Assembly (NCBI GenBank): GCA_002719675.1
Contig: PBID01000016.1
Coordinates: 76,021-140,020 of the forward strand
Length of the DNA stretch: 64,000 bases
Direction of reading: 5' to 3'
Source: Chloroflexota bacterium
Lineage (GTDB): Bacteria > Chloroflexota > Dehalococcoidia > Lucifugimonadales > GCA-2719675
Shown here: one piece after another, positions 1 to 64,000 of the stretch
How positions within the stretch are numbered: the first letter of the stretch is position 1
How the letters are laid out: each line of letters begins with the position of its first letter
The notes under the pieces: generated by a model
What the model was told of the DNA's origin: nothing
Databases searched by the model: none
Seen by the model: only the letters and a program-made list of their open reading frames with translations
Program-made: the position numbers and the translations under genes

Positions 1-438
1 AAATTTTTCTTTCTTGAGGCTCATTTGAGTTTTGATTTTGTCAATTGTAATAGAATCTTCCTTTAATTTTTTGTTGAATTCATCTTGCAACAACATAATT
101 TTAAGAAGTTTGTTTTCTTCTACAGTTTTTTCTTGGTTTAAAAACCCCAGAGAATTTTCTATAGCTTCAAGTTCTTTAGGATTTGAGACTGAACCATCAT
201 ATAGTTGCTTCTCAATCGAAGAAGATTTTTGGTTGATGTCAGATAATTTATTTTCTGATTTACGTCTAAATTTTTCTATTTCAGAAAGTTTTGAAGTGGA
301 GTGATTGATTTTATTTTGAGCAATGTTTAATTTATTCTTATTAGTTAATTCTTCATTAATTTTTTGGATATTATTATTTAACTTGTCTAACTTAGAGTCA
401 ATTTTTTGCAAGTCAACCATCGACTTAATAGAATCCAT
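1..438 (-). CDS. Coiled-coil protein, probably C4-type zinc-ribbon family (COG1579-like); 3' end runs off the window
   Basis: Not in the ORF track. Hand translation from ATG 438: MDSIKSMVDLQKIDSKLDKL...EKQLYDGSVSNPKELEAI..., open to position 1. The LQxID start and LYxGxxxNPKEL resemble this family. Confidence 0.7.
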   Translation of the reverse strand, partial: MDSIKSMVDLQKIDSKLDKLNNNIQKINEELTNKNKLNIAQNKINHSTSKLSEIEKFRRKSENKLSDINQKSSSIEKQLYDGSVSNPKELEAIENSLGFLNQEKTVEENKLLKIMLLQDEFNKKLKEDSITIDKIKTQMSLKKEKF

Positions 439-570
439 TATTTAGCCTTGTAGTTTTTTTTAAGAAAGTATACATTTATACTACATTTTTCTCTACCTAA
501 TCGATAGTATAATATGAAGAAATTTGTATATGATTGTTTTAGAATTTTACAAGTAAGTTTAGGAATTTTA

Positions 571-2001
571 ATGGAATTAATCAAATTACCAAAAACCAAG
601 ATGATATGTACTCTCGGTCCTTCGACTAATTCAGAAGATGTCATAATTCAATTAATTACAGCAGGAATGAGTATTGCTAGATTGAATTTTTCACATGGCG
701 ATTTACAAGAACATAGAAAATCTTTTCAAATAGTTAGAGATGCTGCTAAAAAATTAAATACTAGGGTAGGAATTTTAGTAGATGTTCCTGGACCTAAATA
801 TAGAACTGGGAAATTAAACGACCCATTTATAATGCTTGAAGAGGAACAAGAATTAATTCTTACAAGTAAGAGTAGTGAGCTAGCTGATAAAAATAAAATT
901 TCAATTTTACCTTCAGGAATCCATAATGACGTTAGCCCTGGTTCTGTTATTTTACTTAACGATGGATTGATGGAATTGTCTGTCGAAAAAGTTGAAGGTC
1001 TTGAAGTTTTTTGCAAAGTGATTGTGGGAGGGAAACTTACTGAAAAAAGGGGTGTTGCTACTCCAGGAAAAAGTCCTTCTTTACCTTTTCCCGATCAAAA
1101 TGCTGTTGATGCTTTAGAATTTGCGGCTGAATATGGTGCTGACTTTGTTGCTCTTTCTACAGTAACAAATGAATCACATGTTTTGTCTGCTAAAAAAATA
1201 CTTCAAGAATTTAATCATTCTCCAGTGATTATTTCAAAAATTGAACGTTCAGAAGCTTTAGAAAATTTCGATCAGATTTTGTCAGTTAGTGATGCTATTA
1301 TGGTAGCTCGAGGAGATATGGGTGTTGAAGTTAAGATGTCAAAATTACCAACTATTCAGAAGGAATTAATTTTTAAATGTAATAATGTTGGAAAGCCTGT
1401 AATTACTGCTACTCAGATGTTAGAGTCTATGATAAATTCTCCTATACCAACTAGAGCTGAGGTTACTGATGTAGCGAATGCAATATATGATGGCACAGAC
1501 GCTATTATGCTTTCGGGAGAAACTTCTATCGGATCTTTTCCTCTGGATGCTGTAAAAGTTATGTCTGAAATTGCTCAGGAAGCAGAATCTAGTTTATCTT
1601 ATGAAAAGATTTTAATTGATAAAAGAAATTATTTGGAACCTGATACAAGTGATGCTATAGCGTATTCTTCAGTTCAAACATCGAATCAATTAGATGCTGA
1701 TTTTCTAGTTGCTTTTACCGAATCTGGTAGCACAGCAGTTAGGGTTTCAAAATATAGGCCGCGAGCACCAATTTTAGCTCTTACCTCAACTGAAAATACA
1801 TCAAATCAATTGACACTTAGCTGGGGTGTATTTCCATTTACTATTTCAAAATTAGATAATGTAGATGATTTTTTTCATTTAGCTGAATCTTATTCAAAGC
1901 AATTAAAAAAAATGGATCAAGGGAACGTTATAGTTCTAGTTGCCGGATTACCCATTGGTGTTTCAGGTGGTACAAATTTGTTAAGAGTAATCACTTTGTA
2001 A
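571..2001 (+). CDS. pyk: Pyruvate kinase
   Basis: TKMICTLGP, ARLNFSHG, SKIE, MVARGDMGVE, TQMLESM, DAIMLSGET. Start moved from 514 to ATG 571 (AGGA upstream). Confidence 0.97.
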   Translation: MELIKLPKTKMICTLGPSTNSEDVIIQLITAGMSIARLNFSHGDLQEHRKSFQIVRDAAKKLNTRVGILVDVPGPKYRTGKLNDPFIMLEEEQELILTSKSSELADKNKISILPSGIHNDVSPGSVILLNDGLMELSVEKVEGLEVFCKVIVGGKLTEKRGVATPGKSPSLPFPDQNAVDALEFAAEYGADFVALSTVTNESHVLSAKKILQEFNHSPVIISKIERSEALENFDQILSVSDAIMVARGDMGVEVKMSKLPTIQKELIFKCNNVGKPVITATQMLESMINSPIPTRAEVTDVANAIYDGTDAIMLSGETSIGSFPLDAVKVMSEIAQEAESSLSYEKILIDKRNYLEPDTSDAIAYSSVQTSNQLDADFLVAFTESGSTAVRVSKYRPRAPILALTSTENTSNQLTLSWGVFPFTISKLDNVDDFFHLAESYSKQLKKMDQGNVIVLVAGLPIGVSGGTNLLRVITL

Positions 2002-2030
2002 AAAATATTATTGTTCTAGAGGTGAATTAG

Positions 2031-4223
2031 TTGTTGAAAATTAAAGACTCTATGACAGGTGATTTAAAATCGGTAATCTCTGATAATCAAACTCAGGTAA
2101 AAATTTATACTTGCGGCCCTACTGTGTATCGAAGTGCACATTTAGGTAATATGCGTACTTATTTAATGGCAGATTGGATTCGTCGTGTAATTTCTTTAGA
2201 CTCTAATATAAAAATATTTCATGTTAAAAACATTACAGATGTTGGTCATATGCGTCAAGAGAGATTAGAACTGGGGGAAGATAGAATTATTTCTGCTGCT
2301 ATTAATGAAAATAAAACTGCTAGTGAGATTGCAGATTTTTATACTTCTGAGTTTTTTAGAGATGAAAAAAAACTTAATATAATTCCTGCAGAATTTTTTC
2401 CTAAAGCTACTGAAAATATTAACGAGATGATTGAAATAATCGAAAAGTTATTGGTAGATGGATTCGCGTATAAAGTACTTGGAAATATTTATTACAATGT
2501 AGATAAATGGAAAGACTATGGAATTTTGTCTGGTAATAATGGTAGTGATTTACTTGAAGCTGTCAGAATTAAAAAAGATTTGAATAAATTAGATCCTAGG
2601 GATTTTACGTTATGGAAGAAAGCAGAGAAGGGTAGGACTTTAAAATGGAAAAGTCCATGGGGCGAAGGATTTCCTGGGTGGCATATAGAATGTTCAGCAA
2701 TGTCGATTAAATACTTAGGTAAATCTATAGATATTCACACAGGTGGTGTTGATAATTTATTTCCCCATCACGAGGATGAAATTGCTCAATCAGATGCATT
2801 CAATGGAGTTAAAACAGTAAAAACTTGGGTTCATGGACAGCATCTTTTGTGGGATGGTGTAAAAATGTCAAAATCTGAGATGAATGATCTAACAGTTTCT
2901 GATTTAGAAAATAAAGGGTTTGATCCAATTGCATTTAGATACTTATGTTTGACTTCTAGGTATTATAATCGGCTACATTTTTCTATTTCTTCTATTAAGT
3001 CAGCACAAAATGCTTTGAAAAAAATCCGACAAAAGGTTTGGATTTGGTCAGAAAATTTGGTTAATAAAAGTTCTGCAGATCAAATTTTGATCAAAAATTA
3101 CAAATTAAAATTTCATCAGTTTGTTTCAGATAATCTGAACTTACCTCTTGCAGTATCTCATATGTGGGCAGTAGTCCATTCTGATTTGTCAGATTCTAAT
3201 AAATTTGAATTGTTATTATATTTTGATAAAGTTTTTGGTTTAGGTTTAGATTCAATATCAAAAAATAAAATTGATCAAGAGATTAATTCAAAAATGTCTT
3301 TGCGATCTGATCTTCGTTTAAATCAGAATTATTCAAGCACAGACAAAATCCGCTCGGATATTGCTGGAAAAGGTTATTTAATAGAAGATACTTCAAAAAA
3401 ATCTAGAATAAGACCTTTGATGAATTGGGAGAGTCCTGAAAAAAAGTTTTTGGATTGTTTAAAGTCTCCGAAAGATTTTGCTTTTTTACCTTTGAATGAA
3501 TCGGAATTTGAAATTACAGTAGGATTGATTGCTAGGAATGATCTAGCTGATATTACACGTTTCGTCTCTGGATTTTTAAATACGCTTAAGTTCAAAAATT
3601 CTGAATTGTTGATTGTAAATAACTCAACAAATGTTTATGTACACTCCTATCTAGCAAATTTAAATAAAGATTATCAAAATGTCCGAGTAATTCATTTGGA
3701 TCATAATTATGGAGAAGCTACAGCAAAAAACATAATTTTGAAACAAAGTAGAGGCGAGATTCTTATATTGATGGATGTTAGTACAGAAGTTATTGGAGAT
3801 ATTTTTACTCCAATTAAAAATATATTGTCAGATGAAAAAATTGGTGTTTGTGGGATAGATGGATTAACTTCAGATGATTTTAGGCATTTTCATGAAGATA
3901 ATAACAAGGGTCTTTTTGTTGATGCTATGCAGGCATACTGTTTTGCTTTCAGAAGAAACATTTTGTTGGATGTGGGCTTAATGCGTGAAAATTTTAGATT
4001 CTATAGGAATTTGGATTTGGATTTTAGTTTACAGATAAAGAACTTGGGATATAAAATATTTTCTTTTGATATGCTTCCTTTGAACAAACATGAGCATTGG
4101 GTTTTTCAAGAATATTCTTCTGAAAGGGTCGATGAATTGAGCAAGAAGAACTACAAACGCTTCTTGAAAAAGTGGGATGGAAGAAATGACTTACTCGTAA
4201 AAAACCAAAAAAATCAGATTTGA
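2031..4223 (+). CDS. cysS: Cysteine--tRNA ligase fused to a C-terminal GT2-like glycosyltransferase domain
   Basis: TCGPTVY..HLGN, NITDVGH, DFTLWK, SPWGEGFPGWHIECSAMS, DIHTGG..FPHHEDE, KMSKS. From about aa 490, a GT-A-like pattern (LIVNNST, NYGEATAKN, GEILILMD, RNLDLDFSL). Confidence 0.9.
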   Translation: MLKIKDSMTGDLKSVISDNQTQVKIYTCGPTVYRSAHLGNMRTYLMADWIRRVISLDSNIKIFHVKNITDVGHMRQERLELGEDRIISAAINENKTASEIADFYTSEFFRDEKKLNIIPAEFFPKATENINEMIEIIEKLLVDGFAYKVLGNIYYNVDKWKDYGILSGNNGSDLLEAVRIKKDLNKLDPRDFTLWKKAEKGRTLKWKSPWGEGFPGWHIECSAMSIKYLGKSIDIHTGGVDNLFPHHEDEIAQSDAFNGVKTVKTWVHGQHLLWDGVKMSKSEMNDLTVSDLENKGFDPIAFRYLCLTSRYYNRLHFSISSIKSAQNALKKIRQKVWIWSENLVNKSSADQILIKNYKLKFHQFVSDNLNLPLAVSHMWAVVHSDLSDSNKFELLLYFDKVFGLGLDSISKNKIDQEINSKMSLRSDLRLNQNYSSTDKIRSDIAGKGYLIEDTSKKSRIRPLMNWESPEKKFLDCLKSPKDFAFLPLNESEFEITVGLIARNDLADITRFVSGFLNTLKFKNSELLIVNNSTNVYVHSYLANLNKDYQNVRVIHLDHNYGEATAKNIILKQSRGEILILMDVSTEVIGDIFTPIKNILSDEKIGVCGIDGLTSDDFRHFHEDNNKGLFVDAMQAYCFAFRRNILLDVGLMRENFRFYRNLDLDFSLQIKNLGYKIFSFDMLPLNKHEHWVFQEYSSERVDELSKKNYKRFLKKWDGRNDLLVKNQKNQI

Positions 4224-4251
4224 TTTTTTATGAAATATTTGGTGGGATTAA

Positions 4252-5253
4252 ATGGAGATTAACCTTTCTTTAGCTGTATTAATTTTTTTAATTTCTGCTT
4301 TATTGGTTGTTATAAGTGGGATAATTTTAGCAAAATCTGGTGATTCTATTGCAGAATATTCTGGATTAGGCAGAGTTTGGGTAGGTTCTCTTTTAGTTGC
4401 TGGTGCTACTTCTTTACCTGAATTGGTTACTGTAATTAGCGCTGTGGTATTAGATTCTCCAAGTTTAGCTGGCGGGACTATTTTTGGAGCAAATATGATC
4501 AATATGGCAAAATTTTCAATTTTGGTTTTAATTTTTGGGGGATCAAATATTTTTCAAAATTTATTAAGGTTGCAAGTTTGGGTTGCCACTTTTGCTTTTT
4601 TATTGACTTGTGTAGCAGTATTGATGACAATTTTTTCAAGTAGTATAAAAATATTTGGGGTATCTCCTTTTGGAGTAATATTAATTATAATGTATATTTT
4701 GTCTTCTAAGTTTTTATATCATAAAAGTGCACTTGATTCTTCTAAACAAAATTTTATAGAACATAACTCTGAAAATAATTCAATTAAGAGACAATGGGCT
4801 TTATTTTTTTTGTCGGCATTAATGCTTTTTATTTCAGCTCCATTTCTAACTTATAGTTCTGAACGAATTTCTGAATTCTCGAATGTCTCTCAAAGCTTCA
4901 TTGGAGTTTTAGCTTTAGGTTTTTTGGCAAGTTTACCAGAGTTTACAGCAGCTGCAGCGGCGTTTAAAATTGGTGCTCCAGATTTAGGAGTGAGTGCTCT
5001 TTTTGGGAGTAATGCTTTTAATATTGCTGCCCTTGGTATTGCTGATATTTTTTATCATAAAGGATCTTTGTTTTCAAGTTTAGATATTAGTCATTTAGCA
5101 GCAGGTGTTTTTGCAGTAATTTTAATAGGTTTATGTCTTTTGCAACTTTATCAAAGAACAAAACTACGTCTGTTTTCACTAAGTACGCCTTCTCCTATAA
5201 TTGTTATATTTTTATATATAGTAGGACTTTTTGTTGTTTTTAAACTAGGGTAA
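4252..5253 (+). CDS. Sodium/calcium antiporter (CaCA, YrbG-like)
   Basis: About 10 hydrophobic segments with two alpha repeats: ATSLPEL...GANMIN and ASLPEF...GSNAFN. Confidence 0.9.
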   Translation: MEINLSLAVLIFLISALLVVISGIILAKSGDSIAEYSGLGRVWVGSLLVAGATSLPELVTVISAVVLDSPSLAGGTIFGANMINMAKFSILVLIFGGSNIFQNLLRLQVWVATFAFLLTCVAVLMTIFSSSIKIFGVSPFGVILIIMYILSSKFLYHKSALDSSKQNFIEHNSENNSIKRQWALFFLSALMLFISAPFLTYSSERISEFSNVSQSFIGVLALGFLASLPEFTAAAAAFKIGAPDLGVSALFGSNAFNIAALGIADIFYHKGSLFSSLDISHLAAGVFAVILIGLCLLQLYQRTKLRLFSLSTPSPIIVIFLYIVGLFVVFKLG

Positions 5254-5261
5254 ATTTTAAA

Positions 5262-6260
5262 TTATTTATCTCTAGTTAAAACATAATCTACGAGATCAAT
5301 GAGAGCTATTTTGTGTGAATTTTCAGGAAGAAACTTAATTTCATTTAATGCTGTTTTGCAAAACTGCTCTGCTATTTTTAATGCTTCAGAAATGTTTGAT
5401 TTCTCTGATGCATTTTCAATTGCTTTGGAAAGTAAAATATTATTTGAAGGATCACCTAAAAATTGAATTATTGGATTTTCTATAGGGTTTTTTTCAATCG
5501 AAATAATTGAAGGTAATGTGAGTGTCCCTTTTGAAAGATCAGCTGATGTTGGTTTGCCTGTTTTTTGTGAATCTCCAGTAAAATCAAGTATGTCGTCGAT
5601 TATTTGGAATGCCATTCCCAAATTATATCCAAAATTTTTCAATGCATTGATTGTCCTTTGATCTGTATTACTTAAAATTGCGCCAGATTCTGAAGCTGTT
5701 GTAAATAATGATGCTGTTTTCTTATAAATTCTTTTGAAATATTTTTCTTTAGTTTGATCTGATGAATACGTTGAATACATTTGATCTAATTCACCTACGG
5801 AAAGTTCCATGATTGTTTCAGAGAATCTTTTGATTACGTAAATAGATTTAGTTTCACATATTAAAGATGCAGCTGCAGCAAAAATATAATCTCCAATTAA
5901 AACAGCTGAATTATCACCCCATAAGTTGCTAATAGTTGCTTTCCCTCTTCTGAAATTTGAGTCATCTACCGTGTCGTCATGTACGAGAGTTGCGATATGA
6001 AGTAGTTCAACAGCAGCAGCTAATTTTTCAACAGTTTTCAGATTTTGATTGCCGAAACCCGCTGATAATAGCGATAGAGTTGGTCTTAATTTTTTCCCCG
6101 ATGAATTTAGTGAATACTCAAGTAATTGTGACAAAAATGGTAAGTGTTTTTCATTATTATAGCTTTTAGAGAGGTCTGAAATTTCATCTTTGACATTTTC
6201 AAGACTATTGTTAATAGGTGAATAAATATTTGATAGTAGATTGTTTCTGAGGGTATTCAA
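5262..6260 (-). CDS. Polyprenyl diphosphate synthase (HepT/IspB-like)
   Basis: GKKLRP, ELLHIATLVHDDTVD..RRG, KTASLF, FQIIDDILD. Confidence 0.93.
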   Translation of the reverse strand: MNTLRNNLLSNIYSPINNSLENVKDEISDLSKSYNNEKHLPFLSQLLEYSLNSSGKKLRPTLSLLSAGFGNQNLKTVEKLAAAVELLHIATLVHDDTVDDSNFRRGKATISNLWGDNSAVLIGDYIFAAAASLICETKSIYVIKRFSETIMELSVGELDQMYSTYSSDQTKEKYFKRIYKKTASLFTTASESGAILSNTDQRTINALKNFGYNLGMAFQIIDDILDFTGDSQKTGKPTSADLSKGTLTLPSIISIEKNPIENPIIQFLGDPSNNILLSKAIENASEKSNISEALKIAEQFCKTALNEIKFLPENSHKIALIDLVDYVLTRDK

Positions 6261-7930
6261 TTTTTTCCTATTTTTTTTGTTTCAGTTTCAATAATTGAAT
6301 CATCTAATTTTTTGAATAGAGGGGCACTCTTTTCAAGCTGAATTCCAGGGGAGAGTAAGTTTTTGTCCCATGACCATTTTATAGAACTTTCTTGATTGTC
6401 AGTGAACCCAAGCATTTTATGTAATTGTTGTGATGAAAAAGGTAAGTAAGGATATAAAACTACTTTGAGACAATTAATTACTGATAAGCATGTCCAAATT
6501 GTAGTTTGAGTAGATTCTATATCGTTTTTAATTGTTTTCCAGGGTTCTTTGTGGTCTAAATATTGGTTTGCAGATTTTGCTAAAGCCATAGCTTTTTCCA
6601 GTCCTGATCTGAATTTACATTTTTCAATGTTTTCACTTATTTCAACAAATTTTTGATTGCATGTATTTAGTAATGCTATAGAGTCATTATCTAATGTACC
6701 TGGTTTTGGTATTTTGCCTTCAAAGTTTTTATGAGTTAATGTCATTACCCTGTTAACAAGGTTTCCATAGGTAGCTACTAATTCATCATTATTAGCGCGA
6801 ATGTATTCTTCCCACGAGAAATCAGAATCGCTATTTTCTGGCATATTTGAAGCAATTGCGTATCTAAGAGGATCTGGGTCGTAAAGTGATAAATATTCTG
6901 GAAGCCATACAGCCCAATTTCTACTTGTTGATTGTTTAGAACCTTCAATGTTTAAATATTCGTTAGCAGGAATATCATGAGGTAAATTTAGGTTGTCATA
7001 TCCTATCAAAATAGCTGGCCAGATAATGCTATGAAATGGAATATTGTCTTTCCCCATGAAGTAATAGCTTTTTGCAGAAGATTTCCAAAAATCTTTCCAA
7101 GATATTTCAGATGATTGGTTGTCAGACCACTCGATTGATGCGGAAAGGTAACCAATTACAGCTTCAAACCAGACATATAACTTTTTGTTTTCATAATTTT
7201 TTAATGGAACGGGAATTCCCCATTCTATGTCTCTAGTAATAGGCCTGTCCTTCAATCCGGATTTTATATACGACATAGAGAAATTTTTTACATTTGGCTT
7301 CCAAGTATCTTTGGTTTCTAGCCATGAAAGGAGTGTGTCTTGGAAATTACTTAGTTTTAAAAAGAAATGTTCAGTTTTTTTTAGTTTGGGAGTCGAATCA
7401 CATAGCTTGCATTTCATATCGATTAAATCTTTGGGATCTAAAGTGATCCCACAACTATCACATTGGTCACCTCGGGCATTTTTGTCATTGCATTTAGGGC
7501 ATGTTCCGTTAACATATCTATCTGCTAAAAATCTTTGGTCTTGTTCACAAAATGGTTGAGTCATAAAATCTTTATAAATTAATTTTTTTTCGTATAATTT
7601 TAAGAATATATCTTGTGCAACTTTTTGGTGATTTTTTGTATGAGTTGATGTGAATAAATCGAAAGTAATTCCTAATTCTTCCCAGTTTTTAACAAATTCT
7701 TGATGATATTTTTGGAATACTTCTTTTGGAGAAATACCTAAATCTTCTGCAGTTAATGTTACGGGAGTTCCATGTGAATCACTTCCTGAAACCATTAGGA
7801 CGTCATTACCTTTTGCTCGATGGTATCTTGCAAAAATGTCTGCTGGAATATAAGCACCAGCTGTTTGCCCAATATGCAAAGAACCATTTGCATATGGCCA
7901 AGCTACACATATGAGGATTTTTTCATTCAT
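6257..7930 (-). CDS. metG: Methionine--tRNA ligase (no C-terminal appended domain)
   Basis: PYANGSLHIG, GSDSHGT, zinc-knuckle CxxC pairs, YVWFEA, GKDNIPFH, KQSTS. Confidence 0.97.
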   Translation of the reverse strand: MNEKILICVAWPYANGSLHIGQTAGAYIPADIFARYHRAKGNDVLMVSGSDSHGTPVTLTAEDLGISPKEVFQKYHQEFVKNWEELGITFDLFTSTHTKNHQKVAQDIFLKLYEKKLIYKDFMTQPFCEQDQRFLADRYVNGTCPKCNDKNARGDQCDSCGITLDPKDLIDMKCKLCDSTPKLKKTEHFFLKLSNFQDTLLSWLETKDTWKPNVKNFSMSYIKSGLKDRPITRDIEWGIPVPLKNYENKKLYVWFEAVIGYLSASIEWSDNQSSEISWKDFWKSSAKSYYFMGKDNIPFHSIIWPAILIGYDNLNLPHDIPANEYLNIEGSKQSTSRNWAVWLPEYLSLYDPDPLRYAIASNMPENSDSDFSWEEYIRANNDELVATYGNLVNRVMTLTHKNFEGKIPKPGTLDNDSIALLNTCNQKFVEISENIEKCKFRSGLEKAMALAKSANQYLDHKEPWKTIKNDIESTQTTIWTCLSVINCLKVVLYPYLPFSSQQLHKMLGFTDNQESSIKWSWDKNLLSPGIQLEKSAPLFKKLDDSIIETETKKIGKN

Positions 7931-8027
7931 TAGTAATCAGCCTTTTTTATACTAGATATACTATTTTACTAGAATTTAAGCTTTGATGTATTAGAAGATA
8001 TGTTTTTACTATGATAATTTGAATCTT

Positions 8028-8708
8028 TTAATTGGTCATGTTGTTTTCAATTGTTGGGTCGAGAATTATTGTGAATTCACCTTTGATAGGTGAAATAGTT
8101 TCCAATGCTTGTGATGCTTGACCATAAAAAATTTGTTCGTAAATTTTTGTCATCTCTCGACATACTATTATGTTTCTATTGCCCATTATTTCTATGATAA
8201 GGTTTATTGTTGCTTCAAAACGATACGGAGATTCAAAAAAAATGGTAGGTATCAAATTGTTTTTTGCATTTAATAGCGCTTTTTGTTTTTTACCTTTTTT
8301 TTGGGGTAGAAATCCCAGATGTATGAAACTATCAGAATTCAATCCTGAAATCGATAGTGCTGAGGTAACTGCTGATGGTCCAGGGATAGGGATTATCTGG
8401 GCATTCATTTTCCTAGCTTCAGAAATCAAAATTGATCCAGGGTCATTTATTCCAGGAGTCCCTGCATCAGATACTAGTGCCATATTTGAAGTTGAAAGTT
8501 CTTTCAAAATTTTTGGTAATTTAGATGTTTGGTTATATTTATGATAACTTGTGGTTTTTGTTATAATTTCAAATTTTTTAAGTAACCTTTTAGTGATTCG
8601 AGTATCTTCTGAAATTATTGTGTCTACTGTTTTTAAAGTGTTTATAGCTCTTAGTGTAATGTCTTCTAAATTACCTATAGGTGTAGAGACAACATATAAT
8701 GATCCCAC
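8028..8708 (-). CDS. rsmI: 16S rRNA (cytidine1402-2'-O)-methyltransferase
   Basis: LYVVSTPIGNLEDITLRA, VSDAGTPGINDPG, FFESPYR, REMTKIYE, KGEF. Confidence 0.95.
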   Translation of the reverse strand: MGSLYVVSTPIGNLEDITLRAINTLKTVDTIISEDTRITKRLLKKFEIITKTTSYHKYNQTSKLPKILKELSTSNMALVSDAGTPGINDPGSILISEARKMNAQIIPIPGPSAVTSALSISGLNSDSFIHLGFLPQKKGKKQKALLNAKNNLIPTIFFESPYRFEATINLIIEIMGNRNIIVCREMTKIYEQIFYGQASQALETISPIKGEFTIILDPTIENNMTN

Positions 8709-8712
8709 TTTT

Positions 8713-9510
8713 TTAAAGCCCCATAATTTTTTCTAACCCTACTGTTAAACCTGGAGTTTTAGTTACAGATTTGACTGCCATTAGCACTCCGGGCATGAAA
8801 CTTTCTCTATTAATTGAATCATGCTTGATAGTGAGAGTTTGGCCTAAATGACCAAAAACTAATTCATGGAATGCAACTCTTCCAGGCATCCTACCACTAT
8901 GAATAGAAACTCCTGATTTAGAAACTCCACCTCTAGAATTTTTAATTAATTCTTTCTGAGATTCAGGAGATTGAAATTTTGTTTTTCTTTCTTTACCTGC
9001 AGCTTCAGCAATTGCTATTGCTGTTCCAGATGGGGAGTCAATTTTTCCTTCATGATGCATTTCAATAAGATCAGCATATTCAAACCATTTGCCAGAAATT
9101 TTTGCCAAATGCATCATTAAAACAGCTCCCATAGCAAAGTTAGGGGCAATTACTATACCAGTGTTGTTTGCTTCAGATTGTTTTTGTGCTTCTTGGTAAA
9201 TTTCATCAGTGATACCTGTGGATCCTATTACTAAATGGGTTTTAGCTTTTGGTGCAATTTTAATTAGATTATAAGCAGCTTCTGAGTTGGTGAAATCTAC
9301 AATAACATCAGTATTTAATAGTAATTCTGAAATTTGATTGGATGAAGGAACTGTAATTGGGCAATTTGGAATTTCTCCAGAGTCTTTTGATAGATGTTGA
9401 TCAACTACACCTGTAAGTTCTGTTTCTATATCTTTATTAACGGCTTTGATAACTTCTTGTCCCATTTTACCTAGAGCACCATGGACAACAACTCTTATTT
9501 TAGACATCAA
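8713..9510 (-). CDS. dapB: 4-hydroxy-tetrahydrodipicolinate reductase
   Basis: GALGKMG, VDFT, APNFAMG, EMHHEGKIDSPSGTA, RESFMPGV. Confidence 0.96.
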   Translation of the reverse strand: MMSKIRVVVHGALGKMGQEVIKAVNKDIETELTGVVDQHLSKDSGEIPNCPITVPSSNQISELLLNTDVIVDFTNSEAAYNLIKIAPKAKTHLVIGSTGITDEIYQEAQKQSEANNTGIVIAPNFAMGAVLMMHLAKISGKWFEYADLIEMHHEGKIDSPSGTAIAIAEAAGKERKTKFQSPESQKELIKNSRGGVSKSGVSIHSGRMPGRVAFHELVFGHLGQTLTIKHDSINRESFMPGVLMAVKSVTKTPGLTVGLEKIMGL

Positions 9511-9601
9511 TTTCTCCTAAAATTTGAACAAAGATTTTACTATTGTAAATTTTACATGATCTTATCAAGTATTTTAAATATCAATTGATATAATATTTTA
9601 A

Positions 9602-11782
9602 TTATCGTCTTCCGCCAGAATCTCTTCCTCTGCCACCACCTCTGAAGTTTCCTCTTCCGCCAGAATCTCTATTGTCATTTTGTTCAGTTTTTGTAGGTTC
9701 TGATTCATTATTACTTAGTAATTTTTTTCTAGAGAGTGAAATTTTGCCGTTCTCGGTTCTGATAACTTCAACGGTAATTTCTTGATCTAGTTCAACTACA
9801 TCTTCTACATATTCAACTCTCTCTTGTGAGAGTTCACTAATATGAACTAATCCATCTTTGCCAGGTAATATTTGAACAAAAGCTCCAAAATCAGCAATTT
9901 TAACTACTTTTCCTGTATAAATTTCTCCTACTTCTACTTCTTTTGTAAGATTTTGAACCATTTCAATAGCCATATCTGTAGATTCAGAATTAGTAGAAGC
10001 AACAAATATTGTCCCGTCATCTTGAACATCTAATGTCGCTTGAGTTTTTTCAACTATATCTTTAATAGTTTTACCTCCCGGCCCAATTACCAATCCAATT
10101 TTATCTACTGGTATAGTAATTTTTGTCATTTTGGGAGCGTATTTATTTAATTCTTCTCTTGGTTTTTCGATTGCTTGTTCCATTTTTTCAAGAATTTCTA
10201 ATCTTGATGTTTTAGCTTGAGATAGGGCTTCTTTTACTACTTCTAGAGAAATTTGTTGAACTTTGATATCAAGTTGAATAGCTGTGATGCCAGTTTGAGT
10301 TCCGGCTACTTTGAAATCCATATCACCAAAATGATCTTCTAGTCCTTGAATATCTGTTAAAGTAGCGAAATGATCGTCTTTTCCTGTAACTAATCCTATA
10401 GATATTCCAGCTACATGGGACTTTATCGGAACACCTGCATCCATAAGTGATAATGATCCTGCACATGTACTGGCCATTGATGTACTACCATTTGAACTCA
10501 TTGTATCGGCAACGATACGAATTGTGTAAGGAAAATCACTTTGATCTGGTAAAACAGGTGCAAGAGCTTTTTCAGCTAAAGCTCCATGACCAACTTCTCT
10601 CCTGCCAGTAAATCCTATTCGACCTGTTTCTCCTACACTATATGGAGGAAAATTGTAATGTAACATAAATTCTTTTGTTTCTTGTGGAGACATATTGTCT
10701 AACTTTTGTGCATCGGTCAAGGGGCCAAGAGTTGTAACTCCTAAAATTTGAGTTTCTCCACGTGTGAACAAAGAGCTTCCATGAGTTCTAGGTAAGAGAC
10801 TAACATCGCAATCAATTTGACGTAGTTCGGTTAGTTTTCTATCATCAGGTCGTAAATTATCCTCAAGGATTTTAGATCTAAATATATTTTCAAGTTCTTG
10901 TTCAAATGCTTCGTTAATTTCATTTTGTGTGAACTTTTCATTGAGTTCAGTTACAACTTTGTCTTTTATTTGTGATGTTTTGTTTGAAGTTTCTGATTTT
11001 GAGTTGGAATTTGACATAGCCTCATGCAGGTCATTTCCTATTATTTCTTTAATTGATTTTGTGATCTCTTCTGAAGGGGCAAATGATTGGAATTCTGTTT
11101 TTTCTTTTCCAATTTTTTTAATTATTTCTTTTTGAAATTCTATAAATTCAGAGTTGATATTTTGTGCAATTGTAATTGCTTCTTCCATTATAGATTCTTC
11201 AATTTCATTACCATCAGCTTCTATCATGGTTACACCAAATTCATTTCCACAAACAAGCAGATCTAGTTCACTAGTTTCAAGTTCTTCAAAAGTAGGGTTT
11301 ACTACAAATTCATTATTTATATAGCCAATTCTACATGCTGAAACTGGTCCATCAAAAGGTATATCTGAAATTCCTAAAGATATTGAAGAACCTAAAATCG
11401 ATAATATATCAAAAGGATTCTCCAGGTCTAAAGATAGCGGCATTGCTACTATTTGGACTTCATTTCTGTAGCCCTTAGGAAACAAAGGTCTTAATGTTCT
11501 ATCAGTTAATCTGCAAATTAATATACTATCTGTACTAGGTCTACCTTCTCTTTTGAAAAAACTTCCAGGTATTTTCCCTCTGGCATACATTCTTTCTTCT
11601 ACTTCTACAGTTAATGGGAAAAAATCAGCTCCATCTCGAGCATCACTACTTGTTGAGGTGACAAGTAACATATTGTCGTCTTGACAAATCAGAACAGATC
11701 CATTAGCTTGTTGTGCTAATTTACCTGTTTTAATACTAAATGTTTTGCCAGCAATTGTACGTTCAAAAATTTTTTCAGACAT
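9602..11782 (-). CDS. pnp: Polyribonucleotide nucleotidyltransferase
   Basis: FFPLTV, RLTDRTLRPLF, RREVGHG, SNGSTSMAS, GDMDFKVAG, then KH and S1 domains. Confidence 0.98.
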   Translation of the reverse strand: MSEKIFERTIAGKTFSIKTGKLAQQANGSVLICQDDNMLLVTSTSSDARDGADFFPLTVEVEERMYARGKIPGSFFKREGRPSTDSILICRLTDRTLRPLFPKGYRNEVQIVAMPLSLDLENPFDILSILGSSISLGISDIPFDGPVSACRIGYINNEFVVNPTFEELETSELDLLVCGNEFGVTMIEADGNEIEESIMEEAITIAQNINSEFIEFQKEIIKKIGKEKTEFQSFAPSEEITKSIKEIIGNDLHEAMSNSNSKSETSNKTSQIKDKVVTELNEKFTQNEINEAFEQELENIFRSKILEDNLRPDDRKLTELRQIDCDVSLLPRTHGSSLFTRGETQILGVTTLGPLTDAQKLDNMSPQETKEFMLHYNFPPYSVGETGRIGFTGRREVGHGALAEKALAPVLPDQSDFPYTIRIVADTMSSNGSTSMASTCAGSLSLMDAGVPIKSHVAGISIGLVTGKDDHFATLTDIQGLEDHFGDMDFKVAGTQTGITAIQLDIKVQQISLEVVKEALSQAKTSRLEILEKMEQAIEKPREELNKYAPKMTKITIPVDKIGLVIGPGGKTIKDIVEKTQATLDVQDDGTIFVASTNSESTDMAIEMVQNLTKEVEVGEIYTGKVVKIADFGAFVQILPGKDGLVHISELSQERVEYVEDVVELDQEITVEVIRTENGKISLSRKKLLSNNESEPTKTEQNDNRDSGGRGNFRGGGRGRDSGGRR

Positions 11783-11839
11783 TGTGAATTCTCCATGATT
11801 ACATTAGGGAAGGAATACAAGTTGAGAGAAGAGTTTTTA

Positions 11840-12109
11840 TTATTTTCTTAAATTGAGCGAGGCAATCAAAGAGAGATATCTTTGTGTGTCTTTAGACTTT
11901 AAATATCCAAGCAATTTTCTTCGTTGGCTAACCAAACGCAAGAGACCCCTTCGGGTTATTTCGTCGTGGTTGTGCTGTACTAGATGATCAGTTAGTCTAA
12001 GAATTCTTTTAGTGAGGATAGCTATCTGTACTTCCGTAGAACCAGTATCATTCTCGCTGAGTTTGTGATCATTAATAATCTGTTGTTTTGTACTTGTGTC
12101 TAGACCCAA
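11840..12109 (-). CDS. rpsO: 30S ribosomal protein S15
   Basis: DTGSTEVQIAILT..RRGLLRLVSQRRKLL; lies upstream of pnp. Confidence 0.97.
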   Translation of the reverse strand: MGLDTSTKQQIINDHKLSENDTGSTEVQIAILTKRILRLTDHLVQHNHDEITRRGLLRLVSQRRKLLGYLKSKDTQRYLSLIASLNLRK

Positions 12110-12207
12110 TTGTCCAGTTTCCTAAATTCCATATTTATATTTTTTATATTTATTATATTATATCATAGTAAAGTTGAATCATTCAATGAATTGCATTTGC
12201 AAACAAT

Positions 12208-14394
12208 TTATTTGTTGACTTTAGCTTGGGATCTTTTTGAATGCAATATAGGTTCAGTATACCCGTTGGTAATTTGACGTCCCTTAAAAACCAAATCAAG
12301 TGCTGCTTGAAATTCTATACTTTCATCAAAGTTTGAGGACATTGGGTTATAGCTTTTGTCAGTTGAATTTTGAGAATCAACAATTTTAGCCATTTTTTGA
12401 AATATCATGATTATTTCTTCCCGATTGGTAATTTTATGATGTAGCCAGTTAGCGAGATGTTGACTTGAAATTCTTAAAGTAGCACGATCTTCCATGAGTC
12501 CTATGTTATTGATGTCAGGAATTTTTGAGCAACCTATTCCTTGTCCTATCCATCTAGAAACATAGCCTAAAATTCCTTGAGCATTATTTTCTATTTCTTT
12601 AACGATTTCTTTTTGGCTTAGATTTCTATTTAGTAATGGAGGTGAGATTAATTTGTTAAAATTAATTTTTTTTCTTGAAGAGATATTTTTTTGGATTTGT
12701 TTAACCTTGATCAAATGATAATGTATAGAATGCAACGCTGCAGCAGTAGGAGAGGGGACCCAAGCTGTATTAGCTCCAGATTTTGGATGAGAAGATTTTG
12801 TTTGCATCATTGAATCCATTTCGTCAGGCATTGCCCACATACCTTTTCCTATTTGAGCTTTTCCAATTAATCCGCATTCAATACCAATGTCCACATTTTG
12901 TTTTTCATATGATTCTAGCCAAGGTTGATTGCGAATTTCATCTTTAGGTAAAACTGGACCTGCTTCCATACTTGTATGAATCTCATCTCCTGTTCTATCT
13001 AAAAACCCAGTGTTAATAAAAATTATTCGTTCTCTTGCTTCATAAATACATTGTTTAAGGTTTACAGTAGTTCTTCTTTCTTCATCCATTATTCCAATTT
13101 TGATTGTATTTTTTGGAAGATTTAGTGATTTTTCTACCAAAGAAAATAACTTAACTGTTAAAGCAACTTCTTGAGGACCATGCATTTTAGGTTTTACAAT
13201 GTAAATGCTTTTTTTCTTACTGTTAGAAATTTTGCTTTTGCCTTTGATATCATGAATGGCAGATAAAGATGTTATCATAGCATCTAGAAATCCTTCTGGG
13301 ACACTTTCTCCAGAAATTGTTTTAACGGAATTAGTGTACATATGCATTCCAACATTTCTTACAAGAAGAAGGCTTCTACCATGCAAAGTAATTTTTTTAC
13401 CTTGATTTGAAATAAAATTTTTATCAGAATTTAAAGAACGGCTAATTATTTTACCTTCTTTTGATAATTTAGCAGTACACGTGCCTTTCATTAATTCTGT
13501 CCAATTCCTATATGCTTTAACTTTATCTTCAACATCAACAGCAGATACAGAATCTTCAAAATCTTGGATAGTTGTTATAGCGGATTCTAATAAAACATCT
13601 TTTATTCCAGCAGGATGTTGCATCCCAATAGGATGATTTCTGTCAATTTGAATTTCCACGTGTAAATCATGATTTTTTAATAGGATACTAGTGATGTCTT
13701 TTTCGTTATTTTTTTGAAATCCTATAAACTGAGAAGAGTCAGCTAATGTTGTTATTGTTTGGTCTGTGAGAGTGATTTCAAGATGTTGGGTGGCGTTAAC
13801 TTTTTTTAATGAAAAATTAGATGCATGTGAATAACTGCCATTTCTAATTGGAAAAATTTTGTCTAACAAAATTGTTGAATAAGATACAACCTTAGCACCT
13901 CTATGTGGATTGTATTGAGAAGTTTTTTCAGAATTATTTTTTTCTGAAAGGATATCTGTTCCGTAAAGAGAGTCATAAAGACTCCACCACCTAGCATTTG
14001 CAGCATTGATTGCAAATCTTGCATTATCAACAGGGACTACTAATTGTGGTCCAGCAATATTGGAAATTTCATCATCAATACCTTTTGTTGAGATTTTGAA
14101 TTCAGGAGATTTTGGTTGTATATATCCAATTTTTTGTAAAAATGATTTATATTTTTTTATATCAAATTGATTAGATATATTATCTTTGTGCCAATTATCT
14201 ATTTTTTTTTGTATTTGAGTCCTTTGATCAAGTAATTGACGGTTTTCATTGGAAAGTTTGTCTATGATTTGACTTAGAGAAGTCCAAAAGTTTTCTTGAT
14301 CAACTCCAGTTCCCGGTATGATTTCATCATTTACTAAGTCGTATAGAGGTTTAGCTATTTGGATTTTGTCTGTTGAAATAAATTGTGAGTTCAT
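12208..14394 (-). CDS. glcB: Malate synthase G
   Basis: GPQLVVP, RNVG, KPKMHGP, IMDEERRT, FINTGFLDRTGDE, AWVPSPTAA, MEDRATLRISSQ. Confidence 0.97.
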   Translation of the reverse strand: MNSQFISTDKIQIAKPLYDLVNDEIIPGTGVDQENFWTSLSQIIDKLSNENRQLLDQRTQIQKKIDNWHKDNISNQFDIKKYKSFLQKIGYIQPKSPEFKISTKGIDDEISNIAGPQLVVPVDNARFAINAANARWWSLYDSLYGTDILSEKNNSEKTSQYNPHRGAKVVSYSTILLDKIFPIRNGSYSHASNFSLKKVNATQHLEITLTDQTITTLADSSQFIGFQKNNEKDITSILLKNHDLHVEIQIDRNHPIGMQHPAGIKDVLLESAITTIQDFEDSVSAVDVEDKVKAYRNWTELMKGTCTAKLSKEGKIISRSLNSDKNFISNQGKKITLHGRSLLLVRNVGMHMYTNSVKTISGESVPEGFLDAMITSLSAIHDIKGKSKISNSKKKSIYIVKPKMHGPQEVALTVKLFSLVEKSLNLPKNTIKIGIMDEERRTTVNLKQCIYEARERIIFINTGFLDRTGDEIHTSMEAGPVLPKDEIRNQPWLESYEKQNVDIGIECGLIGKAQIGKGMWAMPDEMDSMMQTKSSHPKSGANTAWVPSPTAAALHSIHYHLIKVKQIQKNISSRKKINFNKLISPPLLNRNLSQKEIVKEIENNAQGILGYVSRWIGQGIGCSKIPDINNIGLMEDRATLRISSQHLANWLHHKITNREEIIMIFQKMAKIVDSQNSTDKSYNPMSSNFDESIEFQAALDLVFKGRQITNGYTEPILHSKRSQAKVNK

Positions 14395-14449
14395 AAGGAC
14401 CTATGACCGTTGAATTTTTTAAGCTGACATGATGAAGATATCTACGTAT

Positions 14450-15160
14450 TTAACGTCTAGATTGATTCCATGATCGTTTTTTATATCTAGTATTCGAGGA
14501 TACCCTTGAATTAGAAGAATAAGATCTTGAAGTACCTGTTTTGTTGTCATTTGAAGGTTTTTCTTTACTCCATAAGTCTTTGAAATATTCTGGGGTAAAA
14601 AATTCACGAGTGTCTGCAATTTGTAGTAATTCTAATGAAAGATTTGCTTCAAAAGCAGCCACCTCTACATGTTTTCCAAAATCTTTAACTGTTTTAACTG
14701 CGTATGAAAAATCTCCATCACCGGTAACCATGATACCTATGTCATATAGATCTTCCCATGCACATTTCAGAAGGTCTGTAGCCATCATTATGTCTACACC
14801 TTTTTCGACCGCTTGATCTTTTCTTAGTTTGTAATTTCCGAGTCGAACTTCTAGAAATGGAGTGTTATATAAAGCGCCAAAAAAACGTTTCTGATGTATG
14901 TATGCTTGTTGTTCTCTATCAGAATCTCTTGTTACATTATAGTAATAAACTCTATATAATTTTCTACCTTTACAGAGTTTTTTAGTGAATAAGCTAAAGT
15001 CTACGTCAAATCTTTTGCAGTTTTCTTCTAAACTATGGTATAAATTACTACCATCTATAAATATTGCTACTCTATCTGATAAATCTATCTCTGGAAAAGT
15101 TTCTTGTTGTTTTTTGCCCATTCCTATAAATTTTAAATTTCTTTCAAATAATTTCTTCAA
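14450..15160 (-). CDS. NYN (LabA/DUF88) PIN-like domain protein
   Basis: IFIDGSNLY, EKGVDIMMATD, TGDGDF; basic R/S-rich tail. Confidence 0.9.
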   Translation of the reverse strand: MKKLFERNLKFIGMGKKQQETFPEIDLSDRVAIFIDGSNLYHSLEENCKRFDVDFSLFTKKLCKGRKLYRVYYYNVTRDSDREQQAYIHQKRFFGALYNTPFLEVRLGNYKLRKDQAVEKGVDIMMATDLLKCAWEDLYDIGIMVTGDGDFSYAVKTVKDFGKHVEVAAFEANLSLELLQIADTREFFTPEYFKDLWSKEKPSNDNKTGTSRSYSSNSRVSSNTRYKKRSWNQSRR

Positions 15161-15253
15161 CCAAACCTCACATCTTTATAATTGAGTCTGTCAGACTCTT
15201 TAAATTTGAATACTACTTAAGTCTAACATAATTTAAATGAAAAAACATAAATA

Positions 15254-16612
15254 TCATTTAGCTATGTGTAGTTCCTTTTCAGTTTCAGAGATGCATTTTT
15301 TTATCTTAAGAACTATCTCGTCAATTTCATTTTTTGTAATGGAAAGAGATGGTCCAATTCCAAGAATATTGTTTCCGAGTTTCAATAATAATTTATTTTC
15401 ATACAAATATTTATTAAATATTGTTTCGATTTGATTAGCTTTAGAGGAGTATTTTTCAATTTCTTGAGGAGAATAGAATTCTATAGCTAACAACATACCT
15501 AAACCTCTAACATGTTTAATTAGTTTATGATTCAGTTTTAAAGACTCTAATTCACTCTTGAAATAATTCCCTAAATCTCTAGAATTTTCAACTAAGTTTT
15601 CTTTTTCTATAATTTCAATATTTTTTAAAGCAAGTGCAGATCCAACAGGATTTCCAGATGAAGTAAATACATGTTTGAAAAATTTATTAGGAGGATTAAA
15701 TTGATTTGCAATTTTTTCAGATATTAGGGTTGCTGCAAGTGGTGAATATGAACTTGTGATACCTTTTGCTAGTGTTAGAATGTCGGGAGAAATATTCCAA
15801 TGTTCTAAGGCAAACATTTTGCCTGTCCTACCAAACGCAGTCACAATTTCATCTACAATTAAAATTATTCCAAATTCATTACAAATTTCTCTGATTTGCT
15901 CCCAATATCCTTCCCCCGGAATAGCAGCTCCAGGTCTTGTTGGAATAAGGTCAGCTATAAAAGCAGCTATTGTATCAGGGTTATTAGACAAAATAGTTTT
16001 TTTGGTAGCTTCGATACATTTTTGAGTACATTCATCTGGAGAAGTAGCTCCGAATTCACAATTTGATGGAATAGGAAGAGGGACGTATACATTAGTAGGA
16101 AATTGAGGGAAGATGGTTTGATCTGGTTCTAGGATTTCATGTCCTAGAGGAGATAGTCCCATTGTAGCTCCGTGATAAGAGCCTCTGCGGCTAACTATCT
16201 TTACTCTATTTGTTTCACCAGTTCGATTGAAATATGATTTTGTCAACTTGATTGCTGTTTCGTTTGCTTCGCTGCCGCTTGATGTGAAAAATGCCTTTGA
16301 CATTTTTCCTGGTGAAATTTCAACAAGTTTGTTTGCTAGATTGATAGTTGGTAGACCAATAGATTGCGGAGGATATAAATTTAATTTTAATGATTCTTTT
16401 GTTGCAACTTCAGCCATTTCAGTTCTACCATAACCAATATTAACAGACATATATGAAGAATGAGCATCAGTCCACCAATCTCCATTTTCATCCTGGATTT
16501 TGATCCCTTTACCGTTTGTAACTATTAGAGGGCGATTAATATGGGGATTTGCTATAGGATTGAAATTAGGAACAAAAACATGTTTGAGGTCTATATCTTG
16601 ATTTTTTTTCAT
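15254..16612 (-). CDS. Class III PLP-dependent aminotransferase
   Basis: SGSEANETAIK, SYHGAT, DEIVTAFGRTG, LAKGITS, VRGLGML. Confidence 0.92.
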   Translation of the reverse strand: MKKNQDIDLKHVFVPNFNPIANPHINRPLIVTNGKGIKIQDENGDWWTDAHSSYMSVNIGYGRTEMAEVATKESLKLNLYPPQSIGLPTINLANKLVEISPGKMSKAFFTSSGSEANETAIKLTKSYFNRTGETNRVKIVSRRGSYHGATMGLSPLGHEILEPDQTIFPQFPTNVYVPLPIPSNCEFGATSPDECTQKCIEATKKTILSNNPDTIAAFIADLIPTRPGAAIPGEGYWEQIREICNEFGIILIVDEIVTAFGRTGKMFALEHWNISPDILTLAKGITSSYSPLAATLISEKIANQFNPPNKFFKHVFTSSGNPVGSALALKNIEIIEKENLVENSRDLGNYFKSELESLKLNHKLIKHVRGLGMLLAIEFYSPQEIEKYSSKANQIETIFNKYLYENKLLLKLGNNILGIGPSLSITKNEIDEIVLKIKKCISETEKELHIAK

Positions 16613-16722
16613 TTATTTCCTGCATTCAAATTTTTTCTACTGAATCTGGATTTTAAATTTGTGGAATTGTAAAAGATATTATTATGTCAAGCAAGGATAA
16701 ATCATTTGAATTTCCACTTGTT

Positions 16723-16908
16723 CTAAAATGAAACTGATATTGAAGAGACTATTGAAGATGTAATCAATGTAAAAACCCAGTATTTAAGAGTTTGAATAGT
16801 TTTAAAGAATGAAATCTTTCTTAAAAAGCAATGGATCGGTAAACTTATACTTGTGATCAGTATGATTATGATTAAAAAAATTATCATCCAAGATAAAAAT
16901 AATTCCAA
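16723..16908 (-). CDS. Small hypothetical membrane protein
   Basis: 61 aa with two hydrophobic stretches; AAGGAG precedes the TTG start. Confidence 0.5.
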   Translation of the reverse strand: MELFLSWMIIFLIIIILITSISLPIHCFLRKISFFKTIQTLKYWVFTLITSSIVSSISVSF

Positions 16909-16980
16909 AATTTACTCCTTAGTTACTGGCTAGATTTGACTGGTGCATTTGTTATCTTCTTCGGGTCTTATCTTTTTTAT

Positions 16981-18192
16981 TTAACCGACCACTTCTTTAA
17001 AATATCTGAGGTAATTTAAGCCTAGTATTTTCTTTAGTTCTATTTCATTAAATCCCCATTCTGCAAGCTTTACGGTCAGGTTTGGCCAATCTCCAAAATT
17101 ATCATATCCAGAAATTCTATATTCAGGAGTTAATCTATGGTTTTCTCTGAAGCCACCCCAATTAAACTCTTTAGGGTTTTGTTTAAAATATTGTATTTGA
17201 CCAGGCATGTTTTCTGGAAATTCAGAATCAAAGATAACACCTGTTTCTGGTCCATTTGCACATATGTCACTGCCTATTCCCACGTGATCAATTCCGATTA
17301 CGTTGACTAAATGGACAACATGTCTTGCAAAATCATCTAAAGTTGCAATTTTGCCGTTATTTTGAATAAAGCCTGGTACAATTACAACTCCAAAGAATCC
17401 TCCTTTATCCGCCACAGCTTTAGCTAGATCATCATCTTTTCCTCTGTCATGATAACAAATTTGATTGCTTGATGAATGTGTGATAATTATTGGAGATTTA
17501 GAAACTTCTAACGCATCCCAACCTACTTGTTGACTGGAATGACTTACATCTATTGCCATATTCAGATCGTTTAATCGCTCTACAACTGTTTTTCCAAAAT
17601 AACTGAGACCAGTTTGGTACCTTTCAGTACATCCATCACCTACAAGATTTCTTAAATTATATGTTAGTTGGACAACTCTAACTCCGAGTTGATGAAAATG
17701 ATTTATATTATCTAAATTGGTTCCAAAAGGAATAGTATCCTGGAAATCAAGTATTAAGCCTCTTTTTTTTGACTTGAAAGTATCTTCTATATCTTGTGAA
17801 TTTAGTATGAGATTTAATTCTCCGTTTAGTGCTTTTATATATTGTTTTGCTTGAGAAATTTTTTCTACTGAATTTTCAAATGCGTTTTCGATTGCACTTC
17901 CAACACTGTAAGTTCCACTAGCTATATTTACTCCTGATTTTTTCCAAACTGACATGTATTGATTTCTAGCAGATTCTGAATTCACAATTTCATCTTCAGC
18001 AATTTTTGAAAGTCTTTGTATCGCTTCACTTCTTGAATACCCTAATTTTTCCATTGTGATCAGTTCAATTTTCATAGCTTCTGTAAATATAAAGCCAGTA
18101 GTAGCTGGAGGTTGTTGAGTATCAATTACGAGAGATTCTTCATGTAATATTTTTGCTTCAGTATTTGAAATCAATTGTTTCTTTTTTTTCAT
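16981..18192 (-). CDS. Membrane dipeptidase (peptidase M19) family protein
   Basis: QLTYN.RN.VGDGC.ER, GLSYFG, IDVSHS, ITHS, GIDHVGIGSD, KILGLNYLR. Confidence 0.88.
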   Translation of the reverse strand: MKKKKQLISNTEAKILHEESLVIDTQQPPATTGFIFTEAMKIELITMEKLGYSRSEAIQRLSKIAEDEIVNSESARNQYMSVWKKSGVNIASGTYSVGSAIENAFENSVEKISQAKQYIKALNGELNLILNSQDIEDTFKSKKRGLILDFQDTIPFGTNLDNINHFHQLGVRVVQLTYNLRNLVGDGCTERYQTGLSYFGKTVVERLNDLNMAIDVSHSSQQVGWDALEVSKSPIIITHSSSNQICYHDRGKDDDLAKAVADKGGFFGVVIVPGFIQNNGKIATLDDFARHVVHLVNVIGIDHVGIGSDICANGPETGVIFDSEFPENMPGQIQYFKQNPKEFNWGGFRENHRLTPEYRISGYDNFGDWPNLTVKLAEWGFNEIELKKILGLNYLRYFKEVVG

Positions 18193-18261
18193 TTTTGTTA
18201 CCTAGTATATTTTTTAATTTCTAATTAGGATATTATATATTAAATATTAAAGGGTAAAATT

Positions 18262-18477
18262 ATGATCGTATATACGCATCCGGACTGTGATTATTCAGCT
18301 GCATTGAAAGAAGAATTAGATAGAGATGGAATTGATTATCAAGAAGTTGATTTAAAACTAAACAACGATGCTTGGTCGAAGGTAGAGGATTTAACAGGAG
18401 GTGAAAGGATCACACCTGTGGTAGTTGAAGGGGAAAGTGTAATTATTGGCTTTAAAGGGGTTGGTTGAACTTTCTGA
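18262..18477 (+). CDS. Glutaredoxin-like putative selenoprotein with C-terminal U-x-x-stop
   Basis: Grx fold (YTHPDCDYS, ITPVVV). TGA 18466-18468 is followed by ACT TTC TGA and a long hairpin; selB is in the window. Confidence 0.8.
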
Positions 18478-18509
18478 TTTAGAAGCCGTGAGCTTCTTTT
18501 TAGATGAGT
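18469..18509 (+). promoter_or_regulatory. Putative bacterial SECIS element
   Basis: Pairings ACUU/GAGU, UCUGA/UUAGA and AGAAGC/GCUUCU around loop CGUGA, starting immediately after the in-frame UGA. The upper stem follows a 12-nt spacer. Confidence 0.72.
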
Positions 18510-18550
18510 GAGTAACCTAGGATGCTTGATGTTAGATAATTATGATGATA

Positions 18551-18939
18551 TTAAGTGATGATAGCGATTGCTTCAATTTCTATGTCTAGACCGTCTTCTA
18601 CTAGAGCACTTACTTCCACTACAGAGTTTGTAGGGAATTCATTTTTGAAATATTTTTGAAATATTTTTTCATGATCTGAATTAATTGGCCACCAGTCAGA
18701 CTTGTTGGTTACGAAAGTGGTTAATTTGACGATATCACTTGGCTTTCCGTTTTCCGATTTCACCATTGAAGTAATCCTGTGTAAAATTACGTCGAGTTGT
18801 TGTAGATGCGATTCACCTTGAGCAGAAGAATTTTTGCAGTTGTCCCAGATATAAATAAAATGTTTCCTGATCTTACACCTCGAGTATATATTTTACCTGC
18901 AGGATAAATATTTTCGAAATTAATTCTTTTGTTTTTCAT
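18551..18939 (-). pseudogene. Rid (YjgF/UK114) family gene split by a 1-nt frameshift
   Basis: MKNKRINFEN..YTRGVRSGNILFISGTTAK continues in another frame as NSSAQGESHLQQL..IVKLTTFVT..IEIEAIA. The span is 389 nt; one extra A at the run 18831-18835 restores 129 aa. Confidence 0.8.
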
Positions 18940-18957
18940 CGAATAAAATTGGTGTTT

Positions 18958-19929
18958 TTAAAGGTTTGCTATGTTTACAGGATTACCTTGTATAAATGAA
19001 ATTATACTGTGCACAGCGCCTTCATTCAAGGCATCCATACATTCTGGAATTAGGTCAGCGTTATGGGGAGTAAGAATTACTTGTTCACATTTGAGTATTG
19101 GATGTGATTTTGGAATAGGTTCGATTTCGAATACATCTAAAGCTGCACCTCCAATATGTCCATTTTGAAGATATTTTACTAGGGCATTATTATCTATCAG
19201 TCCACCTCTAGCTGCATTGATAAAAAGTGTATTTTTTTTCATCATTTTGAATTCTTTTTCACCTAACATTTTTTCAGAATCTTGAGTTAATTTAACTTGA
19301 ATTGAAATGATATCTGATTTTTGAATTAGATGTTGTAATGAGACATATTTAAGATTGAGTGATTGTGCTTTTTCTACTGAAGGATTGAATGTCCATGCTA
19401 TAACATTTAATCCTAGGTTATTAGCTAAGTTAGCTATTTTAGATCCAATATTTCCAGTTCCAATTAATCCTATAGTTTTTCCACTTATGAAGTAATTAGG
19501 TTTTGTATTCCAGTTGCCAGATTTGATTTGTGTTGTTTGATAAGCAGTTCTTTTAGCTAAAGAAAACATTAACCCTATTACGTGTTCGGCGACATATTTT
19601 GAATTTACACCTGGAAGATTACTAACTAAAATGTTAGATTTTTTTGCGGCTACTAAGTCTATATTGTCTAAACCTACCCCACAAGTAGCAATCATTTTTA
19701 ATTTTGGTAATTTTTTGATTGAATGAGAATCCCATTTAATAGAGGCTCTAGTATTTAATATGATATCAGCATTTTTAACTCGTTGGATTTGGTCTTCAAT
19801 GTTTTTTGGTAAAGAGTCGAATAGAGTGATTTGTCCATGTTTTTTTAATGTTTCTAAGTGAGTAGATCCTTTAATTTGTAAAGGATAATCTCCTGGGATT
19901 ACTATAGACAAATCATCTTGCTTTTTCAT
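18958..19929 (-). CDS. D-isomer-specific 2-hydroxyacid dehydrogenase family
   Basis: GVGLDNID, GLIGTGNIG, INAARGG, LDVFEIEP, LTPH. Confidence 0.92.
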   Translation of the reverse strand: MKKQDDLSIVIPGDYPLQIKGSTHLETLKKHGQITLFDSLPKNIEDQIQRVKNADIILNTRASIKWDSHSIKKLPKLKMIATCGVGLDNIDLVAAKKSNILVSNLPGVNSKYVAEHVIGLMFSLAKRTAYQTTQIKSGNWNTKPNYFISGKTIGLIGTGNIGSKIANLANNLGLNVIAWTFNPSVEKAQSLNLKYVSLQHLIQKSDIISIQVKLTQDSEKMLGEKEFKMMKKNTLFINAARGGLIDNNALVKYLQNGHIGGAALDVFEIEPIPKSHPILKCEQVILTPHNADLIPECMDALNEGAVHSIISFIQGNPVNIANL

Positions 19930-19959
19930 TCAATTTTCCTGAAAATCATTTTATTTCAA

Positions 19960-20661
19960 TCAATTATATATTTTTTTGAGGATAAGTAATTTGTTTTTTG
20001 ATGTGATTTCCATAGCAAAATTTTCGCTATCAATTTTTAAAGCGTGCTCTAAATCTTTCGGATGAAATTGTGGCTGTGTAATATCATTAAATTGTTTTGC
20101 ACTTTCAGATTTCATAATTAAATCGATAACATGTTTTTTATCCATGGGTTTGTTTTCTAGTAAACTTTTTAAATATAAAGCACAAATTTCATCTTCCTCA
20201 GTTTTTTCAATTCCCTGATATCCCATAGCTACAATATATATATTATCTAGATTACGACTTTTGATGATGTCGGTAGTACTTTTAGCAGTCATTAAGCCAG
20301 TTGCAAAAATATGTGTACTATTATTTGTTTTAGCAGCTAAAGACACACCTAAAGTACCGGACCTAGTTGATTGGGCAATTTTTAATCCTGAAATTTTGTT
20401 GGCAATTGAGATTTCGTATGGAGAATTTCCGTGATCAAAGTTCAAAGGTTTGATTCCATTCACTTCTCCCATAGTAATGTTAGCTATCTGGTTTTTTTTA
20501 AGTTCAATAGCTTCTTCAATTGTTTCAGTTAGAAATATCGAATTTGCACCTTTGGAAAATGCTACAGCAGCTGTTGTGAATGCACGAAAAACATCGATGA
20601 TAATGACAGTCCCCGTAGCCTTTTTAGCTCCATGTTTTAAGCTGTCTAAAGTAATTTGCAT
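19960..20661 (-). CDS. 2-phosphosulfolactate phosphatase (ComB) family protein
   Basis: IIDVFRAFTT, GE...FDHGNSP, STRSGT, EDEICA. Confidence 0.88.
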   Translation of the reverse strand: MQITLDSLKHGAKKATGTVIIIDVFRAFTTAAVAFSKGANSIFLTETIEEAIELKKNQIANITMGEVNGIKPLNFDHGNSPYEISIANKISGLKIAQSTRSGTLGVSLAAKTNNSTHIFATGLMTAKSTTDIIKSRNLDNIYIVAMGYQGIEKTEEDEICALYLKSLLENKPMDKKHVIDLIMKSESAKQFNDITQPQFHPKDLEHALKIDSENFAMEITSKNKLLILKKIYN

Positions 20662-20689
20662 TCTATCTTAATTAACTCACCAGTAAAGA

Positions 20690-21589
20690 TTAAATTTCAG
20701 GCATTTTAAATGAAATGTCTTCATTAGCTCCTACGACAGGTATTACTTTTTCTGGTTTCAAGAAATCTATTACAACATTAACTTGTTCTTCAGGAGTAGA
20801 AGCTCCAGAAGTAATACCTACTTTTTTGATATTTTTTAGCCATTCTTTTTGGATTTGTTTTGGAGAGTTGATCAGTTTCGCTTGAACACCATATGATTCA
20901 GCAACTTCCCTTAAACGATTACAGTTAGAGCTATTTTCTGATCCAATGACCAATATTATTTCGACCATTTTGCATAATTTTTTTACAACGTGTTGTCTGT
21001 TTGTTGTCGCATAGCAAATATCGTTTCTAACAACTACGTTATTGAAATTGTTTTGAATTGTGGAAATTGACCTTTCAGTATCATCTTCAGATAGTGTAGT
21101 TTGAGTTAAAATTGTGAGGGGTGTATTTTTTTCCCATTTAGGGAGATTGGGGTTTGTTTTTTCTCGGTCATCTATTAAATGCATTTGCTCTTGTCCCATA
21201 GTTCCTTTAACTTCTTGGTGTCCTTCATGGCCAACTAAAATAAGTTTCCGGCCATCCTTTGAGTATTTTTTTGCCTCATTATGCACTTTGGTTACTAGTG
21301 GACAAGTTGCATCTAGAACTTGTAAATTTCTAGATTTTGCTTCCTCAAAATCTGATGGAGCAGAACCATGAGCTGAGAAAACAACTTTTTCTCCTTCAGG
21401 AATTTCGGAAACTTTTTCTACAGTAATTGCGCCTTTTTGTTCAAGTTGATTGACAACGTATGAGTTGTGAACAATTTGATGTTTAACGTAAATGGGAGGT
21501 CCATATTTTTCAATAGCAATTTCTACGCTGTCTATTGCTCTTACAACTCCTGCGCAAAATCCTCTAGGAGATCCAAGGAATACTATCAT
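20690..21589 (-). CDS. ispH: 4-hydroxy-3-methylbut-2-enyl diphosphate reductase
   Basis: RGFCAGVVRAI, IVHN, SAHG, DATCPLV, QTT, ICYAT, SSN, GASTP. Confidence 0.97.
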   Translation of the reverse strand: MIVFLGSPRGFCAGVVRAIDSVEIAIEKYGPPIYVKHQIVHNSYVVNQLEQKGAITVEKVSEIPEGEKVVFSAHGSAPSDFEEAKSRNLQVLDATCPLVTKVHNEAKKYSKDGRKLILVGHEGHQEVKGTMGQEQMHLIDDREKTNPNLPKWEKNTPLTILTQTTLSEDDTERSISTIQNNFNNVVVRNDICYATTNRQHVVKKLCKMVEIILVIGSENSSNCNRLREVAESYGVQAKLINSPKQIQKEWLKNIKKVGITSGASTPEEQVNVVIDFLKPEKVIPVVGANEDISFKMPEI

Positions 21590-21821
21590 TGTAATTTTTT
21601 CTCCTCATATAATCTTATGTATTAAACAATACAAAAACTATTTAACTTCCTTTAAATTATAAGGTATATAAGAAAAAAATGGGTATATTTTACTAGCTTT
21701 TTAATCAGCCTCATGGTGTATATTTTTGTTTTTTGATATGCTAGTCTAGTTTTGTTATGTACTTGCAACAAATTTTTCTTCTTTGATTGTTGCATATATT
21801 TAAATAACTATTAAGGAGTGT

Positions 21822-22994
21822 GTGAAAATGAAGTTGGCTTCGAGGATGGATAGACTAGGAACAGAGACAGCTTTTGAGGTTTTAGCTAAGGCTAAGAAAC
21901 TTGAAGCGGAGGGAAAAGAAATAATTCATTTAGAAATAGGTGAACCAGATTTTGATACTCCAAATAATATTGTAGAAGCTGGTCGAGTTGCTTTGTCAAA
22001 TGGATTTACCCATTATGGGCCTTCTCCTGGTTTAATGGAAGTTAGAGATACAATAGCTCAAGAGGTTAGAGAGACTCGGGGGATAGATGTTACTGCAGAG
22101 AATGTTGTCATAACTCCCGGAGCGAAACCAATTATGTTTTTTGTGATTATGGCTTTAATTGATGAAGGAGATGAAGTTCTATATCCTAATCCAGGATTTC
22201 CAATTTATGAATCAATGATAAATTTTGTTGGTGGTGTCCCTGTACCTATGGAATTGTCTATGGATTTAAATTTTGATATTGACTTAGATAAAGTAATTGA
22301 AAGCATCACTCCTAAAACTAAAATGATCATAGTTAATTCTCCCAATAATCCTTGTGGAAGTATTGTCAGTAAATCTTCTTTAACCAAGTTAGCTGATTTA
22401 GCCTGCCAAAATGATATTATTGTTTTGTCAGATGAAATTTATCGTCGTTTTTTATATGGCGGAGACTTTCAAAGTATTTCCAGTTTTAATGGGATGATTG
22501 ACCGGACGATTATTTTAGATGGTCTGTCAAAAACTTATGCAATGACTGGTTGGAGAATTGGATATGGAGTCATGCCCATAGATCTTGTTGATTCTATTTC
22601 TAAATTATCTACAAATTCTGTTTCTTGTACTGCTTCATTTACTCAAATAGCTGCATCTGAAGCAATTACTGGTCCTCAAGAAAGAGCTTTGGAAATTGTT
22701 GAAGAATTCAATAGGCGAAGACATATCATTGTGAATGGTTTGAATTCTATTAAAGGAATTAACTGTCCAATGCCTGAGGGAGCATTTTATGTGTTTCCTA
22801 GTATAAAAGATACAGGTATGGAGAGTAGATTTTTTGCTGACAAATTATTACAAGATTTTGGCGTAGCATCTTTAGCAGGTGAATCTTTTGGTGAGTTTGG
22901 AAAAGGACATCTTAGATTTTCTTTTGCAAATTCTGTTGAAAATATTGAGAAGGCATTGGATAAAATTAATGAATTTGTTCAGAGTAATTCTTAA
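21822..22994 (+). CDS. Class I/II PLP aminotransferase (aspartate aminotransferase-like)
   Basis: IGEPDF, NSPNNPCG, SDEIY, SKTYAMTGWRIG, GAFY, RFSFA. Confidence 0.93.
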   Translation: MKMKLASRMDRLGTETAFEVLAKAKKLEAEGKEIIHLEIGEPDFDTPNNIVEAGRVALSNGFTHYGPSPGLMEVRDTIAQEVRETRGIDVTAENVVITPGAKPIMFFVIMALIDEGDEVLYPNPGFPIYESMINFVGGVPVPMELSMDLNFDIDLDKVIESITPKTKMIIVNSPNNPCGSIVSKSSLTKLADLACQNDIIVLSDEIYRRFLYGGDFQSISSFNGMIDRTIILDGLSKTYAMTGWRIGYGVMPIDLVDSISKLSTNSVSCTASFTQIAASEAITGPQERALEIVEEFNRRRHIIVNGLNSIKGINCPMPEGAFYVFPSIKDTGMESRFFADKLLQDFGVASLAGESFGEFGKGHLRFSFANSVENIEKALDKINEFVQSNS

Positions 22995-23099
22995 TTTTTT
23001 ATTGAAATTTTGTTTGAATTTCAAATTAATCATTAAGTGATTTTGTCATTTGTATCATATAATTAAGTAAGAATTTAGTTATTTTGTTTGGGATTTGAT

Positions 23100-24116
23100 A
23101 TGTATAAACATAAAATAGCGATAGTAGGGGCGACAGGAGCAGTAGGAACTGTTTTTTTGAAAATGCTGGAGGATAGGAAATATCCTTCTGAGTTATTAAG
23201 AATATTTGCATCTAAAAGATCTTTGGGTAAAAAAATTGATTATTTGGATGATCATTTATTTGTTGAGGAAATACAAGAGGATTCATTTTTTGATTCAGAT
23301 TTTGTTTTTATTTCAGCAACTACTAGTATTAGTGAATCGATTGCAGAATTGGCGGTTAAAAGCGGGGCTATTGTGATTGATGATAGTTCTGCATTTAGAT
23401 TGTCTGAAGAAGTACCTCTTGTAATCCCAGAAATTAATTCGAAAGATTTGACTGCTCATAAAGGTATTGTTTCAATACCTAATTGTTCGACTACACCTTT
23501 AGCTATGGTGTTAGCATGTTTGACCCAGTTAAGTCGTCCATTAAGAGTGATCACAGATACATATCAATCTGTTTCTGGGACTGGTTCTGCAGCTGTTTCT
23601 GAGTTGTTAAATCAATCAAAATCTGTTGCTGTAGGAAAAGAAGTATTGAAAGACGTTTATCCTCATCAAATTGCTTTTAATCTTTTCCCTCACATTGATG
23701 ATTTACAATCAAATGGATACACCAAAGAAGAAATGAAAATGGTTTTAGAAACAAAAAAAATTTTACATAGACCCGATCTTGAAATTTCTGCAACTTGTGT
23801 TCGTGTTCCCGTAATTGTAAGTCATAGCCAATCGGTTCACATAGAATTTGAAAATGAAGTCAAAGTTGATGATGCAATAGAGAAACTTGATAATTTTCCT
23901 GGGATTAAGATTTTAGATGACTTAAATAATAATATTTATCCTACTCCACTTGATGCCGCAGGAAAGGATGATGTATTTGTTGGCCGTGTTAGGGCAGATA
24001 GCTATAGGTCTAATATATTAGTCTTATGGGTTGTAACCGATAATTTAAGAAAAGGTGCTGCTTTGAATGCATTACAGATATCAGATTCTATGATTGAAAT
24101 GAAATTGGTTGTATAA
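23100..24116 (+). CDS. asd: Aspartate-semialdehyde dehydrogenase
   Basis: VGATGAVG, PNCST, YQSVSGTG, TCVRVPV, DNLRKGAALNA; ATG 23100 taken as the start. Confidence 0.96.
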   Translation: MYKHKIAIVGATGAVGTVFLKMLEDRKYPSELLRIFASKRSLGKKIDYLDDHLFVEEIQEDSFFDSDFVFISATTSISESIAELAVKSGAIVIDDSSAFRLSEEVPLVIPEINSKDLTAHKGIVSIPNCSTTPLAMVLACLTQLSRPLRVITDTYQSVSGTGSAAVSELLNQSKSVAVGKEVLKDVYPHQIAFNLFPHIDDLQSNGYTKEEMKMVLETKKILHRPDLEISATCVRVPVIVSHSQSVHIEFENEVKVDDAIEKLDNFPGIKILDDLNNNIYPTPLDAAGKDDVFVGRVRADSYRSNILVLWVVTDNLRKGAALNALQISDSMIEMKLVV

Positions 24117-24139
24117 TTTAAAGAGTAACATTATTTCAT

Positions 24140-25048
24140 TTGAAAAGGATTTTTACATTGAAAATAGGTAGACTACTTACTGCAATGGTTACTCCTTTTG
24201 ATCCTTCAGGTAACATTGATTATCCTCAAGCTCGAAAATTAGCTTCAGCTTTGGTACGCTCTGGGAGTGATGGTCTTGTAATAGGAGGTACTACCGGAGA
24301 ATCTCCATCTATGACGGATGAGGAGAAAATCAGATTATTTGCTGAAGTCAAATCCGAGGTAGCTGAGAGGGCATCTGTTATAGCAGGGACTACTGATAAT
24401 AATCATCAAAAATCTCTTGAATTATCTATTGAAGCAGAGAAAGTAGGAGTTGATGCTTTATTGTTGACTGTCCCGGCATATAATAAACCTACTCAAGAGG
24501 GTTTGTTCAGGCATTTTAAAAAAATATCAGAAGCAACAGATTTGCCTGGTATTCTTTATAATGTTCCTTCTAGAACTTCTTTAAATATGGATGTTAGTAC
24601 CACTTTGAGATTATCAGAAATCGAGAACATTATTGGTATTAAAGAAGCATCTAGTGATCAATTTCAGATTACTCAAATTATTGACCAAGCACCTGATGGT
24701 TTTTTAGTTTGGAGCGGTAATGATGACGAAACTTTTCAAATCATGTCGGTTGGAGGTTATGGAATTGTTAGTGTTGCTTCAAATATAATTGGCTTGCAAA
24801 TAAAAAATATGATCACTTTGCTTTTAAGTGGTCAATTTTCAGATGCTGCTATCTTACACAGGAAACTGTTGCCCATTTTTAAAGGGTTATTTTGGGTGAC
24901 TAATCCTATACCTATTAAATATGCTTTAAATAAATCTGGGTTTCATGTTGGATCTACAAGATTACCTTTGTATGAACCAGATATTGATTTTTCAAAAAAC
25001 TTTGACTCATTGATTTCAAATTATGAAATTGATGTAACTAATGTGTAA
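24140..25048 (+). CDS. dapA: 4-hydroxy-tetrahydrodipicolinate synthase
   Basis: TAMVTPF, GTTGES, PAYNKP, YNVPSRT, GIKEAS, NPIPIK. The true start may be TTG 24158. Confidence 0.96.
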   Translation: MKRIFTLKIGRLLTAMVTPFDPSGNIDYPQARKLASALVRSGSDGLVIGGTTGESPSMTDEEKIRLFAEVKSEVAERASVIAGTTDNNHQKSLELSIEAEKVGVDALLLTVPAYNKPTQEGLFRHFKKISEATDLPGILYNVPSRTSLNMDVSTTLRLSEIENIIGIKEASSDQFQITQIIDQAPDGFLVWSGNDDETFQIMSVGGYGIVSVASNIIGLQIKNMITLLLSGQFSDAAILHRKLLPIFKGLFWVTNPIPIKYALNKSGFHVGSTRLPLYEPDIDFSKNFDSLISNYEIDVTNV

Positions 25049-27347
25049 TTGTTTTATGTTTGTTTCCTTACGATCTATTAAAAAATCCAAAATTTCTTTA
25101 TTTGTAATATTCTCTTTTGGGTTAATGTTTTTTAGTTTTGCAGATTTGGGTGCTGCTGGATGGAAATCTTTAGGACCTTTAGGAGGGACACCTTGGTCTA
25201 TAGCTTTTTCTCCTTCATTCGAACAGGATGGAAATATTTTTATCGGAACTAACAAGGGGATTTATAAATCTATTGATAAAGGAAGATCTTGGCGTCAATC
25301 TACAAAGGGAATTGGTAGAAAGCTAGTCCCAACTATTGAAATTTCTCCTAATTTTCAAGACGATCAAACTCTATTTGTAGGGACTGCTAGAGGGGAATTA
25401 TTTGTTACACAGGATGCAGGAGAAAACTGGAAGATGGTTTTCAAAGGCCCAGAACTCCGATCGAATAGTTCTATGACTTCTTCTAGCTTGGAAGCAATTT
25501 CTATTTCTCCAAATTTTGCGAATGATAGTACCGTTTTTGTAGGAGTATTTGGCGGGTATGTTTATCGTTCAACGGATAGAGGACTTTCATGGGAACAGTT
25601 TAAGAAAGGATTAGATAGTAAGTACACTCTTGCCTTAGGTATTTCTCCAAATTTTTCTAGTGACGGAACTCTTTTTGCTGGCACAATCGATAAAGGTATA
25701 TTTGTTTCATATGATAGAGGTGAAACATGGAAATTCACAGGCGAAGGATTACCTGATAAATTTATTCAAAGAATTGTTGTTTCTTCTAATTATTCAAATG
25801 ATCAAACAGTTTTTTTGGCAATGCCTGGTGAAGGATTGTTTATATCTAGAAACCAGGGTAAATCATGGGTAAGAACTGGAGATGGTTTAGATAACAACTA
25901 TGTAAGAACTATAGATTTGTCTAATAATTATTCAAATGATCAAACACTTTATGTTGGAGCTTCATTCGGAATGATTTTTAAGTCAGTGAATGCTGGTGAA
26001 ACTTGGACAAGGGTTAACGAAGCGAAAAGGGAAGCTATATATGGAAGGAATATACAAGATAAGCAAATTAGGTCTCTTGCTTTATCACCAAATTTTACTA
26101 ATGATGGGATAATTTTTTCTGGAACATCTGCTGGACTTTTTTATTCAGATGATTCAGGTGTTAAGTGGGTAAAAGTTACTGAAGGTCTAACAATTTCAAC
26201 AATTAGAACTTTATCTATTTCTCCAAATTTTGTGAATGATGGCATTGTGTTTGCTGGCACCAATAACACAGGCATTTTTAAGTCAGTGAATGCTGGTGAA
26301 ACTTGGATGCAGGCTAATTTTGGTCTAGACAATTTGAAAATTTGGATGATTGATATTTCACCAGATTTTGTTAACGATCAAACGATTTTTGCTACTGGAA
26401 AAACTGGATTATATAAATCTGTTGATGCGGGTGATTCTTGGGTACCTTTGTCCAGAGATTCTTTTAAAGGTGTTATTCAAGCGGTAGATATTTCAGAGAA
26501 TTTCAAAGAAGATACAACTTTGTTTATAGCTACAACAGATGGAGCATTTAAATCAATTAATGCTGGTGAAACTTGGGAAAATATTAGTGAAAATTATTTT
26601 CAAAGTAGGATATTGGAAATAACTTCTTCACCAAATTTTGCTAACGATAAAACAATGTATATAGGAACTCTAGGAGATTTTGTATATAAATCTGTTGATG
26701 CGGGTGATTCTTGGGTAAAAATTTATCATGAAACTCATTCTGATCTTTCAGTGCATTCAATTGATATGTCTTTAAATTTTTCTGAAGATCAAACACTGAT
26801 AATTGGTACTAACTTGGGAGCATTTAAATCAGTTGATGGTGGTGAAAATTGGATCAATATGTATGAAGGATTGCCAGTTTCACATAAAATGATCTCTTCT
26901 GTAAAAATTGCGTCTGACGGGACAATGTTTGTTGGATTACCTAATGAAGGTATTTTTAAAAGTGATGATTCTGGAAAATCGTGGGGTCAAATAAATTTTG
27001 GATTGTTTAATGACTATGTATCTGTTATAGATGTTTCTCCAAATTTTGCGAATGATCAAATTATATATGCAGGTACTCTAGGTAGCGGTGTATTTCGAAG
27101 TAGTGAGTTTAAGGCAGCACCTGAACCTACTCCTATTCCAGTACCTCAAACTTTATATTTTAGTGAAGAATCTTGGAATACACTTGGTTACGTGTTTGGA
27201 ATCTTGGCATTAATGGTATTTATATTAATTGTCATGTATAGGAAAGCCTTAATAAGACTTTTATCTTCTAACAAAGAAATTTCAGGAAATGCAACTTGGA
27301 ATGAAATTTTGAAGAATACTTCTTCAAAACCCGATGAAGATAATTAA
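25041..27347 (+). CDS. Secreted, membrane-anchored BNR/Asp-box beta-propeller repeat protein
   Basis: N-terminal signal-like segment, about 13-14 repeats of SPNFxxDxT(L/V)FxGT...KSxDxGxxW, Pro-rich linker PEPTPIPVP and a C-terminal TM helix. Confidence 0.85.
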   Translation: MCNCFMFVSLRSIKKSKISLFVIFSFGLMFFSFADLGAAGWKSLGPLGGTPWSIAFSPSFEQDGNIFIGTNKGIYKSIDKGRSWRQSTKGIGRKLVPTIEISPNFQDDQTLFVGTARGELFVTQDAGENWKMVFKGPELRSNSSMTSSSLEAISISPNFANDSTVFVGVFGGYVYRSTDRGLSWEQFKKGLDSKYTLALGISPNFSSDGTLFAGTIDKGIFVSYDRGETWKFTGEGLPDKFIQRIVVSSNYSNDQTVFLAMPGEGLFISRNQGKSWVRTGDGLDNNYVRTIDLSNNYSNDQTLYVGASFGMIFKSVNAGETWTRVNEAKREAIYGRNIQDKQIRSLALSPNFTNDGIIFSGTSAGLFYSDDSGVKWVKVTEGLTISTIRTLSISPNFVNDGIVFAGTNNTGIFKSVNAGETWMQANFGLDNLKIWMIDISPDFVNDQTIFATGKTGLYKSVDAGDSWVPLSRDSFKGVIQAVDISENFKEDTTLFIATTDGAFKSINAGETWENISENYFQSRILEITSSPNFANDKTMYIGTLGDFVYKSVDAGDSWVKIYHETHSDLSVHSIDMSLNFSEDQTLIIGTNLGAFKSVDGGENWINMYEGLPVSHKMISSVKIASDGTMFVGLPNEGIFKSDDSGKSWGQINFGLFNDYVSVIDVSPNFANDQIIYAGTLGSGVFRSSEFKAAPEPTPIPVPQTLYFSEESWNTLGYVFGILALMVFILIVMYRKALIRLLSSNKEISGNATWNEILKNTSSKPDEDN

Positions 27348-27348
27348 T

Positions 27349-28635
27349 TCAAAATATTGGGTTTACAAGGATGGTTTCTTTTCGATGTGGACCAGTAGAG
27401 ATTATGTTAATTGGAATACCAATCAATTCTTCAACACGATCTACATATTTTCTAGCACCCAAAGGGAGTTTAGATATATCAGTTAGTCCAGCAGTTTTAG
27501 TAGACCAACCTGGAATTTCTTCGTAGACTGGAGTGCATTTTTCAAGGATTGAAATATTTCCTGGAAAGTCAGTAACTTTTTCTCCTTCTAATTCATAATG
27601 AGTACATATTTTGATTGAATCAAAATTGTCAAGAACATCTAACCTGGTCAGCACAAGAGAGGTATAGCCGTTGATTCTAGCACTATATCTAGCAGCAACT
27701 GAATCAAACCATCCAACTCGTCTGGCTCTTCCAGTTGTAGCTCCAAATTCTTGAGCGAGTTCTCTAATGAGTTCTCCTTGTTCGTTTAATAATTCAGTAA
27801 CAAATGGACCTCCTCCAACTCGTGTACTATAAGCTTTGAAAACTCCAAGTACGATATCTATTTGAGAGGATAATAGTCCTAAGCCAGTACATGCGCCTCC
27901 AATAGTTGGGTGTGACGAAGTTACAAAAGGATAAGTTCCATGATCTAAGTCTAAAAGGGCACCTTGTGCACCTTCAACAATTAAATTTTTATTAGATTCA
28001 ATGGAATCATAAACAATATGTTCTACAGAATCAATAAATGGAGTAAGGGTTTTTGACCAAGACAAACACTTTTGATGAATTTCATCAATAGAAACAGGTT
28101 CTTTTTTGTGTACATTTTGTATGATTGCATTATGATGAGTTAGAACTGATTCTAGTCTTGAAAATAGAGTGTCAACATCTTTGAAATCTGCAGCTCTTAT
28201 TCCAATTCTTGCAGCTTTATCTGTATAAGCTGGCCCGATACCTCTGCCTGTCGTTCCAATAGCTTCGTTACCTTTAGCAATTTCGTTCAGATTATCTAAA
28301 ATGACATGATAAGGCATTACTATATGAGCTCGTTCACTAATTTTTACTCTATCAGATACATTTTGTTTTTTTTGTTCGAGCTCACTAATTTCTGATAAAA
28401 ATACATCTGGATTAACGACTACACCATTTCCTATTACACCTTGAACTTTAGGCCATAAGACACCTACGGGGATTAAGTGGAAAACAAATTTCCCATCATC
28501 GTTAATTACTGTATGGCCAGCATTATTTCCACCTGAAAACCTTGCAACAATATCAGTTTTTTCAGATAGATAATCAACTATTTTACCTTTCGCTTCATCT
28601 CCCCATTGACCACCCAAAACGGCACAAACTGTCAC
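27349..28635 (-). CDS. purA: Adenylosuccinate synthase
   Basis: QWGDEAKGKIVD, GGNNAGHT, EGAQG..LDLDHGTYPFVTSS, GATTGRARR. Confidence 0.98.
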   Translation of the reverse strand: MTVCAVLGGQWGDEAKGKIVDYLSEKTDIVARFSGGNNAGHTVINDDGKFVFHLIPVGVLWPKVQGVIGNGVVVNPDVFLSEISELEQKKQNVSDRVKISERAHIVMPYHVILDNLNEIAKGNEAIGTTGRGIGPAYTDKAARIGIRAADFKDVDTLFSRLESVLTHHNAIIQNVHKKEPVSIDEIHQKCLSWSKTLTPFIDSVEHIVYDSIESNKNLIVEGAQGALLDLDHGTYPFVTSSHPTIGGACTGLGLLSSQIDIVLGVFKAYSTRVGGGPFVTELLNEQGELIRELAQEFGATTGRARRVGWFDSVAARYSARINGYTSLVLTRLDVLDNFDSIKICTHYELEGEKVTDFPGNISILEKCTPVYEEIPGWSTKTAGLTDISKLPLGARKYVDRVEELIGIPINIISTGPHRKETILVNPIF

Positions 28636-28962
28636 TTCAACTCCTTAGTGTGTAGTATTAAGTATGTTTTAAAACAAGACCTGTTGGGGAGTATATCAGA
28701 GCTTTTCTTAAGTGGAAAGATTAGAATAAATTAATATTGATAAAGAATCTAAAATTCTTGAAATTTTTATATAGATTTCAATTTATTTATATATAATTTC
28801 TGTAAAAGTAAAAATATTTAATTTCAATAATTTTTTAATCTTATTTAGTTTAGATTGATTTTTAATTGCACTTTTATTCCTATTTTAATAACATATTATA
28901 GTAAACGTGTTTATCGGGTTGTTTTTAAATTTTCTCTCGTTATTTAACAAGGAGATTTTCCT

Positions 28963-29781
28963 TTGGTTGTAAATGAATTGGCTTCTGTGCAAGAAGTTAT
29001 TATGTTGTATATAGGTTCTCTAAGTAAAAAAAGTAGAAATTCTGATTATTTACAGGAACTCTACAGGTTTTCACAGTGGTGTGGGCCTGATAAACAAATA
29101 GATAAGGTTTCTGCTCCTGAAATAGGCGACTATAATGAAAGCACTATTATTAGATTAGGAATTGAAAATTCTGCAAATCGATTAACAGAAGTTAAAAAAC
29201 TATTGGTTTATGCTTATAAAGAAGGATTTATCACTCAAAACCTTTCTCAGCACGTTAGGCTTAGAAGGCCTAGAAAAAATGTATCTTCAAAAAATTTCAC
29301 AAACGGTAAATCTAATTCATCTAACAAAGAGTCTTTGACTAAGCAAGGTATTGCCGAATTGAATCGTGAATTAGAATCTTTAAAAAAAGGGAGACAGCCA
29401 ATTGCAGATGAAATTAAGAGAGCTGCTGCCGATGGAGATGTCAAAGAGAATGCTCCTTTAGAATTTGCAAGACAGGAAATGGGTAAGTTAGTTGCACGGA
29501 TTGATGAAATCGAAAATATGCTAGCAAATTATGGTGTAATTGAAGCCAATGAAGATTCCGATTTTATAAATCTTGGTTCTAAAGTTGTTTTACTGGATGT
29601 TAAATCAAAGAAAAAAGTGAAATACATGGTAGTTGCAGCTCCTGAAGCGAGGCCTTTTGATGGAAGGATTTCAAATTTATCCCCCATAGGAAAAGCTGTT
29701 TACAAAAAATCGGTAGGAGAAGTTGTTGATGTTAAAACTCCTAGAGGTTTGATTAAGTACGAAATTATAAAAGTTTCTTAA
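28963..29781 (+). CDS. greA: GreA/GreB family elongation factor with an N-terminal integrase core-binding-like domain
   Basis: C-terminal 150 aa: LTKQGIAEL..AAADGDVKENA..ISNLSPIGKAV..TPRG. Extra ~120 aa at the N-terminus. Confidence 0.9.
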   Translation: MVVNELASVQEVIMLYIGSLSKKSRNSDYLQELYRFSQWCGPDKQIDKVSAPEIGDYNESTIIRLGIENSANRLTEVKKLLVYAYKEGFITQNLSQHVRLRRPRKNVSSKNFTNGKSNSSNKESLTKQGIAELNRELESLKKGRQPIADEIKRAAADGDVKENAPLEFARQEMGKLVARIDEIENMLANYGVIEANEDSDFINLGSKVVLLDVKSKKKVKYMVVAAPEARPFDGRISNLSPIGKAVYKKSVGEVVDVKTPRGLIKYEIIKVS

Positions 29782-29843
29782 TGTCCTGTTTCATTCTTTG
29801 TGAATGTAATACGTAATTTATTTTGCTTGGTTCGGTGTTTTTG

Positions 29844-32747
29844 ATGGCTACAGAACACAATCTTGAAGAAATCACAGAATTATCTCAGCATTTGGGTCGA
29901 TTAATTGATGGCGAAGTGAAATTTGATCAAGTGACTCGGATGATATATTCAACTGATGCAAGTATTTATCAGATTGAACCATTAGGAGTAGTAATACCGC
30001 GTTCTGTTGAAGATGTAATTGCAACCATTGAGACTGCAATTAATTTTAATGTTCCTGTTTTACCTAGAGGTGGAGGAACAAGTCTTGCTGGTCAGACAAT
30101 TGGTAGATCTATTGTAATTGATTTTTCTAAATATTTGAATAATGTAATTGAAATCAATCAAGAAGAAAAATGGGCTAGAGTTCAGCCAGGAATTATTTTA
30201 GATGAATTAAATCATCAAATTAGAGATTTAAACCTGTTATTTTCTCCAGATCCTAGTACAAGTAGTAGGGGGAATGTGGGTGGAGCTATAGGAAATAATT
30301 CATGTGGGGCTCATTCTATTGTATGGGGTAAAACGGTAGATAATGTTATTGAACTTAATGGAGTTTTGTCAAATGGAGACCAAGTAAAATTCACAGAATT
30401 ATCTGGTTCAGATTTCGACTTAAAAATGGATGGAAAATCTTTTGAATCAGAGATTTACAGGAAATTATCTTCTGTTATCGCTAGCAATAAAGAAGAAATA
30501 ACTAATAGGTTCCCTAAAATTCAAAGAAGAGTGTCTGGATATAATTTGGATGAATTGATTTCTCCTGGAAATCTTAATATGGCAAGATTTGTGACTGGTT
30601 CTGAGGGGACATTACTTACAATTACTGACGCAAAAGTAAATTTAGTTGAAATTCCAAAAATTAAAGCATTAGGGGTTATACATTTTGATGATATGTTCAA
30701 ATCAATGGAAGCTACTCCTTTGGTTTTAGAGTCAAAGCCTTCTGCAGTTGAAATGATTGGAGAAATGATTCTTAAACAGGCAAAATCTAATATTGTGTAT
30801 TCTAAGATGATGGACTTTATTGATGGAGAGCCACAGTCTTTGTTAGTAGTTGAATACACAGGAGATTCATTCTCAGAAATTGACTCTAAACTAAATTCTT
30901 TGGAGAATTTAATCAAGTCCAAGAGATTAGGTTATTCTGTAGTAAGATTATTGTCAAATTCTGACCAAAATAAAGTCTGGAATGTTCGTAAAGCTGGGTT
31001 GGGTTTAATGATGAATTCTCCTGGCGATGCTAAACCGATACCTTTTGTAGAAGATACAGCTGTAGATCCTCAATTATTACCCGAATTTGTTAGAAAATTT
31101 GATTTAATTGTTAAAGAAAATGGTACTACAGCAGGATATTATGGACATGCTAGTGTAGGTTGTTTACATATTAGACCGGTAATAAATTTGAAAAATCAAG
31201 TTGGTGTAGATCAAATGACTTCTATTGCAGATTCTGTTAGTGATCTTGTACTAGAATTTGGTGGGTCATTGAGTGGAGAACATGGCGATGGATTAGTTAG
31301 AAGCTCTTTTAATAAGAAGATGTTTGGTTCAAAAATTTACAACGCTTTTAATGATGTAAAATTGGCATTTGACCCGAATAATATCATGAATCCTGGAAAA
31401 ATTGTGGATTCTCAATCTATCCAAGAAAATTTGAAGATAGGACCAAATTATAAGCCTGAACATATCAAAACGAATTTCAATTTTCATAAAGAAAATGGTT
31501 TTAATTCTGCGATTGAGATGTGTAATGGCCAAGGTGCTTGCAAAAAAATTACTGGCGGTACAATGTGTCCGTCATATATGGTTACGAGAGATGAAGAACA
31601 TTCTACAAGAGGTAGAGCAAATGCATTAAGAGGTTATATATCAGGGGAATTGACTGCAGAAAATTCTATGGATAGAATTCGAGAAGTTTTGGATTTATGT
31701 TTAGAGTGTAAAGCTTGTAAATCTGAATGTCCATCAAATGTTGATATGACTAAATTGAAATATGAATTTTTACATCAATATCATCAAAATAAGAGATATT
31801 CATTACGAGATTTTATTTTTGGAAATTTTCGAAAATTTGCGCAATATGGTTCCGTTATGGCGCCAATTTCTAATTGGGTTATGCGTAATGATATATTCAG
31901 AAAAATTTTATTTAGTTTTATAGGTATTGACCATAGGAGAAAGATTCCTGCATTTGCTCAACATTCATTCACTAATTGGTATCAAAATAATAGGAATATT
32001 TTTGGGCCTCATAAGAAAAATTCAACAAAGGTAATTCTTTTTCCAGACACTTTTACTAATTATAATCACCCAGAGATTGGTATAAATACATATAAAGTTT
32101 TGGTTTCTTTAGGATATGAAGTAGTAGTCCCTGAATTAAAGTGTTGCGGCAAGCCATTATTATCTAAAGGAATGTTGCCAAAAGCAAAATCTTTAGCAAG
32201 TGAAAATATAAAGATTTTATCTCAAATAATCGATGATGATTCAGTGATTGTTGGGATCGAGCCTAGTTGTTTGTTGACAATTTTTGATGATTATCCAGAT
32301 TTGTTAAATCAAGATTTAGAAATCAAAAATATTATAAATAAAGTGATGTTGGTAGGAGATTTGATAGTCAGAGATTTTTCTAAAGGATTGCCAGATAAAT
32401 TGTTTAAAGCTGTGGACAGTAAAGTTTTATTTCATGGTCATTGTCATCAAAAATCATTGTTTGGTACTAGTAAAATTAATCAATTGTTAAATTTATTACC
32501 TTCTATCGTTGTTGAAGAGATTCAATCAGGTTGTTGTGGAATGGCTGGGACATTTGGGTTTGAATCCGAGCATTATGAAATTTCCATAAAAATGGCTAAG
32601 AAAAATTTGGTAGATAAGATTAAGAGTCAATCGGGAGATTTTTTACTAGTTAGTGACGGAATATCTTGTAGACAACAAATCGATCATACACTTGGAATCA
32701 AATCATTGCACGCTATGGATCTTTTTGCTTCTTTGTTAATTGATTAA
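29844..32747 (+). CDS. FAD-linked oxidase / Fe-S (GlcD+GlcF-type fusion, YdiJ-like) oxidoreductase
   Basis: RGGGTSLAGQ, NNSCGAHS, GSEGTL, GHAS.GCLH, GEHGDG, CNGQGAC, CLECKACKSECP, HGHCHQ, CCGMAG. Confidence 0.92.
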   Translation: MATEHNLEEITELSQHLGRLIDGEVKFDQVTRMIYSTDASIYQIEPLGVVIPRSVEDVIATIETAINFNVPVLPRGGGTSLAGQTIGRSIVIDFSKYLNNVIEINQEEKWARVQPGIILDELNHQIRDLNLLFSPDPSTSSRGNVGGAIGNNSCGAHSIVWGKTVDNVIELNGVLSNGDQVKFTELSGSDFDLKMDGKSFESEIYRKLSSVIASNKEEITNRFPKIQRRVSGYNLDELISPGNLNMARFVTGSEGTLLTITDAKVNLVEIPKIKALGVIHFDDMFKSMEATPLVLESKPSAVEMIGEMILKQAKSNIVYSKMMDFIDGEPQSLLVVEYTGDSFSEIDSKLNSLENLIKSKRLGYSVVRLLSNSDQNKVWNVRKAGLGLMMNSPGDAKPIPFVEDTAVDPQLLPEFVRKFDLIVKENGTTAGYYGHASVGCLHIRPVINLKNQVGVDQMTSIADSVSDLVLEFGGSLSGEHGDGLVRSSFNKKMFGSKIYNAFNDVKLAFDPNNIMNPGKIVDSQSIQENLKIGPNYKPEHIKTNFNFHKENGFNSAIEMCNGQGACKKITGGTMCPSYMVTRDEEHSTRGRANALRGYISGELTAENSMDRIREVLDLCLECKACKSECPSNVDMTKLKYEFLHQYHQNKRYSLRDFIFGNFRKFAQYGSVMAPISNWVMRNDIFRKILFSFIGIDHRRKIPAFAQHSFTNWYQNNRNIFGPHKKNSTKVILFPDTFTNYNHPEIGINTYKVLVSLGYEVVVPELKCCGKPLLSKGMLPKAKSLASENIKILSQIIDDDSVIVGIEPSCLLTIFDDYPDLLNQDLEIKNIINKVMLVGDLIVRDFSKGLPDKLFKAVDSKVLFHGHCHQKSLFGTSKINQLLNLLPSIVVEEIQSGCCGMAGTFGFESEHYEISIKMAKKNLVDKIKSQSGDFLLVSDGISCRQQIDHTLGIKSLHAMDLFASLLID

Positions 32748-33814
32748 CTGCTACTTAAGTCTAAAAGTTTTGTTTGCTGGAGCGAAACTTTTCCAAATTT
32801 GTCAGGGTATGTGTGGAAAAAACATAATATCTCATTTTTATTAATTTTTATCATATCTGGATACCCGCACAATGATCCTGGTTCGTGTGCAACATTGTCA
32901 TCATCTGGCTCATATAGTTGTCCTATTTTGTCCCATGATTTTCCGTTGTTTTTGGATTGGCTTATCGAAATTCCCTTAGGGTTAAGATTTTCATTTCTAT
33001 ATGTACATATAATTGCACCAGAAGAAAGTTGAAGAAGTTTTATATTAGCTCCTTGAAATCCAGTTTTTTTAGTTTTGGACCAAGTTTTTCCTCCATCAAT
33101 TGAATATGAAGAAACTGAGTTTTTTGTAATATGTTCTCGTATTACAGATAAATAATGTGATTTTGATAATTGTAGAATATCAATATCACTGAAATTTCTA
33201 TTTTCTTCTTCAGCAATAATTATTGGAGTTTCAAAAGACTTATGAGGATATGAACTAAATGTGATTCCAGCATGCCAACCTTCATCTCTACCTTTAGTCC
33301 CCATACATGCCCACATCAATTTGTTTGTGGAAGTTAAATGGGGATTACTAGTTCCATATAATTCAGTCCAGAATGGAAAAATTTTAATTTCACTTGTTTC
33401 TTCAGACCATGTTTTTCCCTGGTCGAAAGAATGCTTTGAAGTAGTATAAAAGCCACTGAAAGGCTCATCACCTCCTAAAGAATGGTCAATTTTTATTCGT
33501 CCAATAATCATTACTAAATGATCATCAGATATATGTGCTAGGCCACCCATAGAAATACAATCCCATCCAACAAAATTCATTACAGGCTTTGGAGTTGACC
33601 AGGATTTTCCAAAATTTTCAGATTCAGAAATCACTACAGTACTATTTTCAGAATCTATTGGTAGAAATTTACAGCTGAAAAGTAAAATTAATTTTCCGCT
33701 ATCAAGTTTTATAATACTTGGAGATTTTGGGCTTTCAAAATCTGAGGATTGGAATAAATTTTTTGATTCGACAAATTTTAACTTGGAATTCTTTAAAAAA
33801 CTTGGATTCTTCAT
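32744..33814 (-). CDS. Sialidase-like (BNR/Asp-box) beta-propeller protein
   Basis: Asp boxes SENFGKSW, SFDQGKTW, SIDGGKTW, SKNNGKSW; C-terminal GYP. Confidence 0.82.
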   Translation of the reverse strand: MKNPSFLKNSKLKFVESKNLFQSSDFESPKSPSIIKLDSGKLILLFSCKFLPIDSENSTVVISESENFGKSWSTPKPVMNFVGWDCISMGGLAHISDDHLVMIIGRIKIDHSLGGDEPFSGFYTTSKHSFDQGKTWSEETSEIKIFPFWTELYGTSNPHLTSTNKLMWACMGTKGRDEGWHAGITFSSYPHKSFETPIIIAEEENRNFSDIDILQLSKSHYLSVIREHITKNSVSSYSIDGGKTWSKTKKTGFQGANIKLLQLSSGAIICTYRNENLNPKGISISQSKNNGKSWDKIGQLYEPDDDNVAHEPGSLCGYPDMIKINKNEILCFFHTYPDKFGKVSLQQTKLLDLSSS

Positions 33815-35517
33815 AGTTGGATTTTCATTTTGATTTTTTCAATAGCAGTTTCAAAAGAGACTAATTCTTGTTTCCCTGATTTTCTTTCTTGAATTTCAAC
33901 TTGTTGATTTTTTAAATTTCTTTCACTTAAGACAATTCTAAATGGTAATCCTAGAAGATCTGAATCTTTGAATTTAACACCAGGTGATTCATCTCTGTCA
34001 TCGTATAAAATATCTAAACCACAATCCATTAGATTTGAGTAAAATTCCTCTCCAATTTTTCGGATATTTTCTTGCTTGGTATTTATCACAGAAAGCATTG
34101 CATCAAAAGGAGCTATAGATTTAGGAAAAATTATTCCTTTTTGATCATTATTTTGTTCTATTACAGCCGAGAGCAATCTTCCTATACCAATTCCATAGCA
34201 TCCCATAATTATGGGAATTTGTTTGTTTTCAGAATTAATATACATTGCCCCTAATTTTTCGGAATATTTTGTTCCTAATTTAAATACATGCCCAACCTCG
34301 ATGCCTTTTTTTAGGTCAAGTTTATTATTGCATTTTACACATAAATCTTGAGGTTTAGCTAGAGCTATGTCACTAACAATATCTGAAGAAAAATCTCTTG
34401 GATAATTGGAATTTTTATAATGGAAGTTTTCTTTATTGGAACCTATTATATAGTTGTTTCCAAAATTTAGTGAAGTATCTACAATAATTTTTATATTTTT
34501 CAGCTGAATTGGAGAAGCAAATCCGTATGGGATATTTAGATTAGATAGTTCTTCGGATGTAGCTAATCTTAAATCTTTGCCATCATTTAGATTACTTAAT
34601 TTTGTTTCGTTGACATCTAAATCACCACGAATAATTGCAGCTAGGGGCTGGTTGTTAGAATCTAAATATATTAATGTTTTGATCATTTTGTCGGGATCTA
34701 AAGATAAATTTTTTGTCAATGATTCAATTGTTTTAATTTCTGGAGTATGAATTTCTTCTAACGGCAGAATTTTTTCTGATATTGTTTTTTGTTTTATTCG
34801 AACGAATTCTGCTTTTTCAGAGTTGGCAGCATAATCACATTTTGAACATTTCAATATCGTATCTTCGCCTATACTAGAAACAGCCATAAATTCATGAGAT
34901 GCTTGCCCACCTATGGCACCACTGTCGGCTTCTACTTTGATGGTTTCAAGTCCTATTCTATTGTAGATATTTTCATATGCAGCAATCATTGCATTGTAGT
35001 TTTGATCTAGACCTTCATTAGAAATATCAAAAGAATAAGCATCTTTCATGTCAAATTCTCGTACTCTAATTAGTCCTCCTCTAGGTCGTGTTTCATCTCG
35101 GAATTTTGTTTGTATCTGGTATATTAAAAGAGGTAGATCTTTATATGTATTAACATGGGTTTTTACCATAAGAGTTAATACTTCTTCATGAGTGGGGGCC
35201 ATAACTAATTTTCTTTTTCTTCGATCTGAAAGTTTAAATAAGTCTGATCCAAATATTTCTGTTCTACCACTAAGATCCCAGATTTCTTGAGGTTGCAGGA
35301 CTGGCATTCTAATCTCTTGTCCACCAGCTTTGTCAATTTCATTACGAACTATATTTTCAATTTTTTTTAGTGATCTCCAAGCAATAGGCATATAACTATA
35401 TATTCCTGAAGCAACTTGGTGAATCAGGCCTGATTTAATTAATAATTGATGACTAATTAATTCTGCGTCACCGGATGTTTCTTTTTGAGTTTTTCCGAAA
35501 TTTTTACTAAGTTTCAT
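33811..35517 (-). CDS. proS: Proline--tRNA ligase (long form with editing insertion)
   Basis: PTHEE, KFRDETRPRGGLIRVREF, GIEVGHVFKLG, MGCYGIGIGR. Confidence 0.97.
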   Translation of the reverse strand: MKLSKNFGKTQKETSGDAELISHQLLIKSGLIHQVASGIYSYMPIAWRSLKKIENIVRNEIDKAGGQEIRMPVLQPQEIWDLSGRTEIFGSDLFKLSDRRKRKLVMAPTHEEVLTLMVKTHVNTYKDLPLLIYQIQTKFRDETRPRGGLIRVREFDMKDAYSFDISNEGLDQNYNAMIAAYENIYNRIGLETIKVEADSGAIGGQASHEFMAVSSIGEDTILKCSKCDYAANSEKAEFVRIKQKTISEKILPLEEIHTPEIKTIESLTKNLSLDPDKMIKTLIYLDSNNQPLAAIIRGDLDVNETKLSNLNDGKDLRLATSEELSNLNIPYGFASPIQLKNIKIIVDTSLNFGNNYIIGSNKENFHYKNSNYPRDFSSDIVSDIALAKPQDLCVKCNNKLDLKKGIEVGHVFKLGTKYSEKLGAMYINSENKQIPIIMGCYGIGIGRLLSAVIEQNNDQKGIIFPKSIAPFDAMLSVINTKQENIRKIGEEFYSNLMDCGLDILYDDRDESPGVKFKDSDLLGLPFRIVLSERNLKNQQVEIQERKSGKQELVSFETAIEKIKMKIQL

Positions 35518-35532
35518 TTTGTGTTTTGGGAT

Positions 35533-36693
35533 TTAAGAAATTTTTTGCATTTCTTTTTCAACAGATTTGATTTCTTGTATTAATGATGTAAGCATTTCAT
35601 CTTCGTTAACGATTTTTGATTTTTTACCTTTTCTAAATATAATTGCTTTTCCTGCGCCTGCGGCAATTCCTACATCAGCATCTTTAGCTTCGCCTGGGCC
35701 GTTAACTTCACATCCCATCACAGCGACCTTAACAGGAGTTTTAATTTCTTTTAGCATATTTTCGACTGATTTTGCAAGCGAGACAACGTCTACATCAGCC
35801 CTGCCACAGCTAGGGCAAGCTACTAGTACGGGAGAATTTTTTCTTAATTCAAGTGATTTTAATATTTCGAATCCTGTAGAAATCTCTTCTGTAGGATCAT
35901 CGCTTAAGGAGACACGAATAGTATCTCCTATTCCTTCATATAATAGAATACCTAATCCGATAGAACTTCTAATTGATCCTGATTTTAATGTTCCAGATTC
36001 AGTGATTCCTAAATGAAAAGGATAAGGCACAAGTCGTGACATTCTTTTGTAAGCTTCAACAGTTGTAGAAATATCAAATGATTTTAGAGAGATTTTGATT
36101 GAATCAAAACCTAAGTTCTCTAATATTTCTATTTCCCATAAAGCTGTATTAATCATATGATCTACAGCTGAATATTCACCTTTAGCTTCAGAAGAAGATT
36201 TTGGCAATTTGTTCACGCCGTCTTTATGTCTAGAAGTACCTCTACTTAAGCCTATGGAACCCACAGGAGGTAAACTTCCAAAATTCACTCCTATTCTAAT
36301 TGGAATTTGTCTAGCTTTTGCTTCTTTAACAATTAATTTAACTTTACTAGAGTCTCGTATATTTCCAGGATTTAATCTTAAACAATCAATACCATTTTCA
36401 ATTGATTTAAGGGCTAATTCATGATGGAAATGGATGTCAGCTACTAAAGGAATATTGATTTGTTTTTTGATTTCTGAGATGGCTTCTGCAGATTCAATAT
36501 CTGGAATCGCACATCTTACAATTTCGCAACCTGATTTTTGTAAGTCTTTAATTTGATTTACAGTTGCTGTAATGTTTTTTGTGTCAGTTTTTGTCATAGA
36601 TTGAACAGAAATAGGAGCATCCCCTCCAATTTTGACATCTCCGACAAAAACAGGTTTTGTGATTCGTCTTGGTTTCAATTTTTCTCTCTTCAA
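35533..36693 (-). CDS. ispG: (E)-4-hydroxy-3-methylbut-2-enyl-diphosphate synthase
   Basis: VQSMT, VADIHF, RLNPGN, GDTIRVSL, CPSCGR, MGCEVNGPGEA. Confidence 0.97.
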   Translation of the reverse strand: MKREKLKPRRITKPVFVGDVKIGGDAPISVQSMTKTDTKNITATVNQIKDLQKSGCEIVRCAIPDIESAEAISEIKKQINIPLVADIHFHHELALKSIENGIDCLRLNPGNIRDSSKVKLIVKEAKARQIPIRIGVNFGSLPPVGSIGLSRGTSRHKDGVNKLPKSSSEAKGEYSAVDHMINTALWEIEILENLGFDSIKISLKSFDISTTVEAYKRMSRLVPYPFHLGITESGTLKSGSIRSSIGLGILLYEGIGDTIRVSLSDDPTEEISTGFEILKSLELRKNSPVLVACPSCGRADVDVVSLAKSVENMLKEIKTPVKVAVMGCEVNGPGEAKDADVGIAAGAGKAIIFRKGKKSKIVNEDEMLTSLIQEIKSVEKEMQKIS

Positions 36694-36744
36694 AAAAATT
36701 ATAGATCCAGCATCAATTAAGCAATTATCTCATTTATATTTCAA

Positions 36745-37926
36745 TCAGAAAATTTTTTCACCACTTATAATTCTTGCTATATCTAAGTAACTCAATACTA
36801 ATATTAAACTAATTAATCCAAGAAATCCTAGAATATGAATCAGGTTTTCTTTTTGGGAAGATAATTTTTTACCTTTTCTCAGTAATTCTATTATAACAAA
36901 AAGAAGTCTACCTCCATCTAATGAGGGAATGGGAAGTAAATTTAAGATTCCAAGGCTAATGCTTAAAAAGCCTACAAAGTTGAGTAGAGGTGTTATACCA
37001 AAAGAGGCTATTTGACCAGTTGCTTGGGCTATACCAATTGGGCCAGTGAAATTTGCTTCTGAAGTACTATTTTTCCATCCTAAAATAGACATTGAAAAAA
37101 TATTTTTAAATTGTTGGAATCCTTTGGAAAATGCTTTTTGTGGAGGGTCGTTTGTTTTTATTTGTTTTGGATTTGATAATCCTATAGTAATTCCAATTGG
37201 CCCTTCTTGTATGCGGTCTCCTAAGTTGATGTTTGCATTAATTTTTTGTGCTTTAATTAATGAAATTTCTTTTAATGGATCTACTACATCTTGAACTACA
37301 ATGCGCTTTGGAGGATTTTCTCTAGGAATTAATTTTATTTGTTCAATTGTTGAAGTTTCTGGAGAAGATTTAATTCCAGATAAATTAGATGATTTTCTGA
37401 CATTTAATGTTATAGTTTTGCCTAAATTATTATTGGTAGATTGGACAAGATGAGTATGATTAAGCAATTTTTTTTGATTTACTGAAACAATTATATCTCC
37501 AGTTTTTAAGCCTGAAGAATCGGCTGGAGAATTAGGAGAGACCTCTACGATTGTTACCGCACCATAGATTTGATTGTGAGGAAATAAAAACATTGTTGAA
37601 AAAAGTATTATTGGGAAAAGTAAATTGATTATTGCGCCTGAAGATAAAATTATGATTCTTTTGTAAATTTTTTGTTGGGAGAAATCGTTGGGTTTTTTTT
37701 CATTTGGGTCGTCTGATAATTTTACAAACCCTCCTATAGGAATTGCATTAATTGAATACAATGTTCCTCTATATTTAAATCCTATTATTTTGGGAGGATA
37801 TCCAATCCCAAATTCATCTACTTTTACTCCGAAATATTTTGCAGTTAAAAAATGACCTAATTCATGAATTACTATCAAGAAAGTTAGAATTGGTATTATT
37901 AATATCCAATTGGGTAGGAGAAGCAT
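36745..37926 (-). CDS. rseP: RIP metalloprotease RseP (M50, PDZ)
   Basis: HELGH, PDZ segment, NLLPIPSLDGG; lies between dxr and ispG. Confidence 0.93.
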   Translation of the reverse strand: MLLLPNWILIIPILTFLIVIHELGHFLTAKYFGVKVDEFGIGYPPKIIGFKYRGTLYSINAIPIGGFVKLSDDPNEKKPNDFSQQKIYKRIIILSSGAIINLLFPIILFSTMFLFPHNQIYGAVTIVEVSPNSPADSSGLKTGDIIVSVNQKKLLNHTHLVQSTNNNLGKTITLNVRKSSNLSGIKSSPETSTIEQIKLIPRENPPKRIVVQDVVDPLKEISLIKAQKINANINLGDRIQEGPIGITIGLSNPKQIKTNDPPQKAFSKGFQQFKNIFSMSILGWKNSTSEANFTGPIGIAQATGQIASFGITPLLNFVGFLSISLGILNLLPIPSLDGGRLLFVIIELLRKGKKLSSQKENLIHILGFLGLISLILVLSYLDIARIISGEKIF

Positions 37927-37927
37927 T

Positions 37928-39073
37928 TTAAAGTTCCTTTGCCAATTGATATCCCTCTTCTTTTGCCCAATTATAAGAGTCTATTATTTGGTGAATATTT
38001 GGATTATCTTTTGGTTTATGGGTAGAAAGAGTTTTTTCAATTAAGGTGTATATTTGATTGAATTTTATTTTGTTTTTAAGAAATAATTCTACAGCTGTTT
38101 CATCAATTCCACATAATGCTGCAGGCCAAGTTTCATTTAATTTGAGAAATTCTAAAGCGAGGTCAAAACAAGGATATTTTTGTTGTTCAATTTTTATAAA
38201 GTTTAATTGGTTAATTTTTGTAAGGTCTAGCCTTGTTAATTTTGGATTGATCTGTCTTTTTTGTTCAAACAATGCATATTGAATTGGCAATCTCATATCT
38301 GGGTGACTAAGCTGAGCTTTTATTGATCCATCGTCAAATTCAACCATAGAATGGATAATGCTTTCAGGGTGCATCACAACATCGATTTGTTCCCATCCAA
38401 TGTTGAAAAGCCAATGAGACTCTGCTACCTCAAGAGCTTTGTTAATCATTGTAGAGGAATCAATAGTTATCTTGCCTCCCATTTTCCAATTTGGATGATT
38501 TAAAACTTGTTCAGGAGTTAAGTTAGAATAATTATTAGTTTTTTCGTTTCTTACTGCACCACCTGATGCTGTTAAAATCAATTTATTCACTCCGGAATCT
38601 TCACCTTTTATACATTGCCAAATTGCATTTGGTTCACTATCAAGAGGGTAAATATTGACATCATTTTTTTTAGCTAATTGAGAAATCAATTTTCCTGCAA
38701 TGACAATTGATTCTTTATTTGCAAGACCAATATTTTTTTTTGAATTGATAGCTTCAATAATTGGTTTTAAGCTAGAACAACCATTAGTAGCAGCGATCAC
38801 AATGTCTACATCTGGGTCTTTAACCATATCTTCCATTAATATATTCGAGTATGAAAAATGCTTCAAAAAATGCTTGTTTGGTGAACTAGGGTTGAATGAA
38901 ATTGATTTCGGAGAAAATTCTTCAATTTGATTTTTGAGACAAGCAATATTATTATTTGCAGCTAGTCCTATAACTTTGAAATTATTTGGGAATGATCTAA
39001 CTATATCAAGGGTTTGTGTACCAATAGAACCGGTTGACCCAAGAATAGCTAAACCTTTTTTTTTGATTACCAT
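37928..39073 (-). CDS. dxr: 1-deoxy-D-xylulose-5-phosphate reductoisomerase
   Basis: LGSTGSIG, LANKES, PLDSE, LTASGG, HPNWKMGGKITIDS, DMRLPI. Confidence 0.97.
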   Translation of the reverse strand: MVIKKKGLAILGSTGSIGTQTLDIVRSFPNNFKVIGLAANNNIACLKNQIEEFSPKSISFNPSSPNKHFLKHFSYSNILMEDMVKDPDVDIVIAATNGCSSLKPIIEAINSKKNIGLANKESIVIAGKLISQLAKKNDVNIYPLDSEPNAIWQCIKGEDSGVNKLILTASGGAVRNEKTNNYSNLTPEQVLNHPNWKMGGKITIDSSTMINKALEVAESHWLFNIGWEQIDVVMHPESIIHSMVEFDDGSIKAQLSHPDMRLPIQYALFEQKRQINPKLTRLDLTKINQLNFIKIEQQKYPCFDLALEFLKLNETWPAALCGIDETAVELFLKNKIKFNQIYTLIEKTLSTHKPKDNPNIHQIIDSYNWAKEEGYQLAKEL

Positions 39074-39903
39074 TTAAGAAAATAATACACTAAAGGTAGG
39101 TTAAAAACAATTGAATCAATTCTATCTAATACTCCACCGTGACCTGGAATTAAATCACTCGAATTTTTTGTATTTAATAGCCTTTTGATTTTTGATTCCA
39201 TTAGATCTCCAATTTGCCCAAAAATACTGATGCCTACACCTAAAAGAAGGATTTTAATTATAGGTATTGAATCTGAGGTGCTTGAAAGTGTTAATTCATA
39301 GACTATTGTAGTAGTTAAAATTGAACCTATAAGATTCGCAATTGATCCTTCCCAAGTTTTTGTGGGGCTGAAAGAAGGTGCCAACATTTTTTTTCCTAAA
39401 AACTTTCCAAAAATTAACGCAAAGGTGTCTCCTATAGATGTAGATAAAAATATTAGAAGAAGCCATTCGAAACCATTTTGTTCTAAATTTCTGATTATAG
39501 GTGCAAAAGCTAATAATCCACTTACATAAAATGGCCCACATATTGAAATAATCCAAAATAAAGTTCTACTTTTTTTGTCTAATTTACTGATGCCCAATAA
39601 AAGTAATAGCAAAGAAGTTTTTGCTAATAACCACAGATATACAATGTTTAAATTAATGTTGGAATGAATTCCAGTTGCTGAGAAGATCAATATTGCTCCC
39701 CAGGAACTAGTGATAATAGGATTTATATGTATGTTTTCTTTTTTTGCCATTTTGCAAATTTCATAGATCGCGAAAAAGGCTATTATAGATGTAAATATTA
39801 CAAGTATTGGTATGTTTTTATAAGAATTTATCCAAATAATTAGGATCACTATTGGCAGGCCAACGAGAGTTGTAAGACTTCTTTGTATAAATTTTTCATT
39901 CAT
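39067..39903 (-). CDS. cdsA: Phosphatidate cytidylyltransferase
   Basis: SPTKTWEG, GDLMESKIKR, PGHGGVLDRIDS. Confidence 0.95.
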   Translation of the reverse strand: MNEKFIQRSLTTLVGLPIVILIIWINSYKNIPILVIFTSIIAFFAIYEICKMAKKENIHINPIITSSWGAILIFSATGIHSNINLNIVYLWLLAKTSLLLLLLGISKLDKKSRTLFWIISICGPFYVSGLLAFAPIIRNLEQNGFEWLLLIFLSTSIGDTFALIFGKFLGKKMLAPSFSPTKTWEGSIANLIGSILTTTIVYELTLSSTSDSIPIIKILLLGVGISIFGQIGDLMESKIKRLLNTKNSSDLIPGHGGVLDRIDSIVFNLPLVYYFLKW

Positions 39904-39923
39904 GATCAGAATCTTTTGGTAGG

Positions 39924-40628
39924 TTAATGTGTTGTTTTGCCATAACGCCTATGTCTTTCATTGTAATCTAATAATGCTTTTTTCATTTCTGTCTCATTAA
40001 AATCAGGCCATTTTACTTCAGTACAATAAAATTCAGCGTAATGAGATTTCCATAGGAAAAAATTACTTAAACGCATTTCTCCAGATGTTCTTATTATTAG
40101 ATCTACGTTAGGTAATTGACCCGAGTATAAGTATTCTTCAAAAAATTCTTGATTAATTTCATCAATATCAGGTTTCTCTTTTATGATTTTTTTTACTGCA
40201 TCCAGTATTTCTTCCCTTCCTCCAAAATCGAAAACAATATTTAGGTTCATCTTAGTATTATCTTTAGTAAAATTTTCAGCTTTTTGTATTTTTTCTTGAA
40301 TGTTTTTTGATAATCTATCTGGTCTTCCGATGTGTCTAACTCTAATGTTTTGATTTTTAAACCGTTGAATATCTTCGTCTAATGCTTGGTCCATGAGACT
40401 TAACAGGTATTTAATTTCTGAATTATTTCTTTGCCAATTTTCGTTTGAAAAAGCAAATAAGGATAAATTTTTAATTCCGAAGGTCAATGCATGATTTACA
40501 ACAGAATAAATGTTTTTCAGGCCTGCATAATGCCCTTCTTTTCGGGACAAACCTTTTTCAATTGCCCATCTTCCGTTTCCATCCATGATAATTGCTATAT
40601 GATTAGGTTTATCTTTTAATGGTGTCAT
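39924..40628 (-). CDS. uppS: Undecaprenyl diphosphate synthase
   Basis: HIAIIMDGNGRWA, FSNENW, IRTSGEMRLSNF, RRYG. Confidence 0.96.
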   Translation of the reverse strand: MTPLKDKPNHIAIIMDGNGRWAIEKGLSRKEGHYAGLKNIYSVVNHALTFGIKNLSLFAFSNENWQRNNSEIKYLLSLMDQALDEDIQRFKNQNIRVRHIGRPDRLSKNIQEKIQKAENFTKDNTKMNLNIVFDFGGREEILDAVKKIIKEKPDIDEINQEFFEEYLYSGQLPNVDLIIRTSGEMRLSNFFLWKSHYAEFYCTEVKWPDFNETEMKKALLDYNERHRRYGKTTH

Positions 40629-40636
40629 AGGTGGAA

Positions 40637-41206
40637 TTATTTATCGATTTCCATGATTTCATTAATTTTTGTTTTGGTTATATTTTCTACTTTATCAGTG
40701 AATGTACTAGTGATTGATTGAAGATCAGATTGTACAGTTTTACTTTCATCTTGAGATAATGATTTGTTTTTTTCCATATCTCTAAATTTATTCAAGTAAT
40801 TTTTTCGAATATTTCTAATAGTTACGTTTGTGTCTTCGGATTTTTTGTTAACCATTTTTACCAAAGTTTGTCTTCGCTCTGTAGATAAGGGAGGTATATT
40901 GATTCGAATCATAGATCCATCATTATTAGGAGAGAGACCTAGGTCCGAGATTTGTATAGCACGTTCAATTTCTTTAATGGATTGTTTATCCCATGGTTGT
41001 ATAAACAATGACATTGGTTCAGGTGTAGATATTGTACATAATTGCGTAAGAGGTGTTAGTGTTCCATAATAATCAACTTTAATATTTTGCAATAATTTGG
41101 GATCTGCTCTGCCTGTTCTTATTGAAGATAGTTCAGTTTCATAAAAAGCTATAGCTTTTTCCATTTCATTTTTTGTCTGATTGAGAGTTTCTGTTTCTAT
41201 TGACAT
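40637..41206 (-). CDS. frr: Ribosome recycling factor
   Basis: IRTGRA, VDYYG, IPPLSTERR, IRNIR. ATG 41206 has GGAG upstream. Confidence 0.96.
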   Translation of the reverse strand: MSIETETLNQTKNEMEKAIAFYETELSSIRTGRADPKLLQNIKVDYYGTLTPLTQLCTISTPEPMSLFIQPWDKQSIKEIERAIQISDLGLSPNNDGSMIRINIPPLSTERRQTLVKMVNKKSEDTNVTIRNIRKNYLNKFRDMEKNKSLSQDESKTVQSDLQSITSTFTDKVENITKTKINEIMEIDK

Positions 41207-41264
41207 TTTGTACTCCCCATATTTATTTTGTAATAACAAAGTGAATTCAATTCAAGTGATGAAA

Positions 41265-41996
41265 TCATTCATTTTTAACTATTGATCCAATTTTCATTCC
41301 AGATATTGCTTCTAATAAACTATTTTTTTTAAATATATCGAATACTATGATAGGTATTTTATTGTCCATACAAAGAGAAAGAGCTGTAGTATCCATTACG
41401 TCAAGACGTTTTTCTAAGACTTCTCTATGAGTAATAGAGTCATATTTTTTTGCATTTTTTATTACGTTAGGATCCTGTTCATAGATACCATCTGCTTTGT
41501 GTTTAGCCATTAATAAAATTTTTGCATCTATTTCGGTAGCCCTTAAAGCAGCAGCAGTGTCAGTGGTCATAAATGGATTTCCAGTTCCAGAAGCAAAAAT
41601 TACAACTCTAGATTTTTCAAGGTGTCTTATTGCTCTTCTTCGGATGTAAGGTTCGGCAACTTGCGCTACATTTATAGCAGTTTGTGTTCTGGTTTTCACA
41701 TTATTTTTTCTTTCAAGAGCGTCTTGCAATGCAAGAGCATTAATTATTGTTGCTAACATTCCAGCGTAATCTGCTTGTGCTCTATCCATGCCTTCTTTTT
41801 GTGCCTGTGCGCCTCTCCAAATATTTCCACCACCAACCACTATCCCAATTTCTACTCCAAGTTTGTAAACTGTTTTGATTTCTGAAGCCATATAGTCTAG
41901 AGAATCTCGATCGATTGTGTATCCATCATGGATGCTTTTAAAGGACTCTCCGCTAAGTTTTAGAAGGATTCTTGAATATTTTGCTGAAGGTTTCAA
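41265..41996 (-). CDS. pyrH: UMP kinase
   Basis: [33 protein letters not shown]. Confidence 0.97.
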
Positions 41997-42001
41997 TATT
42001 T

Positions 42002-42505
42002 TCAGTCTCCTAGAGAGAATCGTGTGAATCTACGAACTTTAATATTTTCTCCGACTTTTACTATAGTTTGTTGAACTAAATCATTAATTGATATTTCTGG
42101 ATCTTTGATAAATGTTTGTTTTAGTAGAACATCTTCATCTTCGTTTATATCATCTTCCTTATTAGAATCAGATATTTCGATAATTTTTGGATTCATTGCT
42201 GCGACTTGCATGGCTAAATCGTGGGCAAGTAATTTGAAATCTTCAGTCCTTGCAACAAAATCTGTTTCGCAACTAATTTCAACAATAGATCCAACTTTAC
42301 CGCCGTTGTGAATATAGGATTCAATTAAACCTTCATTTGTTTCACGGGAGGCTTTTTTTGCTGCAGTAGCTATGCCTTTACTTTTAAGAAATTCTTCAGC
42401 TTTTGTTAAATCTCCATTACTTTTTTCTAATGCTTCCTTGCAATCTATGATTCCAGCGCTAGTCTTGTCTCTTAATTGTTTTATAGTTGATGCTGATACT
42501 TTCAT
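42002..42505 (-). CDS. tsf: Elongation factor Ts (short form)
   Basis: [35 protein letters not shown]. Confidence 0.96.
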
Positions 42506-42524
42506 TTAGATACCTTGATAATAC

Positions 42525-43604
42525 TTAACTTTCTTTTTCAGGAGTAGGTTTTTTATTTCCAGATTCTTTTTCAGGAGTAGGTTTTTTATTTCCAGACTCT
42601 TTTTTAGGAGCAGGGTTTTTACTTTCAGGTTCTTTTTTAGGAGTAGGTTTTTTAGATGTCTCATCTTTATTTTTTTCATCTTTTTCAGAAGAAATTTTTT
42701 GTTTTTCAGCTTTTTCGATTTCTTTTTGTTTAGCTATTTCAGCTAATTTTTCTAATCTTAACTGACATCCATAAATATAGTTGTCAACAATTAAAGATGT
42801 TGCAAGCTGAATAGATCGGATAGCATCGTCGTTTCCAGGTAAAACATGTGCTACCGGAGTTGGATCCCCATCTGTATCTACTAGAGCAATAATTGGGATA
42901 TTTAATTTGCTAGCCTCTTTAACAGCAATATCTTCTTTAGCAATATCAACAATAAACAGAGCATCAGGAATCTTTTTCATATCTTTGATTCCGCCGAAAT
43001 GTTTTTGCAATCTTGATAAATTCTTTTCAATTTTTTGAGTTTCACGTTTTGTTAATTCAAAAATGGATTTTGTTTGAGGTTTGTTTCCAGATTTATTGCT
43101 CTCCAGTTTATTTAGATCGCTAATTCTTTTTTTGATTGTTTCAAAGTTTGTTAAAGTACCACCTAGCCAGCGGTTAGTAACGTAAAATCCTCCCGCTTTG
43201 TTAGCACCATTTATTATCGATTCTTGTGCTTGTTTTTTAGTTCCAACAAATAATATTTTTCCACCACTCAAGCCTAATTCCATAACAAATTTGGCAACTT
43301 CTTTGGTTAAACGTAAAGTTTGTTGGAGGTCAATAATATGTATTCCGTTTCTTTCAGCAAAAATATATTTTTTCATTTTTGGATTCCATCTTTTCCTTTG
43401 GTGCCCAAAATGAACTCCTGCTTCCAATAAAGCTTTCATTGTTATCGGTTTGGGAGGATTTTCAACAGAAATATTTCCGTCAGATTGACCAGTACTTTTA
43501 GATTGGTCAAGGTTTTGTTGACCAGTATCTATAGTTTCATTTTTTTTAGATGTTTCAACATCTAGAGATTCAGTTCCTACATTTTCTGTAGCTTCTTGTT
43601 CCAT
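42525..43604 (-). CDS. rpsB: 30S ribosomal protein S2 with N- and C-terminal low-complexity extensions
   Basis: LLEAGVHFGH..WNPKM, FVGTK, RWLGGTLTN, PGNDDAIRS. Confidence 0.97.
   Translation of the reverse strand: MEQEATENVGTESLDVETSKKNETIDTGQQNLDQSKSTGQSDGNISVENPPKPITMKALLEAGVHFGHQRKRWNPKMKKYIFAERNGIHIIDLQQTLRLTKEVAKFVMELGLSGGKILFVGTKKQAQESIINGANKAGGFYVTNRWLGGTLTNFETIKKRISDLNKLESNKSGNKPQTKSIFELTKRETQKIEKNLSRLQKHFGGIKDMKKIPDALFIVDIAKEDIAVKEASKLNIPIIALVDTDGDPTPVAHVLPGNDDAIRSIQLATSLIVDNYIYGCQLRLEKLAEIAKQKEIEKAEKQKISSEKDEKNKDETSKKPTPKKEPESKNPAPKKESGNKKPTPEKESGNKKPTPEKES
42531..42653. repeat. 33-bp coding tandem repeat (about 3.7 copies) in the rpsB 3' end
   Basis: ttctttttcaggagtaggttttttatttccaga is identical at 42531-42563 and 42564-42596, followed by degenerate copies; encodes SGNKKPTPEKE-like units. 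Confidence 0.9.
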
Positions 43605-43746
43605 TTGATTTACCTGCCTATATCAGTACAAAGATTTATACTATACTTCCTCAACATATGTTTGGAAAAATGTAATTAAGTTAGATAGTATTTACTTGAG
43701 TATAGCATATTGGCAAATTACTAGTAAATTTTATATATGTAATTAT

Positions 43747-46503
43747 CTAAATTAAATTAGATTTTAGTTGGACATTAATAGGTGTCATTTCTCCCCAATT
43801 AATTCCTGATTTTATATCAATTTCTAGTGGTACTAGTAGCTTAAGAGAAGTACTCATGATTTTCGTTGCTAAATTAGCCATTTCCACCAACTCATTTTTG
43901 GGGACTTCAAAGATTAATTCATCATGAACTTGTATAGTAATGGTACTTTTCAGATTTTGTTCTAAAAGTTCTTTTTGAATGTTAATCATGGCTAATTTAA
44001 TTATTTCTGCTGCTGTTCCTTGAATTGGCATATTAACAGCCATTCTTTCTGCAGATGCTCGAATTCTAAAATCTTTTGAATGTATTTCTGGTAGATATCT
44101 TCTTTTACCTAAAATTGTTTGGGTATATCCATTTTCTTTGACCATTGATTTTGTATCTTCGATATATTTTAGAATTCCAGGGAACTCTTTAAAATATGTT
44201 TCTGTAAAAATTTTACCTTGATCAGGTGTTAATCCAGTTTGCTGGCTAATGCCATAGGGGCTAAGTCCGTAAATTACACCAAAATTCATTATTTTGGCAA
44301 TTCTTCTCATTTCTTGGGAGATGTTTTCAATAGGAATTTTGTAAATTTTTGATGCTGTCGAGGCATGAATATCTATTCCATTTTTAAAAGACTTGAGAAG
44401 ATTGTTATCTTTTGTAAAATGAGCTAAAACTCTTAGTTCTATCTGAGAATAATCAGCTGACATCAATACTGACTTTTGTTGAGACTGTGTGATGAATGCT
44501 TTTCTTACTCTAAGTCCTAAATCGGTTTTGATAGGTATGTTTTGGACGTTAGGTTCAGCACTTGAAATTCTTCCAGTAGTAGTCCCGGTTTGATTGTATA
44601 CAGTGTGTAGTTTCCCAGATTTCGTGTCGATTAATTTGGGTATAGTATCTACATATGTAGATTTAATTTTTGTAAGATGCCTGTATTTAAGAATATTTTC
44701 TAGGATTTCAAATGTTTGCGGATTTTCTTTATTTACAAGGTTTTGGAGAGTTATTAAAGAAGAAGCATCAGTAGAGAAACCTGTTTTTGTTTTTTTCATT
44801 TTAGGTAAATTTAGTTTGTCGAACAAAATTTCAGAAAGCTGCTGAGAAGAACTGATATTAAATTTTTCACCCACAGATGAATAGACTTTTTGAGTAATCA
44901 TTTCGATTTCATCTGATAATTCTTTAGACATATTGTTTAGATATTCAGCATTAATGGATATTCCATTGGATTGAATTTGATGTAAAACATATATAAATTC
45001 CATCTCAATATCATAAAAAATTTCGGTTAGTTTTTTCTCTTGAATTTCTTTGTTTAGATATGAGTACAATTTCCAGGTTAAATTTGATTGGTTGGTTGAA
45101 TAACTAGCAAAATCTATTAGGTTAAGGCTTGAAAGCTGTTTCTTTAAATCGTTGAAATCCATATATTTATTTGGTGTTTGATATTTTAAGCATTCTGCAG
45201 CTAGATCTGGAATTGTTTTTGATTGATATCCCAATAAATGAGCAGCTATTATATTGTCGAATTTCAAGTTATTAATTTTAATTCCATTATCAGATAAAAT
45301 TTTAATAATTTGATTGCTATTGGTAGTGATTTTAGGTATAAATTTATTTTCGAAGAGGGGTTTTATTGTTTTAATCACATCCGATATTGGGATCTGTTCC
45401 TCATTTATATGGTTGATGGGTATATACCAACCTTCGTTGATGCTATTAAAAAAAGAAATCCCCAAGATTTTTGAATCAGATAAATTTTCTGAGTATATTT
45501 CTACAGAGAAAGAAAAACCTTTGTTTTGTTTGTTAAATTCATCACAAACTTTTTCTAGATCTGCATTTGATTGGATTATTTTGAAATTATGAGAATCTTG
45601 GTTCTTTTTGTCTGATTGAGGAATTTTATTAATCAAGCTAAAAAAACCAAAATCTGTGATGGTTTTTGTAATTTTAACTTGATCAAAATCTCGGAATTTT
45701 GATTGATCTAAAGTAAAATTTAATGGAACATCAGTAACTATTTTTGTAAGAAATTTATAATTTATTAGTTCGTTTTTAGAATTTTCAATATTGTTTTTTA
45801 TTCTGGGCGGGCTTATGTGATCTATGTTTTCTAATATTCCTTCAATTGAGTGAAATTTTTTCAGAAGTTCAATTGCAGTTTTAGAACCTACTCCTGGAAC
45901 TCCAGGGATAGCATCAGATTTATCTCCCTCTAATGCTTTGATATCTGCTACTGATTCCGGGCCTAGGCCTCCATATCTTTTTTTGACCATTTCAATGTCG
46001 TAAATTGGATTTTTTTTAGTTGTAGAATTAAATAGTACTTTCACATTTTCAGAAACGAGTTGGAATGTATCTGAATCGCTTGTTACAATTAAAGAAGGAA
46101 TTCCTAATTCTTCTGCTTTGATGGATAGTGTTCCAATTAAGTCGTCAGCTTCAAAGCCTTCATGTTCAAGATATGGAATTCCAAGATCTTGGATGATTTT
46201 TTTAATAGGAGGAAATTGTGCAATTAGTTCTGGTGGAGCTTTTGGGCGATCTTTTTTGTAGTCTTGAAAATTGATATGTCGGAAAGTTGGTTTAGGCAAA
46301 TCAAAAGTCACCACACAATGAGATGGATTAAAAGTATTTATAGCATTTAAAATTTGTGACGTAAATCCGTATACTCCATGGATTGGATCAGAAGTTCCAG
46401 GGAATGTCATTGGGAATTTTATTCCGTGCCAAGCTCTATAAACAATTGAATGTCCATCAATTATTAGAAGTAACTTTTTTTCGCTTAAATTATCTTGAGT
46501 CAT
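43747..46503 (-). CDS. polA: DNA polymerase I
   Basis: 5'-3' exonuclease (IDG, EADD, GDKSDAIPGV) and polymerase motifs TGRISS, DYSQIELR, AKIMNFG..YG, QVHDEL. Confidence 0.97.
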   Translation of the reverse strand: MTQDNLSEKKLLLIIDGHSIVYRAWHGIKFPMTFPGTSDPIHGVYGFTSQILNAINTFNPSHCVVTFDLPKPTFRHINFQDYKKDRPKAPPELIAQFPPIKKIIQDLGIPYLEHEGFEADDLIGTLSIKAEELGIPSLIVTSDSDTFQLVSENVKVLFNSTTKKNPIYDIEMVKKRYGGLGPESVADIKALEGDKSDAIPGVPGVGSKTAIELLKKFHSIEGILENIDHISPPRIKNNIENSKNELINYKFLTKIVTDVPLNFTLDQSKFRDFDQVKITKTITDFGFFSLINKIPQSDKKNQDSHNFKIIQSNADLEKVCDEFNKQNKGFSFSVEIYSENLSDSKILGISFFNSINEGWYIPINHINEEQIPISDVIKTIKPLFENKFIPKITTNSNQIIKILSDNGIKINNLKFDNIIAAHLLGYQSKTIPDLAAECLKYQTPNKYMDFNDLKKQLSSLNLIDFASYSTNQSNLTWKLYSYLNKEIQEKKLTEIFYDIEMEFIYVLHQIQSNGISINAEYLNNMSKELSDEIEMITQKVYSSVGEKFNISSSQQLSEILFDKLNLPKMKKTKTGFSTDASSLITLQNLVNKENPQTFEILENILKYRHLTKIKSTYVDTIPKLIDTKSGKLHTVYNQTGTTTGRISSAEPNVQNIPIKTDLGLRVRKAFITQSQQKSVLMSADYSQIELRVLAHFTKDNNLLKSFKNGIDIHASTASKIYKIPIENISQEMRRIAKIMNFGVIYGLSPYGISQQTGLTPDQGKIFTETYFKEFPGILKYIEDTKSMVKENGYTQTILGKRRYLPEIHSKDFRIRASAERMAVNMPIQGTAAEIIKLAMINIQKELLEQNLKSTITIQVHDELIFEVPKNELVEMANLATKIMSTSLKLLVPLEIDIKSGINWGEMTPINVQLKSNLI

Positions 46504-46573
46504 TAGAATTCTATTAAAAAACCAGTCAAAATTAAATATCTGAATTTGTATCAGTATATTAGACTAAAAATTA

Positions 46574-47995
46574 TTAAAAGTTTAGTTTTGATTCCATGTC
46601 AGAAATAATTTTTCTTGCTAATTTATTGGTTCTTGCTTCGCAATACAATCTGATTAATGGTTCTGTACCGGAAAATCTTATAGCTGCCCAGTTATCATTT
46701 TTTAGAATAAATTTATATCCATCTATTGAATTGATTTGTAGAATATCAATGCCCCCCAACTGGGAGATATTATCATTGATTAAATTTTTTACAATTTCTT
46801 GATTGGCTTTGGTGCTATTTTTAAGTTGTATGTCTTCTCTTGTATAATAGAATTCACCAGAAATATTTTTAAGTTTTTTTAAAATTTTTGGGATTGTATA
46901 TTCTGTTTTTGATAAAAATTCTAATATTTTTAATCCACTTAAGATACCATCTCGCTCACCTATAGCTCCGTTAAAAGCAAAGCCACCGCTTTCTTCGCCA
47001 GCCAGTACAGCTTTTTTTTCCAACATTTTTTCAGACAAATGTTTGAATCCAACTGGAGTTTCAAAAGTTTTGATATTAAAAAAATTACAAATTGAATTGA
47101 TCTTATGGCTCATTGTAATGGATTTTACTATCGGGCCTGAATTTTTTTTGATTTCAATTTCATAATAGCAAAGAATAGAAAAGACATCTGCTGAATTTAT
47201 GAATTGACCATTATTGTCTATCAATCCTAATCTATCACCGTCGCCATCTGTAGCTAAACCGACGTTAATTTTTTTTTCTCTCACTAATTGTTTTAGTTTG
47301 ACTAAATTTTCTTCTACTGGTTCAGGCGCTCTGATTCCAGGAAATTTAGGATTTTCTTCAGAGTTTATTTCATGTATTGACAGATTTTTATCAGAAAGAA
47401 TTTTTTTAATATAACCAGATCCGGCTCCAAACATTGAATCAATTGCTATTTGAATTTTACTTGATTTAATAGAATCTAAATCAATAATTTTTTTAATATT
47501 TGAGTAGTAATCTTCGTATGGAGAAAAGAAGGTCATATGATTCTTGTTCGAATTATTTTTATTAACTTCTTTATAGGATTTGATGTTTTGTATGTATTTT
47601 TCTAATAATAATTGTTCGCTTGGTTTTGCTGTTCCACCATATCCAGGCTTAAATTTCAATCCATTCCATTCACTAGGATTATGGCTAGCAGTCACCATAA
47701 TACCAGCTGAAGCTTTCTTTGTGATGATATTATGACCGATAAAGGGTGTTGGGCAAGGGGAGTCTGATAGTAATACTTTGAAACCATTTGAACAGGCGAT
47801 TTTACTGATTGTTAATGCAAACTCTTTAGATTTGAATCGTGTATCATAACCAACTATTAACAAGTTGTTTTTTGGTATAGTATCTTTTAAATAATTTAAT
47901 GTTCCTTGGGTAAAGACACCAACATTTTCAGTCGTAAAATCGGTATCGTTCATGATTCCACGCCAACCATCTGTGCCAAATTTAATTTGATTCAT
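46574..47995 (-). CDS. Phosphoglucomutase/phosphomannomutase family protein
   Basis: FGTDGWRG, TASHNP, DGDGDR, GEESGG, RFSGTEP. Confidence 0.94.
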   Translation of the reverse strand: MNQIKFGTDGWRGIMNDTDFTTENVGVFTQGTLNYLKDTIPKNNLLIVGYDTRFKSKEFALTISKIACSNGFKVLLSDSPCPTPFIGHNIITKKASAGIMVTASHNPSEWNGLKFKPGYGGTAKPSEQLLLEKYIQNIKSYKEVNKNNSNKNHMTFFSPYEDYYSNIKKIIDLDSIKSSKIQIAIDSMFGAGSGYIKKILSDKNLSIHEINSEENPKFPGIRAPEPVEENLVKLKQLVREKKINVGLATDGDGDRLGLIDNNGQFINSADVFSILCYYEIEIKKNSGPIVKSITMSHKINSICNFFNIKTFETPVGFKHLSEKMLEKKAVLAGEESGGFAFNGAIGERDGILSGLKILEFLSKTEYTIPKILKKLKNISGEFYYTREDIQLKNSTKANQEIVKNLINDNISQLGGIDILQINSIDGYKFILKNDNWAAIRFSGTEPLIRLYCEARTNKLARKIISDMESKLNF

Positions 47996-47996
47996 G

Positions 47997-49202
47997 TTAA
48001 AAGAATTTTTCTAAATCTTTTGCAAATTCTGTGTTTTCCCAAGGTAGAGATAGATCGCTTCTTCCAAAATGTCCGTAAGTTGCAGTTTGTTCGTAAATGG
48101 GATTTCTCAATCCTAACCTTGAAATAATTGCAGAGGGTCTTAAGTCAAAAACTTTTCTTATTGCACGTTCAATTTGGGAGTCTTTTATTTTGCCTGAACC
48201 GAATGTATTAACCATAATTGATACAGGTTCTGCTTTTCCGATTGCGTAGGATAATTGAACTTCTACTTTATTAGCAATTTCGGTTTCGATAATATTTTTA
48301 GCTATATGTCTTGAAGCATAAGCTGCTGATCTATCAACTTTTGTAGGATCTTTGCCTGAAAAAGCACCTCCACCATGTTTTGCTGCACCGCCATATGTAT
48401 CTACTATGATTTTCCTTCCTGTTAGACCAGCATCTCCAACAGGTCCCCCTATAACGAATCTTCCTGATGGATTAATGTAAATTTTTGTCTCTGAATCTAA
48501 TAAATCCGAATCAATCACTTCTTTGATGATTTTGTTATATAGATCATCTTTCATTTGATTATTGGTGACATTGTCATCATGTTGAGTTGAAATTAGGACA
48601 GTGTCAACTCTTTCAACTTGATGATTTTCGTTATATTCCAATGTTACTTGACTTTTAGAATCTGGTCTTAGGTAACTAATTTCATTAGATTTCCTGGCAA
48701 CACTCAATCTTTTTAGAAGGTCATGGGCTAAAGAGATAGCTAAAGGCATTTTTTCTTTTGTTTCATCACATGCATAACCAAACATCATTCCTTGATCACC
48801 GGCACCTTCTTGGTTAGTATTATCAGTTGATTGATCATTTCTATTTTCTAATGCAAGATCTACTCCAGCTTTAATATCTTGTGATTGTTTGCCAATGAAA
48901 TTGAATATTTTTATATTGTCAGGTGTATATCCATATTCTTCATTTGTGTAACCAATTTTTGTGATTGTATTTTTAATGATTTTTTCATAGTCAATGTTGG
49001 CATTTGTAGTGATTTCACCAAATACCATTGCAAAACCTGTTCCAACGGCAGTTTCACATGCAACACGACTCATATTATCTTGTTTAAAACATTCGTCTAA
49101 GACAGCATCTGAAATTTGGTCGCACATTTTATCTGGATGGCCCTCTGAAACAGATTCAGAAGTAAACAGATATGAAGTGGGTTTTGAAGAACTGTTAGGC
49201 AT
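47997..49202 (-). CDS. metK: S-adenosylmethionine synthase
   Basis: [48 protein letters not shown]. Confidence 0.98.
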
Positions 49203-49234
49203 TTTTAAAAACTCCTATAAAAAATTAGAGATTA

Positions 49235-50506
49235 TTAAGTTCCGATCGACCAACTAGTTAAATATTTTTGTTGTTGCGGAGTTAGTTTGTCTATGTACAT
49301 GTCCATAGATTGTAATTTTAGACTTCCGACCAAGTTATCTATTTCACTTGGAACATTGTGAACATCTAAATTTAGGTCTTTTGATTTTTGGGCTAAATAT
49401 TCTACGCATAAAGCTTGGTTTGCAAAAGACATATCCATTACTGCGGAAGGGTGTCCTTCAGCAGCAGCCAAATTAATTAATCTTCCTTCTCCAAGTAAAT
49501 AAAGCTTTCTTTTGTCAGGTAGAATATACTCATCTATATCATCGCTGATTTTATTTTTGGTTTTTGATAATTCTTCTAATCCTGAAATTTCAATTTCCAC
49601 ATTAAAATGACCGCTGTTAGCAATTATTGCTCCGTTTTTCATTAATTCAAAATGCGATTTTGATATAACGTTCATACAACCTGTTAAGGTAATAAATACA
49701 TCACCGATTTTAGATGCTTCAGACATTGACATAACTCTGTGACCGTCCATAGCAGCTTCTAGGGCTCTAGTAGGATTTACTTCTGTAACAATAGTATTTG
49801 CTCCCATTCCTCTGGCTCGAAGTGCAACTCCTTTACCGCACCATCCATATCCACAAATAACAATTGTTTTACCAGCCCATAGGATGTTTGTTGCTCTAGT
49901 TATTCCGTCTAAAGTGCTTTGTCCAGTCCCGTATCGGTTATCGAAAAGATGCTTTGTTTCAGCTTCATTTACGGCAATTATGGGATATTTAAGTTTGTTT
50001 TCTTTTGCAAGACTTTTTAATCGTATAACTCCAGTAGTTGTTTCTTCAGTGCCGCCAATTATGTTATCAAGTAAATTTGTTTTTTCTGTATGTAAAGTTG
50101 CTACTAAATCAGCGCCATCATCCATTGTGATATTGGGTTTTTGATCTAGTACTGAATTAATATGTTGATAGTATGTGTCATTATCAACATTATTAATAGC
50201 ATATGTTGCGATTCCATATTCGGTAGTTAATGCTGCAGCCACATCATCTTGAGTACTTAAAGGATTGCTAGCGCACAGATATACTTCAGCACCACCACTT
50301 TGCAAGGCTAAAGCAAGATTAGCAGTTTCGCATGTGATGTGTAAACATCCCGATATTACGGTACCTTTTAAAGGTTGAGATTCTTTAAATTGTTTTTTTA
50401 TTTGGTTTAAAACAGGCATTTCTTTCATAGCCCATTCTATTCTGTCGATACCTTGTTTTGCTAAAGATGAATCTTTTATATCACCTTTATCATTATTGTT
50501 TACCAT
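49235..50506 (-). CDS. ahcY: Adenosylhomocysteinase
   Basis: GCLH, NPLSTQD, EETTTG, KHLFDNRYGT, GYGWCGKG, NLAAAEGHP. Confidence 0.97.
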   Translation of the reverse strand: MVNNNDKGDIKDSSLAKQGIDRIEWAMKEMPVLNQIKKQFKESQPLKGTVISGCLHITCETANLALALQSGGAEVYLCASNPLSTQDDVAAALTTEYGIATYAINNVDNDTYYQHINSVLDQKPNITMDDGADLVATLHTEKTNLLDNIIGGTEETTTGVIRLKSLAKENKLKYPIIAVNEAETKHLFDNRYGTGQSTLDGITRATNILWAGKTIVICGYGWCGKGVALRARGMGANTIVTEVNPTRALEAAMDGHRVMSMSEASKIGDVFITLTGCMNVISKSHFELMKNGAIIANSGHFNVEIEISGLEELSKTKNKISDDIDEYILPDKRKLYLLGEGRLINLAAAEGHPSAVMDMSFANQALCVEYLAQKSKDLNLDVHNVPSEIDNLVGSLKLQSMDMYIDKLTPQQQKYLTSWSIGT

Positions 50507-50555
50507 TAATTTTCTCCTTTAGAATATAACCATTTTAAGATTGAGTTTTAAAAAT

Positions 50556-51446
50556 TCACAGATTTTTTATCCTAGAATTAATTTCATCTAAATTTATATT
50601 TGTTAGCTTGCTTACGCTAAAATATTCTACAGCGAATGAACCAAGAATTGTTCCAGCTTTCAAAGCTTTTTTTAATACATCTTCAGAATAATTTGAGTCG
50701 TTTCTAGATATATATCCTAAGAATCCACCTGCGAAAGAGTCACCTGCCCCTGTAGGATCTACAATTTTTGATACTGGATATGCTGGTATAGAAAATGTAA
50801 ATTCTTTATGGAACATAGTAGAACCCAAGCCTCCTTGTTTAATTATAGCTATTGAGGGGCCAAGTTGTAATAGTTTTTTCCCTGCATCTTTAATATCTTT
50901 TTCACCTGTAATTTGTTGAGACTCTCCAGAATCTACTAGTAGAACGTCTGTTTGATTAATCATTTTTATTAGAGAGAGATAATTGTTTTCTATCCAGAAA
51001 TTCATTGTATCCATAACTACTAAATTTGGTCTATTATCAAATTGGTTCAATACATCTAATTGAGTTTCAGGTGACATATTTGCTAGAAACAAATACTTCG
51101 ATTTTTTATGTTTTTCAGATAATATTGGGTTGAAATTTGATAATACATTTAATTGTGTTTCGATTGTTTTTCTTTCCTTAAGGTCTTCCCCGTAATATTC
51201 ACCAGACCATTTGAATGTTTCCCCTTGAATCGTTTTGAATCCTGATAAATCTATTTTGTTTTCATGAAGGATATTTGTATCATTTTGATTAAAATTTTTT
51301 CCAACAACAGCTATAAGACTCACTTTTGAAAATTTTGAACAAGCTATTGAAAAAAAAGTTCCGGAGCCACCCAATATATTTTTTTTAGTAGTATTTGGTG
51401 TGGTTATTGTGTCATACGCAACAGTACCTACAACTAATACTGACAT
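50556..51446 (-). CDS. PfkB family carbohydrate/nucleoside kinase
   Basis: LGGSG, DTMNFWI, DPTGAGDSFAGG. It lies upstream of ahcY, so adenosine kinase is a possible role (inference). Confidence 0.9.
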   Translation of the reverse strand: MSVLVVGTVAYDTITTPNTTKKNILGGSGTFFSIACSKFSKVSLIAVVGKNFNQNDTNILHENKIDLSGFKTIQGETFKWSGEYYGEDLKERKTIETQLNVLSNFNPILSEKHKKSKYLFLANMSPETQLDVLNQFDNRPNLVVMDTMNFWIENNYLSLIKMINQTDVLLVDSGESQQITGEKDIKDAGKKLLQLGPSIAIIKQGGLGSTMFHKEFTFSIPAYPVSKIVDPTGAGDSFAGGFLGYISRNDSNYSEDVLKKALKAGTILGSFAVEYFSVSKLTNINLDEINSRIKNL

Positions 51447-51491
51447 TCTTTTCTCATCATAAAACAGGTATGTATATTTTTGAATAAATGA

Positions 51492-51848
51492 TTATTTTTC
51501 ATTGCCATAATCAGTAGGATATCCATTTTCAATCCAAGTAGGAGTTCCTTCTTCAATGTTATAGAGGTTTTCAGGATTGATTCCCATTGAAGCAGCCATC
51601 TCACATGCTAACCCACTTCTTACTCCAGCAGCACATATAAAGAACAATTTTTTATCCGTTGGAAGTTCATCTATTCTGCCAAGTAAATCATCAACTGGTA
51701 TCAATTTTGCTCCAGAAACATGGCCCGATTCATATTCGTCTTGATTTCTGACATCTACGAAACATATGTCGTTATTAGAGTGCATGCCAGAAGCTTCTTG
51801 GACAGATATACGGTAGAATGTTTCACCTTCGTGTTTTTTAGCTGCCAT
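51492..51848 (-). CDS. Rhodanese-like domain protein
   Basis: VDVR..EY..GH..GA; active-site loop CAAGVRS. Confidence 0.9.
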   Translation of the reverse strand: MAAKKHEGETFYRISVQEASGMHSNNDICFVDVRNQDEYESGHVSGAKLIPVDDLLGRIDELPTDKKLFFICAAGVRSGLACEMAASMGINPENLYNIEEGTPTWIENGYPTDYGNEK

Positions 51849-51959
51849 AATTTTCCTCTGTGGTATTAGGTATTTGTTTTAAATATACTTAAAAGAGTGA
51901 ATTAAATTTATCAATCTCTACTTTTCGAAGATACTACTTGTATCCATTCATGTCAACTT

Positions 51960-52937
51960 TTAATTCCAGTCGAAAACAACTCCCATTAAATTTGAAATAT
52001 TGCCATATAACATTTCAAAAGCAGTTGTTGCTTCAGAGTAATGGAATTGATGTGTAATCATTTTTTTTGGGTTAATAGATTTTTGTGAAATTAGTTTTAG
52101 GGCTTGATCAGAAGCCCATATTCTGTTTGCATCTGTTGAGAATCCACCAATAATTTTTTTGCCTTGTATTTGTCCTGAGTCAAATTGCAACGGTTCATTT
52201 TCATATAAACCTATTACTTGAATTATGCCTCCCTGGCTTGTAATTTCTAAAGATTGCTCAAAAGCAAATTTTCCGCTTGGGCCACCTACTGCTTCAATTA
52301 CTACATTTGATTTTTTTGATTCAGTGATTTTGGATATATAATCATATAGGGAATTTTTTGAGGAATTGATAACAAATTTTGCTCCTAATTTAGTTGCTAA
52401 CTTGCATCTAAAATCAAGGGTATCTACAGCAATGATTTTTTTTGGATTCTTAGATAAAGCTACTTGCATAATTAAGCTTCCTACTAAACCTTGGCCTATA
52501 ATAGTAATAACTTGGTCTTTGATTGGCATTAATTTTGTAATCTCATCAATCCATAAAACAGCGCTTGTACTTAATGGCCAAAATGTACCTTCTTTTAGGT
52601 CAACTTCATCAGGTAATTTGACGATTGAAGGTGTTAATTTTTTGTCTGCAGTGTCTACAGAAACATACTCTGAATGAGGAGCTACGGCCGCGACTTTATC
52701 TCCAACAGAAAATGAGCTAACTAAACTGCCGATTTCAACAATTTCTCCTGTTAAGCAATACCCCATCATTTTTTGTTGAATAGCTTCTGGTCTGACATAC
52801 CTTCGCCATATTTCTGATCCTCTAGATACTAAAGTGTATCTAGATTTTATTAAAACTTCAGTAGGTAAAATTTTTGGTATTGGTACTTCTTCTATGAAGA
52901 TATTAAATTTGTTTTTTGCTTTGGCAATTCTTTTCAT
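51960..52937 (-). CDS. MDR-superfamily dehydrogenase (atypical zinc ligands)
   Basis: GroES-like N-terminus, Rossmann GQGLVG, ITHQF; SRGSE/MGY replace the usual C..GHE. Confidence 0.85.
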   Translation of the reverse strand: MKRIAKAKNKFNIFIEEVPIPKILPTEVLIKSRYTLVSRGSEIWRRYVRPEAIQQKMMGYCLTGEIVEIGSLVSSFSVGDKVAAVAPHSEYVSVDTADKKLTPSIVKLPDEVDLKEGTFWPLSTSAVLWIDEITKLMPIKDQVITIIGQGLVGSLIMQVALSKNPKKIIAVDTLDFRCKLATKLGAKFVINSSKNSLYDYISKITESKKSNVVIEAVGGPSGKFAFEQSLEITSQGGIIQVIGLYENEPLQFDSGQIQGKKIIGGFSTDANRIWASDQALKLISQKSINPKKMITHQFHYSEATTAFEMLYGNISNLMGVVFDWN

Positions 52938-52946
52938 ATAACTTCT

Positions 52947-54167
52947 TTAGAAGTAATCTGCGCACCAAGGTGAACGAGTACTATAAAACATTTGGTCAGC
53001 TAAGTGTAATTTTTCAAGAGAATTTGCTTCAATTAGTTTTGATTTCCATAAATTGAGCCAGCTGGTTCCTCCTAGATATAGGGAACTTAATTCTCTGATA
53101 TCTATTTTGATGTCATGGGGCAAATTTGTTTTTTCACATTTCACGAGATCCCCTGATTTTTTAAGTATAAATTTTGTATTATTTGAGTCTAGAATATTGT
53201 CTTCAACAAGTATCGTAATTTCTCCATCAACATTGTATTGCCTAGAAACTAATGCATTAGGAACATCAAGAATCCTTAAATGTAGCTGGTCTTCGATTTT
53301 TCTAGATAATTTTCTCGGATCTTCTAAAACCCAAGTAATTGGATCATCTAAGGGCCTAGAATTAGAAGTTATTTTATTAACCCCATCGATATTCATGCAA
53401 AAATTCAGTAGATTTAAATGTGCTTCGTCTGTAGTTGAAATGATTTCGTTGATCATTAAATTTCCATTTGTAGAAGTTGAATTGATATCTGTGCGATAGT
53501 TTACATAACCTTCAGGTTTTCCATCTTTTTTAAATAAAGCATAAGAGGATATGCCAGAAATATCTTTTCTTTCCATTTCAAGTTTTAGTCTATTCCATCT
53601 AGATATTTTTCTTTTAATCATACCAGGGCGTTCATTCCAAGCAAGTTCATAAATTCCAGGCATTATATTTGAAATTTCTTTAGAAGAAAGCATTTCTATG
53701 TTTTCAACGCTATCATAATCAATTAAAGTTTTTCTGAATTTAGTATCACGTCTATGGATTTCCCAGCTTTCTTGGAAAGAGGCAATTCCAAAACCGAATC
53801 TGCCATATGTACCGCTATCAGCACTATATAAAAATGCTATTGGTTCATCTTTTTTAAGGATTTCATTAAATTGTTTTTTCATTAATTTTGACATAATTCC
53901 TTGTCTACGGTGAGTTGGATATACAACGACATCAATTATTCCTCCAGCTTTAACAACTCCTCCTGGCACAGATAAAGTGAACGTTAAAACACTATTAGCG
54001 CCTACGATTTTTCCATCAACAAATGCGCCTAAACATCTATCAATCTCCATAGTATGTTTTCTTCTTTCAAGATAGTCTTGAAATGGTTTCATTGCGAATA
54101 CTGTATAAACAATTTTTAGATATTCTTCTTCTTCATTTGGAGTGATATGTCTTATATTAATTTGCAT
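52947..54167 (-). CDS. Eis-like GNAT acetyltransferase
   Basis: V.PTHRRQG, YGRFGFG, LRILDV..AL..R.Y, SCP2-like tail ending PWCADYF. Confidence 0.9.
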   Translation of the reverse strand: MQINIRHITPNEEEEYLKIVYTVFAMKPFQDYLERRKHTMEIDRCLGAFVDGKIVGANSVLTFTLSVPGGVVKAGGIIDVVVYPTHRRQGIMSKLMKKQFNEILKKDEPIAFLYSADSGTYGRFGFGIASFQESWEIHRRDTKFRKTLIDYDSVENIEMLSSKEISNIMPGIYELAWNERPGMIKRKISRWNRLKLEMERKDISGISSYALFKKDGKPEGYVNYRTDINSTSTNGNLMINEIISTTDEAHLNLLNFCMNIDGVNKITSNSRPLDDPITWVLEDPRKLSRKIEDQLHLRILDVPNALVSRQYNVDGEITILVEDNILDSNNTKFILKKSGDLVKCEKTNLPHDIKIDIRELSSLYLGGTSWLNLWKSKLIEANSLEKLHLADQMFYSTRSPWCADYF

Positions 54168-54171
54168 GCAC

Positions 54172-54891
54172 TCAATTCCTTATTTGAGATTTCCATTCTT
54201 TGAATTTTTCAGACGTAAATCCAGGTTCTTTTAACATTTCATGTAATGTAGCTTCTTTTTTTGTGATATCCGATGCGTTTTTAATGATTTCTTTGACATT
54301 ATGATTATTTGGAATTTTGGTGCATCCATCAGAATCAGCGACCAATATCTCTGAAGGATTTACAAGTAATTGTCCCACAGTAATTTGTGAATTTACCCTG
54401 ATTAACTTAAATGCCCCATGCCCCGGGACTAAACCTTTGCCCCAAACAGGTAGTTTAATTTGCCTGATTCCTTCTATGTCTCGAACAGTACCATCAATAA
54501 CTACTCCAACTACGCCGAGTGCTTTATGGACAGCAGCCATGCCGTCTCCAAATGAGGCTCCACGTCCATGTTTTGTATCAATGTCCTTAATAATAGAAAT
54601 TATTGGTAGTGTTTCTTGCCCAATTAAGTCGTAATAATCATCCCAAGATAATCCATCTGAGTCTGGGTCGTTTGTAGTTACCTCAGCTGTTATAATTTTG
54701 CCTACTACGGGTCCAAATTGAGGTAGCAATGATTTGATCTCGGGTCCTGTGTAATTTATTGGTTGAGAAGATAAGTTGTTACTTGTTTTTTCCATATTAA
54801 TTTTTACGGCATCTGCAATCATTGCAGAGCCAAAATCCCTAATTTTTTCCAAGTCTCTGTAATCCAATTTAATTTTCCTTTTTTTCTTCAT
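54172..54891 (-). CDS. RraA / HMG-aldolase family protein
   Basis: ASFGDGMA, VIDGTVRD, ADSDG. Confidence 0.88.
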   Translation of the reverse strand: MKKKRKIKLDYRDLEKIRDFGSAMIADAVKINMEKTSNNLSSQPINYTGPEIKSLLPQFGPVVGKIITAEVTTNDPDSDGLSWDDYYDLIGQETLPIISIIKDIDTKHGRGASFGDGMAAVHKALGVVGVVIDGTVRDIEGIRQIKLPVWGKGLVPGHGAFKLIRVNSQITVGQLLVNPSEILVADSDGCTKIPNNHNVKEIIKNASDITKKEATLHEMLKEPGFTSEKFKEWKSQIRN

Positions 54892-55126
54892 TTTCTGAAT
54901 TTGTAATTAATTTAATCAATTCATTAAATTGATCTTTGAAATTAGTTTTGAATTTCTTGATTGTTAAAATAGTTTTGAAAATTTCTATTGCAAGTAAAGT
55001 TAGTAAAGAAATAGTTGTAATGAAAATTATTACAAACAAAATATCTTTAATAAAATTAATTGATGATGTTAAATTTGCTATAGAAATTTGTATGTTTAGG
55101 TTTATGTCCATAAGTCTGACAATCAT
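54869..55126 (-). CDS. Small hypothetical membrane protein
   Basis: One hydrophobic helix; co-oriented with its neighbours and overlapping the RraA start. Start is uncertain. Confidence 0.5.
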   Translation of the reverse strand: MIVRLMDINLNIQISIANLTSSINFIKDILFVIIFITTISLLTLLAIEIFKTILTIKKFKTNFKDQFNELIKLITNSENEEKKEN

Positions 55127-55181
55127 AGCAGAAACCTAATGGAGAATGAAAGATACTTGGTTTTAGAAAGAATCAAGATAT

Positions 55182-55640
55182 TTAATCTAACTGTAGATTA
55201 AATCCTTCGATTGAAATAGATTTAGAATTTACAGTAATTTTTGATTTAGGAATTCGTTTCATTTCTCTATAAACTTCAGATAATCTTTTTTCAATAACAG
55301 AAGGGACAGATTTTTTAGTTTCTATAGATGATTTTGGTCCCCATAAACTTGGTTGTGGAAGTGTTTTAATATATTCGCCAAAATTGCGAAAAAATTCTTG
55401 GAAAATAGATTTGGATAAGATACTTAGATGTTGGTTAGTTTTTGGATCAGAGAAAGATAATTCAATTGATAATTTAGCATCTTGTTCAGATAGTGATGCT
55501 AATAGTATTGGTTGATGGCTCTCAGAAGGATCGATATGGTTTGCAGAAAAAGCTGTTTCTCTTACAGCAGCTTGAATTATTCTCAGCAGGGAAGACAAAT
55601 AAGATACTGGTATTGGGGTTGGTTGAATTTCTATAATCAT
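55182..55640 (-). CDS. Hypothetical protein
   Basis: 152-aa ORF filling the gap downstream of selB; no motif recognised. Confidence 0.7.
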   Translation of the reverse strand: MIIEIQPTPIPVSYLSSLLRIIQAAVRETAFSANHIDPSESHQPILLASLSEQDAKLSIELSFSDPKTNQHLSILSKSIFQEFFRNFGEYIKTLPQPSLWGPKSSIETKKSVPSVIEKRLSEVYREMKRIPKSKITVNSKSISIEGFNLQLD

Positions 55641-55649
55641 AATTTTTAG

Positions 55650-55677
55650 ATTATAATTTCAATCTTGAAATTATAAT
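55650..55677. promoter_or_regulatory. Perfect 13-2-13 inverted repeat, candidate operator
   Basis: ATTATAATTTCAA-TC-TTGAAATTATAAT, about 10 nt upstream of the 55640 start; contains TATAAT on both strands. Confidence 0.5.
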
Positions 55678-55721
55678 ATATTAAAGTTAACACATTTGAT
55701 AGGCATTTCCAAAAAGATGTA

Positions 55722-57587
55722 TTAATCATCTTGGTCAAATTTTATTCTTCCGTCTTTGTATCTCCTGGTGATTAATGATTCATCTAGGTGTTCTAAAAAT
55801 GGAATTGTGTATTTTCTTGTTGTATTAAACAATTTTTTGAAATCATCCACTTTGAATAGGTCGTTTCTCTGGAGGGCAATTTTAATTTTGGATAGCATCT
55901 CGTTATATGTCGTAATCGAATAAATGATGTTGTCTGAAATTTTAATGACTTTATTTTTTTCAATTAGAAAATTTATTATATCTTTTTCAATAGTATGATT
56001 AGTTGGAGGTGCATAAGAGTTAGATTCTAAAATTTTGATATATTTGTTTACTTCAAAGTTTTGGCTCTCAGATAATTTTGGAGAATGTGATTTTAATTTG
56101 ATTAATGAGTGTTTTTGAACTAATTCTCCTGATTCAATGAGATTGTTTATTAAAATTGAAAATATTTCAGAATTGATGTTTGTTAATGAGGAGATATGCT
56201 CTTTAGAGGCCCCTTTTTGTAGAGGGTTAATTAAATGAAAATCTTTTAAAAATCTAATGATTTTATTTGTTAAAATTTTTTCATGTTCAGTTGTAATGTA
56301 GTATTTTTCTTGATCAAGAGTGTTCTTGGTAAGTTTTGAAATCTTTTTTGATTCGAGTAATTTTTTTATTTCTCTGGTAGTATCTTCAATTGAAATATTG
56401 CCAATTTTTGATATAGATTTTGTTGGCAGGACAATATATTTTTCAATGATTTCCAAAACAACTTTTTCATTAGAATCACTTGATAGATTTCCTAATCTTT
56501 GAAGTATTTTTTGTGAATTTTTTTTATGTCTTGGTGGATTAGGGTCAATTATTTTTCCTCCTCCAATTGTGTGATTGCCTAATCGAATGATGAAGGGGTC
56601 ATTTTTTGAAAAAACAACAGGGTTAGTTAATTTTAGTTGTGCAAAGCAAGAGGAATTTTTATATAAAACATTTCTGTCTAATAATCTGATTTTGGAAGAT
56701 GCTTGAGTAGTACCAAAATGCAAGTTTACTATAGAATTGTGTTTAATATCTTTTTCGAGAGAAATTAATTCAACGTCTGCTGCTAATGTAGTGTTAATAT
56801 ATCCTGGTAGTGCAAGAGTTTGTCCTCGTTTGATTTGTTTATGTGAAATTCCTGAGAGATTTATACCAACTCTAGTACCAGGCTTGGCAGAGTTAACAGA
56901 ATTTTGGTGGATTTGAATACCTCTGATTCGACCTGAATATTTTTCTGGGAAAATAATTATTTCTTGTCCAACAGATATTTCACCATCTAAAAGTGTTCCA
57001 GTAGCAATTGTTCCAAATCCTGTTAAAGAAAATGATCTGTCAATTGGCAATCTTGGTCTGTGAATATTTGATTTCTTTGGGACTGTTTTGATTATTTTAA
57101 ATATTTGTTTCTTTAGTTCTTGGATACCAATATCTGAATTTACTGAAGTTTCAATTATAGGTGAATTTTCTATTGAAGTCCCAGATATTAAATTACATAT
57201 TTCATCTTTGACAAGGCTTATAAATTCTTTTTCAACTAGATCAGTTTTAGTTATAGCTATTATAGCTTTTTTGATTGATAATAAATTAATTATTTGTAGA
57301 TGTTCAATTGTTTGAGGCATTATTGATTCATCAGCAGCAATAACCATTAAAACCATATCTATTCCACTAATCCCGGTTAACATGTTAGATACAAATTTTT
57401 CATGACCTGGGACATCAACGAAACTTATTTCATTGTTGTTTTCATCTTTTAACCATGCAAACCCGAGGTCTATTGTTAGACCTCTTTGTTTCTCTTCTAA
57501 AAGTCTATCAGGGTCAATACCTGTGAGTTTTTCTATGAGAGTTGATTTTCCGTGATCAACATGGCCAGCTGTACCTATAATACTCAT
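55722..57587 (-). CDS. selB: Selenocysteine-specific translation elongation factor
   Basis: GTAGHVDHGKS, RGLTIDLGF, DVPGHEKF, DRSF..GFGT; winged-helix C-terminus TTRKYTIPFLEHLD. Confidence 0.96.
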   Translation of the reverse strand: MSIIGTAGHVDHGKSTLIEKLTGIDPDRLLEEKQRGLTIDLGFAWLKDENNNEISFVDVPGHEKFVSNMLTGISGIDMVLMVIAADESIMPQTIEHLQIINLLSIKKAIIAITKTDLVEKEFISLVKDEICNLISGTSIENSPIIETSVNSDIGIQELKKQIFKIIKTVPKKSNIHRPRLPIDRSFSLTGFGTIATGTLLDGEISVGQEIIIFPEKYSGRIRGIQIHQNSVNSAKPGTRVGINLSGISHKQIKRGQTLALPGYINTTLAADVELISLEKDIKHNSIVNLHFGTTQASSKIRLLDRNVLYKNSSCFAQLKLTNPVVFSKNDPFIIRLGNHTIGGGKIIDPNPPRHKKNSQKILQRLGNLSSDSNEKVVLEIIEKYIVLPTKSISKIGNISIEDTTREIKKLLESKKISKLTKNTLDQEKYYITTEHEKILTNKIIRFLKDFHLINPLQKGASKEHISSLTNINSEIFSILINNLIESGELVQKHSLIKLKSHSPKLSESQNFEVNKYIKILESNSYAPPTNHTIEKDIINFLIEKNKVIKISDNIIYSITTYNEMLSKIKIALQRNDLFKVDDFKKLFNTTRKYTIPFLEHLDESLITRRYKDGRIKFDQDD

Positions 57588-57626
57588 AATTTTATGTGAT
57601 TTTCATTTTAATTTTTGTTAAAAATA

Positions 57627-58817
57627 TTATAAAAAGTTTATAAATACTTCATTACCTAATAATTTGCCTTTATCACTGAGTTTAATTTGATTATTTTTTT
57701 TGTTGATTAAGTTTTCCGAAATTAGTTTGTCAATTTTTCCAGGAAATATTTTCTCAATTTTTATTTGGAATTTTTCTTCGAATTCATCAAGATTTATACC
57801 TGAATCTAACCGGAGTCCCATGATCATTGTATCGGACATTTTTGTTTTAATATCCTGTTTTTCATAATTTTCTGTTGTTGGGATTGTAAGAAACTTATCT
57901 TTGTCTGTTTGTTTATTATTTTGTGTTTTTTCAAAATCGGGACTGGATTTTAGTTTTTGAATGTATTTTTTTGGAGATTCAATATTGCTGAAGCGATAGG
58001 AAGATAATAATGAATGAGCTCCAGGTCCTATGCCTATGAATTGTTGGTTTTTCCAATATGCCAAGTTGTGTTCACAGATTTTATTATTTTTTGCCCAATT
58101 AGATATTTCATAATTTCTAAAATTTTCTTGTTTCATAAAATCTGTGGCAATCTCGTACATTTCAGCTGCTAAATCTTGATCAGGCATTTGTAAAACACCT
58201 TGATTAACTTGGTGGAACATAGGAGTATTTTTTTCTATAGTTAAGCAGTACATTGAAATATGTTGAATTGGTATTGTTGGTACCACCTCTAGTGTTTGAA
58301 TCCATTCATATTTTGTTTGATTTGGTAATCCAAACATTAAATCAATGTTGATATTTTCAAATCCAGCAGATTTAGCATTTTTGATTGCATGAATTCCTTC
58401 GGCTGAAGAGTGTCTTCTATCTATATTTTTTAAATGGATGTCGTTGAAGCTTTGTATTCCTATACTAATTCTATTGATACCAATCTTTAAATAATATTCC
58501 AGTTTTTTAATTTTAGATAAATCATTTGGATTAGATTCAATTGTGATTTCTGTGCAATTAGTCGTATCCATTTCACTTTTGATGGTATTTAGAATTTGAC
58601 CTAACAAATTTGCCGGTATATATGACGGAGTTCCGCCTCCAAAAAATATTGTGCTAATATTAGCATTAGGTATAACAGAACCCCATAATTTGATTTCTTT
58701 ACATATAGAATCTATATATTGTGCCAATAAGTTTTCAATTCCGGCATATGTATTGAAATCGCAATAAGAACATTTTGTTTCGCAAAATGGGATATGGATA
58801 TATAGACCAATTGGCAT
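57627..58817 (-). CDS. hemW: Radical SAM heme chaperone HemW
   Basis: LYIHIPFCETKCSYCDF, FGGGTPS, YEISNW, HNLAYW. Confidence 0.92.
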   Translation of the reverse strand: MPIGLYIHIPFCETKCSYCDFNTYAGIENLLAQYIDSICKEIKLWGSVIPNANISTIFFGGGTPSYIPANLLGQILNTIKSEMDTTNCTEITIESNPNDLSKIKKLEYYLKIGINRISIGIQSFNDIHLKNIDRRHSSAEGIHAIKNAKSAGFENINIDLMFGLPNQTKYEWIQTLEVVPTIPIQHISMYCLTIEKNTPMFHQVNQGVLQMPDQDLAAEMYEIATDFMKQENFRNYEISNWAKNNKICEHNLAYWKNQQFIGIGPGAHSLLSSYRFSNIESPKKYIQKLKSSPDFEKTQNNKQTDKDKFLTIPTTENYEKQDIKTKMSDTMIMGLRLDSGINLDEFEEKFQIKIEKIFPGKIDKLISENLINKKNNQIKLSDKGKLLGNEVFINFL

Positions 58818-58953
58818 ATTTTTATTCTAAAATGATATGATTTTGAGGTTGTTTGTCGATGATAGTTTATAATTTAGAAATAGTAAATTGATTACAACTT
58901 AATTAAACAACAATTTATTTGTTTTATACTATTTATAGAATTGGAGAGATTTA

Positions 58954-60048
58954 ATGTCTAATTTTAACAAAGATACATCTTTTGAGACGTTTGTAGTTGG
59001 TAGTTTACCTAGACCACAATGGGTTAAAGATTTAATAGATGATAGAAAAAACAACTTGATTAATAAATTAGATGCAAAATTGTTATTAGATCAAGCTGTT
59101 CCTTCTGCAATAAAAATGCAAGAAAGGGCAGGAGTTGATTATATATCTGATGGCGAATGGAGACGGGAAAGTTATGTTAAAGTTTTTGCAGATTCTGTAT
59201 CTGGTTTTGAAAAAGGTTTGATTTCAGATCCTACTGGAGTTTCTGGATTAGAATACCCAGCTATTGTGTCAAATATGAAAAAAATTGATGATATTGCAGT
59301 TTCTGAAGCAGTATTTCTTAAAAATATTACTCAATCAAAAACAATTATTGCTTTACCAGCTCCATATACTATTGGTAGAAGAATGTGGAGTCCTGAACAT
59401 TCTTCAAGTGCATATGAAACTTCTGATGATTTTGTACAGGCATGTATTCCTATTATTAGAGAGGAAATAAAAAATTTAATTGATATAGGTGTAGATGCAA
59501 TACAACTTGATGAACCTTGGCTTGCTTTACTTGTTGATCCTGATTATAGAAAAAGATCAAATATTTCAGGTTCTCAAATTGATCATGAAATTCAGTTATC
59601 TATTCAATCAATCAATTCAGTTGTGGAAGGTTTAGAAAAAATACCTTTTAGTATTCATCTTTGCCATGCACATTATAATCGAAAGCATGGCACAAAGGGG
59701 CCTTATGATTTGATTATAGATGCATTATCTGACATGAATGTGGATAGATTTGCGATGGAATTTGCTACACCTGATGCGGGAGGGTTAGAAGTTTTAAGTA
59801 AATTTCCTAAAAATAAAACTATTGGTTTAGGGGTAATTGATCATACAGATATAAATATTGAAACGCCCGAAGTAGTAGTTAATCGCGTAGAAAGAGCAAT
59901 GGAATACATTGATAAATCACATATTACTTTAAACCCTGATTGTGGATTTGCTCCATCAAGTCAAAATCCTATGGATTTTGATGAAGCTTATAAAAAATTG
60001 AGATCTATGTCTGAAGGCTCCAAGTTATTACGTGATAAATATGAATAG
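58954..60048 (+). CDS. Cobalamin-independent methionine synthase II (single-barrel MetE-like) family protein
   Basis: VVGSLPRP, DGEWRR, IQLDEP, zinc ligands HLC..E..PDCGF. Confidence 0.9.
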   Translation: MSNFNKDTSFETFVVGSLPRPQWVKDLIDDRKNNLINKLDAKLLLDQAVPSAIKMQERAGVDYISDGEWRRESYVKVFADSVSGFEKGLISDPTGVSGLEYPAIVSNMKKIDDIAVSEAVFLKNITQSKTIIALPAPYTIGRRMWSPEHSSSAYETSDDFVQACIPIIREEIKNLIDIGVDAIQLDEPWLALLVDPDYRKRSNISGSQIDHEIQLSIQSINSVVEGLEKIPFSIHLCHAHYNRKHGTKGPYDLIIDALSDMNVDRFAMEFATPDAGGLEVLSKFPKNKTIGLGVIDHTDINIETPEVVVNRVERAMEYIDKSHITLNPDCGFAPSSQNPMDFDEAYKKLRSMSEGSKLLRDKYE

Positions 60049-60051
60049 GGC

Positions 60052-60087
60052 AAGAAAAACGAACGGGGCGCACAAAGACGCCCCGCT
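60052..60087 (-). terminator. Intrinsic terminator on the minus strand
   Basis: AGCGGGGCG-UCUUUGUG-CGCCCCGUU followed by CGUUUUUCUU. The U-rich tail is only on the minus strand. Confidence 0.7.
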
Positions 60088-60195
60088 ACAGAGGTGTTTC
60101 AGAGAACACCTATCTTAAACACCCCTTAGTATTACTGTTCAATTAAACACTCCTTTCTTGAGAACACCGAAACTATCTTCACTTCATCATCTCTC
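60052..60195 (-). ncRNA. Candidate small RNA (or micro-ORF transcript)
   Basis: TATAAT at 60207-60202, predicted start near 60195, hairpin 60092-60111, four GUGUU motifs and a terminator. Both flanking genes are on the + strand. Confidence 0.5.
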
Positions 60196-60316
60196 AAAGG
60201 TATTATACATTTCTAAAAAAATAGTTGTAGCACTAAATGATTATCTAAGTGTAGATTTTTAATTTTTACATTAAAATGGTTAAGACAATATTTAGAGTGT
60301 AAATAGGAGTAATATT

Positions 60317-60673
60317 TTGATTCAGGGTGTAGCAGGGACTATAATTTGGACAGAAAATTTCACAGAATTATTAGACTTTTACAGGAATGTTTTTGTTACT
60401 GAACCTAAGTCTATTAAAGGACAATTTGCGTCTTTTGATTTTGGTGAAACTAAGTTTGGTTTAGGTATTCACAAGAATGTTAAAGGGATTTCCAAAGAAA
60501 TTTATAGAGTGATGATTAATTTGCGTACGGAAGATATTTTTTTTGAATATGAAAGACTCCAAGCTTTGGGTGTAAAATTTATAAGAATTCCAGAAAAGGA
60601 AAATTGGGGTGGTTGGATAGCTACTTTTTTAGATCCAGATAATAACGTTATTCAGATGATTCAGCAATCATAA
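60317..60673 (+). CDS. VOC/glyoxalase family protein
   Basis: LLDFYRNV, LGVKF..PEKENWGG..TFLDPDNN.IQ; AGGAG upstream of TTG. Confidence 0.88.
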   Translation: MIQGVAGTIIWTENFTELLDFYRNVFVTEPKSIKGQFASFDFGETKFGLGIHKNVKGISKEIYRVMINLRTEDIFFEYERLQALGVKFIRIPEKENWGGWIATFLDPDNNVIQMIQQS

Positions 60674-60684
60674 TGATTTTCGAT

Positions 60685-60846
60685 TTAAGATGACATCGAA
60701 GAGAATAGAATTGATATTGATGCAATTATAAGACCTATTACTGTGATGAGTTGGCTTTCGGTATAAATTATACCAAAGTAAGTAACCGGGATACTTAAAA
60801 TCAATGTCCAAAACGATATATTGTTAAATAGTTCTTTATTTTTCAT
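60685..60846 (-). CDS. 53-aa two-helix membrane protein (below the ORF-track cutoff)
   Basis: MKNKELFNNISFWTLILSIPVTYFGIIYTESQLITVIGLIIASISILFSSMSS; its ATG directly follows the permease TAA. Confidence 0.6.
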   Translation of the reverse strand: MKNKELFNNISFWTLILSIPVTYFGIIYTESQLITVIGLIIASISILFSSMSS

Positions 60847-62439
60847 TTATATTGCTTTCAATAAGTAGGAAAAAATCCAAGCTTGTAAACCAACGATCAG
60901 TAATATCAGTAGGCAATAAGGAATGGCTTTTTTTAATACTTCTCCTTCTTTACCACCTATTCCAACAATTGCAGTCCCTACTAATATTTTTGCTGGTGCG
61001 ATTGATGAAGCGATAGATCCTCCGATAGTTTGAATACTTGAGATTGTAACAATTCCAATCCCTAATTTTGTAGCTGTTTCAAGTTGTAATGCTCCAAACA
61101 TGATGTTTGAACTTGTATTACTTCCTGAAATAAAAGTTCCTAAAGCACCAATGAATGGAGAAAAAATCGGGAAAGTGTTTCCGGTGTTATTTGCAATTAA
61201 CATACTAATTAAGGTTGTCATTCCAGTTGTAGTCATTACCATCGCCATTACTACAATTGAGACAGTTGTTAGTGTTGTAGGGATACATTGATTATAAGTT
61301 TTATGAAATGTTTTTTTCAAATCTTGAAAATTTGAATTTTTATTTGATAAATTTGTAACCCAAAATAGTAATAAAGAAAGTAGAATTATTGGCGCAGGAT
61401 GAGACAGTAATTTGATTTTAGCAAAATTTTGTATTTCATTGGTTTTAAATCCGAGATTAGTTACTGTGGATGGAATGTCTATTGCAAAAAAGAGATTTGT
61501 TCCGATTTCTTTAATAAATGGTATTTGAGACAATAAGCTAAACGATATTAATAGGTAGTATGGCAGAACACTTAAATGGATAGATGTTTTTGATTGAGTA
61601 TTGGAACTTTTCTCAGTTTGTTTTTTTGCAATTGAATTTTTAGACAATATTTTTGTTCTGTTAGATATTACCCAGGCAAATAAACAACCAGATAGCCCAG
61701 CAACGGTAGAGGCAATTTGTGGAGAATTTAATATTGTAGCTAAGTATTGAGATGAAGCCATTATGATGCTAATTACTACAACTAATGGGAGACCATTAAC
61801 AATACCTTTGAATCCTGAATGAATATGAGAGACGGCAAGTCCAGTTAGCAAAATCGGTATGAAAAAAAGAATAGCTAAATGTGGACCTAGTATTTCAGTA
61901 TCAATATTTGTCATTAATTGTAAAGTATAATATGACGACCCAAGAGAGCCAAAAGCTACAGCCCATGAGTGTCCGATCAATGCAATTGCTGATGCTTTAA
62001 ACGGATTCATACCAATTATTACCAATAACGGAGCTATTACAGCGATAGGTACACCAAAACCTGCTATGCCTTGAATTAAACCTGCAAAACACCATCCAAG
62101 AATCAGAGCTTGATGTAAAGGGTTGGAAATCAAAGATGTAATTGTTGTAGCTATATTTTTTATTGAGCCACTTTGTTCTGTTAAATTGTATAACCAGACT
62201 GCAGACCAAATTATGCATAAGACAAATAAAGAGAGAGAAATACCTTTTAAGAAACTTAATGCTGTAATTTCGGAAGTAGATCCAAAAAATATAAAAGATA
62301 TAATGATGCTTGAAATTAGCCCTGCTGCTCCAGCGCGTTGCCCACTCCATTTAAGTGTTGTCATAGTTATGATTAAAATTAGAATAGGAATTACTGAAGA
62401 TATTTTTGCGATTAGGCTGAATTGTTCAAAATTTTCCAA
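60847..62439 (-). CDS. L-lactate permease (LctP) family transporter
   Basis: QGIAGFGVPIA, FISGSNTSSNIMFG, about 14 TM segments. Confidence 0.9.
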   Translation of the reverse strand: MENFEQFSLIAKISSVIPILILIITMTTLKWSGQRAGAAGLISSIIISFIFFGSTSEITALSFLKGISLSLFVLCIIWSAVWLYNLTEQSGSIKNIATTITSLISNPLHQALILGWCFAGLIQGIAGFGVPIAVIAPLLVIIGMNPFKASAIALIGHSWAVAFGSLGSSYYTLQLMTNIDTEILGPHLAILFFIPILLTGLAVSHIHSGFKGIVNGLPLVVVISIIMASSQYLATILNSPQIASTVAGLSGCLFAWVISNRTKILSKNSIAKKQTEKSSNTQSKTSIHLSVLPYYLLISFSLLSQIPFIKEIGTNLFFAIDIPSTVTNLGFKTNEIQNFAKIKLLSHPAPIILLSLLLFWVTNLSNKNSNFQDLKKTFHKTYNQCIPTTLTTVSIVVMAMVMTTTGMTTLISMLIANNTGNTFPIFSPFIGALGTFISGSNTSSNIMFGALQLETATKLGIGIVTISSIQTIGGSIASSIAPAKILVGTAIVGIGGKEGEVLKKAIPYCLLILLIVGLQAWIFSYLLKAI

Positions 62440-62703
62440 AAGGAGTTCCTATGTGTTTTTGATAATTAGATTTTATTTGCGTTAAGAAAATTCGTCAAAT
62501 CTGATTTTTATTAAATTAATTTATATAGTTACTTCAAAATTTTTAATGCTTTTTGTTAATTTTATATTTCTATTTAAAAATTTTCCAAAAAAGTGAATTT
62601 ATTAATATATTAATTGTATTCTACCTATTTTTAAGTTTGAAATTATTTGATAGACCTATATTATATTTGTTTATGATTTATTGTACTCGAGGAGAATGTT
62701 TTA

Positions 62704-63003
62704 ATGGGAACTGCAAGGCGTAAAGAGATAATAGAAAAAATTGCTGATGATCTTGATGAACCAAGGTATCAAGCAGAGGCTATTTTAAATTCTGTATTGA
62801 ATAGTATTAAATCTTCATTAGAAGATGGAAATAAAGTAGTTTTGACTGGATTTGGTTCGTTTTCTGTACGTAAGATTGCTTCTCGCAAGATTAAGCCAAT
62901 TAGGGGAATTGATAATGGAGAATTGGTAAATATTCCTGCACATAATAGAATTGGTTTTACTCCTGGATCAGGATTAAATGAATTAGCACTAAAGTTAGAT
63001 TAA
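62704..63003 (+). CDS. hup: HU family DNA-binding protein
   Basis: SLEDGNKVVLTGFGSFSVR..IPA...FTPG..L. Confidence 0.9.
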   Translation: MGTARRKEIIEKIADDLDEPRYQAEAILNSVLNSIKSSLEDGNKVVLTGFGSFSVRKIASRKIKPIRGIDNGELVNIPAHNRIGFTPGSGLNELALKLD

Positions 63004-63031
63004 TTATTTAGGATTAAATGGAGGATTAAAA

Positions 63032-63916
63032 TTGAAATATTATAGAATTGCATACGGAAATGGATCCTATGGGTTATCAGTAGAGTTGTCTGATGGCGTT
63101 TTGAGTAGTTTAGATAGCTTGAACGATGAAGTTAATGATTTTAGAAAATTATGTAATGCCAGTTATATAACAGGCGTTTCAATTGATGATATTTCTAGAA
63201 ATATATTTTCAAATGGAACTGCTGAAACATTTGATCTTAAAGAGTTGATAAAAAATTCTCAAAATGGAAAAAATCCTCATTTAGCTCCTGCTGTTGATCC
63301 GGATGAAATGTGGGCTGGAGGAATGGGGAATCTGCCTGTTCCTGATGATGTTGTACCTACTTTGCCTGAGCCAAGTAGAGTAGCTTTTGAAGGTGATAGG
63401 GGTATAGTAGTTTATAAAGGAAATTCTAGTAGACTTGCTGGTCCTTTTGGAGAGATAGGTATTAGATCAGATATACCAAAAACAATTTCTGAAGGGGAGC
63501 TGGTAGTGGTAATGTATAAAGGTAAAGTTGTTGGATATTCAACTGGAAATGAAGTTGCAGGTGGTTTAGCTGGTATTACTTTGTGGTATTTAAATCCCAG
63601 CAAAGTTTTCAAGGGTTGTGCTTCCTTAGCACCATGTATTGTGACACCTGAAAGTTTGCCAGATCCTACAAATTTAAAAATGAATCTTACAATCACAAGA
63701 AATGGTGAGGTTGTTGATTCTACTAGTAACATAACCGAACATAGAAGATCGCCAGAAAAATTAGTTTCTGCTGTTATGGATCATGATGTTCCTGCTGAAC
63801 TAAGTATTTTATATACAGGTGGGTGCGTTGCAAGTGCTCCTATGGAAGTTGGAGATGTTGTTAGAATTGACTTAGAAGGTATCGGGTTCGTTGAAAATAC
63901 AGTAATTCAGGTATGA
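63032..63916 (+). CDS. Fumarylacetoacetate hydrolase family protein
   Basis: EMWAGG, IGIRSD..EGELVV, GYSTGNEV, SKVF..CASLAP, LYTG, GDVVRI...IG.VEN. Confidence 0.82.
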   Translation: MKYYRIAYGNGSYGLSVELSDGVLSSLDSLNDEVNDFRKLCNASYITGVSIDDISRNIFSNGTAETFDLKELIKNSQNGKNPHLAPAVDPDEMWAGGMGNLPVPDDVVPTLPEPSRVAFEGDRGIVVYKGNSSRLAGPFGEIGIRSDIPKTISEGELVVVMYKGKVVGYSTGNEVAGGLAGITLWYLNPSKVFKGCASLAPCIVTPESLPDPTNLKMNLTITRNGEVVDSTSNITEHRRSPEKLVSAVMDHDVPAELSILYTGGCVASAPMEVGDVVRIDLEGIGFVENTVIQV

Positions 63917-63933
63917 TATAGGTTATAGAAAAT

Positions 63934-64000
63934 GGCGACGTGGCCAAGTGGTTTAAGGCGGAGGTCTGCAAAACCTCTATTCATGGGTTCGAATCCCATC
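63934..64000 (+). tRNA. tRNA-Cys(GCA), 3' end truncated by the window edge
   Basis: GGCGACG acceptor 5' strand, D arm GCCAAGTGGTTTAAGGC, anticodon arm GAGGT-CTGCAAA-ACCTC, T arm ATGGG-TTCGAAT-CCCAT. Confidence 0.95.

Follow-up and report, generated by a model that had tools for sequence, protein, structure and literature searches.

A cysteinyl-tRNA synthetase paralogue of Chloroflexota fused to a predicted GT2 glycosyltransferase: a possible tRNA-Cys-modifying enzyme

To our knowledge, bacterial aminoacyl-tRNA synthetases (aaRS) rarely gain catalytic domains; what, then, is the role of a glycosyltransferase-like domain placed at the C-terminus of a cysteinyl-tRNA synthetase (CysRS)? The question is raised by a gene found in a stretch of 64,000 nucleotides of Chloroflexota DNA, here called the window, the features of which are collected in Table 1. 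In the databases the fusion is named simply 'cysteine--tRNA ligase', so that its second, predicted activity is invisible in the annotation. No description of a CysRS-GT2 architecture was found in the literature searched, in agreement with the initial annotation of this DNA, which knew of no characterised enzyme of such a kind.

Table 1. Features of the fusion gene and of the tRNA-Cys gene in the window (nucleotide positions are those of the window, residues those of the encoded protein)
Feature	Residues	Position	Strand	Basis
Accessory CysRS + predicted GT2 glycosyltransferase, whole gene	1-730	2031..4223	+	ORF, Pfam/NCBIfam domains, AF2 model
CysRS catalytic (Rossmann + CP) domain	1-330	2031..3020	+	HMM, motifs, alignment to solved CysRS
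CysRS helical (stem-contact / anticodon-side) domain	331-415	3021..3275	+	TIGR00435 and 3sp1 alignments
CysS_C-type anticodon-binding alpha/beta domain	416-462	3276..3416	+	near-invariant alignment columns
Linker	463-492	3417..3506	+	lower confidence: pLDDT blocks 65-79 in the aa 416-730 model
GT-A / GT2 core	493-686	3507..4088	+	Pfam, K4CP alignment, Foldseek, VIA-align, conservation
Conserved HxH + helix C-terminal tail	687-730	4089..4220	+	family alignment
tRNA-Cys(GCA), extends 10 nt beyond the window		63934..64000	+	ARAGORN, C16:139954-140030

The existence of the fusion is confirmed: it is genuine and not an artefact of assembly. The window protein is encoded by a single ORF that is free of internal stops, as the initial annotation had already noted, and begins with TTG; its first residues are matched by those of its homologues (e.g. 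'MLKIQDSMTGN' in P0002); the full-length AF2 model has a pLDDT of 88.2 and a pTM of 0.82. At 77 of the 79 related loci checked, closed chromosomes among them, a single unbroken frame runs through both the CysRS and the GT part, which refutes the possibility, also raised initially, that two genes had been joined by an assembly error; the remaining two loci are one short form and one frameshifted copy. In a second set of loci both parts were detected by tblastn in all cases (80/80), a count of presence and not of frame, and among the protein clusters of 711-764 aa listed, 120 of 120 contain both Pfam domains. A relative is encoded in at least 589 genome stretches, nearly all with Chloroflexota labels and mostly from SAR202/Dehalococcoidia, bacteria that abound in the deep ocean; a predicted glycosyltransferase has thus been kept by one aaRS throughout the history of a large clade. 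The initial annotation had suggested a survey of recurrence across phyla; the family is widespread but belongs to one phylum. Fusion status of the genomes was scored by the adjacency of CysRS and GT matches, while the length of the open frame was set aside as a proxy, since it is unreliable in high-GC genomes; a 1325-aa ORF at locus L151 contains no additional domain and was discarded as an over-extended high-GC frame. A locus search using the GT domain alone returned one locus.

Residues 1-462 have all the parts of a complete CysRS, as judged from profiles and motifs. Pfam tRNA-synt_1e matches aa 19-326 (E 3e-89), and NCBIfam TIGR00435 (cysS) scores 387.9 bits against a cut-off of 340, with aa 2-459 lying on model positions 1-462 of 466. 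The class I signatures can be recognized, HIGH in its HxGN variant HLGN (37-40, nt 2139-2150) and KMSKS at 278-282 (nt 2862-2876), together with C28 in TCGP, WHIEC (217-221) and FPHHEDE (244-250; HHE 246-248, E250). In the family alignment C28 is conserved in 86/87 rows, HxGN and WHIEC in 85/87 each, HHE in 87/88 and KM(A/S)KS in 87/89, and the mean pairwise identity of the catalytic domain is 0.745; the putative zinc/cysteine ligands C28, C221, H246 and E250, which we take to bind zinc by analogy with the E. coli enzyme, are invariant or near-invariant. The C-terminal CysRS pattern LRSDLR..TDKIRSDI..GYLIED is also present; indeed, every motif listed in the initial annotation, for both halves of the protein, was found. 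The anticodon-binding C-domain expected of a CysRS is there as well: its alignment covers the last positions of TIGR00435 and reaches aa 498 of the Borrelia enzyme, R425, R429, D438, R441 and D453 are at least 90% conserved, and the pattern R-x3-R...D-x2-R...D is common to the fused protein and to the canonical CysRS of the same genome. Pfam CysS_C has no match at E<=1 in the window's own protein, though relatives do match.

The closest solved relative is the Borrelia CysRS 3sp1 (E 1.5e-83, aligned over aa 2-460), the match of the CysRS part to MshC 3c8z being weaker (4.4e-45). CysRSs of the Borrelia/Bacteroidota type (3sp1, 6ujd; TIGR00435, PRK14536-like) can be aligned over the full CysRS length and have in common with it HxGN for HIGH, the 'GH...GEDK' insertion after NITDVG ('GHMRQERLELGEDRIISAA' in the catalytic domain of the window protein), KMSKS, the Zn/Cys ligands and the C-terminal anticodon-binding domain. 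Conversely, the fused protein has about 270 additional C-terminal residues (linker + GT2), scores 387 with the PRK14536 equivalog, under the cut-off of 780, and is a second copy alongside a housekeeping CysRS. The source genome (G000) also has an ordinary cysS, next to ispDF, thus providing the second, canonical gene whose presence the initial annotation had left to be checked, and two or more CysRS genes are present in 16 of 17 sampled fusion-bearing genomes; the fused CysRS is an accessory paralogue. The HxGN/insertion type was rejected as a marker of accessory copies, since many Chloroflexota have it in their only or housekeeping CysRS. In a CysRS tree (quick IQ-TREE search, row G101 left out) a single clade, with SH-aLRT 100 and an ordinary stem length of 0.29, unites all 25 of the fused domains tested and is placed among free housekeeping CysRSs of other Chloroflexota, a topology that indicates a single origin of the fusion; the mode of evolution is that of an aaRS.

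The C-terminal part, residues 493-730, can be assigned with confidence to the GT-A/GT2 fold on the basis of the models. Pfam Glycos_transf_2 (PF00535) matches aa 497-622 (E 3e-10, 40.7 bits against a cut-off of 23.3), and the AF2 model of aa 416-730 has a pLDDT of 92.7; Foldseek searches with the GT model gave E-values of about 5e-12 and probability 1.00, and VIA-align gave Z values of 19.7 for mGalNAc-T1 (232 aligned residues, rmsd 3.0), 19.5 for PcManGT and 18.6 for SpsA, over 208-232 residues. AF2, Foldseek and VIA-align thus bear out the GT-A fold first suspected from a motif pattern. SpsA, the chondroitin polymerase K4CP, ppGalNAc-T, PcManGT and Leptospira 6p61 have this same fold (Z 17-20) and are alignable in the nucleotide-binding N-terminal half, at the DxD position and in the 'ED'-type catalytic-base region; unlike the known GT2 enzymes, the window family has D-x-S-x-E for DxD, a specific G-x2-G-x2-G...F loop (605-620), a conserved HxH + helix tail, and CysS_C or a whole CysRS N-terminal of the GT domain.

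The DxD position, aligned with LDCDM of K4CP, is occupied by D582-V-S584-T-E586 (nt 3774-3788; LMDVSTE 580-586), which departs from the canonical motif; the family consensus is D-T-S-V-E (63/104 rows), D582 and E586 are near-invariant or invariant, and the conserved first Asp together with E586 may substitute for DxD. The window copy has VNNST at 528-532, with N530, where most relatives have VDNGS and at least 90% have Asp; it is therefore devoid of the DNGS-type Asp that we assume, by analogy with SpsA-type enzymes, to be a nucleotide-binding residue. The GT core contains D631-A632 and Y658-R-N-L-D662-L-D664 (FRFYRNLDLDF 655-665), the latter aligned with WGGEDNEF in the 'ED' region of K4CP; YRNLD(L/I)D is found in 86/104 rows and the putative catalytic-base Asp in at least 91/104, and D662 is the candidate for this base. 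The tail (H687-E-H689, W692, R700, S704, N707, R710, W715, R718) has HxH in 104/104 rows. The GT core has a mean pairwise identity of 0.615 and the tail one of 0.737, the latter on par with the CysRS catalytic domain; an identity this high for a GT2 is compatible with one conserved acceptor, and the domain seems to be active and under strong constraint. With a median net charge of -9 and a pI of 5.0 (n=104), the GT core is acidic, and electrostatics were therefore dropped as a sign of RNA binding, being uninformative at best.

The GT domain is also found outside the fusion. Free GT proteins of about 300-345 aa have CysS_C in front, the rest of CysRS being absent, and the 83 representative clusters that match the GT domain in full include 30 CysS_C+GT2, 28 GT2 only, 11 full fusions and 6 helical+CysS_C+GT2; CysS_C+GT2 is the recurrent unit. 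Twelve free genes (293-342 aa), some of them from one- and two-contig genomes, begin just ahead of CysS_C; Pfam CysS_C is matched at E<=0.01 by 11 of 12 aligned short forms, a set partly overlapping these twelve, and the free short forms retain the CysS_C residues conserved in real CysRS. An independent linkage is seen in genome G029, where a CysS_C-GT2 gene of 293 aa shares 19 nt with the start of the complete CysRS (468 aa) that follows it, an order that is the reverse of the fusion. An apparent 'split enzyme' in G009, with a CysRS ending at model position 368 and CysS_C moved to the GT protein, was discarded, since a six-frame HMM scan located the helical end and CysS_C just downstream in another frame, as in an apparent frameshift. 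Other relatives have degenerate CysRS parts: P0122 has DINQ and KMATR in place of the catalytic motifs, and P0233, P0242 and P0243 have a degenerate N-terminus, the GT domain being retained in all of them; thus, the GT function would not always require cysteine activation. The P0233 group is without CysS_C and, together with the 28 GT2-only clusters, shows that this domain is not obligatory for all members. A search of the protein Atlas gave generic GT2 clusters only, one of which has CysS_C in 18% of its members.

The answer that we tentatively prefer is a glycosyltransferase aimed at tRNA-Cys. Since the GT domain lies right behind the anticodon-binding domain and CysS_C+GT2 also occurs as free proteins, CysS_C is proposed as a targeting device, and the tRNA-glycosylation idea put forward in the initial annotation receives indirect support from the free forms. 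The gene product would be a bifunctional accessory enzyme of Chloroflexota, in which the N-terminal 462 residues would act as a Borrelia/Chloroflexota-type cysteine-tRNA ligase, binding tRNA-Cys via its own anticodon-binding domain, and the C-terminal 240 residues as a metal-dependent GT-A glycosyltransferase with a nucleotide-sugar donor; CysS_C, presumed to bind tRNA also when free, or the whole CysRS body would target the GT to tRNA-Cys. The sugar acceptor, which is the weakest step, might be an anticodon-arm nucleoside or the cargo of tRNA-Cys. A more specific version can be put forward only as a speculation: CysS_C+GT2, fused or free, might be a bacterial tRNA-Cys-specific glycosyltransferase producing an undescribed anticodon-arm sugar, with the attached CysRS holding, and perhaps preferentially charging, the modified tRNA. 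If a sugar is indeed transferred onto tRNA-Cys, this would be the first bacterial tRNA glycosylation system, as well as the first case of an aaRS joined to a glycosyltransferase that modifies tRNA, and would open bacterial tRNA glycosylation as a field.

The tRNA-Cys(GCA) at the end of the window, with anticodon loop CUGCAAA and discriminator U73, is presumably the tRNA on which the CysRS part acts; it is the sole tRNA-Cys gene detected by ARAGORN in this assembly, where no dedicated second one was found. BLAST with a single 77-nt tRNA-Cys query, a search of limited reach, gave, among the matches listed, one full-length match each in G111 and G138 (one contig each) and in G075. The recruitment of an aaRS paralogue to anticodon-nucleoside modification, instead of or besides 3'-end charging, has a parallel in Glu-Q-RS (YadB), a paralogue of GluRS by which tRNA-Asp is modified; however, in Glu-Q-RS the anticodon-binding domain is lost and the aaRS active site performs the modification, whereas in the fusion the aaRS seems to be intact and the reaction would fall to a separate GT domain. 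A functional analogy is offered by QTGAL, presumably a GT-A enzyme, and QTMAN. These animal enzymes glycosylate queuosine at position 34 of tRNA-Tyr and tRNA-Asp, and are the only ones described as adding a sugar to the anticodon nucleoside of a specific tRNA (PMC12518689; PMC11782371).

Several observations do not favour tRNA-Cys as the target: the acidic GT core, the non-obligatory CysS_C, the single tRNA-Cys gene found, and N530 in the window copy. The sugar-metabolism neighbours seen at some loci (PIG-L, GT4, guanylyltransferase) equally fit a small-molecule or glycan pathway. Moreover, tRNA-Cys (GCA) does not contain queuosine, and bacterial tRNA is not known to contain any glycosylated nucleoside, both of which count against this target.

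Only slightly less likely is a genuine second CysRS whose GT2 domain would have a conserved protein, peptide, lipid or metabolite as its acceptor; the fusion and CysS_C would then serve only for co-regulation, localisation or docking to the translation apparatus. Such an acceptor agrees with the nearest folds, which are those of protein and polysaccharide GT-A enzymes (ppGalNAc-T 19.7, PcManGT 19.5, SpsA 18.6), with the acidic core and the GT2-only relatives (28/83 clusters), and with the sugar-pathway genes that adjoin the locus in some lineages, such as the mannose-1-P guanylyltransferase upstream of the fusion locus in G138. However, it leaves unexplained why the free form has precisely the 47-aa anticodon-binding domain, with the conserved Arg and Asp kept, and why the GT is so strongly conserved (core 0.615, tail 0.737), while envelope GT2s usually diverge fast; furthermore, no conserved partner gene was found at the loci examined, where synteny is of the housekeeping type (pyk in 51/80 loci, a Na/Ca exchanger in 47/80, metG in 33/80).

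Less likely than the glycosylation of tRNA-Cys, and improbable in itself, is a thiol pathway resembling those of mycothiol and bacillithiol, in which a GlcNAc-X glycoside produced by GT2 would be deacetylated by a PIG-L enzyme, and the amine so exposed would be joined to cysteine by the CysRS-like domain in the way of MshC, the cysteine:GlcN-Ins ligase of mycothiol synthesis. MshC too is a CysRS paralogue working with a glycosyltransferase and a PIG-L deacetylase, and a BshB-like PIG-L gene is found directly downstream of the fusion, co-directional and with gaps of 68-208 nt, at 13 of the 149 loci with enough downstream DNA; in G000 an orthologue with 53-59% identity is present elsewhere, and in G029 a GT4 gene precedes the CysS_C-GT2/CysRS pair. 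In the 89.8%-complete G000 assembly BshC was not found and no BshA scored above the cut-off (best 113 bits vs 273.7), so that a known bacillithiol route was not seen there. Should the sugar enter a cysteine-containing metabolite, a new low-molecular-weight thiol route would be revealed in a phylum with no known redox buffer.

However, the fused protein reaches only 202.4 bits with the MshC model (TIGR03447), against a cut-off of 485.1, and in the tree it is outside the MshC-like clade of Chloroflexota, the fused clade nesting among housekeeping CysRSs. The anticodon-binding domain is retained in full and conserved, while MshC stops before it, 414-aa chains matching only aa 23-372 of the fused protein; the partner of MshC is a GT4 enzyme, whereas the fused one is a GT2. 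A separate MshC-like paralogue (377 bits with the MshC model) is present in the phylum, even in the fusion-bearing G111. As for the deacetylase, the G000 protein has BshB1, BshB2 and Mca as nearest NCBIfam families, with 98 bits against the BshB1 cut-off of 182.5, and its closest homologues are in families f21 and f11, which are without the GT family at >=165 bits; PIG-L homologues occur in 128/151 genomes of the phylum, those free of the GT family included, and co-occurrence of PIG-L and GT was thus rejected as non-specific. The 13 adjacent cases form one moderately diverse group (GT identity 59-98%), and degenerate CysRS parts accompanied by a retained GT cannot ligate cysteine. On these grounds an MshC-like enzyme for a cysteinyl-glycoside or thiol, the lead idea of the initial annotation, is the least favoured of the three functions that it had put forward without deciding among them.

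That the GT domain is a degenerate, non-catalytic appendage, with a structural, dimerisation or regulatory role in a duplicate CysRS, would agree with D-x-S in place of the canonical DxD and with the Asp missing from VNNST in the window copy, but is very improbable, since D582 at the start of the DxD position, E586, D662, D631 and HxH are kept in nearly all 104 rows, and these motifs are retained also by the free forms, which have no CysRS that they could regulate.

The fused gene is one open reading frame, 730 codons long and started by TTG; it begins 30 nt past the stop codon of the gene for pyruvate kinase (Pfam PK) and is followed by a gene for a Na/Ca-exchanger-type membrane protein; its G+C content is about 30% throughout, and no compositional break is present at the domain junction. 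The encoded protein matches the class I CysRS catalytic domain of Pfam at aa 19-326 (E 3e-89) and Glycos_transf_2 at aa 497-622 (E 3e-10); among NCBIfam models it scores 387.9 on cysS (TIGR00435, aa 2-459), above the cut-off of 340, and 202 on MshC, far below the cut-off of 485. Frame and matches bear out the initial annotation, which read a CysRS and a glycosyltransferase in one ORF, and all the motifs that it listed were found in place by sequence inspection. In the surroundings, a coiled-coil/zinc-ribbon gene of the same family stands upstream, oppositely oriented, in 44/79 and 34/80 related loci, a conserved synteny, and the polyprenyl synthase and metG arrangement, kept in 33-34 of 80 related loci, is ordinary clade synteny.

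Coordinates of the fused gene, its neighbours and related features (G000, the window's own genome; other G numbers, sampled genomes; L numbers, loci)
Feature	Location	Coordinates	Strand	Remarks
Coiled-coil/zinc-ribbon protein gene	window	1..438	-	runs off window start; divergent from pyk
CysRS-GT2 fusion	window	2031..4223	+	
Polyprenyl synthase and metG	window	5262..7930	-	downstream of the fusion
tRNA-Cys(GCA)	window	63934..64000	+	runs 10 nt beyond window end; only tRNA-Cys found in assembly
tRNA-Sec(TCA)	G000, contig C5	25167-25264		outside window
PIG-L orthologue	G000, L173	1471..2190	+	between nuoN and B12-binding-domain gene
GT4 gene, 293-aa CysS_C-GT2 gene, 468-aa CysRS	G029, L182	4644..8325	+	consecutive run
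MshC-like paralogue, ~400 aa	G111, L091	4057..5265	+	
Free CysRS, apparent frameshift	G009 (4 contigs), L089	3727..5329	-	

The fused protein is a real, single-origin and widely conserved accessory CysRS joined to a GT2 enzyme. All 120 clusters of 711-764 aa listed by a word-indexed protein search carry both Pfam domains, at identities from 98% down to about 49%; the few that are named come from MAGs of SAR202 or Chloroflexi and bear the annotation 'cysteine--tRNA ligase', which conceals half of the protein. In a species-representative genome collection, a relative is encoded in at least 589 of 598 stretches matched by pattern; the best 80 of these loci are all labelled Dehalococcoidia, SAR202 or Chloroflexota. 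In a second scan, for which short forms served as seeds, 379 of 590 stretches held a relative; by label, 77 of the best 80 loci belong to Chloroflexota lineages (Anaerolineae, Thermoflexales and Herpetosiphonaceae among them), and the remaining three to Nitrospinota, Desulfarculaceae and 'Bacterium HR24'. CysRS and GT parts share one unbroken frame in 77 of 79 second-scan loci, closed chromosomes among these (the exceptions being one short form and one frameshifted locus), and the fusion is not the assembly error that had been considered as an alternative. Full-text searches of openly accessible papers found no description of a CysRS-glycosyltransferase fusion or of a protein that joins CysS_C, the anticodon-binding domain, to GT2.

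The CysRS part is a complete, real-looking CysRS and a paralogue. The question whether the genome has a second, canonical cysS is settled: contig C5 carries, just downstream of ispF and ispD, a 480-aa gene that scores 472 bits. The assembly is 89.8% complete, with 1.40 Mb in 19 contigs. The two copies share 35% identity; in the fused one, HLGN takes the place of HVGH, and 11 residues are inserted after NITDVG. An HxGN-type motif and the insertion are also found in the solved Borrelia CysRS 3sp1, which aligns to aa 2-460 with E 1.5e-83, and in 6ujd; the match to E. coli CysRS is weaker (1.3e-58), while MshC structures (4.4e-45) cover aa 23-372 only. The catalytic signatures hardly vary across the 104 rows of a family alignment (C28 86/87, HxGN 85/87, WHIEC 85/87, HHE 87/88, KM(A/S)KS 87/89), and of all segments the CysRS catalytic domain shows the highest mean pairwise identity (0.745).

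Among 151 genomes of the phylum, the window's own and two flagged as unpublished (G038 and G145, both lacking the family) included, the GT family, counted at full length and at least 165 bits, is present in 33. Judged by coordinates, 17 of these hold fusions, with a CysRS match immediately upstream on the same strand, and in 15 the GT gene lies away from any CysRS match; G142 fits neither class clearly. None of the 14 sampled genomes of the window genome's own class has the family at this threshold. At least two CysRS-family matches (E<=1e-30) occur in 16 of the 17 fusion genomes, the exception being a 57%-complete MAG. A quick maximum-likelihood tree, built from 55 CysRS domains, places all 25 fused domains behind a single branch (SH-aLRT 100), with an ordinary stem length of 0.29; they share a larger group with free CysRSs, apparently housekeeping ones, from other families of Chloroflexota. 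The free CysRS of the window's genome is placed in the other main group, alongside Dehalococcoides-like genomes. The fusion thus had a single origin, in a normal CysRS, and its mode of evolution has not visibly changed.

The GT part is, according to models and alignments, a constrained GT-A enzyme. AF2 models have pLDDT 92.7 and pTM 0.86 for aa 416-730, and 88.2 and 0.82 at full length; all structural matches are GT-A enzymes (Z 19.7 for mGalNAc-T1, 19.5 PcManGT, 18.6 SpsA, 18.4 K4CP; Foldseek E-values about 5e-12), so that the GT-A fold proposed for this region is confirmed. A profile search against solved structures aligns LDTSVE of the family to the DxD segment of K4CP, LDCDM, and FRFYRNLDLDF to FTHWGGEDNEF; thus the family keeps the first Asp of the DxD, with Ser in third position, and has an Asp at the usual place of the catalytic base. 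R510, E525, G561, D582, S584, E586, G605, G608, G611, F620, D631, R642, D662, H687, H689 and N707 are near-invariant, and mean pairwise identity is 0.615 in the GT core and 0.737 in the C-terminal HxH-helix tail. The window's copy has VNNST, in which N replaces the first nucleotide-binding Asp, a minority state.

The GT domain also travels with CysS_C alone. Residues 467-730 served as query in an exhaustive HMMER search, which yielded 1979 representative proteins at E<=1e-3 (45 at E<=1e-30); the best 150, classified with HMMs made from segments of the family alignment, comprise 67 fragments and 83 full GT matches, namely 30 CysS_C+GT2, 28 GT2 only, 11 complete fusions, 13 helical (with or without CysS_C) plus GT2, and one catalytic plus helical plus GT2. 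Twelve free genes in genomes (293-342 aa), some from one- and two-contig assemblies, start just before CysS_C. They overlap only partly with the 12 short forms of alignment A5, 11 of which match, at E<=0.01, the Pfam family CysS_C ('cysteinyl-tRNA ligase anticodon binding domain'); the short forms retain the Arg/Asp pattern common to fused and canonical CysRS. In G029 the short gene overlaps the start of a complete CysRS gene by 19 nt, the order being reversed relative to the fusion. Other variants are P0165 (593 aa), with CysS_C+GT2 behind an unrelated N-terminus of ~290 aa that has no Pfam match at E<=1e-3; P0122, which retains the whole architecture and has lost HIGH and KMSKS; and a 520-570-aa group (P0233, P0242, P0243 and others) with a degenerate N-terminus, the helical domain and GT, and no CysS_C.

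Glycosylation directed at tRNA-Cys is tentatively ranked first among possible functions, since free forms retain CysS_C, the GT domain stands directly behind the anticodon-binding domain and is unusually conserved; animal Q34 glycosyltransferases offer a precedent (PMC12518689; PMC11782371), and RNA binding by the family is putative. Against it count the acidic GT core, the existence of GT2-only relatives, the sugar-metabolism genes that adjoin the gene in some lineages, and the single tRNA-Cys, no second one having been found among the 30 tRNA genes detected in the assembly. Second in rank, and nearly as likely, is that the GT acts on another conserved acceptor. A thiol pathway is unlikely: in 13/149 loci a gene for a BshB-like PIG-L deacetylase comes directly after the fused gene, and the window's genome has a PIG-L orthologue elsewhere and shows neither BshC nor a BshA above cut-off; however, the deacetylase family occurs in 128/151 genomes whether the GT family is present or not, the CysRS part is unlike MshC by score, length and tree position, an MshC-like clade exists separately, and the GT domain is kept beside catalytically dead CysRS parts. 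That the GT domain is a non-catalytic appendage is very improbable. The mechanism of the fused protein is within reach of simple biochemistry.

The BshB/Mca-like PIG-L genes directly downstream of the fusion are those of L108, L120, L131-L133, L136, L140, L144, L146, L147, L149, L165 and L169. The MshC-like paralogue of ~400 aa, found also in L219, L220 and L221, forms the third clade of the tree; it scores 377 bits on TIGR03447, under the cut-off of 485, lacks an anticodon-binding domain, and may point to a novel Cys-ligase product in Chloroflexota. In the frameshifted free CysRS of G009, the helical end and CysS_C carry on in another frame. Many homologues (P0006, P0031, P0056, P0066, P0152, P0160, P0149, P0180) end in His-rich tails, from HDHSHH-type to ~60-aa extensions full of HxH repeats, which could be metal-binding; the window's copy has no tail. 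The tRNA-Cys has the anticodon loop CUGCAAA (A36-A37-A38 context), discriminator U73 and an encoded CCA, and the tRNA-Sec gene suggests that this small genome probably uses selenocysteine.
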